Shown: piece after piece, positions 1 through 64,000 of the stretch
How positions within the stretch are numbered: position 1 is the first letter of the stretch
How the letters are laid out: every line of letters begins with the position of its first letter
From: Octopus vulgaris
Lineage: Eukaryota
Length of the DNA: 64,000 nt
Reading direction: 5' to 3'
NCBI GenBank assembly: GCA_951406725.2
Contig: OX597835.1
Span: forward strand, 21,328,001 to 21,392,000
Notes under the pieces: generated by a model
Seen by the model: only the letters and a program-made list of their open reading frames with translations
Told to the model about the DNA's origin: nothing
Database searches by the model: none
Translations under genes and position numbers: made by a program

Positions 1-107
1 AGTGATGACAGCCTGTTCTCTGTCTATCCCCTTACCTTCTTGGAGATTTTAGGTAAAATTATACTGATGTGTCCATCTGTTTTAATTTAATTAAATTCTA
101 TGTCTTT

Positions 108-196
108 ATGCAGCTGAGGAATGCTCTGCATTTAAATTGATGTAATGATTGCCTTTGTTCAATTAAATGGAGTTGCTTGAAACGATCGTACTGCAT
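108..196 (+). ncRNA. Type I hammerhead ribozyme, canonical core, long stem II (Penelope pLTR-type fragment ending in (TA)n at ~297)
   Basis: ATGCAG-CTGAGGA-[58 nt]-GAAA-C-GATC-G-TA-CTGCAT: 6-bp stem I, CUGANGA and GAAA boxes, short stem III with palindromic GATC loop, GUA cleavage triplet. Confidence 0.8.
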
Positions 197-296
197 TACT
201 TCTATATATCCTTGTTGCATATTTTGATTTAAATCACCTTATTTTGAAATTGTATGGAAAATACCGTACTAAATTCTGGTACCTCAACTTTTTTGC

Positions 297-329
<33 letters not shown>

Positions 330-769
330 GTATATATATATATATATATATATGCATACATGGGTACAGGACCTCACCAACAGTAAACAATTCGAAATCA
401 AATGTGTTCAATACGCAAAGAACGAGAGAAATAAATGGAAAACAGGACAAGTAACACAGAGAAGACGCTTCATCAGTTGTCGGCTGTCCATCTACTCCTC
501 ATTTCGAGCATTGAACGACAATGTGAGTCTTCGAAGACACTTCCTCACATAAGTACCAAAGTAAAATTTGGGTTTTATGGAGGGTCAAAGCTGGGGAAAA
601 AGCAGGACTGTATCTATGTATATATGCATATATATATTAATAAAAAGAATTCCAACCTTGTCTGATTTTCACGTTTTATTTACAATCTTATAATGATATA
701 TTATAAGATAATATATTATAATTGAATAAAATAAAATGAAATAGTAGAATGTTAAATATTCATTCTGAT

Positions 770-814
770 TGAACTAGTACTTTCATGCATTGAATTCTGC
801 AATCTTCGGGTTCA
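770..814 (-). ncRNA. Minimal hammerhead ribozyme (U4C core variant) in Penelope pLTR
   Basis: Minus strand TGAAC-CCGAAGA-TTGCAGAATTCAATGCAT-GAAA-GTAC-TA-GTTCA; 1-bp stem III with palindromic GTAC loop. Confidence 0.8.
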
Positions 815-877
815 TGTAGTAGTGTTGACAGTCATGCTTCACAATTTTTGACTGTAGCAAGATGAGTGATTCTGTGC

Positions 878-991
878 TATAAATACAGCTGGGTAGGCTC
901 CAGAGTGCTAGGTTTTGCAAACTGTATTCTGACCAATCAGTGTGTAGTATCACTCAATTACTTAAGCTGATTGGTTGGTTGAGCTGATTGG
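878..991 (-). promoter_or_regulatory. Candidate pLTR promoter: three CCAAT boxes and a TATA-like box upstream of the hammerhead
   Basis: CCAATCAG on minus strand with cores at 970-974 and 987-991, on plus at 933-940; TATTTATA on minus at 878-885. Confidence 0.4.
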
Positions 992-1308
992 TTTAGGCAT
1001 CACGCTTTGTTGGACAGGTCAAGAGTCCTGTATCTTGACCCTGGCCGAAGCAGCAATTGTTGGGTTATTTTTAGAAATGTTGTAAATATCCTTTGTCAGA
1101 GATTTTTATATTTTTATATTTCAATTGTCATCATCATCATTGTCAGCACCTTAATTATTGTTGCTAGTGGTGATGGTGGTGGCAATAGAACTTTTAACCC
1201 TAAATAAGATAATTTTCCTGCTATCTTCGTCTTGATCACCTTTAGTATTGTTGTTGTTGTTAGTGGTCATGGTCGTAGCAGTGGAAGTAATACCTCTAAG
1301 TATTATTA

Positions 1309-3636
1309 TTATTGCTTATTTAGCTTGGGTTCGAATTTATCAATAAAATTCTTTTCTCTGATTTTCCTCTCGATTTCACTTGGGCTGTGTAATTTGTAGA
1401 ATGGAAATATTATATATATTTTCCGACCACATGTTGCTAGGTGGTTACTCAAAGGTATCTGACGGACCTCTGGGTCTCTAATCTGTTGCCGGTGTACACG
1501 TGAGCGTTCTAATAGTGCGTTTCCCGTCTGACCTACATATATTTCTTCACAATTTGGGCATTTGATGCAGTAAATTAAATTTCTGCTTTTGCAGTTCATA
1601 TTCGCGTTTGTGAATATTTTCCCGGTTTTTGTGTTTATATATTGACCGGTATGTATGAATTGGCATGTGCCACATCGGCTATCATTGCATTTAGATACCG
1701 TGAATGTTTGGTCTTTGTTGCTGAGGTCAAATTTTGCCTTTGTTAGTAATGTTTTCAAGTTTTTAGGCTGTCTTTTACTAAGCACCATAGCTCGATCCTT
1801 GATTATGTCTTTTAATTCATTACTTTGGGCAATGATTGGTAGGTTTGCTTTGGCAATGTTGAAGATATTCTGGTGACATGGGTTGTGTGTCACTATGAAT
1901 GGTATGACTTGTTCTTGTTTTCCTCTTCCTTGGGTTGTCCTAAGTTGTTGTATAGGTATTTTTATAGCCCGCTGTATGCCATTTTCTATAAGTAGAGATG
2001 GGTATTTTTGTTTGAGCAAAAATTCTCTTAGTTCTATTAGGCGTTTGTTCCTGATATTTGCATCTTCTACAATAGTACAAATTCTTCTGGCTAGGCAGTA
2101 TGGGATGTTACGTTTTGTATGTGGTGGATGGCACGACTTAAAATTTAGGTATTGATGTGTGTCTGTGTGTTTATAGTATATATCTGTGGTGATGGTGGTG
2201 TCTTTTTTAATTACCATTATATCCAGGAATGGTAATTTGGTACTACTCATCTCCTTTGTAAATTTGAGAGATGGGTGTAGGTTGTTCAGGAGGATATTGA
2301 ACTCTTCCAGAGTATTTAGAGATTCTGTCCAGATTATGAAACAGTCGTCTAGGTATCTCTTCCATGCCTTTTCAATATACTTTCTAAATCCAGTGCCATA
2401 GTTTACCTCCACCTCTTGGTAGAGTTGTTCTTCTAAGTATCCCATTACAGAGTTGGCGTAAACGGGAGCAAACCTCGTTCCCATCGCCGTGCCTCTAATT
2501 TGGATGTAATTCTTTCCATTGAAGAAGAATGTGTTATTTTCTAGAATAAGTTTGACTGTGTCTAATATAAATGGCACTGTGAATCTGCTGGGAATCACTT
2601 CTCTATGTTTTTCTAACCAGTATTTAATCGCCTTTATTCCTAAATCGTGTGGAATATTGGTGTAGAGGCTTACCACATCAAAACTTAGTAAAACTGAATT
2701 TGTTTCTGTTGTTTTGGGAAGATGGGACAGGAAGTCGATGTCATCCCTGATGAAACTTGGTATGTAAGTACATAGTGGTTTCAAAACAATGTCAATAAAA
2801 TTGCTTAGACGGTGTGTAGGGCATGCTGGACCAGCTATAATAGGTCTAAGTTTTAGGTCTTTTGGATGTAATAATTTTATGTACTCACTTTCTTGTTCTT
2901 TTACTGCCTGTTGAATGTTTTTTGATTTGTGTATTTTTGGTAAGCCGTAGAAGTTGCTGGGTTTTGGTTCAAAATTGGTGATGTAGTCTTTTTCATTATC
3001 CGTAAGTGAGTTGTGGTGTGTTGAAATCAGGTTGTTGATCTTTTTCATGATGTGGTGGTCTATATTTGCGGGTATTTCACAATAGAAGGTTGTATCCTTC
3101 AGTTGGTCTTCAACCAAATCCTTATAGTATTCGGTATCCATAATAACAATTGCACCACCTTTATCTGCTTGTTTAATTATTATTGTTTGATCGTTTTGTA
3201 TACGTTTACATGCAGACATCTCTGATTTGCTAATGTTTGGCCTAACATTGGTATTGCGTCTAAGGGGAAATTTAGACAGGATATCAATGTATTGGTCAAG
3301 GTAGTTATTTCTTCCTTTTGGTGGGGTGAAATTTGATTTATTCCTTACTAGGGATTCATCAATCTCATTACTTTTGTTAGCGAAGAATTCTACAAGTCGT
3401 AATTTTCGACAGAATTTTTGGATATCCTCCTTTAATTCTTGGTGGTTGGCTGTTGGTGTAGGTGTGAATTTCAGTCCTTTTGACAGAAGTTGGATTTCAT
3501 CATTGTCAAGATCTCTTTTTGATAAATTAATTATTTTAGGATCTATACGTTCAGTTGTTTGGGGTATGTTTCCTCTTGGATTTTTTCTTTCTCCGGTGTT
3601 TGTTGTCCTGACGTAAAAAAATGGATTTTTTTCTGG
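1309..3636 (-). CDS. Penelope-type reverse transcriptase + C-terminal GIY-YIG endonuclease (frame open from 3636; first ATG at 3219)
   Basis: Motifs [71 protein letters not shown], Cys linker [29 protein letters not shown]; hand translation of 3636-3220 shows no stop. Confidence 0.95.
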
Positions 3637-4217
3637 TTATGATTTATATTCCTGTTGATGTTTGCTTGATGAATTTTGCGTTTTGGTTGTGGTACTTTAC
3701 TTGGTTTCGTTATGTTTTCTGTCTTGTTTTTGGTATTATGTATGCTACTTTTCAATTTCTTGTTAGCATTGTTTTTAACCACCTGGAGAAATGATCTGGG
3801 TTTACTTCTAGATCTAGATCGGTTTTTTGTCCAGTTTCTTGTGGGTAATCTCTGTTGAGGTCTTGAAAATGATCTCCTGTTATTTCTACTGCTAATGGTC
3901 TGTTCAAAACAATATCTATTTTGTTTGTGCTTTTTGTTCATGTTGTGTGCATTAGGGTGTTTGCATACAAAATGGGAAGAGTTCTTACCGTAGTTCGTCT
4001 TCGATTCGTGGTGAAACGGTTGTTCATGTTGCCACGTGTTCTGGTGTATGTTGCGTTGGTGAGGTTGTCCACTTTTAATGCTATTTCTCGGAGTTCTGGT
4101 GTCTTTACCGTAATTTGTAGCATATTTGTCGAGAAATAATTGTTTCCGCTGCCAAAACTTTCTTGATCTGCTTTCTTCTTTTGAGATATCTCTGATCCAT
4201 AGTTCTCGCATTTTTTC

Positions 4218-4220
<3 letters not shown>
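3543..4220 (-). CDS. Upstream basic (Arg/Lys/Asn-rich) ORF of the Penelope element, truncated by (TA)n and overlapping the RT frame
   Basis: Non-repetitive part of ORF 3543..4445 ([26 protein letters not shown]...[11 protein letters not shown]); stop at 3543-3545. Confidence 0.65.
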
Positions 4221-4288
<68 letters not shown>

Positions 4289-4311
4289 GCATATATATAT
4301 ATATATATATG

Positions 4312-4382
<71 letters not shown>

Positions 4383-4401
4383 GTGTATGCATGTATGTAT
4401 A

Positions 4402-4716
4402 GGCGTAGGTGTGACTGTGTGGTAAGAAGATTGCTTCCCAACCACATGGTGCCGGGTTCAGTCCCACTGCGTAGTACCTTGGGGGAACTGTCTTCTACTC
4501 GGGACGACCAAAGCCTCCTGAGCGGATTTGGTAGGCGGAAACAGAAAGATGCTCGCCGTATATGTATGTTGGTATGTTTACGTCCCTGTAACTTAGCGGT
4601 TTGGCATAAGATATTTATAAGTTTACAAACAATAAGTATTGGACTCAATTGTTTTCGAAAACCCTTTAAGGCGGTGCTCCAGCATGGCCGCTGTCACGTG
4701 ACAGAAACAAGAGAGT
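4402..4716 (+). mobile_element. SINE family A (tRNA-like head, TTGGGCAAGT core-like motif, internal microsatellite), diverged copy
   Basis: A/B-box-like TGACTGTGTGG and GGTTCAGTCCC; tail AAGGCGGTGCTCCAGCATGGCCGC shared with other copies. Confidence 0.85.
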
Positions 4717-4768
4717 ATATGAATATAGACAGGCAGACAGACAGATACAGCCAGACAAACCGACAGTC

Positions 4769-4851
<83 letters not shown>

Positions 4852-4946
4852 CAGATAGACACAGACAGACAGACAGATAGATAGACAGACAGACAGATAT
4901 ATAGACAGATAGACAGATATATAGATAGATAGATAGATAGATAGAC

Positions 4947-5019
<73 letters not shown>

Positions 5020-5020
5020 T
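4769..5020. repeat. (GATA)n/(GACA)n microsatellite (others at 25472-25700, 46562-46830, 48158-48245, 52875-52955, 58557-58652)
   Basis: Direct inspection. Confidence 0.97.
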
Positions 5021-5376
5021 AAACAGAAGGATAAGTAGATAGATAGATTGATACGTACATGTACTACGTGCTTGCATGCGAATCAGCGTATGACCCTGTG
5101 AAGTTATGTTGTGTGTGTGTGTGTTTGTATGTTTGGAAGTATGTGATCCACCTCTAAAATGCCCTTCTGGAACAATGGAGCTGAAGGAGAAATAATACTG
5201 TTATGATTAGATGCCAGAAAATGAAGCATTATTTCATTCGACATACGAAATAAATTGTATTTCATGTAAGTAAAATTCTAAAAAAAATGTATGAAAATTT
5301 CTAAATAATACGAGAGCAACACCTGTAGAAGGAGAAAAAAAGAACGGATAATAATATTTATTTTCACAGTATTTGT

Positions 5377-5413
<37 letters not shown>

Positions 5414-5620
5414 GATGTGCGTGTGTATGTGTGTTTGTATTGTGTGTGTGCGTTATTTATCTATTTATTTTACGTACTTATGTCTGAAACTTTTGTATCT
5501 CTTTATTTGTATATTTATATGCTTCTCTGTGTGTGTGTGTGTGCGTGTATGAACACACACATATATTTATATAAATATGCATATATATATACGTATATAT
5601 ATATGTGTGTGTGTGTATGC

Positions 5621-5651
<31 letters not shown>

Positions 5652-5921
5652 TGTATGTATGTATGTATGCATGTATGTATATATGTACGCATGTCTGTAT
5701 TTGTATTTGCATACACGTACACATATATAGACATGGTACGTGGGGATAGAGATGGTGAGATAATAGAGACGGCTTTCTATAGTAAAATAGGTGCGAGCTA
5801 CTAATATCAAAGATTACAAAGGTAGATAATGAAGTAGAGAACGATGTATGCATGCGTACATACACACATATATTATTGATGATATCTATCTATCCATCTA
5901 TATATACACGCACACACACAT

Positions 5922-5958
<37 letters not shown>

Positions 5959-6011
5959 ATATAATATAATATAATATAATATAATATAATATAATATAAT
6001 ATAATATAAAA

Positions 6012-6054
<43 letters not shown>

Positions 6055-6058
<4 letters not shown>

Positions 6059-6255
6059 AAGATAATCATATTAGCACTAATATAAGTAATATGCCTGGCT
6101 ACCACACACCGGTCGAAGGTCCTGTAACCTCATTTATACATAGAACTAATGATGGGACACGAACTAAAGCGTGTAACTGTCGCAACCCGAATAAATGCCC
6201 GCTTGCTTGATTTTGTTTCCGCAGTAATGTGGTGTATAAGTGCCTTGTATGTTTC
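6055..6255 (+). pseudogene. Fragment of a second Penelope-like lineage (CNCR...CPL linker before GIY-YIG)
   Basis: Translation KACNCRNPNKCPLA*FCFRSNVVYKCLV next to (TA)n. Confidence 0.6.
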
Positions 6256-6271
6256 TCTTTCATAAATATAT

Positions 6272-6690
6272 ATCTGATCAAATTCACCTTATGGTTGCGG
6301 AAATGTTTCCGGAGGAAAATGCAATCTTTCACGATGATAATGCACCAATTCACACAGCTAAAGTTGTTACTGAATGGCACGAGGAACATTCTAGTAAAGT
6401 TGAACATCTTATCTGGCTACCACAGTCCCTAGATTTCAATATTATTGAACATGTATGGTGCATTTTAGAAAAACAAGAAAAGAGTCGCTATCCTCTACCA
6501 TAATCACTACAAAACTGGAGACTGTTTTAGCTGAAGAATGGACAAAAATTCCTTTGGAAACAATTCAAACTTTTTACGAGTTCATACCTCGTAGAATTCA
6601 AGCTGTAATTACTGCCAAATGCGGTCATACTTCATATTAAAATATATTCGTTTGAAATCTTAAGGTGTTTCCATAATTTTGTCCAACCCT

Positions 6691-6694
<4 letters not shown>
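6272..6694 (+). mobile_element. Tc1-family (DD34E) transposon 3' remnant with right TIR
   Basis: HDDNAPIH...WLPQSLDFNIIEHVW, then frameshifted EEWTKIP...IPRRIQAVITAKCGHTSY*; TIR-like AGGTGTTTCCATAATTTTGTCCAACCCTTG followed by TA. Confidence 0.88.
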
Positions 6695-6744
<50 letters not shown>

Positions 6745-7259
6745 AATACACTCACAGAAATTATATATATACACACATCCATTCACATATTCATACATAC
6801 ATACACACATACATGCATACATACATACATTCACACGTGCATGCATTTCTGTTGCAACAACAACAGCAGTTACAACAACTGCTTATTTGAACATGGCTGG
6901 ATTTATTCAACAAGAAATTGATATCGCCATTTTCCACGGTGTAGTTTGATAACCTATGACTGTATTAAATTTATCATCTCAATGAAAATATATGTACCAA
7001 ATAACTTTCACCTCGACAAAGATATATAAATCTACAATATAAAAAAATATATATATACATATACAATAACAGATTCGATACAAAAAGAAAATAAATAAAA
7101 TATAAAATAAATTAAAATAAAATGAACAAAAACAAACTTTCTCCAAATCATTTTATTTCTTTTTTTTTTCCTCTTTAGATATTGGGATTTTATTTCTTCG
7201 TCAAATATCATAATTTCTTTGCTTTTTTTTCTGTTATATTATTTACCATTTTTGTTAAC

Positions 7260-7290
7260 ACTATTATTATTATTACTATTATTATTATTA

Positions 7291-7342
<52 letters not shown>

Positions 7343-7739
7343 GTTGTTCTTGTTGTTGTTGTTATTGTTGTTGTCGTTGTTGTTGTTGTTGCTGGAGGTG
7401 GTGGTGGCGGTAGCTGCGGTGGAGGTGGTGGTGGTGGTAATTTTAATATGTTTGTTTTTCTTTAAAATGTCGTGTGTATTTTAGAAAGCAATTCATCACG
7501 TCTTTTAAAAATTCCTTAGACAATTTTCGCTGGAATATAATGCAAATTAAAACTATCTCAACACGTGCCTTCTACAAATTTACTAATGTATATCTGCTGC
7601 TGCCGGTATCTCGTACGTGTACTCTCTCTTTCTGCTCTTTATCGTGGCTCTCATTGTCCTCAATGTTGCTGCTATCGTCATTAAACATCATCATCGTTAA
7701 CATCATCATCATCTTCATCATCATCATCATCATCATTTT

Positions 7740-7772
<33 letters not shown>

Positions 7773-8062
7773 AACATCATCATCATAATCATCATCATAA
7801 CCATCATCATCATCATGATCTTCATCATCATCATCATCTTAATCATCATCATCATCATCATCATCATCATAACCATCATCATCATCATCATCATCATCAT
7901 AACCATCATCATCATCATCATCATAACCATCATCATCATCATCATCATAACCATCATCATCATCATCATCATCATCGTTGTCATCGTCGTCATTATCATC
8001 ATCATCATCATCATCATCATCAATCATCAGCATCAATCATCAGCATCATCATCATCATTATC

Positions 8063-8099
<37 letters not shown>

Positions 8100-8610
8100 G
8101 TCGTCGTCATCATCGACACCTTCACCATCATCATAACTAACTTAAACATCGTCGTCGTCGCCATTATCGTTATAATCATAAATATTTCCATCATCATCAT
8201 CATCGTCAGCAGCAGCATCCCCATCACCATTCAACTTATTCTCCTCCCCCTCATCATCATCGTCTTCATTGTTATCATCATCATCATCATCATCATCATC
8301 ATTACCTTCCTCATCATCATGATCATCGTCATTATCATCATCATAATCACAATTATGATAATCCTCCTCATCATCACCACCACCACCACTACCATCATTA
8401 TCATCATCATCAATTACAATATCAGCAGCAGTTACCTTTTATTCACTTGCAACAAAATCATCGTTATCACTATCTACAGGTGCAGCAACAGCAGCAGCAG
8501 TAGCAGCGCCAGCAGCAGCGCCAGCAGCAGCACCAGCAGCAGCGCCAGCAGCAGCGCCAGCAGCAGCGCCAGCAGCAGCGCCAGCAGCAGCGCCAGCAGC
8601 AGCAGCAGAG
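7260..8610. repeat. Compound (ATT)n/(ATC)n microsatellite field ending in a 12-bp GCCAGCAGCAGC minisatellite
   Basis: Direct inspection. Confidence 0.95.
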
Positions 8611-8755
8611 ATGCTACAAAACTTAAGCCGCCATTATTATTTCGTTTACTCTTCGTTGTTACTTTCGTAAATTTTTAGCATTAAAAATATATTCTTGCAT
8701 ATTCTTGTTCTTACAGCAGATGTTGAAGTTGCTGTTGCGATGCAGATGCTAATGG

Positions 8756-8786
<31 letters not shown>

Positions 8787-9024
8787 GGTGGTTCTGGTGC
8801 TGGTGGCGGCGGTGATGGTGGTGCGAGAGTTGGTGCTGTTTATGGTGGTGGTGGTGGCGACGGTAATGGGGGATCTCCTTTCTTTATATTCTTGTTTTCT
8901 ACTCCACAGAACAATGATTAGGTGTAATAATACATCATTTTCAAATATGTAAGTGTAGAAACTGACTCTCTCTCGGGGCGCATATGTGTGTGTATGCATA
9001 CATATGTATGTGTATGTATGAAGA

Positions 9025-9086
<62 letters not shown>

Positions 9087-9087
9087 C

Positions 9088-9137
<50 letters not shown>

Positions 9138-9160
9138 TATATATACATATATATATATAC

Positions 9161-9198
<38 letters not shown>

Positions 9199-9375
9199 AC
9201 ATATATATATATGTATATACATATATATATATATATATATATAAAAATACACACATACATGCATATGTATCTATATACACCTATATATACACACATACAT
9301 ACGTACGTACCTATACATATAGAGATATAGATATGTAGCTAGATATATATATGTATGTATATTCATATATATAGA

Positions 9376-9418
<43 letters not shown>

Positions 9419-9470
9419 TCATAAATAAATCTATAAACATGTATAACGACCTACATCCATATGTATATGC

Positions 9471-9535
<65 letters not shown>

Positions 9536-9809
9536 TTTATCTAAATATATTGTTAACGTTTTGTCGCCAGTGAAGCCAAGCGTTCACTTGTTTGACCAAT
9601 AGGATTTCTCGTAAATTTAAAATGGCTGAGTAGTCTACAGACACGTACAAATATATAAGTATTACATCAAATACAGGAACACAGACACACACACAGAAAT
9701 TCCTACACACACACACACACACACACACATATGTAAACGATATGAATATAAATAGGCACATATGACATACACCTTTACGAACGTCATTTTTTTTACTTAC
9801 AAGCACATA

Positions 9810-9824
9810 TGTGTGTGTGTGTGC

Positions 9825-9872
<48 letters not shown>

Positions 9873-9888
9873 CTGTGTGTGTGTGTGC

Positions 9889-9931
<43 letters not shown>

Positions 9932-10009
9932 CGTGTGTGTGTATGTGTGTGTGTGTGTGCGTGCGTGTGTGTGTGCGTGCATGTGTGTGTGTGTGCGTGC
10001 GTGTCTGTG

Positions 10010-10079
<70 letters not shown>

Positions 10080-10139
10080 TGTGTGCGTGCGTGTGTGTGT
10101 GCGTGCGTGTGTGTGTGTGTGCGTGCGTGTGTGTGTGTG

Positions 10140-10177
<38 letters not shown>

Positions 10178-10226
10178 TGTGTGTGTTGTGTGTGTGCGTG
10201 TGTGCGTGCGTGTGTGTGTGTGTGTG
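9810..10226. repeat. (GT)n/(GCGT) microsatellite
   Basis: Direct inspection. Confidence 0.97.
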
Positions 10227-10655
10227 TTCTTCTTTCTATTCCTTCCCCCCTCTTCTTTTTCTCTCCTCTACCTTTTACTCCCTCCTTTCCTAACTCATTA
10301 CTGTTCTGCCCCCTTTTCTCGTTATCTTTTTCCCATTCACCTTTATACTTATTGCCTCTCTCCGCTCCCCTGACGATTCATGTATCAATCTTTCAGTGTT
10401 TTGTTTTGTTATAACCAGAACAAAATGACTCTGACGAGAGTAGCATTAATTCTCTAGGTTGATCAATTTTTCTCAAACAATCAGTGGACCGGTTGAATAA
10501 AAAAACCATTCGATAACGAACCTATAATGACAACCGGAAACAACTCTAAGTCAAATCTCTTAAAAGGACAAAATATGTAATGATCATTATGTATGAATTG
10601 TCTTGTTTATTACTCTGTAGAAAAACAGTATAACTGAAATATATCCATGGGTTTT

Positions 10656-10857
10656 AAGTAGCTTGCTTAGGAATCACATGGTTCCGGATTCAGTCCCAGT
10701 GCGTGGCACCTTGGGCAAGTGTCTTCTACTATAGCCTTAACCTCGAGCCGACCAAAGCCTTGTGAGTGGATTTGGTAGACGGAAACTGAAAGTAGCCCGT
10801 CGTATATATATGTATATATATATATATAAATCTCTGTGTGTGTGTGTGTGTGTGTGT

Positions 10858-10893
<36 letters not shown>

Positions 10894-11099
10894 TTGTGTG
10901 TCCCCCCAACATCGCTTGACAATCGATGCTGGTGTGTTTACGTCCCCGTGTGTTTACGTCGACAAAAGAAACCGATAGAATAAGTACTAGGCTTACAAAG
11001 AATAAGTCCTGGGGTCGATTTGCTCGACTAAAGGCGGAACTCCAGCATGGCCACGGTCAAATGATTGAAACAATTAAGGAAAAAAGAGTAAAGAGAGAG
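10656..11099 (+). mobile_element. SINE family A, nearly full length
   Basis: Matches 50819-51230 along head, internal (TA)/(GT) tract and tail. Confidence 0.9.
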
Positions 11100-11116
11100 T
11101 ATATACATACACACAT

Positions 11117-11162
<46 letters not shown>

Positions 11163-11708
11163 ATGTGTGTGTAATTTAACAAAGGTAGCTTCGGTCTGAT
11201 GAGTAGCCAGTAGAGTACTGCTATTTGAGTTATTATTACTTCCCACGATATGCTAACGAGGAAACATATGCAGCCTGGATTTTACCTGCTCCATTCACTG
11301 AATTTGTGTATGTATATATTGCGCCAGAGAAAAAATTTGTTTGCTTGTTATCAGTCGTAAGACACTGTTGTTTTCACCGTTAATGCTTCTGTATTTCATG
11401 TTTCTGTATTCCATTATTGTTTTTTGTTTTTTTATATCTGTCCCTTTTGCTGTCCTGGTGTTCGTATGCATTCGATCCTTCTTCCAGGAAATCTACGCTT
11501 CCAGCTTAGTTTTTCTAATGCTCGTTGCTTAGTTTTTCTTGGAGGGCTGGCCGTGATCTAGTAATCTCAAGATTAATCAGCCGAAATTACTACGATGATC
11601 CGGTTCTTGACTGAAGACTGAGGGTTTCGAATGTCCTGTCCGTGTTTATTGTATCGTCTTCTAAGAGTTATACGTTCTTGTCCATGTTGTATTTTTCTAC
11701 ATACCTTA

Positions 11709-11753
<45 letters not shown>

Positions 11754-11761
11754 CGTGTGTG

Positions 11762-11920
11762 TCAGGCTACTTTCTGTTTTTGTCAGCCAAATCAACTCAC
11801 CCCGCTTTGGTCAGCCCAAGGCTATAATAGAAGACATTTGCCCAAGGTCCCATGCAATGGGACTGAATCCGGAACCACGTTGTTGGGAAGCAAACTTCTT
11901 ACCACACATCCACCACTGCG
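11762..11920 (-). mobile_element. SINE family A head fragment (similar heads: 17011-17105 +, 21941-22085 +, 32995-33143 -, 56940-57095 -, 63205-63340 -)
   Basis: Reverse complement of the tRNA-like head and TTGGGCAAGTGTCTTCT motif. Confidence 0.8.
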
Positions 11921-12467
11921 ACTATCTACGATTTCTGGAAGTATTTTGGTACCATGAGTTTCTGGAATTATCAGGCAATTGAAGATTTCTGGTATTATTT
12001 CGCTGTATAAGACCTCTGGAGGTGAGTACTGTTTACGTTTACCAGGAATGAAATTACAAAGTTTCTGAATTATCTAAATATATAAAACTTCTGCGCCTGT
12101 CTTGAGTCATGTTTTTCAAGTGCTTGGGCATCTCTCTGAACTTATTCTATGTATTTCGGTATTCAGGGATTCCTGAGGTTTTCAATTTTTAAGCAATAAG
12201 TTGCAGGTGTGTAAATCTTTAAGCATACACTCATTACGCACAAACAACCACATATACACACACACTCGCACTCACAAAAAAATATACACACATACACGCG
12301 CATACGCTCTCACAAATGCACACAAACTCACACACATACATACGCACATATATGAGTATATACTCGTGTGTCTATGTACATAAATATGTGCACGCATATA
12401 CAATTATCCTTAGATGTTTGTGGGTGTGTTTAATATTTTTCTAAATGTGCGTGAGTGCGTAAATATA

Positions 12468-12519
<52 letters not shown>

Positions 12520-12652
12520 CATACATATACACACACATATATCTATCTAGCTATCTATCTATATAGATAGATATACGTATGCATATATATATATGTACGT
12601 ATATATATATGTACGGTGCAGATATGTGTATATATATAGGGAGAGATATCGC

Positions 12653-12686
<34 letters not shown>

Positions 12687-13495
12687 CTAATATATATTCA
12701 CATATAGTTATATATGTATGTATATACGCACACATACATACACACATACATACGCACAAATACATACATGCATACAATACATATGTGCGTAGTATATTTT
12801 TCAGTTTCGATTTTTCAGATTCTTCTTCAGTTTTTTATAAGCCTTTGTCTTCTCGCTTTCTTTCATTTCTTGTTTCTTTTCTCTTCTTCTTCCTTTTCTT
12901 TTCATCTATTTTCTTATACTTTCTCTCTTAGCATTTTTTTTCTTATATTCTTAGTTTTTTTTTCTCTTCTATTTTGCTTTGTTTTGGGGACTTTTGAGAT
13001 TTTTATTGTTGTTTTTTTTTTTTCTTTTACTTTTATCGCATCGCTGAATTGATAAAAGTTTTAAAGAGAAATGTGATAAAACTTAATTTCGAAAATTCTA
13101 TTTCTATAAATATGTTAACAAACATGATTATATACTTCAGACATCGCCTGCTGTTTTATTTTCTACTCTTAACAAAATACAAACCTAACATTCCGTTAAA
13201 CTTGTTCAAAAATATATTTCAGAAGCAGAACACAAAAAAACAGAAACGGAAACAAAAATACAAAGACCAGCCCAGACTGAATATAAACCGTGGCGTAGAT
13301 GCGCTGTGAAAGCAAGCGCATGGCCGTGTGGTTACAATGTTCGATCGGCAACCATGTTGGACAGAAATCGTCTTGATCATCCCGCGGTTTGCATCTTCTA
13401 CGGCAACCAGAAAACATACTTTGAAAAAAATTTGGTGCACAGAACTGTACGGAAACATGCCACTGCTGTACAGGTAGCCTACGTATTAGGATGTT

Positions 13496-13885
13496 GGATG
13501 GAAGCACTCCGTCGGTTACGACGATGAGGGTTCCGGTTGATCTGAATCAACGGAACAGCCTGCTCGTGAAATTAACGTCTAAGTGGCTGAGCACTCCACA
13601 GACACGTGCACCCTTAACGTAGTTCTCGGGGATATTCAGCGTGACACAGAGAGTGACAAGGCCGGCCCCTTGAAATACAGGTACAACAGAAACAGGAAGT
13701 AAGAGTGAGAGAAAGTTGTGGCGAAAGAGTACAGCAGGGATCACCACCATCCCCTGCCGGAGCCTCGTGGAGCTTTTTAGGTGTTTTCGCTCAATAAACA
13801 CTCACAACGCCCGGTCTGGGAATCGAAACCGCGATCCTATGACCGCGAGTCCGCTGCCCTAACCACTGGGCCATTGCGCCTCCAC
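13496..13885 (-). mobile_element. SINE family B (tRNA-Arg-like head), full length, 11-bp TSD
   Basis: Head GGAGGCGCAATGGCCCAGTGGTTAGGGCAGCGGACTCGCGG; TSD ATTAGGATGTT at 13485-13495 and 13886-13896. Confidence 0.93.
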
Positions 13886-14184
13886 ATTAGGATGTTACAC
13901 TCACAATCGTAAAGACGTAGTTTTGATTCTTGGACCGAGTGGTACGTTGTGTTCTTGAGCAAAACACTTCATTTCACGTCGCCGCAATCCACTCAGCTTT
14001 TGAATCACATCAATAACTGGGAATCCCTGTGAGGCAATGGTACGTTACTGAAGGGAACTGTGTAATCTCGGTCATCTACACGCCTTAGAAACCAGATTAA
14101 ACTCTCGCCTTATGTGTTATATTTTTCATGTCAGTTTTAATCCCAAGTATGTGTGTGTGTGTACATATATGTGCATATGCACAT

Positions 14185-14345
14185 TACATCGACCCCAGTG
14201 CGAACCTGGTACTTTATTTATCGACCCAGAAAGGATGAAAGGCAAAGTCAACCTCGTCGGAATTTGAACTCAGAACGTAACGGCAGACGAAATACGGCTA
14301 CGCATTTCGCCCGGCGTGCTAACGTTTCTGCCAGCTCGCCGCCAT
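14185..14345 (-). mobile_element. SINE family C (Nin-like central domain) 5' half; further pieces at 15785-15945, 43980-44080, 19500-19590, 37085-37180
   Basis: GAGTTCAAATTCC...GACTTTGCCTTTCATCCTTTC.GGGTCGATAAA.AAGTACCAG shared with 34025-34255. Confidence 0.85.
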
Positions 14346-14649
14346 ATATATGCATATGCATATATATGTGTGGGTGGATGTGTGTATTTTATTAAATTAG
14401 CGTGTTCAACAATAAAAGGATGATTATATCAAATTTCCATGAACAGGCAAGTTCAGAATATCTTTTTCGAGAAGAGTTCTTATATATGTGTGCGTATGTG
14501 TATACTTATGTACATAGAGAGAGAGGGAGAGAGAAAGAGAGACAGCGGGGAGAGAGTAAGAGAGAGTTGGTGGGAGAGAGAGAGATGGATGGATGGACGG
14601 ATGTGTATATAGGTAGGTAATTATATAGACTGACTGATTAATTGATTGA

Positions 14650-15133
14650 TTGATTGAGTGAGTGAGTGAATGAGTGAGTGAGTGAGTGAGTGAGTGTGTG
14701 AGTGTGTGAGTGTGTGAGTGAGTGAGTGAGTGAGTGAGTGTGTGAGTGTGTGAGTGTGTGTGTGTGAGTGAGTGAGTGAGTGAGTGAGTGAGTGAGTGAG
14801 TGTGTGAGTGAGTGAGTGAGTGAGTCAGTGAGTGAGTGTGTGAGTGTATGAGTGTGTGAGTGTGAGTGAGTGAGTGAGTGAGTGAGTGAGTGAGAGTGTG
14901 AGTGTGTGAATGAGTCAGTGAGTCAGTGAGTCAGTGTGTGAGTGTGTGAGTGTGTGAGTGTGAGTGAGTGAGTGAGTGAGTGAGTGAGTGAGTGAGTGAG
15001 TCAATGAGTCAGTGAGTCAGTGAGTCAGTGATGAATGAGTGAGTGAGTGAGTGTGTGAGTGAGTGAGTGAATGAGTGAGTGAGTGAGTGAGTGAGTAAGT
15101 GAGTGAGTGATGAATGAGTGAGTGAATGAGTGA
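14650..15133. repeat. (GAGT)n microsatellite
   Basis: Direct inspection. Confidence 0.97.
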
Positions 15134-15673
15134 TTGTTTGATTGATTGATCTAAGATAATTTAAACATAAACGGCGTTAATTTTGAGACGAATATTAATA
15201 CGGAGGATGTTCCCTGCACGGTTGCATCAGGTTTCGTCTCTTTTTCTTACATAAACATACATACATAAATTCATAAACACCAGATTATAAATGCGAAATT
15301 CTACCAATGATAATTGGTTCCCCTGAGTAAATTCCAGTTTTCAGAAAAAGAAATCAGTTGAAACTCATCTTACAATTACATCCTGTAAGAGGGACAATAA
15401 AAATATGGAAGAATTTTCTTAATTTCAATATGTGAATTTGTTCCAGCTGTCTACTTTCCATCGATGACACTTTGTATCTTTGTTAGAAATCAACCCTTTC
15501 CTCATGGGAACATTTGAATTAAATGAAAACAGAATATAGATATTACAGAGATGTACTTGCATAGCGAGTGACTTGATCTGAGATCGTGTGCTGGAACGAA
15601 AACAATTGCAGCGTAATTGCAACAATTAAGAATAACATGAAAACCGTTCGATTCACTTCAACATTTAATTTAA

Positions 15674-15724
15674 TTTGTCAAAATATTTTCGTCGCTTTGA
15701 GACCGCGACTTGTTCACTGACAAA
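15674..15724 (-). ncRNA. Minimal hammerhead ribozyme with swapped G3:C8 core pair
   Basis: Minus strand TTTGTCA-GTGAACA-AGTCGCGGTCTCAAAGCGAC-GAAA-ATAT-TT-TGACAAA; 7-bp stem I, 5-bp stem II, palindromic ATAT loop. Confidence 0.75.
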
Positions 15725-16810
15725 ACTTCGTTCTGAATATAGATAGATAAAGCTGTAGACATATACTAATATATAAATACATACCGAGTTCAAATTCCGC
15801 CGAGGTCGACTTTGCCTTTCATCCTCTCGCGGTCGATAAATTAAGTACCAGATACGCACTGGGGTCGATATAATCGGCTTAATCCCTTTGTCTGTCCTTG
15901 TTTGTCCCCTCTGTGTTTAGCCCCTTGTGGGTAGTAAAGAAATAAATATATAAATACATACGCGCGTGCATTTTGTATATATGTTCCGTTTGCAAAATTC
16001 CTTTAGAAGGCTGTGGTAATCTAAGGAGTACTTCTAAAGTGCCGTGCAATAAAGTCGAACCCAAAACGACTTAGTAGAAAAAGGATCGTGCTGACCACAC
16101 ATAATAACGCGTTTCTTTACAAGAAATCGATTTCCGGCAAATTTTTAGAATGTTCTACATGAACAGATAATTCAACCTGATTCTCCAAATTGGTTTCGAT
16201 TCCTGGCAGAAATAAATCACTTTCACTATCGGTGCCAATGCCTCGAGGAATCTTAATCTAAGAGATTATACAAGAAATCCTTAAAGTCAATATCAAGATC
16301 CTAAATATCTTCTCGGGGAAAAATATCGTGACTTATTTCCGTAAACCTATATTCTTCTTCCAACAAGACTTTTGCCTCCGGACAGATAAAGATAATGAGA
16401 GATCGAACCTCCAAATGCCAGTAAGAATCAATTTATTAACTCTCTGACGAATTAAATGTCGGTTATTACAATTGCGAGAAGATAAAACGGCAGGAAACAG
16501 AAGAGTGGGGGGGAGATTTCTTTATATTTTGTATTAATGGATACCATTTAAGATACTGCATGAAACTAAATTTGGGGGTTTTTATTCAGTATAAAGCATT
16601 TTTAACTAACTGTCTCTCTCTCTCCATCTCTCTCTCTCACTGTTCCTCTCTCTTTATCTATCTATCTATCTATCCATCTATCTATTTATCTATAATTTTT
16701 CTATTTCTGTCTCTCTGTCTATCTCTCTCTTACTTTCTCTTTCTCTCTATATATACACACACAGACACACAGTGAAACACACACACACAAACACACACAA
16801 ACACACACAA

Positions 16811-16847
<37 letters not shown>

Positions 16848-17104
16848 TATATATATATATTATATATGCATGTACATACATGCATTCATACATATATATA
16901 CGTACGCACGTTTTTATATGAAACTGATGTGAAAATCCTGCCGATGCTTCTGCCGAACACATAGAGCTATGATGAACCCATACGACATTGGATTTGCAAT
17001 ATCCATGTATGGGTGCAGGCCTAACAGTGTTGCAAGAAGCTTGCTTTCCAACCACATGCGTCCGGGTTCAATCTCACTCCGTAGCAACTTTAGCAAGTGT
17101 TTTC

Positions 17105-17135
<31 letters not shown>

Positions 17136-17144
17136 TATATTATA

Positions 17145-17635
17145 TTAAATTAGAGATAAAACCACTATTAGGCAAATCATACAATGAAAAACTTAAGCCA
17201 ATACATAAGATTAATTAATTTATATTATTTTATATATATATCAAAATTATTAAAAAAAGATAATTAGTATAACACTACGATCGTTTCATGGCTGTCCAAT
17301 TCTTAAAATTTCGAGTTACAGTCATTCTTAAGGTGATTTAAATATTTAACTTAGCGAGGTTATAATTATGAGCATAATTTAATCAAAGCCGGGTGGATTC
17401 GTTATTTTTTTCTCTTTACCTGCGTGAGTTGCTGAGTATTGCTGTCTGGGAGTTATCTTATGGTAGTGGAATAGTATTTTAACTGCTATTTCTAAATTTT
17501 GGTACGTGGTGAAGCAAGTTTTGCTGAACCCTAATTATAATTATGCTCATAACTATAGAATTTTTGTGTAACATACCGAAGTACTAAATTATTAATTATT
17601 AATTGACTAATTAATTTTACCCATTATTATTATTG
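17145..17635 (-). mobile_element. (TA)n-flanked Penelope pLTR-type fragment with mutated hammerhead (17273-17335); related piece at 44110-44275
   Basis: Minus strand CAC-CTTAAGA-ATGACTGT...ACAGCCAT-GAAA-CGATCG-TA-GTG; shared TAGAGA.AAAACCACTA and CACTAC.ATCGTTTC with the 44110 copy. Confidence 0.6.
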
Positions 17636-17697
17636 ATATATATATATATATAATGATAAATCTCAGAGCGAGTTATAAACAGTAGCGGTAACACATC

Positions 17698-17919
17698 GTG
17701 ACGTATATTTGCCATTTGAATATGGCTAACCCCTAAGGGTGGATGCTACTGTAGTTTGTAGCCCCAGGAAGACACCTCCTCCAGCTGGCTATAGACACAC
17801 TTTCTGTGCCCTATCAGAAAGTGTGTCTATAGCCAGCTGGAGGAGGTGTCTTCCTGGGGCTACAAACTACAGTAGCATCCACCCTTAGGGGTTAGCCATA
17901 TTCAAATGGCAAATATACG

Positions 17920-17923
<4 letters not shown>
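17698..17923. repeat. Perfect inverted repeat, 109-bp arms, 8-nt spacer
   Basis: 17698-17806 is the exact reverse complement of 17815-17923; spacer TGCCCTAT. Confidence 0.97.
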
Positions 17924-17966
<43 letters not shown>

Positions 17967-18272
17967 ACATATATATTGGCTATAAAATAGGTTTGTGAGT
18001 AGCATTATATTAAATAATATGTTAAAAAGTAACATAGAAGTACGAATGGAACAAATGGAAAATATACTTAAAGAATGTCGCTTGATCCTCAACATCTATC
18101 GTCCAAATGATCATAATAATTTCACGGTCGAAAACTAACGAGGATTTAGCGACATTTTATGTGTGTATTTTTCGTTTGTTATGCTTCTGTATAATTTTTG
18201 AACTCACACACTTGGAAATCCTTCTTCTTCTTCCCTCTCCCTTCCCCTCTTTCTCTTTAGCCTCAGATACAA

Positions 18273-18312
<40 letters not shown>

Positions 18313-18583
18313 ACACACACACACACACACATACACACATGTTCTCTCTCTCACTTCCTCCTCATCCACTTCACCCTCTTGTGCTGTCTTGTTCCTCCCC
18401 ACCACTACGAAACTCTATAAAATGATTAAAATTCCCCACAAAGGAATTATTTTGATTTGAAAACCCCACTAGAATGGGAGAAAGCGCTAATGATCTAAAT
18501 GATATGATATATATGTAAAAAATGTAATATATAAATAAATATATGTAAATATGAACCATCCGATCTTCTGGTTACCTCATTTC

Positions 18584-18641
<58 letters not shown>

Positions 18642-19159
18642 CACACACAGAGGTTAGCATTAAACTAATCGCAGAATACTTTTTCATAGAGAACATATTT
18701 ATTGAAGCAGTCATCAAAGTGATGACTGCTGGATCAATAACATCCCTGAAACTGAATTTTGTACGTTGTTTATTAGAATCGAGAAGGAAAGGTACACGCT
18801 GAAAATGCAAGTGTCGAAAAATTTCTTTTAAATCGTTCATTCTTGAGAGAAAAGACATTTTCTTTTTCTGTAAAAGTGACAAAGTGACTTTTTGTGTAAA
18901 TGTGGCTACGGTAAAAATAGAAGACAAAGATGGTGAACCTATAATGACAATGGTAATCAGATTCAAAGTGAAACAGAAAAGGAAATAAGAAGAATATTCT
19001 ATTTGAAATAGGAAATGGAAGTTGTAAAAGAGAGCAATTTATTGTGAGAGTAAGAGAAAGTTAAAGGAGGAAAATAAATGGAGAGTATTTTTATATGAAT
19101 ATAGTACAGTATACAGTATATATACATACATATATATATATATATATAAGTAATCTCTC

Positions 19160-19229
<70 letters not shown>

Positions 19230-19589
19230 TCTGTTTCTGCAGTACGTAACAACGTGCACCCGGAACTGTGTACAGCATCCTCGGAACCGTCCGAAAGCAA
19301 TTCCATTCCAAAGATGCCCTGTATGCAGATAAAGTATTTTCTTTTCGTCTATACATATAGTCTTCCTTTTTACTTCCAACTACTGTACAGTTAGCCTTTA
19401 GATTAGGTAGCAAGGCGTCTAAAGCAATACCAGTTTTGAGCATAGTCGCCTTCATCTTTCCAGGTGATGTTCAATTGATTCGGATCTTCCTTGAAGGCTG
19501 TACGCCATAACATTTTGACCAGCATTTCTTTCAGATTTGAAACTGTGCCGAGGTTAACTTTGCCTTTCATCCTTTGTGCCAATAGTGAA

Positions 19590-19621
<32 letters not shown>

Positions 19622-19640
19622 CATTAGTATTATTATTATA

Positions 19641-19738
<98 letters not shown>

Positions 19739-19749
19739 CATCATCATCA

Positions 19750-19792
<43 letters not shown>

Positions 19793-19794
19793 CA

Positions 19795-19825
<31 letters not shown>

Positions 19826-19892
19826 CATCATCATTATTATTATTATTATTATTATCATCATTATTATTATCATTATTATTATTATTATTATT

Positions 19893-20446
19893 GAGTGAGA
19901 GAGCAGTTCATGCCATCAAAGTGACACTGGGGTAAAATATACGAAGCCCAATATACCCATCATGACTACCCGTCTGATAAAGGTACACCAGGCACATGCA
20001 TCACAACCATATGTGCGCGACATGGTGATCTCATATCAAGATAAACAGCACATGACCTTGCAGGTGGGGCCCAGTTAGAATTTTCTTCAGGTTGAGTAGC
20101 CCATCCCGCTCAAACGGTCCCTGAATAAGGGTTGTTTAAGGATGTTGAAAGAACCACCCATGTTTCCAGAGGTGAACTATTCAAACCCCAAAGAATCCCT
20201 CTCAACACATGGCTATGATGCTCCCCCACTACTTCTGCTCGTGATCAGAGATGCACATATTGTCAGCCACTAAGAGACATGCTCAACTGGTTACGGTCAA
20301 ACACCTGACAAGCAAATCTGTGGTATTGAGCAGAATATTTGCTGTAGCCCATCTTTTATACCAAGACAAAACAATGTACATGATAACACTTCCAATCAGT
20401 TAAGATCAGAAGCCATGAGAGCCACTGCCTGGTAATGCATCAGGGC
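19893..20446. mobile_element. 554-bp non-coding dispersed element inserted in (ATT)n, copy 1
   Basis: Near-identical to 21259-21812 with identical ends; (ATT)n on both sides. Confidence 0.85.
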
Positions 20447-20465
20447 ATTATTATTATTATTATTA

Positions 20466-20562
<97 letters not shown>

Positions 20563-20570
20563 CATCATCA

Positions 20571-20641
<71 letters not shown>

Positions 20642-20644
<3 letters not shown>

Positions 20645-20850
20645 AAGTTTTATTTATATAGCGTGCCTTCACTTCACTACCGAGCGCAGCACTGTGTGCC
20701 TTGGGTATGTGCTGTGATTTGTTGTGATGCTCTGATGGTTACTGTATTGAAAGTGTTCTGCGTAGGATCTGTGCAGTGCCTAGCAGTGCAATTTTCTGTA
20801 TGTTATATGTGTTTGTAAGTACTGGTGCTTTTGTTATGTATTTGCCTGAA
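20642..20850 (-). mobile_element. 3' end of R4/Dong-type (restriction-like endonuclease) non-LTR retrotransposon in (TAA)n
   Basis: KYITKAPVLTNTYNIQKIALLGTAQILRRTLSIQ* plus short 3' UTR, flanked by (TAA)n. Confidence 0.8.
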
Positions 20851-20929
<79 letters not shown>

Positions 20930-21258
20930 TCTGAGGTTTTTTTCTGTCTTATTCTTTTCGCCTGTTATAAAATTGGAACTTAAAAACTGATGATGTCATT
21001 CCATGAACGTGTGGACGCTAGTTGCTCTCGTTCATACTTTACGTTTAAATTTCTGTAATTTTGAATTTTTATCTCTTCTTATTTTGAACTTGACAAAGAC
21101 AGACATACTGTTGAAATATCGTTTAACTAATAAAATATCTTACAATTGAATCGCGCTCTTCGTCTTTGTGAAGAGTTACGTCAATCCTTTTTTAAAACAT
21201 ATTATTATTATTATTATTATCATTATTATTATTATTATTATTATTTATTATCATTATT

Positions 21259-21812
21259 GAGTGAGAGAGCAGTTCATGCCATCAAAGTGACACTGGGGTA
21301 AAATATACGAAGCCCAATATACCCATCATGACTACCCGTCTGATAAAGGTACACCAGGCACATGCATCACAACCATATGTGCGCGACATGGTGATCTCAT
21401 ATCAAGATAAACAGCACATGACCTTGCAGGTGGGGCCCAGTTAGAATTTTCTTCAGGTTGAGTAGCCCATCCCGCTCAAACGGTCCCTGAATAAGGGTTG
21501 TTTAAAAGTGTTGAAAGAACCACCCATGTTTCCAGAGGTGAACTATTCAAATCCCAAAGAATCCCTCTCAACACATGGCTATGATGCTCCCCCATTACTT
21601 CTGCTCGTGATCAGAGATGCACATATCGTCAGCCACTAAGGGACATGCTCAACTGGTTAAGGTCAAACAACTGACAAGCAAATCTGTGGTATTGAGCAGA
21701 ATATTTGCTGTAGCCCATCTTTTATACCAAGACAAAACAATGTACATGATAACACTTCCAATCAGTTAAGATCAGAAGCCATGAGAGCCACTGCCTGGTA
21801 CTGCATCAGGGC
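21259..21812. mobile_element. 554-bp non-coding dispersed element inserted in (ATT)n, copy 2
   Basis: Same orientation and ends as 19893-20446. Confidence 0.85.
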
Positions 21813-21889
<77 letters not shown>

Positions 21890-22102
21890 CATTATTATTA
21901 TCATTATTATTATCATTATTATTACTATGCAGAAAATAAGTCACAGGAATGGCTTTGCAGTAAGTAGCTTGCTTACCAACCACATGCTTCCAGGTTCAGT
22001 CCCATTGCGTGGCATCTTGGGCAAGTGACTTCTACTATAGCCTCGGGCCAACCAAAGCCTTGCTAGTGGATTTGGTCGACGGAAACTGAAAGGAGCCCGT
22101 CG

Positions 22103-22232
<130 letters not shown>

Positions 22233-22550
22233 CGTTGATCCATCTAGAGAAACACTGCAATCTGTTATAGTGGAAACAAAATCGAAAAACAAAAAAAATT
22301 TTATGTTTATACATTATACATATATAAAGTAAGCCAAAATGTGCAAATGAAGAATTCGCAGTACAAACATTTCCCAATGATGTCTCAAATTACACTTCTT
22401 TCGATGACCAAAAGATCTGCTGCCATTTTTATAAAAATCTGTTTTCTTGTAACTGATATTTTCAATAAAGGAACAATTCTACTTAGTTATAATACTTTCA
22501 AACCTGACATATCTAGCGCCGTCTGTTATTTATTTGTATATATGCATACC

Positions 22551-22600
<50 letters not shown>

Positions 22601-22609
22601 ATTATTATT

Positions 22610-22947
22610 CTATGTTTGACTTTTGCTTTATGTCTGTACAAGTTGGCTCCAAGTCTCACCCAGAGACCTCAAGAGACAACAGGTTGGAAGTTCACGTTGT
22701 TGTTATGCCTAGTCTGCCATATATTTGTTTGTTTTTTTTGTGGGTTTTTTTTTGGTGTTGTACTAGTGAGTGTCTAATAAATAAATAACTAAAAAGTTTG
22801 TTTTAAACCTTGGGATTACATAGAGAGTATTTTGCGTAGGATGTGAGCAGTTCCCACGAGCGCTATCTTTTGAATTTCTGCTATTTTGGGGTGTCCTGGT
22901 ATCTGAGTTAGGTAGCAATCAGTCCCTTTCGCTATCATTCCCAGGGC
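22610..22947 (-). mobile_element. 3' end of a second R4/Dong-type subfamily in (TAA)n
   Basis: ALGMIAKGTDCYLTQIPGHPKIAEIQKIALVGTAHILRKILSM* plus 3' UTR, flanked by (TAA)n. Confidence 0.82.
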
Positions 22948-22964
22948 ATTATTATTATTATTAA

Positions 22965-23040
<76 letters not shown>

Positions 23041-23112
23041 TGTTTTTGTTGCTGCTGTTGTTGTTGTTGTTATCATTATTTTCATCACTGTATGTTGATA
23101 ATGTGTGGTATT

Positions 23113-24055
23113 TACTGGCTGGCTACGCTGCATTGAAAAGGGGCAATACCCCGAAACGCGTCTGTAGCTGCCGGTCAAGTAGTGTGGAGCGACTGACCTC
23201 CCTTGTTCGAAGGTTATATGGATACAGTTTGTGTATCAAATAGCTAACTTAAGGCGATGGCCTCATGGAGCTAATAAGCGGACAGCTTTTTTCTTATTTT
23301 TATAAGAATGCCATATTAGTATGGCGATAACTATTATTTTCCGGGAACGCTGCCGCTGTTCTCTTTTAGAGACATTAGTTATTTTAATATTTCTATTATT
23401 GAAAACAAGTGGATGTATTCCACCGAAACTAGGTAAATAAAACCATCGAACAGAGATTGACGGAAGCGACACCTACTGGCTGGCTACGCTGCATTGAAAT
23501 AGGGGCATATACCCCGAAACGCGTCTGTAGTTGCCGGTCAAGTAGTGTGGAGCGACTGACCTCCCTTGTTCGAAGGTTATATGGATACAGTTTGTGTATC
23601 AAATAGCTAACTTAAGGCGATGGCCTCATGGAGCTAATAAGCGGACAGCTTTTTTGTCTTATTTTATAAGAATGCCATATTAGTATGGCGATAACTATTA
23701 TTTTCCGGGAACGCTGCCGCTGTTCTCTTTTAGAGAGACTTAGTTATTTTAATATTTCTATTATTGAAAACAAGTGGATGTATTCCACCGAAACTAGGTA
23801 AATAAAACCATCGAACAGAGATTGACGGAAGCGACACCTACTGGCTGGCTACGCTGCATTGAAAAGGGGCAATACCCCGAAACGCGTCTGTAGTTGCCGG
23901 TCAAGTAGTGTGGAGCGACTGACCTCCCTTGTTCGAAGGTTATATGGATACAGTTTGTGTATCAAATAGCTAACTTAAGGCGATGGCCTCATGGAGCTAA
24001 TAAGCGGACAGCTTTTTTTTATTTTTATAAGAATGCCATATTAGTATGGCATAAC

Positions 24056-24060
<5 letters not shown>
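23113..24060 (+). mobile_element. Retrozyme-like tandem array, ~2.6 units of 361-365 bp, each with a variant hammerhead
   Basis: Units start at 23113, 23474 and 23839; each has CTGCA-TTGAAA(T)A-GGGG...CCCC-GAAA-CGCG-TC-TGTAG; ends in (TA)n. Confidence 0.8.
23128..23167 (+). ncRNA. Minimal type I hammerhead with U3:A8 core (copies near 23489-23530 and 23854-23893)
   Basis: CTGCA-TTGAAAA-GGGG-CAATA-CCCC-GAAA-CGCG-TC-TGTAG; stem I extends (GGCTGGC/GCCGGTC) across an internal bulge. Confidence 0.78.
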
Positions 24061-24125
<65 letters not shown>

Positions 24126-24539
24126 CGTGCATATTTACTTATTCATATATCTGTATGCATTAACTTATATGCATATATGTATACATAGACGTATATAGAC
24201 GTAAACGTACACATACACGTACATAGATGCACAAAACATACATATGTATACACATATAAATATATATATTTATGTATATGTGCGGATATATATGAGTGTG
24301 TGTACATATATATATATATATATGTATATATATTTATGCGTATATATATATATATATATATATATACATACGTGCATATTTACTTATTCATATATCTGTA
24401 TGCATTAACTTATATGTATATATGTATACATACACGTATATAGACGTAAACGTGCACATACACGTACATAGATGCACAAAACATACATGTATACACATAT
24501 AAATATATATATTTATGTATATGTGCGGATATATGAGTG

Positions 24540-24573
<34 letters not shown>

Positions 24574-24637
24574 CGTATACATATATGTATATGTGTGTGT
24601 TTGTGCGTGTGTATGTATGTGAGTGTATGTGTGTGTG

Positions 24638-24692
<55 letters not shown>

Positions 24693-25471
24693 ACATTCGG
24701 GACTGACTTACTGACAATAAAACTTCCTTAGGAATTGATGACGTGAGATAAAAGCTAAGGAATATATCTGTGGAGAGAAAACAAAGGCAGTTGTTTTAAA
24801 ATGGCGACGTAGAAATAGAGAGGGCGGGAGAATAATTTCCTTTTCCTTTTTTTTTCCCTTTTCACCACCGTCTGCATAAAAAGAGTATGTAACGCAGCCT
24901 ATCCTATTTAAAATACCGTTAATCTTGAATGGAAAGTTTTAGAGTTTTCTGGATTTATTTTAATAACTGCCATTTCACATTAACGAGTTTTGCCTTGCCA
25001 CGATTTATCGTACTCGCTTTTGTGCTCAGCTCAAAAGAACCGTTGAGAGCCGAGCAACGAAGCAGCCATCTTTGTGAAGTGTGTGAGAGACAAACAAAAC
25101 GATATTATGATGGTATCATTATATCAGGCTTTTTATCATGTCAACGGCATTACTTTACAATATAACCATCTCGAAGACACTCAATTCACGTCCTCCCCCA
25201 TCTCTCTCTCTCTCTTTCTCTTTCTCACTCTCTCTCCCTCTCTCTCTTTCTCTTTCTCACTCTCTCTCCCTCTCTCTCTTTCCCTGCTCTTCTCTTGGCA
25301 TTTCTCACATTATAAACATACACGCATGCTAACATACATTATAACGTCATAAAAATTTAGTGACTTTGGAGTAATGTGAAATAGGTCGTTTTTAACAGTT
25401 GATAATCTATAAATATTTAGCAATACGGTGTGATCACACACACACATGCACACACACAGACGCACTCACAC

Positions 25472-25698
<227 letters not shown>

Positions 25699-26230
25699 CA
25701 TTTAAATATGCATATTAAGATGTTTGAATAAGTCATAGACACGTAGAACTTCGAAGTCGCTATCAATAACGCTCTTATAAATGCCAAAGACTACTACACT
25801 TCTATTGAGACGGCTACCCAGTAAGGGATCACTAATTCATTTCATATAAACTCAGCACATATAACTAATTTATACATTGTTTCATTAATATGTATATAAG
25901 AGAGAGAGGGGGAGAGAGACTCAGCAGATGCAATCCAGCTATCCTCAGTGTAGAAAACCTTTTGTAGTGCTTAAATTATTCGAAGTTACACTTCGGAAAC
26001 TTGCGATGCGAGGAATCCAGACGAGCAGATATGGAGATAATGATGCAAATAAACAAATATACATACATACATGTAGATATATATATGTAAATAGAGAGGA
26101 AACAAAACCTTAAACTATTCAGGCGATAACGATTCGTGCATAAATATATGGCTATTCGTATATTAACAGAGCAATCTTACACAGAATACAATGACACAAG
26201 ACAGTAAGGAGAAAAGGTGTGGTATTACAG

Positions 26231-26364
26231 GTCCAACAGCTGTTTCTAGAGGCTCCGAATTAGGTCATGATGTTGGCAGATATAGTTAGCAAAAACTCAA
26301 AGGTAAGCAATCACTAGTGGAAGCATATAACTATTAGGCAAATCCGGCTTCCGTCTTTAGGGAA
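26231..26364 (-). ncRNA. Degenerate hammerhead-like motif with long stem II
   Basis: Minus strand TCC-CTAAAGA...GAAA-CAGCTG-TT-GGA; G5 mutated. Confidence 0.4.
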
Positions 26365-26567
26365 GAGGGATAAGTATCAGTTTTTATCATAAAAGACTAC
26401 AAGTTACCCGAAACTAGAGTCACTAGGTTGAGTACATCATATAATTTATGCTTAATGAAGCATTTTTCTTCTTTTTTCTTTCTTTATTTTACTTTTGTCT
26501 CCTTTTCATCATTCTTTCCAAATATTTTTTCATCAATAATATATTTCTTCTTCATTTTTACGGTGTT

Positions 26568-27100
26568 TTCTTCTTCTTCTTCTTCTTCTTCTTCTTCTTC
26601 TTCTTCTTCTTCTTCTTCTTCTTCTTCTACTTCCTCTTCCTCTTCTTCTTCTTTTTCCTCTTCTTCTTCTTCTTCTTCTTCTTCTTCTTCTTCTTCTTCT
26701 TCTTCTTCTTCTATTACTACTACTACTACTATGACGACGACGACGACGACGATGATGACGGCTACTACTACTACTACTACTGCTTTTCTTTTTTCCTTCT
26801 TTTTCTTCATCTTTATTCTACTACCACTTCTTTTCTTCATTTCTTCTTTTTCTAATACTACTACTACTACTACTAATATTACTACTGCTGCTACTACTGC
26901 TACTTCTTTTCGTCTTTTATTCTTCTGCTTCTGCTGCTTCTACTCTTCTTCATCCTCCTCTTCTGCTTCTATTATTTTTTCTTTTCTTCTTCTGTATATT
27001 TTCCTCTTTTTCTTCCGATTCCTCCTCTACTACTTCTACCACCAACATCATCACTCTACCTCCATCACAACTACTACTACTACTACTACTACTACAAAAA
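26568..27100. repeat. (TTC)n/(TAC)n microsatellite field
   Basis: Direct inspection. Confidence 0.95.
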
Positions 27101-27572
27101 CTACCTTTTCTACAACTTTTGTCTTCCTCTTCCTCTTCATCACCACCGTTCTCTCTCACTCTCTTCACTCGACTACACCATACCACCAACTGAGGCAACA
27201 AAACAAGGTATCCTCAACAGGGAAGATCGCTCTTCTAGAGACAGCAGCCAAATTTCCTTAAGTGACACTCTACTTTCCTATAAAAAGAAATAAGGCAAAT
27301 TGTGGGGAAAATTTTGACAATATAAGCCTAGGTAAACAAAAACGTGAGCAACAATAAGCTTGACACAGTCGTTTAATTAAGAGAGATGGTTCCTATAGCA
27401 TAATGTTAAATCTATATTCCATATTTCGGTAAGTAATCCACTCTATGAGACTAACTGTTAGTTGAGCGAATTAGAGATTGTGTGTTCTGGAATATGTAAA
27501 TGTTAGTGCACATGCGTCTCATTTTGTGGCTATATGCGTGCATCTAAATGTATTTGACTGTACAACTGTGAG

Positions 27573-27629
<57 letters not shown>

Positions 27630-27674
27630 GTATGTAATAGTAAATGTATATAATATAAATCATATGTACGTAAA

Positions 27675-27714
<40 letters not shown>

Positions 27715-27981
27715 AACATATGTATGTACATATATATATATATGTATGTATTTATATGTATGTACATATATATGTATATGTGTGTATGTATATATATATA
27801 TATATATAAATACATATATATATATATATGTTTGTATGTATATCTATAAATATATTTGTATAAATGTGCGTACATATATGTGTTTACGCATGTGAATACG
27901 TATGTCTGGGTACATGCTTTTGTAAATATATATATATATATATATGTATATAAGTATAAATATATATATGTATATGTATAC

Positions 27982-28062
<81 letters not shown>

Positions 28063-29163
28063 TGTATTTATGTATCTATATATACACCAACAGAAACATA
28101 CACGTATACTCACACACACATACAGCACACACACACACAGCACACACATACTAGTATATGATTTCTCTATTTCGGTGCTATAATTTATCACCACCAATAT
28201 TATATATTTATTCCGCTGTCGTTTTTCATTCGTGCCTTGACGGAACATGCAGACTTTTCTAGAAAGTATTTCGTACAAATTGAAAATACATCGATCCACA
28301 TAATAGAGATCAGTTAATACCTTTTGTGTCTCCTTACCCCCACCTCTTATTCCTCACTCATTCTCTCACTCTCTCTCATTCCTTCTCCTTCTCCTCCTTT
28401 CCTTCCTAAATTTCTTTCCCTCGAAAGACAGTAGAATTACAACTAGCAACAAAAGCGAACAAGAAAGACAAGGACGGTGCAATTGTTTTTAACGATGTTC
28501 CAGAAATGTTTGCTTCGCGTTGTAATTTTTTTCCAGGAGCGTTCGAATCGATTACTAAACATGGTGATTACATGAATACTGAGCTTAACGATTGCTCAGT
28601 TTCCTGGTTTGGCTGTCAGAAGGAAATAAGAACTGAATGTTTAAAGTGAGTGATTGTATGATGAGCTAAAAATCCAAAGTACGATAGATTTTTTCTTCTT
28701 TTTTTTTTTTCATCTTTATTTTCGTGTTTTGGTGTGTAGAAAAATAAATATTTACATCATAATAGCGATGAAGTAATGGCTTCCACAAGACGTATGGACG
28801 TACGTATTAAGAGATGTTGTGATTATTGCTGTTGATGCTGTTATTGATGTTGTTTGTTTTGTCGTTGTTGTTTTAGCCACAAGACAGATTTGATTGAGTA
28901 GAACTACGATCAAACAATGTCATACAAAGCTATAACATCCAATCTTCTTTTTCTTTCATTTCTGGTTTAGTATATCTAGGACTACATTATGAAACTTGTT
29001 CTTCCTTCCTTTCTCTTTGTTCAGTCGCTAAGATGGAGTTTGTAGGAAATTTGGCTTCGGCTGTTGTTTCTAGCAAGTCGAGAAACTCTAAAGTTTCCTT
29101 CACTGACTCGTGGTGACTATGATTATGGTGGTCGACCACGTAATGGTATCGGTGTTGTTGTTG

Positions 29164-29195
<32 letters not shown>

Positions 29196-29467
29196 GGTGG
29201 TGGTGGTGGTGGAAGAGATGGTGGGGTGGGGTGGAGGAGATGGTGGGGGTGGAGATGGTAGTGACGGAGATGGTGGCGGACGTGGTGGAAGACATGGTGG
29301 CGGTGGTGATTTCCCATCCATTTTCCAAGATTTTTTAACTTCCCCAGCGTATTCTTGGAAAACAAACTTCTTGTCCGTAAAACATATCTACACACACACA
29401 CACATACACATACTTACATACGTACACACACACACATACATACACACATACATACATATACATACAT

Positions 29468-29504
<37 letters not shown>

Positions 29505-30123
29505 TACATACATACATACATACATACATACATACATACATACATACATACATACATACATACATACATACATAAATGCATACATACATAAATGCTTACA
29601 CACATATATAATGCATTTGTCGGAAAGAACGCTCTGAGAGCATTCACTTTACAGAATCGTCGGTTAATATTCTGCTTTAAGAAGTACAAATATAACTGTG
29701 ATCAGTGTAGCGAGTTGGTTTCAGGAGTGCAGTGAAGAGACACATGGAATAGATTATGAGAGGTGAATAGGCCGCTGTGTCCGAACAGTTTACAGTAAAC
29801 ACCGTATCTTGAGGTTAGAGGGTAGCGTGTTTTGGCTAGCATCTTGTAATCTGCCAGATGACATTCTTTCTTGTACCATGTTGGATGTTTGCGTGAGGGG
29901 CAAGAGAAATGCTGCTTCAAAATGTGAGATAACATTCTGCTGGATACGGGTGCTTCCCTGACCCACAACATAATATATTTAAGTGGAAGGTATCATCAGA
30001 CATTTGAGAACTGAAGTATTTTCATTTTTTATTTTTTATTTTTTTGCATTCGAAGCCAAAGGGTAGTCTTTGGGACTCGGTTTTTTTCTCGCTATAGTAA
30101 ACATTCGCTATTCTCAGTAAAGG

Positions 30124-30428
30124 TGGAGGCGCAATGGCCCATTGATTAGGGCAGCGGACTCGCGGTTGGAGGATTGCGGTTTCGATTCCCAGACAGGGCG
30201 TTGTGTGTGTTTATTGAGCGAAAACACCTAAAAGCTCCACGAGGCTCTGGCAGGGGGTGCTGGCGACCCCTGTTGTACTCTTTCGCCAGAACTTTCTATC
30301 ACTCTCTGTTCCTGTTTCTTGAGTGACGCCGCGATGGACTGGCGTCCCGTCCAGCTGGGGGGAACACATGCGCCACAGAAACCGGGAAACCGGGCCCATG
30401 AGCCTGGCTAGACTTGAAAAGGGCGACG
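30124..30428 (+). mobile_element. SINE with family B head and an alternative body/tail
   Basis: Same tRNA-Arg-like head, then GCGATGGACTGGCGTCCCGTCCAG...CAGAAACCGGGAAACCGGGCCCATGAGCC instead of the usual B tail. Confidence 0.85.
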
Positions 30429-30813
30429 TTTTTATATTGTCAGTAAAGTAGTAAAGAGACTGAACAATCTGGGGGGTCTAGCGTTTGTAACAGCATTGAG
30501 GATTTTAATTGCGTGTTGTGTAAAATATGAGGAAGTGAGATACTCTACTGTTCGCCTCGTGTGTTACGTGATAGCATTTTTATGGAGTTAAATGGTGACA
30601 ATATTTTCATGTTCCCATTGGATTATCTTCACAAGGTTTCCGATCGTGAAGTCAGTGCATGCTCGATGCGAGGTGTGAAGGTAGGATATGGATGAAGCAA
30701 GTGTGAAGGAGGTTGGGAAGGAGAGGTGTAGTGATGGATGGTATATTAAATACGCAGGAGTGCACGATGCTAGAGGTGACTACGATTAGGCCGCTAATGG
30801 TTATACAAATCTG

Positions 30814-30932
<119 letters not shown>

Positions 30933-31269
30933 GTATATGTATGTATATATACATACATATATATACATATATATACACATACATACATATATGTACATAT
31001 GGATATACATATATGTGACTGTCTGAGTGTGTGTGTGTGTGTATATGTGTTCCTGTGTGCACCTGTGTATGTATAGCAGGCAAGCTATGTTGTTGCTGAC
31101 ATGATACATATGTACAAATATAGACAGGCAGACAGATAGCTAGCTAGATAGATACATACATACATATATACATTCATAACGATATATATATACATATATA
31201 TACATGTGTGTGTGTGTGTGTAGTGTAGGTATATGTACACATGTAGGCATATATGTATATTTATGTCAA

Positions 31270-31314
<45 letters not shown>

Positions 31315-31367
31315 GTATGTATTTCTACTCATATATGAGAATATAGACATGTCAGTGTGTGTGTGTG

Positions 31368-31404
<37 letters not shown>

Positions 31405-31823
31405 CTGTAACTGAGTGTGTAACTGAGGTGTGTAACTGCGTATATATCATATATACTGTGATGTATATTAGAAGGAATAATGTTGAAATGATTGGCAAGG
31501 AATGACAAAGGAGATACTAAATAAGATATGACCGCCATATCTATCAAGTGCTCCAGAGTTGATCTGAACGTTGCGTGACTCGATGCAGCTACGATTTTAA
31601 TGGCTTTGCAGAGTTAATTAACGAAGGTGCTCACATGCACATCAACGCATATACACATCGATGCTATTACACACGTACGCACACATACTCACACACCGCC
31701 ACACACCACACACCCCACACATAAGTATGCACATACGCATGCGCCTACTGACAAGTACTTAACTCTTATTTACTCTGATTCCGGTTTCAGCTTATAAAGA
31801 CCTGCATCCACGTCTATGTGTGC

Positions 31824-31909
<86 letters not shown>

Positions 31910-32572
31910 ATAGAAATATAAATGCGCATGCGTATTCTTTTACTCTTCTACTTGCTTAAGTCATTTGACTATGGCCATGCTGGTGCACCGCCTTAAGGGA
32001 TTTTAGTCGAAGTTATCGACCCCAAGTAAGCCAGGTTCCATTTACCGAACCGCTAAGTTACGGGGACATAAACACACCAGCATTGGTTGTCAAGCTCTAA
32101 AGACCCCGTTATGCTCTAAAGACCCCGCCATCTTTGTTTTCGTTTGGTTTCCTTGTATGTCTCAACTGTCATATTTTTGTTCCCAACCATCTTTTTTTTC
32201 CCAACTAAATTCTATTTTAGAATTTACCGGAGCAAATGTCTTTGAAGACTCATATTGTCGTTGAATGCTCGAAATGAGGAGTAGGTAGACAGCCGAAAAC
32301 TGATAAAGGGCCCTTTCTCTGTTTACTTGTCTTGTTATCTATTTTAGTGATTTTATGATGAGCTACTATAATCATTTCTTAAATATAGCCACGAAACACG
32401 TGTTGTTGTTCTACCAATTATATACGTTTTTATTATTTTATTTTTTTTGCAATTTACTTAATCATTGATATTTTATTGTTATTTTAATTTTAATATTTCT
32501 GTTATATGTAATTTTCTAGATAGTGTAATTTAATTGTTCATTTTGAATTGATAAAAGGTGGGTTTTTTTCTA

Positions 32573-32640
<68 letters not shown>

Positions 32641-32687
32641 TAGAAAAAAACACCTTTTATCAATTCAAACTAATAATTATTACACTA

Positions 32688-32765
<78 letters not shown>

Positions 32766-32833
32766 ACCTCGTGAGTACCGCTGCCGATTTTTTTTCCTCT
32801 GTCTTCCCTTCTCGGAATCTTTCCTTCTCCTAT

Positions 32834-32868
32834 GTTTCCGACGAAGAGCTCCGCTCGAAACGTTAAAC
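32834..32868 (+). ncRNA. Minimal hammerhead (U4C) in a (TA)n-flanked fragment; degenerate relative at 53979-54014
   Basis: GTTT-CCGACGA-AGAGCTCCGCTC-GAAA-CG-TT-AAAC; both copies have CCTGAGCG ~20-30 nt downstream. Confidence 0.65.
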
Positions 32869-33144
32869 CCTCCTTCTTCCCTTCTTCCCTGAGCGTCCAA
32901 TAATACTTTATTTGTTCCACGTCCTCGCGTTGCTGTGTTTTTTTTTTGTTTTTTTTTTGTGTTTTCTTGTTTGGATAAACTATATATATATATAAGACGG
33001 GCTTCTTTCAATTTGCATCAACCAAATAAACTCACAAGGCTTTGGTCGGCCCGAGGTTACAGTAGAAGACACTTGCCCAATGTGCCGCGCAGTGGGACTG
33101 AACCCCAAATCCAGCAAGCTTCTTACCACACACCCACTCCTGCT

Positions 33145-33760
33145 TAATTTTTTTTCAATTCCTATATTGATTTCGCTTATTCTTTTCATGTCGTATTTTC
33201 TTTAAGCATCTTAGCTTTTTGTATGGTAACAGTTTTTCTGTTTTTCTTTTTTTTTTTTCTCTGTCTTTGCTCTTAGAGTTCTTGGGTATTTCAATATCAG
33301 ATCTGAGAACTCTAATTTTATTTCTAATTCGCTCTTACCATATTGTTTTCTTGTTTATATGTTGAGACTTTCTTTCTACTTCGATACCACACAGTGAAAT
33401 GATTATAGAAACTGCTACATAAAACACATTATTCGGCGAGGAAAGATCTACTCCATTTTCACTCAAGATGGATTTTATAACTGCATTTACCTGGACTAAT
33501 AATCTATCATTTTGAGTTGCGAATCTTGAAAAGATCATTGCAATCTTCCAGTTCGGTGTGTTTGACCTTCAGAAAATCTAATAGAATTTTCTTTGTAGAT
33601 TATTAAGTTCAGTGTCTGTGTTTCCATTTCGAATGCAATCGCTTTCAATTACATCTACATCTGGAGCAATTTCGCCGAGAACGTCGCTTTGGGTATATGT
33701 CGTACTAGCTTCAGATCCACCGTAGAAGGCTGTTTTATATCAATATTTCCATCCTTATTT
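33145..33760 (-). pseudogene. Decayed N-terminal region of an R4/Dong-like non-LTR ORF
   Basis: NNVFYVAVSIIISLCGIEV...KTIW*ERIRNKIRVLRSDI...ELKKKL resembles the pre-RT region of this clade; several stops. Confidence 0.5.
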
Positions 33761-34024
33761 CTATGGCTATAGGCCTGGACATACAACTGAATCTCTTAAA
33801 TATACAGATCAGTGAAGAACCGTTTCTTTATTATGCATTAGCAAATCTGTTTGGTCTATTAGTTGGGTTTGTTCTGTATTCGATCTAGCTGTTGGAAAGT
33901 ACATTCAGCATCATCAATATTGTTGTTGTTGTTGTTGTTGTTGTTGTCTTCATCGTCGTCGTTTTTGTTGTTGTTATTATTATCATTATCTTCTTTCAAT
34001 TTTGTTTCCATTTCTTGCCGAAAT

Positions 34025-34455
34025 GCGGCGAGCTGGCAGAAACTTTAGCACGTCGGACGAAATGCGTAGCCGTATTTCGTCTGCCGTTACGTTCTGAGTT
34101 CAAATTCCGCCGAGGCCGACTTTGCCTTTCATCCTTTCGGGGTCGATTGAATAAGTAACAGTTACGCAGTGGGATCGATATAATCGATTTAATCCGTTTG
34201 TCTGTCCTTGTTTTTCCCCTCTGTTTGTAGCCCCTTGTAGGCAGTAAAGAAATAAGAAAAGATAGCACGCTAGACGAAATGCTTAGCGGTATTTCGCCCG
34301 TCGCTACGTTCTGGGTTCAAATTCCCCCGAGGTCGACTTTGCCTTTCATCCTTTCAGAATCGATAAATTAAATACCAGTTACGCACTGGGGTCGATGAAA
34401 TCGACTTAATCCTTTCCCCAAAATTTTCAGATCTTGTGTCTATACTTGCCCAATG
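34025..34455 (+). mobile_element. SINE family C full copy (34025-34255) followed by a second, older copy in tandem
   Basis: Head GCGGCGAGCTGGCAGAAAC, B-box GAGTTCAAATTCC, Nin-like domain, tail CCCCTCTGT...AGCCCCTTGTAGGCAGTAAAGAAATA. Confidence 0.88.
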
Positions 34456-34523
34456 TGCCAAGATTATTATAATTGTCATAATCATCATCATCACCACCAC
34501 CGTCACCGTTGTCGTCATCGTGG

Positions 34524-34569
<46 letters not shown>

Positions 34570-34586
34570 TATTATTATTAACGCTG

Positions 34587-34621
<35 letters not shown>

Positions 34622-34979
34622 TGTCATCGTCCTTGTTGCAGCTTTTATCGGATTCATTCATTACGCTACACTACGAAGCAACGTAATTTATAAGTAGGAT
34701 ATCATACAATACAATATTCTCCGACACCTACATGTCCTATGCAAGATTTCACTGATATATAATAATGTAAAGTTATAAATGAGACAATGAATACTGAGGT
34801 TGCTACAAACAATGCGATACCTTGTAAGTCCTATTAGATACTCAAAGATGGAAGACTGATAATTATTTCTAACCAACATTGTAAATTCGCAGTGAAATTG
34901 TTCTCAAGTTTCTTATCATACGATATAAGACACTTGCCACGTTAGAGGGATGCAGACATTCCTGGAACGGTGATACTAT

Positions 34980-35047
<68 letters not shown>

Positions 35048-35299
35048 GCTCTCTCTCTCTCTCTCTCTTTCTCTCTTTCACTCCTGCTGCCTCTCGTTCT
35101 CCTTCTCTCTCTCACACACACATACACATACACAAACACAATGCATTCACATTACGTGGGAAGTTGTATGTGGTCGAGTGGCCTGTTAGAAATATCAGCC
35201 AAGTATCACTTCTATTTGGTTACTTTACACTGCATACAAAAATATAGACATGGAATTGCTTACAAAAATAGAAATTAATGTATATTTTTTTCTATGTAG

Positions 35300-35885
35300 A
35301 TAATTTTTTGTTTAAAATATTGAAAAAATATGTCACCAAAGAAAACATTTAATCTTTCTAGAAACACCTATAAAGTAAAGAGTGCAGAGAACCTAAGCGA
35401 TAAGGGATATGAAACTTTCTCATCAATAAAGGTATGCTGCAGCAGGTGGTCAGATGGTGTCTCAATACAGAAGAAACATAACACTGGCCAAAGATCACCA
35501 AATGCATACTGCAGCATGCCAAATACAGTCTCAAGAGAGAACGAATATGAGCCTTTCTCAAGATCTCCAATGGCACGATGCAGTAGATTACACAGAGGTC
35601 TAATGGAATAAGCTCTCCGAAACAGACCACGTACAAATTCGTTCTTCATAACATCTGGAGCTGCTTTCAGATATGATCCATCCCATTCTTATAAAAATGA
35701 TAGCTCTGTCCAAATTGGTGTGCTAAACACAAATTGTCGTTTATGCAAAAGCTTTAACATTTACTCCACAAATGTTTTGTCGTCAATGCTGCACTTTCCT
35801 GTATCACCTGTTTCAACATAATTGTAATATATCATATACAAACTATGCTGTTTTAATCCCGAGCAACGCCAAGTATCTTTGCATT
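35300..35885 (+). mobile_element. Internally deleted Helitron remnant
   Basis: MSPKKTFNLSR start; AAFRYDPSHSYKNDSSVQIGVLNTNCRLCK (Helitron N-terminal AFxYD..IGxM..C..C motif); 3'-end-like CCCGAGCAACGCCAAGTA at ~35857. Confidence 0.65.
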
Positions 35886-37320
35886 TTTTTTTATAAATTT
35901 CTAAAGCGGAACATCCACCGATTCCATCGGTAGAGGGCTGTGAGCGCCTGACGACATTCTAGGTGCCAGGTCGTTCTCAGTTTTCCTATATTGAATCTGT
36001 GCCGATCTGTCTATGTTTATCAGTTTCGGATTCGCATTAGACTTGATGCTCCAAGAATTGGGGGATTCATGCTGGTCATCTGTCCCTCAATGGAATTCGA
36101 ACGCAAAATTTCAGGACAGATACCGCGAGGAAATTCTCCTGCCAATCCATGAACCTGAACTCTTATTTCATCTACCTGCTAATGCGTTTGATCTGGAGAC
36201 AAATGCCAGTGAGCTCAACCAAAGATGAAGCCTTTTTGTCGACTCTCGCCCTACTAAAATAGCAGCTAAATCATCCCTCAAGTTACACTTTAGCATCTTA
36301 AATAAGACAATGCATATTTGATACTATGATCATACATCCTGTTGATAAATGGGATGGGAATGACTTGAAAAGCATTTCAACATACATTTGCGCGATCAGG
36401 ATTGACCTGGGGTTAAATAGCAAAAGTAGCCCAACAGAGAACCGTGAAAAGGCTACAGCGGCTACCAGTTCTGTTCCATGGAAGTCAAGTCTCTGTTTTC
36501 GATCAAATTACAGGGTGAATTAGTTAAGATGGTGAATACAAAATGATAAAACTGTCTTCCATAAAATGCGTTAGTGTTATTGACTATAGCTTCTCTCTTC
36601 TTAAACGATTGGCTGTATGAGTAACTTTAATTCTACAAAGAAATGTTCAACACAACACTGTTAACGACCTGCATATCGAACTGAACGATTTTATTGTTGC
36701 TAATGTGGAGAAATACTGTCATATTTTATTAATTGATCGTTTTCTGCCTCTATTTTAAGACCTCTTTTGCGACCTTCAATCATAATATTCTATATGATCT
36801 CCTCAAAGAAATACCGCTACTATTTGTGGTTCTACGCACAATTATTTCCTTATACTTTTTACATTTAAAATTAAAGGCGATAGTTTGTCTGCTTTCTCGA
36901 TTCCCCTGTAATGTATCTCTGGTTTTTCTGTTTTTCTTTTTTTTTTTTTTGCCTTTCTTGCATAGTTATGGCAGATTCGTCTGTGAAGTTTCCATTCAAC
37001 TTTCATTTGATTTTCCAACTGCAAGCTGTGAAAATAATAGTTTCTTGTTTAATCACATGACCACCAATTTTGAGGGGAGGGAGAAAAGTCGATACCATCG
37101 ACCTCGATATTTGATTGGTGCTTTATTTTGTTGACACCGAAAGAATAAAAGGCAAGTTTGACCTCGGTAGGTTTCGAACTCATGGCTTCAACGTGAATGT
37201 TTTCCGTTTATGTTTTATTTAGGTTTTTATCACAGAATTAAGGATAGGTCTACTGATCATTTGATGGTCTCCGATATTCAAAGAGGAGAAAGGAGGAACG
37301 ATAACTTCAGATGTGAGGCC

Positions 37321-37904
37321 TACGAGGGGGCGCTGGAAAGTTCCTGGCTTTGAGGACATTGCGAAAGGCTTGGTCGGAGGACCAGCCCTCCAAGTTCTTT
37401 TACAGAGCTTAGAAAAGCTGAAGTATCGTTGCAATATGTGTATGAATCGGAGACTCGCGGTCATAGGATCGCGCTTTCGATTCCCAGACCGGGCGTTGTG
37501 AGTGTTTATTGAGTGAAAACACCTAAAAGCTCCACGAGGCCCCGGCAGGAGATGGTGATGATCCCTGCTGTACTCTTTCACCACAACTTTCTCTCACTCT
37601 TACTTCCTGTTTCTGTTGTACCTGTATTTCAAAGGGCCGGCCTTGTCACTCTCTGTGTCGTGCTGAATATCCCCGAGAACTACGTTAAGGGTACACGTGT
37701 CTGTGGAGTGCTCAGCCACTTACACGTTAATTTCACGAGCAGGCTGTTCCGTTGATTCGGATCAACCGGAACCCTCATCGTCGTAACCGACGGAGTGCTT
37801 CCACATGAATCTGAGAGGGAAATATGTTGAATAAAGTCATAATTAACTGATCCTCTTATACTTACTTTTACCCAAATCCAGTAACATTACAGCATCCCCT
37901 CGTA
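37321..37904 (+). mobile_element. Non-autonomous mariner element interrupted by a SINE
   Basis: TIRs TACGAGGGGGCGCTG... / ...CAGCATCCCCTCGTA with TA ends; removing the SINE restores LEKLKYRCNMCMNLRGKYVE* (mariner C-terminus). Confidence 0.82.
37449..37804 (+). mobile_element. SINE family B, slightly 5'-truncated, TSD ATGAATC
   Basis: Matches 13496-13885; ATGAATC at 37442-37448 and 37805-37811. Confidence 0.9.
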
Positions 37905-38044
37905 CACCTAGCAAGGGAGTAAATTCCGTTAAGGGATTCCAATGGCCATGATATTGAGCTCGCACACAGTTGAAGTTTACCAATTAAGGACGGCAACGAG
38001 CTTTCCAGTGATTTTCCAGTTTCACTCCAGTAAATTTTATTTAT

Positions 38045-38221
38045 TCTTTTATTTCGTTTATTTGTTTCAGTCATTTGACTGCGGCCATACTGGAGCACCG
38101 CCTTTAGTCAGACAAATCGAAACCAGGACTTATACTTTGTAAGCCTATTACTAATTTTATCGGTCTATTTTGCCCAACCGCTAAGTTACGGGGACGTATA
38201 CACACCAACGTCGGTTGTCAA

Positions 38222-38257
<36 letters not shown>

Positions 38258-38657
38258 GGAGGCGCAATGGCCTAGTGGTTAGGGCAGCGGACTCGCGGTC
38301 GCAGGATCGCGGTTTCGATTCTCAGACCGGGCGTTGTGTGTGTTTATTGAGCGAAAACACCTAAAAGCTCTACGAGGCTCCGGCAGGGGGTGGTGATCCC
38401 TGCTGTACTCTTTCACCACAATGGCGGTGCCCCAGCATGGCCACAGCTCAAGAGCTGAAACTGGAAAACATAAGCATAAACAATAAACATATACGACGGG
38501 CTTCTTTCAGTTACCGTCTAACTGATTCACTCTCAAGGCTTTGGTCGGTCCCAGGCTATTGTAGAAAACACTTGCCCAAGATGCCACGCAGTGGAACTGA
38601 ACCGGGAACCGTATGGTTGGTAAGCAAGCTACTTACCACGCAGCTACTCCTGTGCCT
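38045..38657 (-). mobile_element. SINE family A split by an oppositely oriented B-head/A-like-tail SINE (38258-38485)
   Basis: A tail 38045-38220 and A head 38490-38657 on minus; B head plus GGCGGTGCCCCAGCATGGCCACAG tail on plus between them. Confidence 0.8.
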
Positions 38658-38724
38658 ATTTACAATGCTTTCTTAAACGTTCATTACTCCAATGTATGTT
38701 ATAGTTTGGTCTGACAATAGGGCC

Positions 38725-39075
38725 TGTGACCATGGCCATTTCAGGCCCTCAATATTATTGACCCCATTGTAGTTGATATTTTTTTGAATGAAAGAGAGGA
38801 AAACATAGGCTGGGATATATTCCAAGAAGAAAGCATTTCTGAGGAAAAAGGAAAGGAGGGTGTGGTTAGTTGAATCCTTGTAAGGTGGGTGTGCACAAGA
38901 GAGGTAACGAAATTACGAAAGGTGAGAAAGTAAAGTACATCTGCGTGGAGAGTGACAAGAGAACAGACATTTATAAGAGCAGGGGTTAGTGAAAAATAAA
39001 GACAAAGATAGAAAGTAGCACGTTGGTGGACCAGAGAAACGAGTATGTTGGCGGGAGACCTCATCAGTCGGGTAA
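38725..39075 (-). pseudogene. Decayed 3' end of a CR1/Jockey-like LINE
   Basis: SLVHQRATFYLCLYF...CS...PSFPF...SWN pattern resembles the post-RT tail of these LINEs. Confidence 0.4.
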
Positions 39076-39108
39076 GTGTTTTGTTTTATATTGCTTTGTT
39101 TTAATTTT

Positions 39109-42100
39109 TATTTATATGTCCTTTTGTTTTTTTAAGTGACTTAAGATGTCTTTATATGAACAGAGATGACTCATAGCTCTGTCTGGACCATGAGTAATTG
39201 AAAACAAAACAAAAACGTGACCACTTATAAATACACTTATAAAATGTACAATTATCTACATAGTTAAGTTCTATTAGCAGAAGAAGTATGAAACTATTTA
39301 TATGTCCTTTTGTTTTTTTAAGTGACTTAAGATGTCTTTATATGAACAGAGATGACTCCTAGCTCTGTCTGGACCATGAGTAATTGAAAACAAAAATAAA
39401 ACCTGACCACTTATAAATACACTTATAAAAAGTATAATTATCTACATAGTAGATATGAACAGAGATGACTCCTAGCTCTGTCTGGACCATGAGTAATTGA
39501 AAACAAAAAAAACAAAAGAAAAAAACCTGACCGCTTATAAATACACTTATAAAAAGTACAATTATCTACATAGTAGATATGAACAGAGATGACTCCTAGC
39601 TCTGTCTGGACCATGAGTAATTGAAAAAAAAAGAAAAACCTGACCACTTATAAATACACTTATAAAAAGTACAATTATCTACTTAGTAGATATGAACAGA
39701 GATGACTCCTAGCTCTGTCTGGACCATGAGTAATTGAAAACAAAAATAAAACCTGACCACTTATAAATACACTTATAAAAAGTATAATTATCTACATAGT
39801 AGATATGAACAGAGATGACTCCTAGCTCTATCTGGACCATGAGTAATTGAAAACAAAAATAAAACCTGACCACTTATAAATACACTTATAAAAAGTATAA
39901 TTATCTACATAGTAGATATGAACAGAGATGACTCCTAGCTCTGTCTGGACCATGAGTAATTGAAAACAAAAAAAAAAACCTGACCGCTTATAAATACACT
40001 TATAAAAAGTACAATTATCTACATAGTAGATATGAACAGAGATGACTCCTAGCTCTGTCTGGACCATGAGTAATTGAAAAAAAAAAAAACCTGACCGCTT
40101 ATAAATACACTTATAAAAAGTACAATTATCTACATAGTAGATATGAACAGAGATGACTCCTAGCTCTGTCTGGACCATGAGTAATTGAAAAAAAAAAAAA
40201 AACCTGACCGCTTATAAATACACTTATAAAAAGTACAATTATCTACTTAGTAGATATGAACAGAGATGACTCCTAGCTCTGTCTGGACCATGAGTAATTG
40301 AAAACAAAAATAAAACCTGACCACTTATAAATACACTTATAAAAAGTATAATTATCTACATAGTAGATATGAACAGAGATGACTCCTAGCTCTATCTGGA
40401 CCATGAGTAATTGAAAACAAAAGAAAAAACCTGACCGCTTATAAATACACTTATAAAAAGTACAATTATCTACATAGTAGATATGAACAGAGATGACTCC
40501 TAGCTCTGTCTGGACCATGAGTAATTGAAAACAAAAAAAAACCTGACCGCTTATAAATACACTTATAAAAAGTACAATTATCTACTTAGTAGATATGAAC
40601 AGAGATGACTCCTAGCTCTGTCTGGACCATGAGTAATTGAAAACAAAAATAAAACCTGACCACTTATAAATACACTTATAAAAAGTACAATTATCTACTT
40701 AGTAGATATGAACAGAGATGACTCCTAGCTCTGTCTGGACCATGAGTAATTGAAAAAAAAAAAAACCTGACCGCTTATAAATACACTTATAAAAAGTACA
40801 ATTATCTACATAGTAGATATGAACAGAGATGACTCCTAGCTCTGTCTGGACCATGAGTAATTGAAAAAAAAAAAAACCTGACCGCTTATAAATACACTTA
40901 TAAAAAGTACAATTATCTACATAGTAGATATGAACAGAGATGACTCCTAGCTCTGTCTGGACCATGAGTAATTGAAAACAAAAAAAACCTGACCACTTAT
41001 AAATACACTTATAAAAAGTACAATTATCTACATAGTAGATATGAACAGAGATGACTCCTAGCTCTGTCTGGACCATGAGTAATTGAAAAAAAAAAAAACC
41101 TGACCACTTATAAATACACTTATAAAAAGTACAATTATCTACATAGTAGATATGAACAGAGATGACTCCTAGCTCTGTCTGGACCATGAGTAATTGAAAA
41201 CAAAAATAAAACCTGACCACTTATAAATACACTTATAAAAAGTACAATTATCTACATAGTAGATGTGAACAGAGATGACTCCTAGCTCTGTCTGGACCAT
41301 GAGTAATTGAAAACAAAAATAAAACCTGACCACTTATAAATACACTTATAAAAAGTACAATTATCTACATAGTAGATATGAACAGAGATGACTCCTAGCT
41401 CTGTCTGGACCATGAGTAATTGAAAACAAAAATAAAACCTGACCACTTATAAATACACTTATAAAAAGTACAATTATCTACATAGTAGATATGAACAGAG
41501 ATGACTCCTAGCTCTGTCTGGACCATGAGTAATTGAAAACAAAAATAAAACCTGACCACTTATAAATACACTTATAAAAAGTACAATTATCTACATAGTA
41601 GATATGAACAGAGATGACTCCTAGCTCTGTCTGGACCATGAGTAATTGAAAACAAAAATAAAACCTGACCACTTATAAATACACTTATAAAAAGTACAAT
41701 TATCTACATAGTAGATATGAACAGAGATGACTCCTAGCTCTGTCTGGACCATGAGTAATTGAAAACAAAAATAAAACCTGACCACTTATAAATACACTTA
41801 TAAAAAGTACAATTATCTACATAGTAGATGTGAACAGAGATGACTCCTAGCTCTGTCTGGACCATGAGTAATTGAAAACAAAAATAATACCTGACCACTT
41901 ATAAATACACTTATAAAAAGTACAATTATCTACATAGTTAAGTTCTATTAGCAGAAGAAGTATGAAACTACAACCTACTACTAATTTATACTTACAACCA
42001 CTTGATTTTTACGCTAGATGTTTTAGCTAAGAAGCATTTAGGCACAAATAAATACACTTATAAATACACTTATAAAAAGTACAATTATCTACATAGTTAA

Positions 42101-42208
42101 GTTCTATTAGCAGAAGAAGTATGAAACTACAACCTACTACTAATTTTATACTCACAACCACTTGATTTTTACACTAGATGTTTTAGCTAAGAAGCATTTA
42201 GGCACAAA
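39109..42208. repeat. 113-bp tandem satellite (~23 units, 39340-41938) with duplicated flanks
   Basis: Unit ATATGAACAGAGATGACTCCTAGCTCTGTCTGGACCATGAGTAATTGAAAACAAAAATAAAACCTGACCACTTATAAATACACTTATAAAAAGTACAATTATCTACATAGTAG. Confidence 0.97.
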
Positions 42209-42718
42209 AGTAAATTAAGCATCCAAAAAGATTTCATTTTCATTTTTCTATTTTCCTGTTGTTGTCTTTTTACTTTTAATATTGCATAACGAGACAGAAC
42301 CGGATTGTTGACGTTTCTCGCAGCTAACTTCCTATCGTCAGTATGTGTTGCGCGTAATTAGCCAGAAAAAAATCTATAAAAGATTTTGTATGCATGTATA
42401 TTTGTACGTAAGCGGATATGTATGTGTGTGTGTGTGTGTGTGTTGGTATGTACAATGTATGTATGTATGCATGCTTGTATGCATGTCTGTATAAACGTAC
42501 GTATATAGACATGTAATTGCATGCAATCATGTATTAAGCACGCATATACGTATGAGTACGTATATGTGTGTGCTGTGTGTGTTTGTGTATGTGTGTGTGT
42601 GTGTGTGTGTTTTACGTGTCTGCATGCATGTATTTACGTATGTGTTTATGAGTGTGTGTATATATATATGTGTGTGTATGTGTGTACGTGGTTCTGTATC
42701 TTAAAGCATATTTATATT

Positions 42719-42765
<47 letters not shown>

Positions 42766-42795
42766 ACATATTTTATATATATATATACATATATA

Positions 42796-42827
<32 letters not shown>

Positions 42828-43183
42828 AGTGTGTGTGAGTGTGTCTGTGTGTGTGTGAGTGTGTGTGTGTGCATGTATATATATACACATACACATATGT
42901 GTATATACATACATGCACACCCACACATATATGTGTATATATCTGTGGCTTTGTATTAAAGAACTTCATCACAAATAGGAAGCGAGACAGTATTGTTTCA
43001 GTTTATATAGATTACATACTATCGTGTGTGCATTTGTATGTATGTGTGACTAATCACGCGTATATAGATATATGAATATGCATGTGTTTGAGTGTGTATA
43101 AATTTTTGCGTGTGTAGACATACAATAAACAGACGTGTCGTGCATATATATCTATGCACATTTGTAAGTATATATGTGAAATG

Positions 43184-43312
<129 letters not shown>

Positions 43313-44077
43313 TGGTTTTAAATTGGTTTGCGAGATATGAAGCATCGTAAAGTAAATTGAGCACAAACATGAACGCCGCCGAAACAATACGTTTTTAATA
43401 AACTATCATTTTATTTCTTTTTTTTTCTTTTTTGTCTGTTTTGTTTTGTTTTGTTTTGTTTTTTCCTTATATATGTTGCTTCGATCTAAACAGATCATTT
43501 TTCGAATAAAACTGTCGAACATTAAAAAAAAAGAAGGCAGAGAAGACATCATATTAACCGCTGGCTGTCGAGGTAGGTCTTAAAATTGTCGAAAAATCAA
43601 ACATAACATGGACCTAGTTATCAGTCTGTCTCTCCGGCGTTGCTTCAACTACAGTTCCTACTTAAGTGATAATACATCATAAGTATCAATCATAATGCTT
43701 GAGTTTATCGAACAACAAGAAAGTTACTTTTTTTACAGAAGGTTAGTGACATCCTTCCGTAGGTGAATCTTCTGAGAGGTTCGAAACTCCTAGCAGTCCA
43801 TGGAATCTTTAAAGAAGGCAACAGCTAATCAACCTGGCTCGATATGTTACACACAGGCACGAGTTTGAGTGCGAATGCGTGTTTGTGCACGCCAATGGTA
43901 TGTGTGTATGTATGCATGCATGTATGTAGGTATGCTTGTATGTATGTATGTATGCATATATGTAAATGTGTATATATATTCCACCGAGGTCGACTTTGCC
44001 TTTCATCCTATATAATCGACTTAATCCGTTTGTCTGTCCTTGCTTGTCCCCTCTGTGTTTAGCCCTTGTGGGTAGTA

Positions 44078-44109
<32 letters not shown>

Positions 44110-44275
44110 AATATTATTAGAGACAAAACCACTACTTTGCAAAACAAACAAGGAAAGACTTAATCAATACATAAAATTTTAATAAATAGTCAAAAAAACC
44201 GCCACTACAATCGTTTCTTTAATCCTAAATCTGATTTTTTTTCCTGTAAATTTGGATTTATTCCCTAATATTTAT

Positions 44276-44385
<110 letters not shown>

Positions 44386-44414
44386 ATACATATATATATA
44401 TGTATATATATATG

Positions 44415-44452
<38 letters not shown>

Positions 44453-44855
44453 TATACATACATACACACACACACATAAGATGGTGGTACAACAATGCAC
44501 CAGTATTTACTGGAAATAGCATTCTATATCATACGACTCTATAGTAAAGCTTCACTGTATATATACTGGCAAAAATGTTTGCGGGCGGCGAACATAAAAC
44601 ATTTCATCTTGCCTGTAGGAAGAGCATTAAATAAGTGTACAACCCAGATGTGGATAATCTAGGACCTAGGTTTCGAATGTTCCAAATTACGTTTGTTAAC
44701 GTAAATTTGATTAGTTCTTATCGGCTAGATTCGCCTAAACAAAACCTCAAATGTTGCTACATCGATGCCAGTATATACTTTCCCAAACGCCTAGTGTTAA
44801 CAGACTGAGAACATTGAAAAGGTTTTCACAGAAAAAATAATTGAATAGTGCAATA

Positions 44856-45242
44856 TATATAGGAGCACTCCGTCGGTTGCGACGATGAGGGTCCCAGCTG
44901 ATACGATCAACGGAACAGCCTGCTCGTGATATTAACGTGCAAGTGGCTGAGCACTCCACAGACACGTGTACCCTTAACGTAGTTCTCGGGGAGATTCAGC
45001 GTGACACAGAGTGTGACAAGGCTGGCCCTTTGAAATACAGGTACAAGAGAAACAGGAAGAAAGAGCGAGAGAAAGTTGTGGTGAAAGAGTACAGCAGGGT
45101 TCACCACCACCCCCTGCCGGAGCCTCGTGGAGCTTTTAGGTGTTTTCGCTCAATAAACACTCACAATGCCCGGTCTGGGAATCGAAACCGCGATCCTCCG
45201 ACCGCGAGTCCGCTGCCCTAACCACGGGGCCGTTGCGCCTCC
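44856..45242 (-). mobile_element. SINE family B, full length, 13-bp TSD
   Basis: TSD GAATAGTGCAATA at 44843-44855 and 45243-45255. Confidence 0.93.
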
Positions 45243-45396
45243 GAATAGTGCAATACAGTGGTATTGCTGCCCAGTAAAACAAAGCAACATGTACCGGACA
45301 GAGCGACCTCCTTCACTTGCACTTGTTGATGATGCTGCTGTTGTTGTTGTTACTGCTGTTCCTCTTATTGTTGCTGTTGTTGTTGTTATTGTTGCT

Positions 45397-45462
<66 letters not shown>

Positions 45463-46263
45463 GGTGGTGGTGGTGGTGGTGGTGGTGGTGGTGGTGGTGG
45501 TGGTGGTGGTGGTGGTGGTGGTGGTGTTTACCTTCGAGTAAATGCTTATTGAACAGACTTATTTCTAAAGTCGTTCAGATGGTGGCCATCCCGTCGTTTT
45601 TGAGCATCATTATCCTAGAAGTTTTTCAAGGCGGTGCTCCAGCATGGCCGCAGTCTAATGACTGAAACAAGAAAAAAAGACAAAACATATAAAAGATATT
45701 TGCAGTGAGAGACCAAGCCAACTGCCACGAGTAAACATCCAGGCTTCGCACGAAATTAAATCATTACGTCATCAGGTCACATGACTAACTTCCTAAACAT
45801 AACCGGACTGTTATTTCTTTTTGTTGATGTTGTTGTTGCTGTTGTATTTGTTGTTGTTGTTGTTGTTTTTGTTGTTGCTGTTGTTGTTGTTCATCAATGT
45901 TCGAATAATGTTTCAAAGTCTTCAATAGACCGATCAGGGAAAGAGCGAAGGGTTAAATGCGTTTATTGTGTAATAAAACAGAAAAAAAAAATGGAAGATG
46001 CATCAACTTTTTTCATACATTTTAGTTTTCTTTTGATATCCATTTTTTTTTTTTTTGGAAAAAAAAAAGACGATTTTATTATTGTAAGGCGTTTTTGTAT
46101 CCGCTCATTGATGCTGCTGTTTTCGTTCTCGCCGTCATCGTAGTTTTTGTTGTTGGTGTTGTTGTAGTAGTAGTTGTTGTTGTTGTTGTTTTTGACAGGT
46201 TCATAATGTATATGCCAGTCATGATTTTGGCGTGAAATGTAAATAATGAGATCGAGAAAGGAT

Positions 46264-46368
<105 letters not shown>

Positions 46369-46599
46369 ATCATATATGCGCGGGTGCACATACTCAGGAA
46401 GGTACCCAAAAAATCACAGAAGCACTCATACAGAAACACACATACACATACACACGCGCTTGAGTGTGCACACACATACACACTTAGACTTATGTTTTTT
46501 TGATAGGCAGAGAGTTAGGGACACATAAAAACAGAGAGAGAGAGGGAGGTACAGGGATCTGGATAGATAGATAGTAAGATAGATAGATAGATAGATAGC

Positions 46600-46815
<216 letters not shown>

Positions 46816-47090
46816 CAGATAGATAGATGGATGGATAGATGGATATATAGATAGACAAACGGACAGATAGACAAACAGATAGATGTAGCTATATATGTAT
46901 ATGTGTATGTGCATGTGTGTGTGTGTGTATGTGTGTGCGTACGTGTGTGTGTGTGCGTAGTGGGTGTGTGATTGTGGATAACAAACAGATCTATCAATTC
47001 GGTTCCAGCCAAACAAAAGTAAATTACATATATTTTAAATCAGGTATTGAATATATTCTCTGTCGTTACTACAAACATTATTTATTTCTA

Positions 47091-47499
47091 TACTCTTTTA
47101 CTCTTTTACTTGTTTCAGTCATTTGACTGCGGCCATGCTGGAGCACCGCCTTTAGTCGAGCAATTCGACCCCGGCACTTATTCTTTGTAAGCCCAGTACT
47201 TATTCTATCGGTCTCTTTTTCCGAACCGCTAAGTGACGGAGACGTAAACACACCATCATCGGTTGTCAAGCAATGCTAGGGGGACAAACACAGACACACA
47301 AACACACACACACACATATATATATATACATATATACGACAGGCTTCTTTCAGTTTCCGTCTACCAAATCCTCTCACAAGGCATTTGTCGGTCCGGGGCT
47401 ATAGCAGACGACACTTGCCCAAGATGCCACGCAGTGGGACTGAATCCCGAACCATGTGGTTGGTAAGCAAGCTACTTACCACACAGCCACTCCTGCGCC
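47091..47499 (-). mobile_element. SINE family A, full length
   Basis: Reverse complement of 50819-51230. Confidence 0.93.
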
Positions 47500-47738
47500 C
47501 TATGTATATGATATAAATATATATACAGACGTATGTGTGTGTGTGGCGCGGGGAGGTATGTATACGTATGACATATATACTTGAACTCACACATATAGGA
47601 CGGGAGAGTTGGTTATATCATACACACACACATTATTATATATAACAGTATATAGTTTAAGAAATTACTATATACGTATTACTGATATATCTAAATATCC
47701 ATCTGCATGATTTCTTTAGATAGAGAGAGAGAGAGAGA

Positions 47739-48156
47739 GCCACACAGGCTGAACACAGAGGGGACAAATTACAAAGTAGAGTTTTTTTAGGGGTGAGAAA
47801 ACGAAAAAAAAAAGAAAAGAAAAAGGGGGTAGGTTTTCGATCAAAAGGAATCTTAAAAAGAGAAAGAAAAAACGATCAATAGGGATCGTGTATCACAGAA
47901 ACGTCATGATGTAAGGTGTAAAGGGGGAAGTAGATAAGATTTATCCGTGGAAAGAAAAGCCTACGGAAAAGACCACGGTAACCTCGGTCAATAAAGTCAC
48001 ATGTTAACCCATTTCTTAGCAAGTAAGTAACACTCTGTTTTAAATTTTTCCGAGTTCATAATTATGCTCAAGGTGGCTTCGTCATTCATACGTGCCATCC
48101 TTGGTACATTCACCCATCTTTTTTTTAAGCATTCGCTAGACAAAACTTGCCTCTCT

Positions 48157-48157
<1 letters not shown>
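47739..48157 (-). mobile_element. 3' end of a Tx1/L1-like LINE between (GATA)n and (GA)n
   Basis: ERQVLSSECLKKRWVNVPRMARMNDEATL (ERxxL..F..RW C-terminal motif) followed by a pyrimidine-rich 3' UTR. Confidence 0.6.
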
Positions 48158-48245
<88 letters not shown>

Positions 48246-48440
48246 GTTTGTGTTGTACGCATTGTTGAATGCGATGTAGACGCGAATAGGAAGATAAAGA
48301 AGAGGTTGAAAGGTGACATTATACAAGAAATTATAGATGGGTTAATAGTTTTTAATTTATCAACAAATTGAAGCGTAAGGAGTCACGAGACGCCATTTGA
48401 ACTATATATATATAAATATGTGTGTATATATGTACAAATA

Positions 48441-48504
<64 letters not shown>

Positions 48505-48690
48505 GTATGAACAACACACAATGTACTGTACGTACTTTAAAAACCGAGATTATGTTTCTATAAGCGTGTATACATATATATGTACGACTACCCCTGTTTT
48601 TGCGCACGTGATTGTGCGTTTAAATGGCTATGCATATATTAATATATATATAAATGTGTACGTGCATGTATATGTATATGTATACATATA

Positions 48691-48731
<41 letters not shown>

Positions 48732-48795
48732 GTACATACGCACATAAATATATACATACATATGAAGATATATATGTATATATGTGTGTGTGTAT

Positions 48796-48842
<47 letters not shown>

Positions 48843-49092
48843 TCATATATATATATATGTACATATATATATATATATATGTACATATATATATGTGTGT
48901 AAGTGTGTGTGTGTGTCTTAACTATTTCTATGTACGTATTTGAAATACATTTTAGTAATTTATTTTTCGCTCATATTAACAATCAAGTGAGAAGATATTA
49001 ATTGATTATGAGATCAACTACAAGATACATAAATACATACATATACATAATTATAATTACACATTCATTCACACAAGCACATATACACATAC

Positions 49093-49180
<88 letters not shown>

Positions 49181-49572
49181 CATATATGATTCTGCCAATT
49201 TCAATCAATAAATTCAGAATGGAACATCAGAAACGATGTTCGTTATTTTGTTGATTATACTTCGTAGAGAATGGTGTGGTATTGTAAGAGGATGGTTTGG
49301 TGGTTTGACGATTCGATGTGGCGATAGGGGGATGGGTTTGACAAGGGAGAGGGTGGGAGCCGGGTCGGGTTGTCGAATGTGTTTACGCGTGTATATGTAT
49401 AGGGAATTGGTGTTGAATACTGTGATTGCTGCCTATTGTTGGTGATGTTATTCTCACTTGTTGGCCACGTTGTTATTTTTTACACGGACACACATACACA
49501 CACATATATATAAATATATATGTGTATGTATGTATATATATATTTACATATATACATATATATCTACACACT

Positions 49573-49604
<32 letters not shown>

Positions 49605-49720
49605 CATATATATTCTTATATACATATACATGTATATGTACATATATTCTTATGTAGGTAACAAATACGTATATATATATATATATATATATATGTACGT
49701 TTATATATATACAAATATAA

Positions 49721-49764
<44 letters not shown>

Positions 49765-49769
49765 ATTTG

Positions 49770-49809
<40 letters not shown>

Positions 49810-50818
49810 TATATATATATATTATTACATTCATACATGTATTTACATATATATATGTCCATATATTCTTCCATTTAAATAGAAACATACATACATACAT
49901 ACATACATTCTGGTACGTGCATACATATGTATACACACACACCGCGCACACACACACACACATATATATATATGTATATGTAAATATATAAACGCATAAT
50001 GAATATGCCTATGTGTAGTATATATCTACATATGTGTTATGTATGTATGTATGTATGTATGTATGTATGTATGTATGTATGTATGTATGTATGTATGTAT
50101 GTATGTATGTATGTATGCATGCATCTATGTCCGTTGATCATTAACTATTACTCTACAGGCGAAGTAGTTTTAAGTGATTGTGCTAATTAAATTAAAATAT
50201 ACGTGTCTGATATTGCTTTCTCAGCTTGACGTTAATTATCATGTCGCTGTCGTCATGACGACGAACTTCAATACGCTTTTTCTGTCTGTTCGTCTGTCTT
50301 TCACTCTCTCTCTCTTTCTCTCTCTTTCTATATCTTGCCCTCTTTCTGGCACTCTCTTGATCTCTCTCTCTCTCTCTCTTGCTTTGATGTTTTAGTCCAA
50401 CAATATTGTCTAAGAGAAGCACAAGACCAGAATATTTCAGGTAAGAACAGATCAAGGTGACTCTTTAAAACCTAGTTTTTGACTGATCAATACTTATTTT
50501 ATCGATCCACTAAGAAATTAATAAAATAACTCGAATCTGGTGGGATTTGAACTCCCATTTGATTTATAATTATATGCATGGATCTATAAATGCTGCAAGG
50601 TATTTTTACATAACCGCTTTATCGGTTTTCATCTCTATGACCCAATATCAATTATAAAAGCTAGTTTTAGGATAAATGCATCGCTCCGATTTTCAGAGAT
50701 GCGACCATCAACTATAAGGAAAGCTCAGTTCCTGTGACGTGCGCAACCGGGATAAATGGATTCGTGTTCAAATCTGCCGGAACATATTAAGAATAAATAT
50801 ACAATAAATATAAAAATA

Positions 50819-51230
50819 GGCGCAGGAGTGGCTGTGTGGTAAGTAGCTTGCTAACCAACCACATGGTTCCGGGTTCAGTCCACTGCGTGGCATCTTGGGC
50901 AAGTGTCTTCTGCTATAGCCCCGGGCCGACCAATGCCTTGTGAGTGGATTTGGTAGACGGAAACTGAAAGAAGCCTGTCGTATATATGTATTTATATATA
51001 TATATGTGTGTGTGTATGTTTGTGTGTCTGTGTTTGTCTCCCCTAGCATTGCTTGACAACCGATGCTGGTGTGTTTGCATCCCCGTCACTTAGCGGTTCG
51101 GCAAAAGAGACCGATAGAATAAGTACTGGGCTTACAAAGAATAAGTCCCGGGGTCGATTTGCTCGACTGAAGGCGGTGCTCCAGCATGGCCGCAGTCAAA
51201 TGACTGAAGCAAGTAAAAGAGTAAAAGAGT
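50819..51230 (+). mobile_element. SINE family A, full length
   Basis: GGCGCAGGAGTGGCTGTGTGGTAAG head, GGTTCAGTCCC B-box, (GTAAAAGA)n tail. Confidence 0.93.
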
Positions 51231-51609
51231 GTACAAGACACCATTTCAGAATTCGCTGTTTAAGAGTGCGATTAGTAAATTATTACAGGCTCGTAGATAT
51301 CAGTATGGCTCAATGAACAATTTATTCACTGAAACTATAAACAAATGCTATCGCCTTTTGTACAGATTAAACAAAAAAAAAACATGCGCTTCTAGTTGAG
51401 ACATATGTTGAAATGCAGGCGTCCCATAATTCCTTCATTCAGTGAATTGTGTATGTTCTGAATATATTGTCGTCGTAAAAAGAAGTTGTACTTCTGTGAC
51501 GTACACAAAGGCGATTAACATATTTGTCTATAAAATCTGCTGGAACATATTTAGAAAAAATACGCAAATCGTCGTTTCAGATATCAGTCTTCTCACAAAC
51601 TACACCTCT

Positions 51610-51970
51610 TTTTGCCTCCATGAAGTGAGTTAACTACTGTCACTATCTACCATTCCTTCAATGCTCCCACCAGCTCCGTATCTTCACGATCCTCAATTGC
51701 AACAAACATTGAAGTGCTAGAACAGGGGGTAGTCGAGGCCATTCTGTTAAAGTGTTAAAGTCACAGTTACTTTAGGCAGAGCAGTTTTCCAATAAGGAGA
51801 CTTCATCAGCTACCCAACATGGTGCTATATGGCGAACTTATGACTGGTCACTATGAAAAGGGTCGTCAAAGAAAAGTTCTCAGGAGTCTGTCCAGAACGT
51901 ACTATATTGGTCTAATTAGCTTTCAACTGTGAGCCTTGCCGAGCCATTATCCACTCATCAGCCACCTCTC
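51610..51970 (+). pseudogene. Decayed RTE (BovB-like) LINE C-terminal fragment
   Basis: TNIEVLEQ..VEAILLK...HQLPNMVLYGELMTGHYEKGRQRK. Confidence 0.72.
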
Positions 51971-52490
51971 ACATGGATGACCATCAGGACGTAAACTGAT
52001 TGGACGTGAACCCAGGAGAGAACGTTATAATACGAATGCCAGAAGAGAATCGGCTGTGGAACCGCGGTGATTGGAACCGCCTATACTGTATCTGTCGTCA
52101 GCGCCTCAAGAAAGATTGGAGCCGGAGTAGACGGACTCCTTTCTTTCAAGAAACGAAGTCATAAGGGTGGTGAGAATGATATACATGAGTGCATGTATAT
52201 GTAGAGACACATACACATAGACACACACGGAGGCACACACGGAGGCACACACACGCACATGTATGTTTAAAATTACATCTGTGCTGACCCAACGCCCTGT
52301 GAAATTTTTACGGCATGTATTCATTACCGTATTTTCCATTTGATAAATATCAGCAATACAATATTCACGGTTCTGTCTGAAACTCTGTTGCAAAAGTAAT
52401 AAATCACAAATATACATTAAAAGCTGTCAAAATGAAAAGATGAAGTCATGTCATCTACCTATTTGTCTATCTATCTATCTATATCTATAT

Positions 52491-52618
<128 letters not shown>

Positions 52619-52639
52619 TACATATATATATATATACAC

Positions 52640-52683
<44 letters not shown>

Positions 52684-52878
52684 ACATGCACATATACACT
52701 CTTCCTTAGATTTATGAATGCAACTCCGTCCACATGTATTTCCATTAATAGACACATTCTCACGGGGACTCACAGACAGACACAGATATACACTCATTCA
52801 TATAAGTAAGTATATATTTGCGTGTGTGTGTGGAGTTAATGCCTAAACACATCAATAGATATATAGGCAGGGAGATAA

Positions 52879-52955
<77 letters not shown>

Positions 52956-53422
52956 GAGAGATGGAGAGAGAGGGAGAGAACGAAATATTGTGGTTATGAA
53001 ATGTTTTCTCAATGGACACCTCAGTTTTGTCTTTCTTACAAATGACTTCTATTTCAGGCAAAAACTTTTGAACTAATAGTTTTGGCTGCAGCAAAGTCAA
53101 GTGTGACAAAAAAAAAATTAATGAGAATTTTAAATCACTTATTCACACATTTATACATATACACACATATGCATATACTTAGATATTTACACACGCATAA
53201 GCATATATACGCGTGCGGGCATTTAATGGTGTCCACTCTGATGCGGGCATTCAGGCAAGATCTTCGGGTTAAAGAAACATTCTTCTCTCCCAGCCATTAA
53301 TTTCAGACATTCTGTAAAGAATCAGGGACACAGACTTACCTATTGATTAAAAGATATTGATGTATGTGTATATGTGTGCGCATAGGTACATACATGTTTG
53401 TAAACATATATATGCATATAAA

Positions 53423-53458
<36 letters not shown>

Positions 53459-53507
53459 CTTACATATACACACAGATGCGCATACATACATATATACTTT
53501 AGTGCGA

Positions 53508-53573
<66 letters not shown>

Positions 53574-54159
53574 TCTAACGTTCTGTGCATCTAGAATTAT
53601 GAAGGCGTCCCGCTGACGAACCTTGCCTTGGCAAACATATTCTGTCTGTTTTGCTAGAAAGAGGTAGATATCGTTAATGGTAAATGTTTTTGAATTTCTC
53701 TCTCTCCATGAATTTATCCCTCTTTGTGTCTCTAGCACTAAGCTTCCTTATTTAGGAGCCTTTTATTATATTTCTATATGAATAATATTTTGTCTAATGA
53801 CTAATTCGTCTTTTGTGCTAGGTCACTGGTAATAATAACCTATGTTATTACCCTTTTTGATTATGTTCTTGCGTCTCACGTTTGATCTTTGACTTCTGGC
53901 CGAAATCAGATCGCCATGTTGATTCGCAGCCTCTGCACGCATTTTTTTCTCTCCTTTCTGTGTTTCTTCTCTGTGTATCTTTCTGTTGAAGAACGTAGGC
54001 TCGACACGTAAAAGACTTGTTTTATTTATATTCCTGAGCGCCATACTAGTACAATTGTTTGTTTGTATTCCACCTACCTTCGTCTTTTGTTTATTTCCGT
54101 AAACCTGCCTTCGTCTTTTGTTTATTTTCATAAAGCTTCCCGTTATATATATATATATT

Positions 54160-54860
54160 CGTTGAAATTTCTGCAAGAACTTGCCCATTCACTTCTTTTG
54201 TTCAAATTTACAAATAACTTACTCAGTGATACAGCTCATATTCTAGAAACATTATGAAAGGGTCCGCTTACTTTATAATAACTCGCTCGACTGTATAAAT
54301 GTTTAATATTATCGTCCTTCAAATCCCAGATTTATTTAGATAGGTATCCATAAGTATGTTTCAGTGTCTGAATGTATACATGTATTGTGAGAATCTTTTT
54401 ATATATAAATTTTCAGTAACCCCGCTATAGTTTTTGTTTCAATTTTATTTGCGGGGCTGATCTTAGTTTGATGGTCATACTCTAGGCACTAGACAGTTTT
54501 CTTCTGTTTATAATGCTTTTGGCGGCGAAGTGGCTTTCGGAGCAACTGTTACTGAGCTTAACTTCAATTTTTTTAAAGATCTTATGATATCTAGGGCTTA
54601 GGGGGAAATGCTAATAATAAAGTTTAGAGAGATCCTACCAGGACTGGAAGAGGCGATATAGAAGATATTATCGTATGAAACCTTGTTTTCTACTTCTGCA
54701 TTTTTTAGTACTAATACTGATTTGTACATAATGGATACTATGTATTCTACCTTTTAAAGCATCATTGTAATAAAGAATAGTGCAGTGAAAGGATTCAAGT
54801 GCAGAACATAAACTGCAAACGCAATCTATAATATCATTAGCCAAGATTCTAAAGATTAAT
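54160..54860 (-). pseudogene. Decayed Penelope-like element (thumb + GIY-YIG region; same type as 6055-6255)
   Basis: HFPLSPRYHKIFKKIEVKLSNSC, KRFSQYMYTFRH, LSK*IWDLKDDNI, LNKRSEWASSCRN across frameshifts. Confidence 0.68.
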
Positions 54861-54926
54861 GGGAGGTTCTTTGGAATTTATATTATATTAATGTTGTTTC
54901 AACTTTGGTTTACTATTGAAAATGAA

Positions 54927-55088
54927 GGCTGTGTGGCTGTGTGGTAAGAAGCTTGCTTAACAACCACATGGTTCCGGGTTCAGTCCCACTGCGTGGCATC
55001 TTGGGCAAGTGTCTTCTGCTATAGCCTCGGGCCGACCAATGCCTTGTGAGTGGATTTGGTAGACGGAAACTGAAAGAAGCCTGTCGAA

Positions 55089-55135
<47 letters not shown>

Positions 55136-55357
55136 ATATGTTTGTGTGTCTGTGTTTGTCCCCCCACCATCGCTTGACAAACGATGCTGGTGTGTTTACG
55201 TCTCCGTCACTTAGCGGTTCGGCAAAAATAGATCGATAGAATAAGTACTGGGCTTACAAAGAATAAGTCCCGGGTTCGATATGCTCGACTAAAGGCGGTG
55301 CTCCAGCATGGCCGCAGTCAAATGACTGAAACAAGTAAAAGAGTAAAAGAGAGAGAG
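54927..55357 (+). mobile_element. SINE family A, near full length
   Basis: Matches 50819-51230. Confidence 0.92.
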
Positions 55358-55923
55358 TACTAGTTATATCAAAGAAATCAAATATACTTAGATTCGTTCT
55401 TGTGAGATGTTTTAAACCAACTTTTTGTTGATGTACAGCTTCCTGAACGGCATCCATCGTGTGTTGTCATACATATCTCGTAAAATAAATAGTCCGTCGT
55501 CACGGTAAAGACCGAAATCTTGATGGAACAAATTCTTTTGAAGTAAGCATACAATTTTATTAATTCACAATCCTAACCCCTATCCAACGATCCCATGTCT
55601 GCATAATGATATTAATGTTGGTGTCATTGAATGGATTGACATATCTACAGAATTTCAAAGCCTTTCGAAAACGATTTATTTATTGAGATAAAACTTAACT
55701 TTATCCAACTGCATATGTTTACATAGCTGCTTATTATCTACATCATTGAACTATCTGTGATAACCTACATTTCAATAACGTGGAAGACGTATCCTGTTTA
55801 ATGTTACAAATGCTGGAACCTTTGATCTATCGAAAGCGTGTTAGGCTCTGGTAAAAAAAAATTTGCATGTTATTTGAAAGTAATCTAGTCATCTAACGCT
55901 GTAATTCGTGTGTGTGTGCGCGT

Positions 55924-55963
<40 letters not shown>

Positions 55964-56487
55964 GAATATATATGTATGTGTATATATATATCTTTTTATT
56001 CTTTTACTTGATTCAGTCATTTCACTGTGGCCCTGCTGAGGCACCACCTTTAGTCGAACGAATCAACCCCAAAACTTATTCTTTGTAAGCCTAGTACTTA
56101 TTCTAGCGGCATTTTGTGCGGAACCACTAAGTTACGGGGACGTAAACACACCAACATCAGCTGTCAAGCAATGGTGGGGGCGCGAAACGTCCTGTTATTT
56201 TCATTTATATTTGTGTACCATTTCTCCGTTTTTTTTCGTCCTTGTTTTCGTAGACATTCCCTGCTTTCGTTCAAGGAATCTAATACTCTTAGCTTAGTTT
56301 TTCCTTGGGACTGACCAGATTGGAACAAAGTCTAGTATAACCGGCCGAAATTACAAAGAAAATCTGGAACTCGACTGAGGAAAGAAAACTTCGAATGACT
56401 CCTCCGTTTTTTTTTATTTTTTCTTGTCCTTCTTTTGTATCATCTGTCTGGATGTTTGCGTTCTTCTCCCATTTATGCTATTCCTTT

Positions 56488-56532
<45 letters not shown>

Positions 56533-56937
56533 GGCGCAGAAGTGGCTGTGTGGTAAGTAGCTTGCTAACCAACCATATGGTTCCGGGTTCAGTCCCACTG
56601 CGTGGCATCTTGGGCAAGTGTCTTCTGCTATAGCCCCGGGCCGACCAATGCATTGTGAGTGGATTTGGTAGACAGAAACTGAAAGAAGCCTGTCGTATAT
56701 ATGTGTATATATGTGTATGTATGTGTGTTTGTGTGTGTTTGTCCTCCTAGCATTGCTTGACAACCGATGATGGTGTGTTTACGTCCCCGTCACTTAGCGG
56801 TTCGGAAAAAGAGACCGATAGAATAAGTACTGGGCTTACAAGGAATAAGTCCCGGGGTCGATTTGCTCGACTAAAGGCGGTGCTCCAGCATGGCCGCATT
56901 CAAATGACTGAAACAAGTAAAAGAGTAAAGAGAGAGA
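56533..56937 (+). mobile_element. SINE family A, full length (tail fragments also at 31935-32095 - and 55990-56180 -)
   Basis: Matches 50819-51230. Confidence 0.92.
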
Positions 56938-57199
56938 TATATACGACAAGTTGCTTCATTAAGTTTCCGTCTATCAAATCCATTCACTAGGTATTTGTTG
57001 GCAGGAGGCTATAGTAAAAGCTTACCCAAGCTGACACGCAGTGTGACTGAACCTGGAACAATATGGTTGGGAAGCAAACTTCTTACCGCACAACCGGTCG
57101 CAGGTGAACATTTTAAACGAAAGTAATTTATCGTCTTAATTACAAATCAGACTTTTCTGCTTCAAAATAGTTTCTTCCCTTCTTGATATATTGTTTTAC

Positions 57200-58080
57200 C
57201 ATTTGCAGATATAGTGCGCAGTACTCGTAATGGATTTCCTTCTATGCTTGAAATAGGTGAAGGCAAATTTCCCCGGAGTGAATGACACATTTGTAAAGGA
57301 AAGCATACATCAGTGGCCAAATATGGGGAGTGAAGCTGCAGCGGGACATGAGTTCTCTTGTGCTTGGCCTAAAAGATCACGGATAGTGAAGGAAAATTCA
57401 GCGGATGAGTTGTCATATGGCAGCAGATAGATTTTGCTTGATAATGCCTCAAATATCATCTTTCCCACTGCTTTTCAAAACGAAATACCACAAGGCAATC
57501 AAATGAAATTCTTTGTTGGTGATCTGACGATTTGGAACAAACCCATAGGCAACAATTTTCTTCTGATAAAACATACAATGATCATACCTTTTACATTTGA
57601 GCAAGTCCGACATTTTGGAGATACAACAATAGCCCAGAATATGGCAACAACAACTTTTGTCGACATCAAAACTCAAGGTGCAGACTCTGACAAGTGCTAT
57701 GATACATTATAAAAGGTTTTGAACAGTATTCGAAAGATCAAAAGCTTTTGTCTGACTGAAACGTGGCTTTCTTTTTCTAGATCTGTAAGAAGACAATACA
57801 AATTTACGTGCAAAACTGCACAGCTTTAGTTTTCTTTGAAAAATCATTATAATGGATCTATTACAAATGCGTTCATTCTCGAGAATTCTACAGCGCAGTC
57901 AAACAGGGATTTTCAAGGATAACTACGTGCGATTTCCGAATATAATCGTGATCTATTATCGAAGAAGGTCGTGGAAATTTGAACTCGTCTTCTGGAGATA
58001 TTCTTCCGAATTTGAAACAATGCAACAACATTGCGCAGAATTCAGACACTCTTCTTTAGAAGACAATCGAAACCATAGCA
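57200..58080 (-). pseudogene. Highly decayed mariner transposase
   Basis: EDEFKFPRPSS (EDxxRSGRP), FYQKKIVAYGFVPNRQITNKEF (GIVHxEFVPxGQTVN), HSPYLA (YSPDLA) in the expected order. Confidence 0.62.
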
Positions 58081-58263
58081 AATTCTACCTCAAAGTTTTT
58101 TTGTTTTTTTTTTTTAAATTAGAAAACAATGGACATTACATAAATATACTGATATAGCTAATCTTAATTGTAGAACTGATACATATATATAGACATATAC
58201 ATATATATACATACATATATATATACATACGTATATATATATATATACATATATGTATATACA

Positions 58264-58312
<49 letters not shown>

Positions 58313-58313
58313 G

Positions 58314-58350
<37 letters not shown>

Positions 58351-58575
58351 CTATACTGTAATATTGAAATAATGCTTCTCACGAAGAGAAGAAAATACTT
58401 CGTGTGTGAAGGAGATTCGAAGAGAACCCAAATAGAGAAGGTAAAAATACTTTGTAACTGAATATTGATACTTGAAAATATCTTTTATTTCAATTGTCTA
58501 GAAGTGTTGCCATATATAGTGATATCTATACGTAAATACATACACACACACAAACAGATAGATAGATAGATAGAC

Positions 58576-58653
<78 letters not shown>

Positions 58654-58916
58654 TGCGTGTGTGCGTGTGCAGAGAGAGAAAGAGAAATGGAGTAAATGAT
58701 AATGTATATACATATATAAGATTTATATATATATATGTGTGTGTGTGTGTATGTATGTATATATACACACACACACACACACACATAGTAGAATGATAAA
58801 TTGATTGAGAGACAGGTGAAATAAAGATGCGGATGAAGGATGTATACCTATATATATGCATATATATACAAATAATATACATATGTATCCATATATCTAT
58901 GTATATATATATAATC

Positions 58917-58979
<63 letters not shown>

Positions 58980-58987
58980 CATACATA

Positions 58988-59087
<100 letters not shown>

Positions 59088-59711
59088 ACGTACATATATA
59101 TCCGTCTGACAGGATGAACCCAATTCAACAAAATTTCTTGTTTTCTTAATAAATAAAAAAAAATACACACTTTCATCTTGTTTAATAAATACGTAAATCA
59201 CAGAGCACTATAGAATAGAACAAAATACAATAACAGACATTTTATACTTGTTAGTACAGTTGTTGTTATTGCCGAAAATATTATTCTTGTTGTGGTTGTA
59301 TTTTATTCTCGTTGCATTATTACAAAGGTTAACATAGATTTTGTAGCAATCAAAAGTACTTCTTTTTTTTCTCTCTCTCTCCCCGTAAACATTTTTGTTC
59401 AGTTTCATTTTACACTTTTAGGTATTTTGTTACTTGTGATTTAGTTTTTTTTTTTTTTTGGCGTGTGTCATTTACTTTTTTCTTTTTTCATTTTTTCTTT
59501 TTGTTTGGTATTTCTTTTCGTTTATCCTGGGGGTCAAATATAGAAAGATTTACATTAATGTCGATTGAATGCAGCGTTTAGTACATGAAACCTCGATTTA
59601 GTATACAAACATACACAGATACATACACACATATACACGCCTACACACACACATACAAATATATGGGCGTGTATATATATATATGTACGTATATATATGC
59701 ATATGTTTATA

Positions 59712-59747
<36 letters not shown>

Positions 59748-59790
59748 CATATATATACATATATATATACATATATACATATATATATAC

Positions 59791-59889
<99 letters not shown>

Positions 59890-60463
59890 GTTTGTTTACT
59901 TTTTTGTGCGGGGCTTTTCAAAACCTAATCTTCTGTAGCGCCTATGTAGTTAGAATTCTTTTTAACTCACCTGACCTTAGATGTGGCCTTATGATGCCTT
60001 AGGCAACATTTAACCTCGCGTATGTGGAAACAGTGTGGACTAAAGTGGAAAAGGTTACAGAGGAAAATGTAAAAATGTGCACCTTCCTAACAGGTCCTGG
60101 AATATGTTTGAATCAAGATATATTTCTATACAAACCACAAGTTGGTTTGATACATAGAAAGTCTTGCTTCAGTTTATATCGATCGCACAAGGAAACGTAT
60201 AATATGGTATATAATCGTATAACGTAATGTAATATAATAGAATATAATGTAATATATTATCATATAAGATAAGATAATATAATATACAGGCGGCTGACAA
60301 AAGTATTTGATTTATTATTCTATGGATATTATCAGATATGCAATTAACTATAGAGCTTCATATAGTCCAACAACAATTTATGCATATATACGAACACTCA
60401 TACATCCCTATGTTTGTATACTACTGTGTGCGTGTGTGTATGTGCGTGTTGGTGTATATATAT

Positions 60464-60677
<214 letters not shown>

Positions 60678-60743
60678 GCATGTATATGAAGATATGTGAA
60701 TGTATGTATGTAATCATGCAGTATGTATGTATGTGTTTATGTG

Positions 60744-60775
<32 letters not shown>

Positions 60776-61119
60776 TGTATGTACACAAATGCAAACGTAC
60801 CCACACACACACACACGTTTCAATATGTAACACCATCCCCCAAAATAGAAAAAAAAAAGTTGGAACCCATTAGATGTAGCAGTATCTGGTTTCACTTCCA
60901 AAGCCGCCGGTTCACTACCGCGCTTCTCTGTATTTTTTCTAAGTAAGTAACCGGCAATCAGGGAATAACAACCGCAAAACTGTCACCACAACTACTACTA
61001 CCACTACTACTACTACTACTACTACCGCTACCGCTACCAGTGCTGCTGAGACGGCTGATACCACCACAGCTACCACTACCACTACTACTGCTACTACGGT
61101 TTGCTGCTACAGAAGTTCC

Positions 61120-61405
61120 TGTCACAGATTTGACCGGCTCTCTCATACCAGCGGAGACCTAGGTTTATCTTAACATAAAGTCTCGATGACAAACTCAGAC
61201 TTGACGTAGAAACCAGCTTTTGCAGGACAGTCTACCAATTTAAAATGGGCTCCGGCCCTAACACGCCTCCCTTCTCACTCGTCTTCTACATCACCACCAC
61301 CATCATCCTCATCCTTATCATCATCACCCCTAGTCCCCTCTCCTTCTTCCTCTTCTTCTTTTTCTTCTTCTTCTTCTTCTTCTTCTTCTTCTTCTTCTTC
61401 TTCTT

Positions 61406-61436
<31 letters not shown>

Positions 61437-61519
61437 TTCTTCTTCTTCTTCTTCTTCTTCTTCTTCTTCTTCTTCTTCTTCTTCTTCTTCTTCTTCTTCT
61501 TCTTCTTCTTCTTCTTCTT

Positions 61520-61550
<31 letters not shown>

Positions 61551-61559
61551 TTATTCTTC

Positions 61560-61590
<31 letters not shown>

Positions 61591-62655
61591 CATTATTATT
61601 ATAGTACTCCTTCCTCATCCTACTCTCGCTCTCCCCCTCCATTCACTCTTAGGTTTCCCACTTACCACCTAGACAACCCACGCCACCCTCTCCAACACCA
61701 CCCCGAACTTTACAGTAAACTAGCTAGACTTAAACGATCCGATTTTATCATCGCAGATAATCGCCCCACTCCACCCCACAACTTTACAAGATCCCAGTAC
61801 ATCACTTTACCAAACCTACAATCTAAAAACCGCGTCTAACTGCCATCACACTATACGAAGAAGCACATACACCTTGCCAGTTTGAAGCCAAGATCAATGC
61901 CTGCTGGACCAACATTTGCCCCAGCAGAAAGATCTCTATGAAGGCTAGACTCAAATTCATATCTAAAAATACCCGGCCCTCTTTCTGCTATCACTTAGTG
62001 AAAACCCACAAACCTGGGCCCAATCTTAAAATTAGACCTATAGTCTCGGAACTTGACGGCCCCATCTATAAAATTTCTTGGCTTCTCTCTAGACTCCTCA
62101 GTCATCTCCTTCACACCTTCTCCTGACACGTTGACAGCTCCAAAGAAATATTTTTTTTAAAGGCTCAAGGATATCGACCCCTCCATACTCGGAAATAACC
62201 GGTACCCTTTCAGCCGAGACGACGCCTCACTCTATACTTCTGCGCCTGCTCCTTAGGCTGTCGATATCATTACTGACCGCATAGCAGCTCTCTTCTCGTC
62301 CCCCGCTTCCCCACATTTATTTTGTCATCTCCTCCTTCTCCTCCTTCTCACTATTCTTCTTCTTCCTCTTTCTCTCCTTCTTCTTCCACTTCTCTCATTC
62401 TTCTTCTTTCCCTTCCTCTCTCACCAACCTTTAGCCTTACATCCTCTAATATCCATGACCTACTAGTCATTATAGTAGATAACACCTACTCCCAATACAA
62501 CGATGATGAATATAAACAGGTCTCAGGTTTGCCGATGGTATCTAGCCTCTCAGGCTTGCTGACCATCTCGCACACGGATCAATTCGAACGCACGACGCTT
62601 AACACCTGTCACTCATGCGTCTTCTTCTCAAGGCATGTTAACGACATCCTCATGC
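61120..62655 (+). pseudogene. Decayed Penelope/Poseidon-type RT, with internal (TTC)n expansion, ending at a SINE
   Basis: LDVETSFCR, YHLVKTHK..KIRPIVS..GPIYKISWLL, YPFSRDDASLYTS, YKQVSGLPMVSSLSG, FSRHVNDIL (YVDD decayed). Confidence 0.85.
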
Positions 62656-62820
62656 TTGTCACAGTTTGTGGCACGCTGAATATCCCCGAGAACTACGTTA
62701 GGATACACGTGTCTGTGGAGTGCTCAGCCACTTGCACGTTAATTTCATGAGCAGGCTGTTCCGTTGATCGGATCAACTGGAACCCTCGTCGTCGTAAGCG
62801 ACGGAGTGCCAACAACAACA
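62655..62820 (+). mobile_element. SINE family B 3' part with (CAA)n tail
   Basis: Matches the tail of 37449-37804. Confidence 0.88.
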
Positions 62821-62824
62821 GTGA

Positions 62825-62880
<56 letters not shown>

Positions 62881-62881
62881 T

Positions 62882-63025
62882 TTATTTAAAGCAGCAGAAA
62901 ATTCAACAAAACCTGTTACTCTGAGTTTCCCGTTGCCGTTCATCGGACAGTTAAAACTGTCCGATGAACGGCAACGTGAAACTCAGAGTAACAGGTTTTG
63001 TTGAATTTTCTACTGCTTTAAATAA
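62882..63025. repeat. Inverted repeat (~71-bp arms, 2-nt spacer) with a hammerhead in each arm
   Basis: Plus arm CTGT-CCGATGA-ACG-GCAA-CGT-GAAA-CTCAGAG-TA-ACAG (62957-62994); mirror copy on minus at 62913-62950; two mismatches between arms. Confidence 0.88.
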
Positions 63026-63078
63026 GTATTTGAGTACTCTTTTTTCCACTTGTTTCACATTTATGTGTTTACTCCGGT

Positions 63079-63113
<35 letters not shown>

Positions 63114-64000
63114 TATGAGTGTTTTGTGTGTACATCACACTATATATGTGTGTATGTGTGTATGTTTGTGTGTGTGTGTGTGTGCGTGTGCGTGTGTGTG
63201 TGTAACATCTCCATTCACAAGGTTTTGGTCGTTCCCAAGCTATAGCAAAAAAACACTTGCCCAAGATACCCTGCAGTGGGACTGATCCCGAAACTATGTG
63301 GTTTGGAATTATACTTCTTACCGCACAGCCATGCCGGCACCTTTACAGAAGATCGTTTAGAAAGTTAAAAGGAAAGAAATCCAAGTGATTTGCGAGAATT
63401 TCTTTCAAAGAAAACTAAATTGTAATGAGATAACAAGAAAAAATATATATAACAAATAATAGAAAGGAAGAATAGCTTTGATTGTTATCAGAGTTTTATC
63501 ATTATTTAGAGCAAGACGACATTTTTTCCCCTTCTGGTGTTCTTGTATAAAAACAAATCAAAGAAGTGCTTATCTATATTGCTCCTATCACCTCAGTGAA
63601 CGAGAAATTTCTATTTCAATAAGATTTTACTATTTTGTCTCATATCATCTAGACTAATTAACTATATGTTGTTCTTAGTAACTCGTAGCTATCAACTCTC
63701 CCAATTTCAAGCGAAGCACTTTAAACCTTCGACCCTTTAACCTTTCAACAGTTCAACCATTCTAACAAACGAACGGTAAACAATAACACATAACAGTCAG
63801 AACAATCGAAAATTTAACCTTCGTCATCTGTTCCTCATGGAAGTCTGGCAGTTTTGACACTTTGGGATGGGACACCTGACTTAATAACGTCAATAAGTTG
63901 TTGAATAAGGCTGTCCTTATAAATACAGAGAAAATGATACACAAAGACAGGAGAAATATAAAATGGGTGGAGTTTTACCGGTTCTTCCAAATTAGAATTT

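What the first reader, a model, noticed from the sequence alone, without database searches (positions are those of the whole stretch)
15674..15724. Natural G3:C8 swapped minimal hammerhead
Seen: perfect 7-bp stem I, 5-bp stem II and palindromic ATAT loop around the core GUGAACA. This reciprocal swap of the C3:G8 pair preserves pairing. A double compensatory change argues for selection on ribozyme function rather than decay (inference). It lies in an unclassified ~200-bp segment (15545-15735).
Basis: partly seen in the sequence, partly recalled or inferred. Interest (0 to 1): 0.72.

Follow-up and report, generated by a model that had tools for sequence, protein, structure and literature searches.

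The report
Swapped-core hammerhead in Penelope-like retrotransposon
This is one of thousands of leftover ends of a jumping gene that carry a hammerhead-shaped RNA whose two paired core letters are swapped (G-C instead of the usual C-G) and have stayed so through old and young generations of the element, so it is likely a real but slow self-cutting RNA, though cutting is untested.

Summary
Confirmed, on the minus strand: a minimal type I hammerhead (7-bp stem I, 5-bp stem II, extra base after A9, 6-nt palindrome AAUAUU, U17) with G3:C8 instead of C3:G8. The 'unclassified' segment is a 192-bp stub, with an 11-bp target duplication, of the terminal repeat of a Penelope-like retrotransposon (RT plus C-terminal GIY-YIG). 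Of 7,200 exact core matches in the genome, 6,583 are G3:C8 and none is C3:G8. The swap is derived: the sister family and five related elements from metagenome contigs keep C3:G8. An ancient generation already had G3:C8; since then N7, loop II and the palindrome changed, but the pair did not. That supports selection on source elements, not on this partnerless copy. Against strong activity: 234 copies have unpaired G3:G8 (about ten times the neutral rate), and 1 of 97 unbiased copy ends starts at the predicted cut, while 72 keep the whole core. The engineered swap is known to be partly active, and natural U3:A8 is known; nine literature searches found no natural G3:C8, but key papers were unavailable. 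The scan already noted this family elsewhere in this genome, and G3:C8 in other genomes and phages. New variant of a known kind.

The parts
15543..15734 (-). 192-bp stub of the pseudo-LTR (leader, hammerhead, ORF start region, tail) of a Penelope-like retrotransposon
   Evidence: 88-90% identity to the other 39 best full-length matches of 40 candidates scored out of 3,020; the same sequence lies 3' of RT-GIY-YIG ORFs and 5' of the ORF in a tandem junction, L173
15674..15724 (-). minimal type I hammerhead motif with G3:C8 core; predicted cut between 15681 and 15680
   Evidence: cut site inferred from hammerhead numbering
15711..15717 (-). core strand G3 U4 G5 A6 A7 C8 A9 (G3 at 15717, C8 at 15712)
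   Evidence: sequence
15691..15710 (-). extra unpaired base (15710) and stem II (15709-15705 with 15695-15691, G10.1-C11.1) with 9-nt loop II
   Evidence: fold; loop II differs between subfamilies while the stem is kept
15682..15687 (-). 6-nt palindrome A15.1 to U16.1, predicted to form helix III only in a dimer
   Evidence: sequence; the ancient generation appears to have had a 4-nt palindrome here (read by eye)
15615..15640 (-). copy-specific deletion/rearrangement that removes the ORF start codon found in other copies
   Evidence: alignment; ORF start read from L173
15543..15603 (-). about 60-bp 'tail' between the two preferred 3' ends of copies (likely the two reverse-transcription start sites)
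   Evidence: arms end near position 145-150 or 206 of the repeat; 48 short and 49 long of 97
15532..15542 (.). 11-bp target-site duplication, copy 1
15735..15745 (.). 11-bp target-site duplication, copy 2

Best explanation
The motif is the minimal hammerhead in the terminal repeat of a Penelope-like retrotransposon, with its core pair swapped to G3:C8, and it is likely a slow self-cutting RNA that would work only as a dimer, probably with help from the element's protein. Shown: anatomy, parent element, copy numbers, and that the swap is derived and old. Inferred: the 3:8 pair, the stems and the palindrome were kept by selection on source elements; two repeats (two RNAs, or the two ends of one tandem transcript) pair through the palindrome so that the core of one cuts after U17 of the other; cutting is slow enough that most RNAs stay whole and are copied from two internal start sites back to a 5' end about 23 bases before G3, giving the thousands of 150- and 206-base stubs, of which this window holds one dead copy.
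For: Parent ORF with RT and C-terminal GIY-YIG directly upstream and, in tandem, downstream; PLE insertion signature of head-to-head arms with a tail and AT-rich targets. G3:C8 in 6,583 of 7,200 exact core matches, C3:G8 in 0. Tree: the family nests (100/100) among C3:G8 elements; the sister family in this genome and all 5 credible hammerheads found in 32 metagenome loci have C3:G8. An ancient generation (copies 53% alike) has G3:C8 in 17 of 23 and 51 of 72 matches and never G8, with a different N7, stem II length and loop II, and apparently a shorter palindrome. If two core positions changed at random, the chance that they are 3 and 8 and complementary is about 0.4-0.6%. The hammerhead lies outside the ORF, so coding constraint does not explain it. 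Extra base after A9, palindromic helix III, U17, dimer action and low rates are typical of PLE hammerheads (PMC4209133). C3G/G8C partly restores cleavage in a lizard PLE hammerhead, which needs the PLE protein (PMC11167929).
Against: No cleavage data. Only 1 of 97 unbiased copy ends lies at the predicted cut (2 within 55-63) and 72 keep the whole core (8 of the 97 are passengers of one other element). G3:G8 copies number 234 against about 20 expected from the mirror transversion, on many haplotypes and with independent flanks, so a paired core is not needed to be copied. The young, intact sister family has C at position 9 in all 51 motif matches (some loci overlap), hinting at relaxed catalysis in this clade. 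The modelled active dimer (-26.2 kcal/mol) is less stable than two monomers (-28.6). Hammerhead mutants did not reduce insertion in vitro in PMC11167929.
Confidence: 0.68

Rival explanations
1. The fold is kept as a structural element (RNA dimerisation through the palindrome, protein binding, 5' leader) and no longer cuts in any useful way; the 3:8 pair survives as part of the fold.
For: Copies come from uncut RNA; G3:G8 copies spread; the sister family lost A9; the two arms of one insertion often differ, G8 in one arm only in 11 of 14 insertions and arms from two subfamilies in L306, L315, L326 (counted by hand), which fits two templates held together.
Against: The 3:8 pair forms mainly in the catalytic conformation (established knowledge, recalled), and U4, G5, A6, A9, G12, A13, A14 and A15.1-U16.1 are all canonical in old and young generations; a dimer signal would need only the palindrome. 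Discordant arms can also come from mixed tandem arrays such as L176 and L178.
Confidence: 0.24
2. A dead hammerhead took two chance changes in one source element, which then amplified; the pairing is a coincidence.
For: Thousands of copies descend from few sources, so the count is not independent evidence; within the young family core positions vary about as much as N7 (157 changed at N7, 199 at 3, 164 plus 234 at 8), as expected for neutral copies.
Against: Chance of a complementary 3/8 double change about 0.5%; G3:C8 persists from the ancient to the young generation while N7, stem II length, loop II and the palindrome changed without loss of structure.
Confidence: 0.06
3. The motif is a chance match in repeat-rich DNA and not a hammerhead descendant.
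For: Rfam does not report it.
Against: 0 hits in 100 shuffles; related elements carry canonical hammerheads of the same layout 3' of their ORFs.
Confidence: 0.02

Closest known systems
Minimal type I hammerheads of metazoan Penelope-like elements (Cervera and de la Pena 2014, PMC4209133; read: main text parts 1-2 of 4, supplementary file 2 parts 1-2 of 3; file 1 not searchable)
   Same: In the pLTR; type I; unpaired base between 9 and 10.1; G10.1-C11.1; short palindromic helix III; U17 common; mostly solitary truncated copies; natural covariation at 3:8 (U3-A8) reported.
   Different: G3:C8. None of the representative hammerheads listed in their Fig. S3 starts the core with G; their consensus for the extra base is H, here G in most copies; no octopus row.
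PAc hammerhead of the green anole Poseidon element (Frangione et al. 2024, PMC11167929; read: passages and section 3 part 1 of 2)
   Same: PLE hammerhead at the pLTR-ORF junction; two internal RT start sites giving the tail; engineered C3G/G8C partly active; uncut RNA is the main template.
   Different: There the swap is a laboratory mutant and the start codon lies in stem II; here the swap is natural and the ORF starts about 55 bases after the motif; this element has the CxxC-type linker before the endonuclease.
Natural hammerhead core variants (Perreault et al. 2011, PMC3088659; read: passages and section 8)
   Same: Compensatory change at the 3:8 pair seen in nature (U3:A8).
   Different: G3:C8 is not named in the text I read; figures not seen.
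EN+ PLEs with C-terminal GIY-YIG and Zn-finger-like linker, Neptune/Nematis type (Craig et al. 2021, PMC8557442; read: passages)
   Same: RT then linker CX2-5CxxC then GIY-YIG; pLTRs, inverted 5'-truncated partner, tail, (TA)n targets.
   Different: Tail about 60 bp rather than 30-40; Neptune versus Nematis not resolved here for lack of named references.

Membership tests
Hammerhead ribozyme | Core U4 G5 A6, A9, G12 A13 A14, A15.1-U16.1, H17 | tested here: met
   N17 = U, allowed by the NUH rule (PMC8495972)
Hammerhead ribozyme | C3 and G8 identities (CUGANGA) | tested here: not met
   G3 and C8 here and in 6,583 of 7,200 core matches
Hammerhead ribozyme | Watson-Crick pair between positions 3 and 8 | tested here: met
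   G3:C8 is complementary; C3:G8 and U3:A8 in other families of this genome
Hammerhead ribozyme | Helices I, II and III around the core | tested here: met
   I 7 bp, II 5 bp; III only as a 6-bp palindrome in a dimer
Hammerhead ribozyme | Site-specific self-cleavage after N17 | not testable with these tools
   Indirect genomic test negative: 1 of 97 copy ends at the site
Hammerhead ribozyme | Match to an Rfam hammerhead model | tested here: not met
   no hammerhead family at E<=10
PLE minimal hammerhead | Located in the pLTR of a PLE | tested here: met
   3' of the ORF in L089, L140, L141, L144, L148-L150 and 5' of it in L173
PLE minimal hammerhead | Extra base between 9 and 10.1, G10.1-C11.1, palindromic 15.2-16.2/loop 3 | tested here: met
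   features as listed in PMC4209133
PLE minimal hammerhead | Cleaves as a dimer | not testable with these tools
   dimer can be drawn; energy -26.2 versus -28.6 kcal/mol for two monomers
EN+ Penelope-like element | Single ORF with RT (YVDD) and C-terminal GIY-YIG | tested here: met
   read from translations (motif names recalled); 275 homologues at E<=0.001; Pfam gave no family for P0003
EN+ Penelope-like element | pLTRs from tandem arrangement, inverted truncated partner, tail | tested here: met
Neptune or Nematis clade | Zn-finger-like linker between RT and EN; placement among named references | tested here: inconclusive
   linker present; no named reference in the tree
Non-LTR retrozyme | Tandem 150-400-bp units without ORF | tested here: not met
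   this copy is solitary; short tandem arrays occur in only a few loci (L063, L176, L178)

The most novel reading that the evidence does not exclude
A natural, high-copy G3:C8 hammerhead acts as a deliberately weak ribozyme at the very 5' end of the transcript, and its palindrome pairs two RNAs, as a retroviral dimer signal does, so that one insertion is copied from two different templates; dead G3:G8 copies spread because an active partner or no cut at all suffices. The arms of head-to-head insertions would then be a genomic record of RNA dimers.
Probability: 0.2. Interest if true: 0.72.

Novelty: new variant of a known kind. Interest (0 to 1): 0.42.

Why it matters
Position 8 supplies the 2'-OH general acid of the hammerhead and G8C alone lowers the rate about 100,000-fold (PMC8495972), so a natural family that fixed C8 with G3 is evolutionary confirmation of the 3:8 pair and shows that CUGANGA searches miss whole families (about 6,600 copies here). 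One genome holds C3:G8, U3:A8, G3:C8, G3:G8 and C9 cores in related elements, a ready natural series for the open question of what PLE hammerheads are for. The gain is modest because the engineered swap is already known to work partly and U3:A8 is known in nature.

Tried and rejected
Rfam at E<=10: only microsatellite and snoRNA noise. Pfam on the 839-aa ORF: nothing. G3:G8 as a surviving intermediate of the swap: rejected, because the ancient generation has no G8 in 23 and 72 matches; G8 arms are not clearly older (4.0% versus 2.8% divergence, 32 and 19 arms, p 0.27). A compensated A3:U8 lineage: 7 of 20 double changes against about 2 expected, too few, and age spread inflates doubles. Coding constraint: rejected, frames across the motif have stops. 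The 2.2-kb element shared by L031, L032, L038, L041, L044 is a carrier (Helentron-like ends, label recalled), not the parent. The sequence before the repeat looks like a branch point and 3' splice site, but no splice joint was seen in four contig sets guessed to be RNA and no common first exon precedes the copies; a transcription start with a cap-derived G is the alternative: G precedes the junction in 28 of 43 non-templated cases in the pooled, biased set but only 9 of 22 in the unbiased set, p 0.07, several explained by the inverted arm: unresolved. No RNA holder listed on record; raw-read run X21 laid nothing. A search for unrelated G3:C8 families with an ACGT palindrome gave 13 matches against 24 in the control; the looser search (469 against 127) returned mostly this family, its old generation and chance hits in a SINE-like repeat (first 100 seen). 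The first cross-family DNA alignment used wrong coordinates for the sister and the second misaligned stems; neither was used for pair counts. No structure prediction or complex job was run. Papers that may already report G3:C8 were not held: Lunse et al. 2017, Przybilski and Hammann 2007, Martick and Scott 2006, and two reviews looked up by recalled ids.

Full report
Observation. Read on the minus strand, 15724-15674 folds into a 7-bp stem I and a 5-bp stem II (z -2.49, 4 of 200 shuffles as stable). The core reads G3 U4 G5 A6 A7 C8 A9, then one extra base, G10.1-C11.1, G12 A13 A14, a perfect six-base palindrome from A15.1 to U16.1, and U17. A descriptor that allows any base at 3 and 8 found three motifs in the window and none in 100 dinucleotide shuffles. 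Rfam does not see it.

What the segment is. The stretch 15543-15734 is flanked by an 11-bp direct duplication and belongs to a dispersed repeat with 3,020 candidate places, 40 scored, in a 2.8-Gb genome. [quoted passage not shown] L148 is nearly full length and L173 shows the tandem junction, with the hammerhead followed about 55 bases later by the start of the long frame. The best of 275 protein homologues (57%) is named Octopus vulgaris by its source, and a 105-residue part of it is 98-100% identical at the 150 places scored in this genome, so the host is very likely an octopus (inference). Copies sit head to head, one arm ending near base 145-150 and the other near 206 of the repeat (48 short and 49 long of 97). 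This is the inverted-partner and tail signature of PLEs (PMC8557442 passages), traced to two internal RT start sites in PMC11167929. The window copy has a single arm, a rearrangement over the start codon and no second core in the window (1 exact match, 6 three-mismatch matches at chance level).

Is the swap real and fixed? Exact 19-base counts: G3:C8 6,583; G3:G8 234; 3 changed alone 199; 8 to A or U 164; both changed 20, of which 0 are C3:G8 and 7 are A3:U8; N7 changed 157. Thus 6,583 of 7,200 matches with A7 are G3:C8. In the unbiased sample 65 of 72 arms covering both positions are G3:C8. A second subfamily, 86% identical in the ORF, has another loop II but the same core. Contigs of three other coded organism labels show no variant at 3 or 8 above 3% among the rows listed; they are too close to add much.

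Is it derived, and how old? The young sister family in this genome has intact 1,311-residue frames in tandem and a C3:G8 core, though with C at position 9. Of 32 related loci from metagenome contigs, 5 gave a credible hammerhead 3' of the ORF, all C3:G8, with the same extra G and palindromic loop and U17 in three; many contigs end too early, and one weak match inside an ORF (L256) was set aside. In a tree of 15 RT rows the G3:C8 family is sister to the C3:G8 family (100/100) inside a clade with two C3:G8 outgroups (100/100; midpoint root, 17 short or weak metagenome loci left out of the 32 plus those without added information). A relaxed search then found an ancient generation of the same repeat, copies 53% alike and 56% like the young family: G3:C8 in 17 of 23 and 51 of 72 (counted by hand, a few young copies included), never G8. 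It has C7, a 6-bp stem II, another loop and, read by eye, a four-base palindrome where the young family has six. Free positions changed, an insertion kept the palindrome, and the swapped pair stayed. With a chance of about 0.5% for a complementary 3/8 double change, selection on source elements is the best reading. Copy number itself is no evidence of selection, since copies decay neutrally.

Evidence against strong cutting. For 97 arms picked by a motif downstream of the cut, 72 start upstream of G3, 40 at the first two bases of the repeat, and 1 at the predicted cut (8 arms are passengers of one carrier element). The usual template was therefore uncut, as in vitro for PAc; long copies could also derive from cut and religated circles, which I could not test. 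G3:G8 is about ten times the rate of the mirror transversion, occurs on many loop II haplotypes and has independent flanks. In 11 of 14 insertions where both arms cover position 8 and one has G, only one arm has it; three insertions join arms of two subfamilies, in both polarities (counted by hand). This fits two templates per insertion, either two RNAs or a mixed tandem transcript (mixed arrays exist: L176, L178).

Mechanism. Shown: anatomy, location, parent, counts, ancestry. Inferred: helix III can form only between two palindromes, so the core of one repeat would cut the partner after U17; PLE minimal hammerheads are slow even as dimers (PMC4209133) and the G3:C8 swap gives only partial activity, so this ribozyme is likely slow and helped by the element's protein. 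A cut in the 5' repeat would remove about 60 bases of leader from the ORF message; cuts in both repeats would release a unit-length RNA. The rival, a non-cutting dimer or protein-binding fold, remains open at about one in four.

Comparison and novelty. Every PLE minimal-hammerhead feature I could test is met except the C3 and G8 identities; cleavage could not be tested, so I file it as a variant that works like, and descends from, that family. Natural U3:A8 is in print (PMC3088659 section 8; PMC4209133); engineered G3:C8 is in print (PMC11167929; PMC8495972 passage; PMC3884650 passages). Nine searches and the alignment in the supplement of PMC4209133 showed no natural G3:C8; passages of PMC7229834, PMC10085705 and PMC6765202 and part 1 of 5 of bioRxiv 10.64898/2026.07.22.740005 added none. 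Lunse et al. 2017 with its large collection, its supplements, figures in all papers and bioRxiv supplements were not seen, so the claim of novelty is provisional. Earlier notes of this scan describe the same family on other pieces of this genome and G3:C8 in other genomes and phages; they are not independent support, but two gave me leads that I tested (copy ends at the cut; older generations).

Verdict. A real, old, derived G3:C8 variant of the PLE minimal hammerhead; this particular copy is a dead stub. New variant of a known kind, interest 0.42.

Noticed in passing
window 23113-24061 (+): 363-bp tandem repeat, 2.6 units, each with a type I hammerhead with U3:A8 core and ACGCGU palindrome (retrozyme-like); the middle unit has two extra bases; a relative lies in L086/L087.
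   Followed up: partly
L263-L266, L201-L230 (sister PLE family): Young family with intact 1,311-residue ORFs in 4.6-kb tandems whose hammerhead has C instead of A at position 9 in all 51 motif matches and an imperfect palindrome.
   Followed up: partly
G000:C16: 49 of the 81 copies that extend upstream of the repeat start lie on one contig, many with G3:G8 and a shared loop II variant but different flanks: a local burst.
   Followed up: partly
L031, L032, L038, L041, L044 and 8 arms: A 2.2-kb element with Helentron-like ends (label recalled) carries a head-to-head pair of this repeat as passenger and has spread it.
   Followed up: partly
L306, L315, L326, L142: The two arms of one insertion come from different subfamilies, in both polarities.
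   Followed up: partly
L089 8790-8812, L144 6903-6926: Branch-point-like and acceptor-like sequence just before the repeat start; most copies begin there, often after an untemplated G (splice site or capped start, unresolved).
   Followed up: partly
L173 about 1324-1335 and 1625-1640: The first bases of the repeat are complementary over about 9 bases to a stretch early in the ORF, a possible long-range helix (seen by eye).
   Followed up: no
window 1312-3636 (-): 775-residue open frame that looks like another Penelope-like ORF (resemblance recalled).
   Followed up: no
window 39340-41938: 113-bp satellite, 23 copies, 96% matches.
   Followed up: no
window about 15780-15940: SINE-like repeat common in this genome right beside the insertion (resemblance recalled).
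   Followed up: no
L018, L049, L095, L100: Two other minimal hammerhead families with canonical C3:G8 and ACGU palindrome.
   Followed up: no
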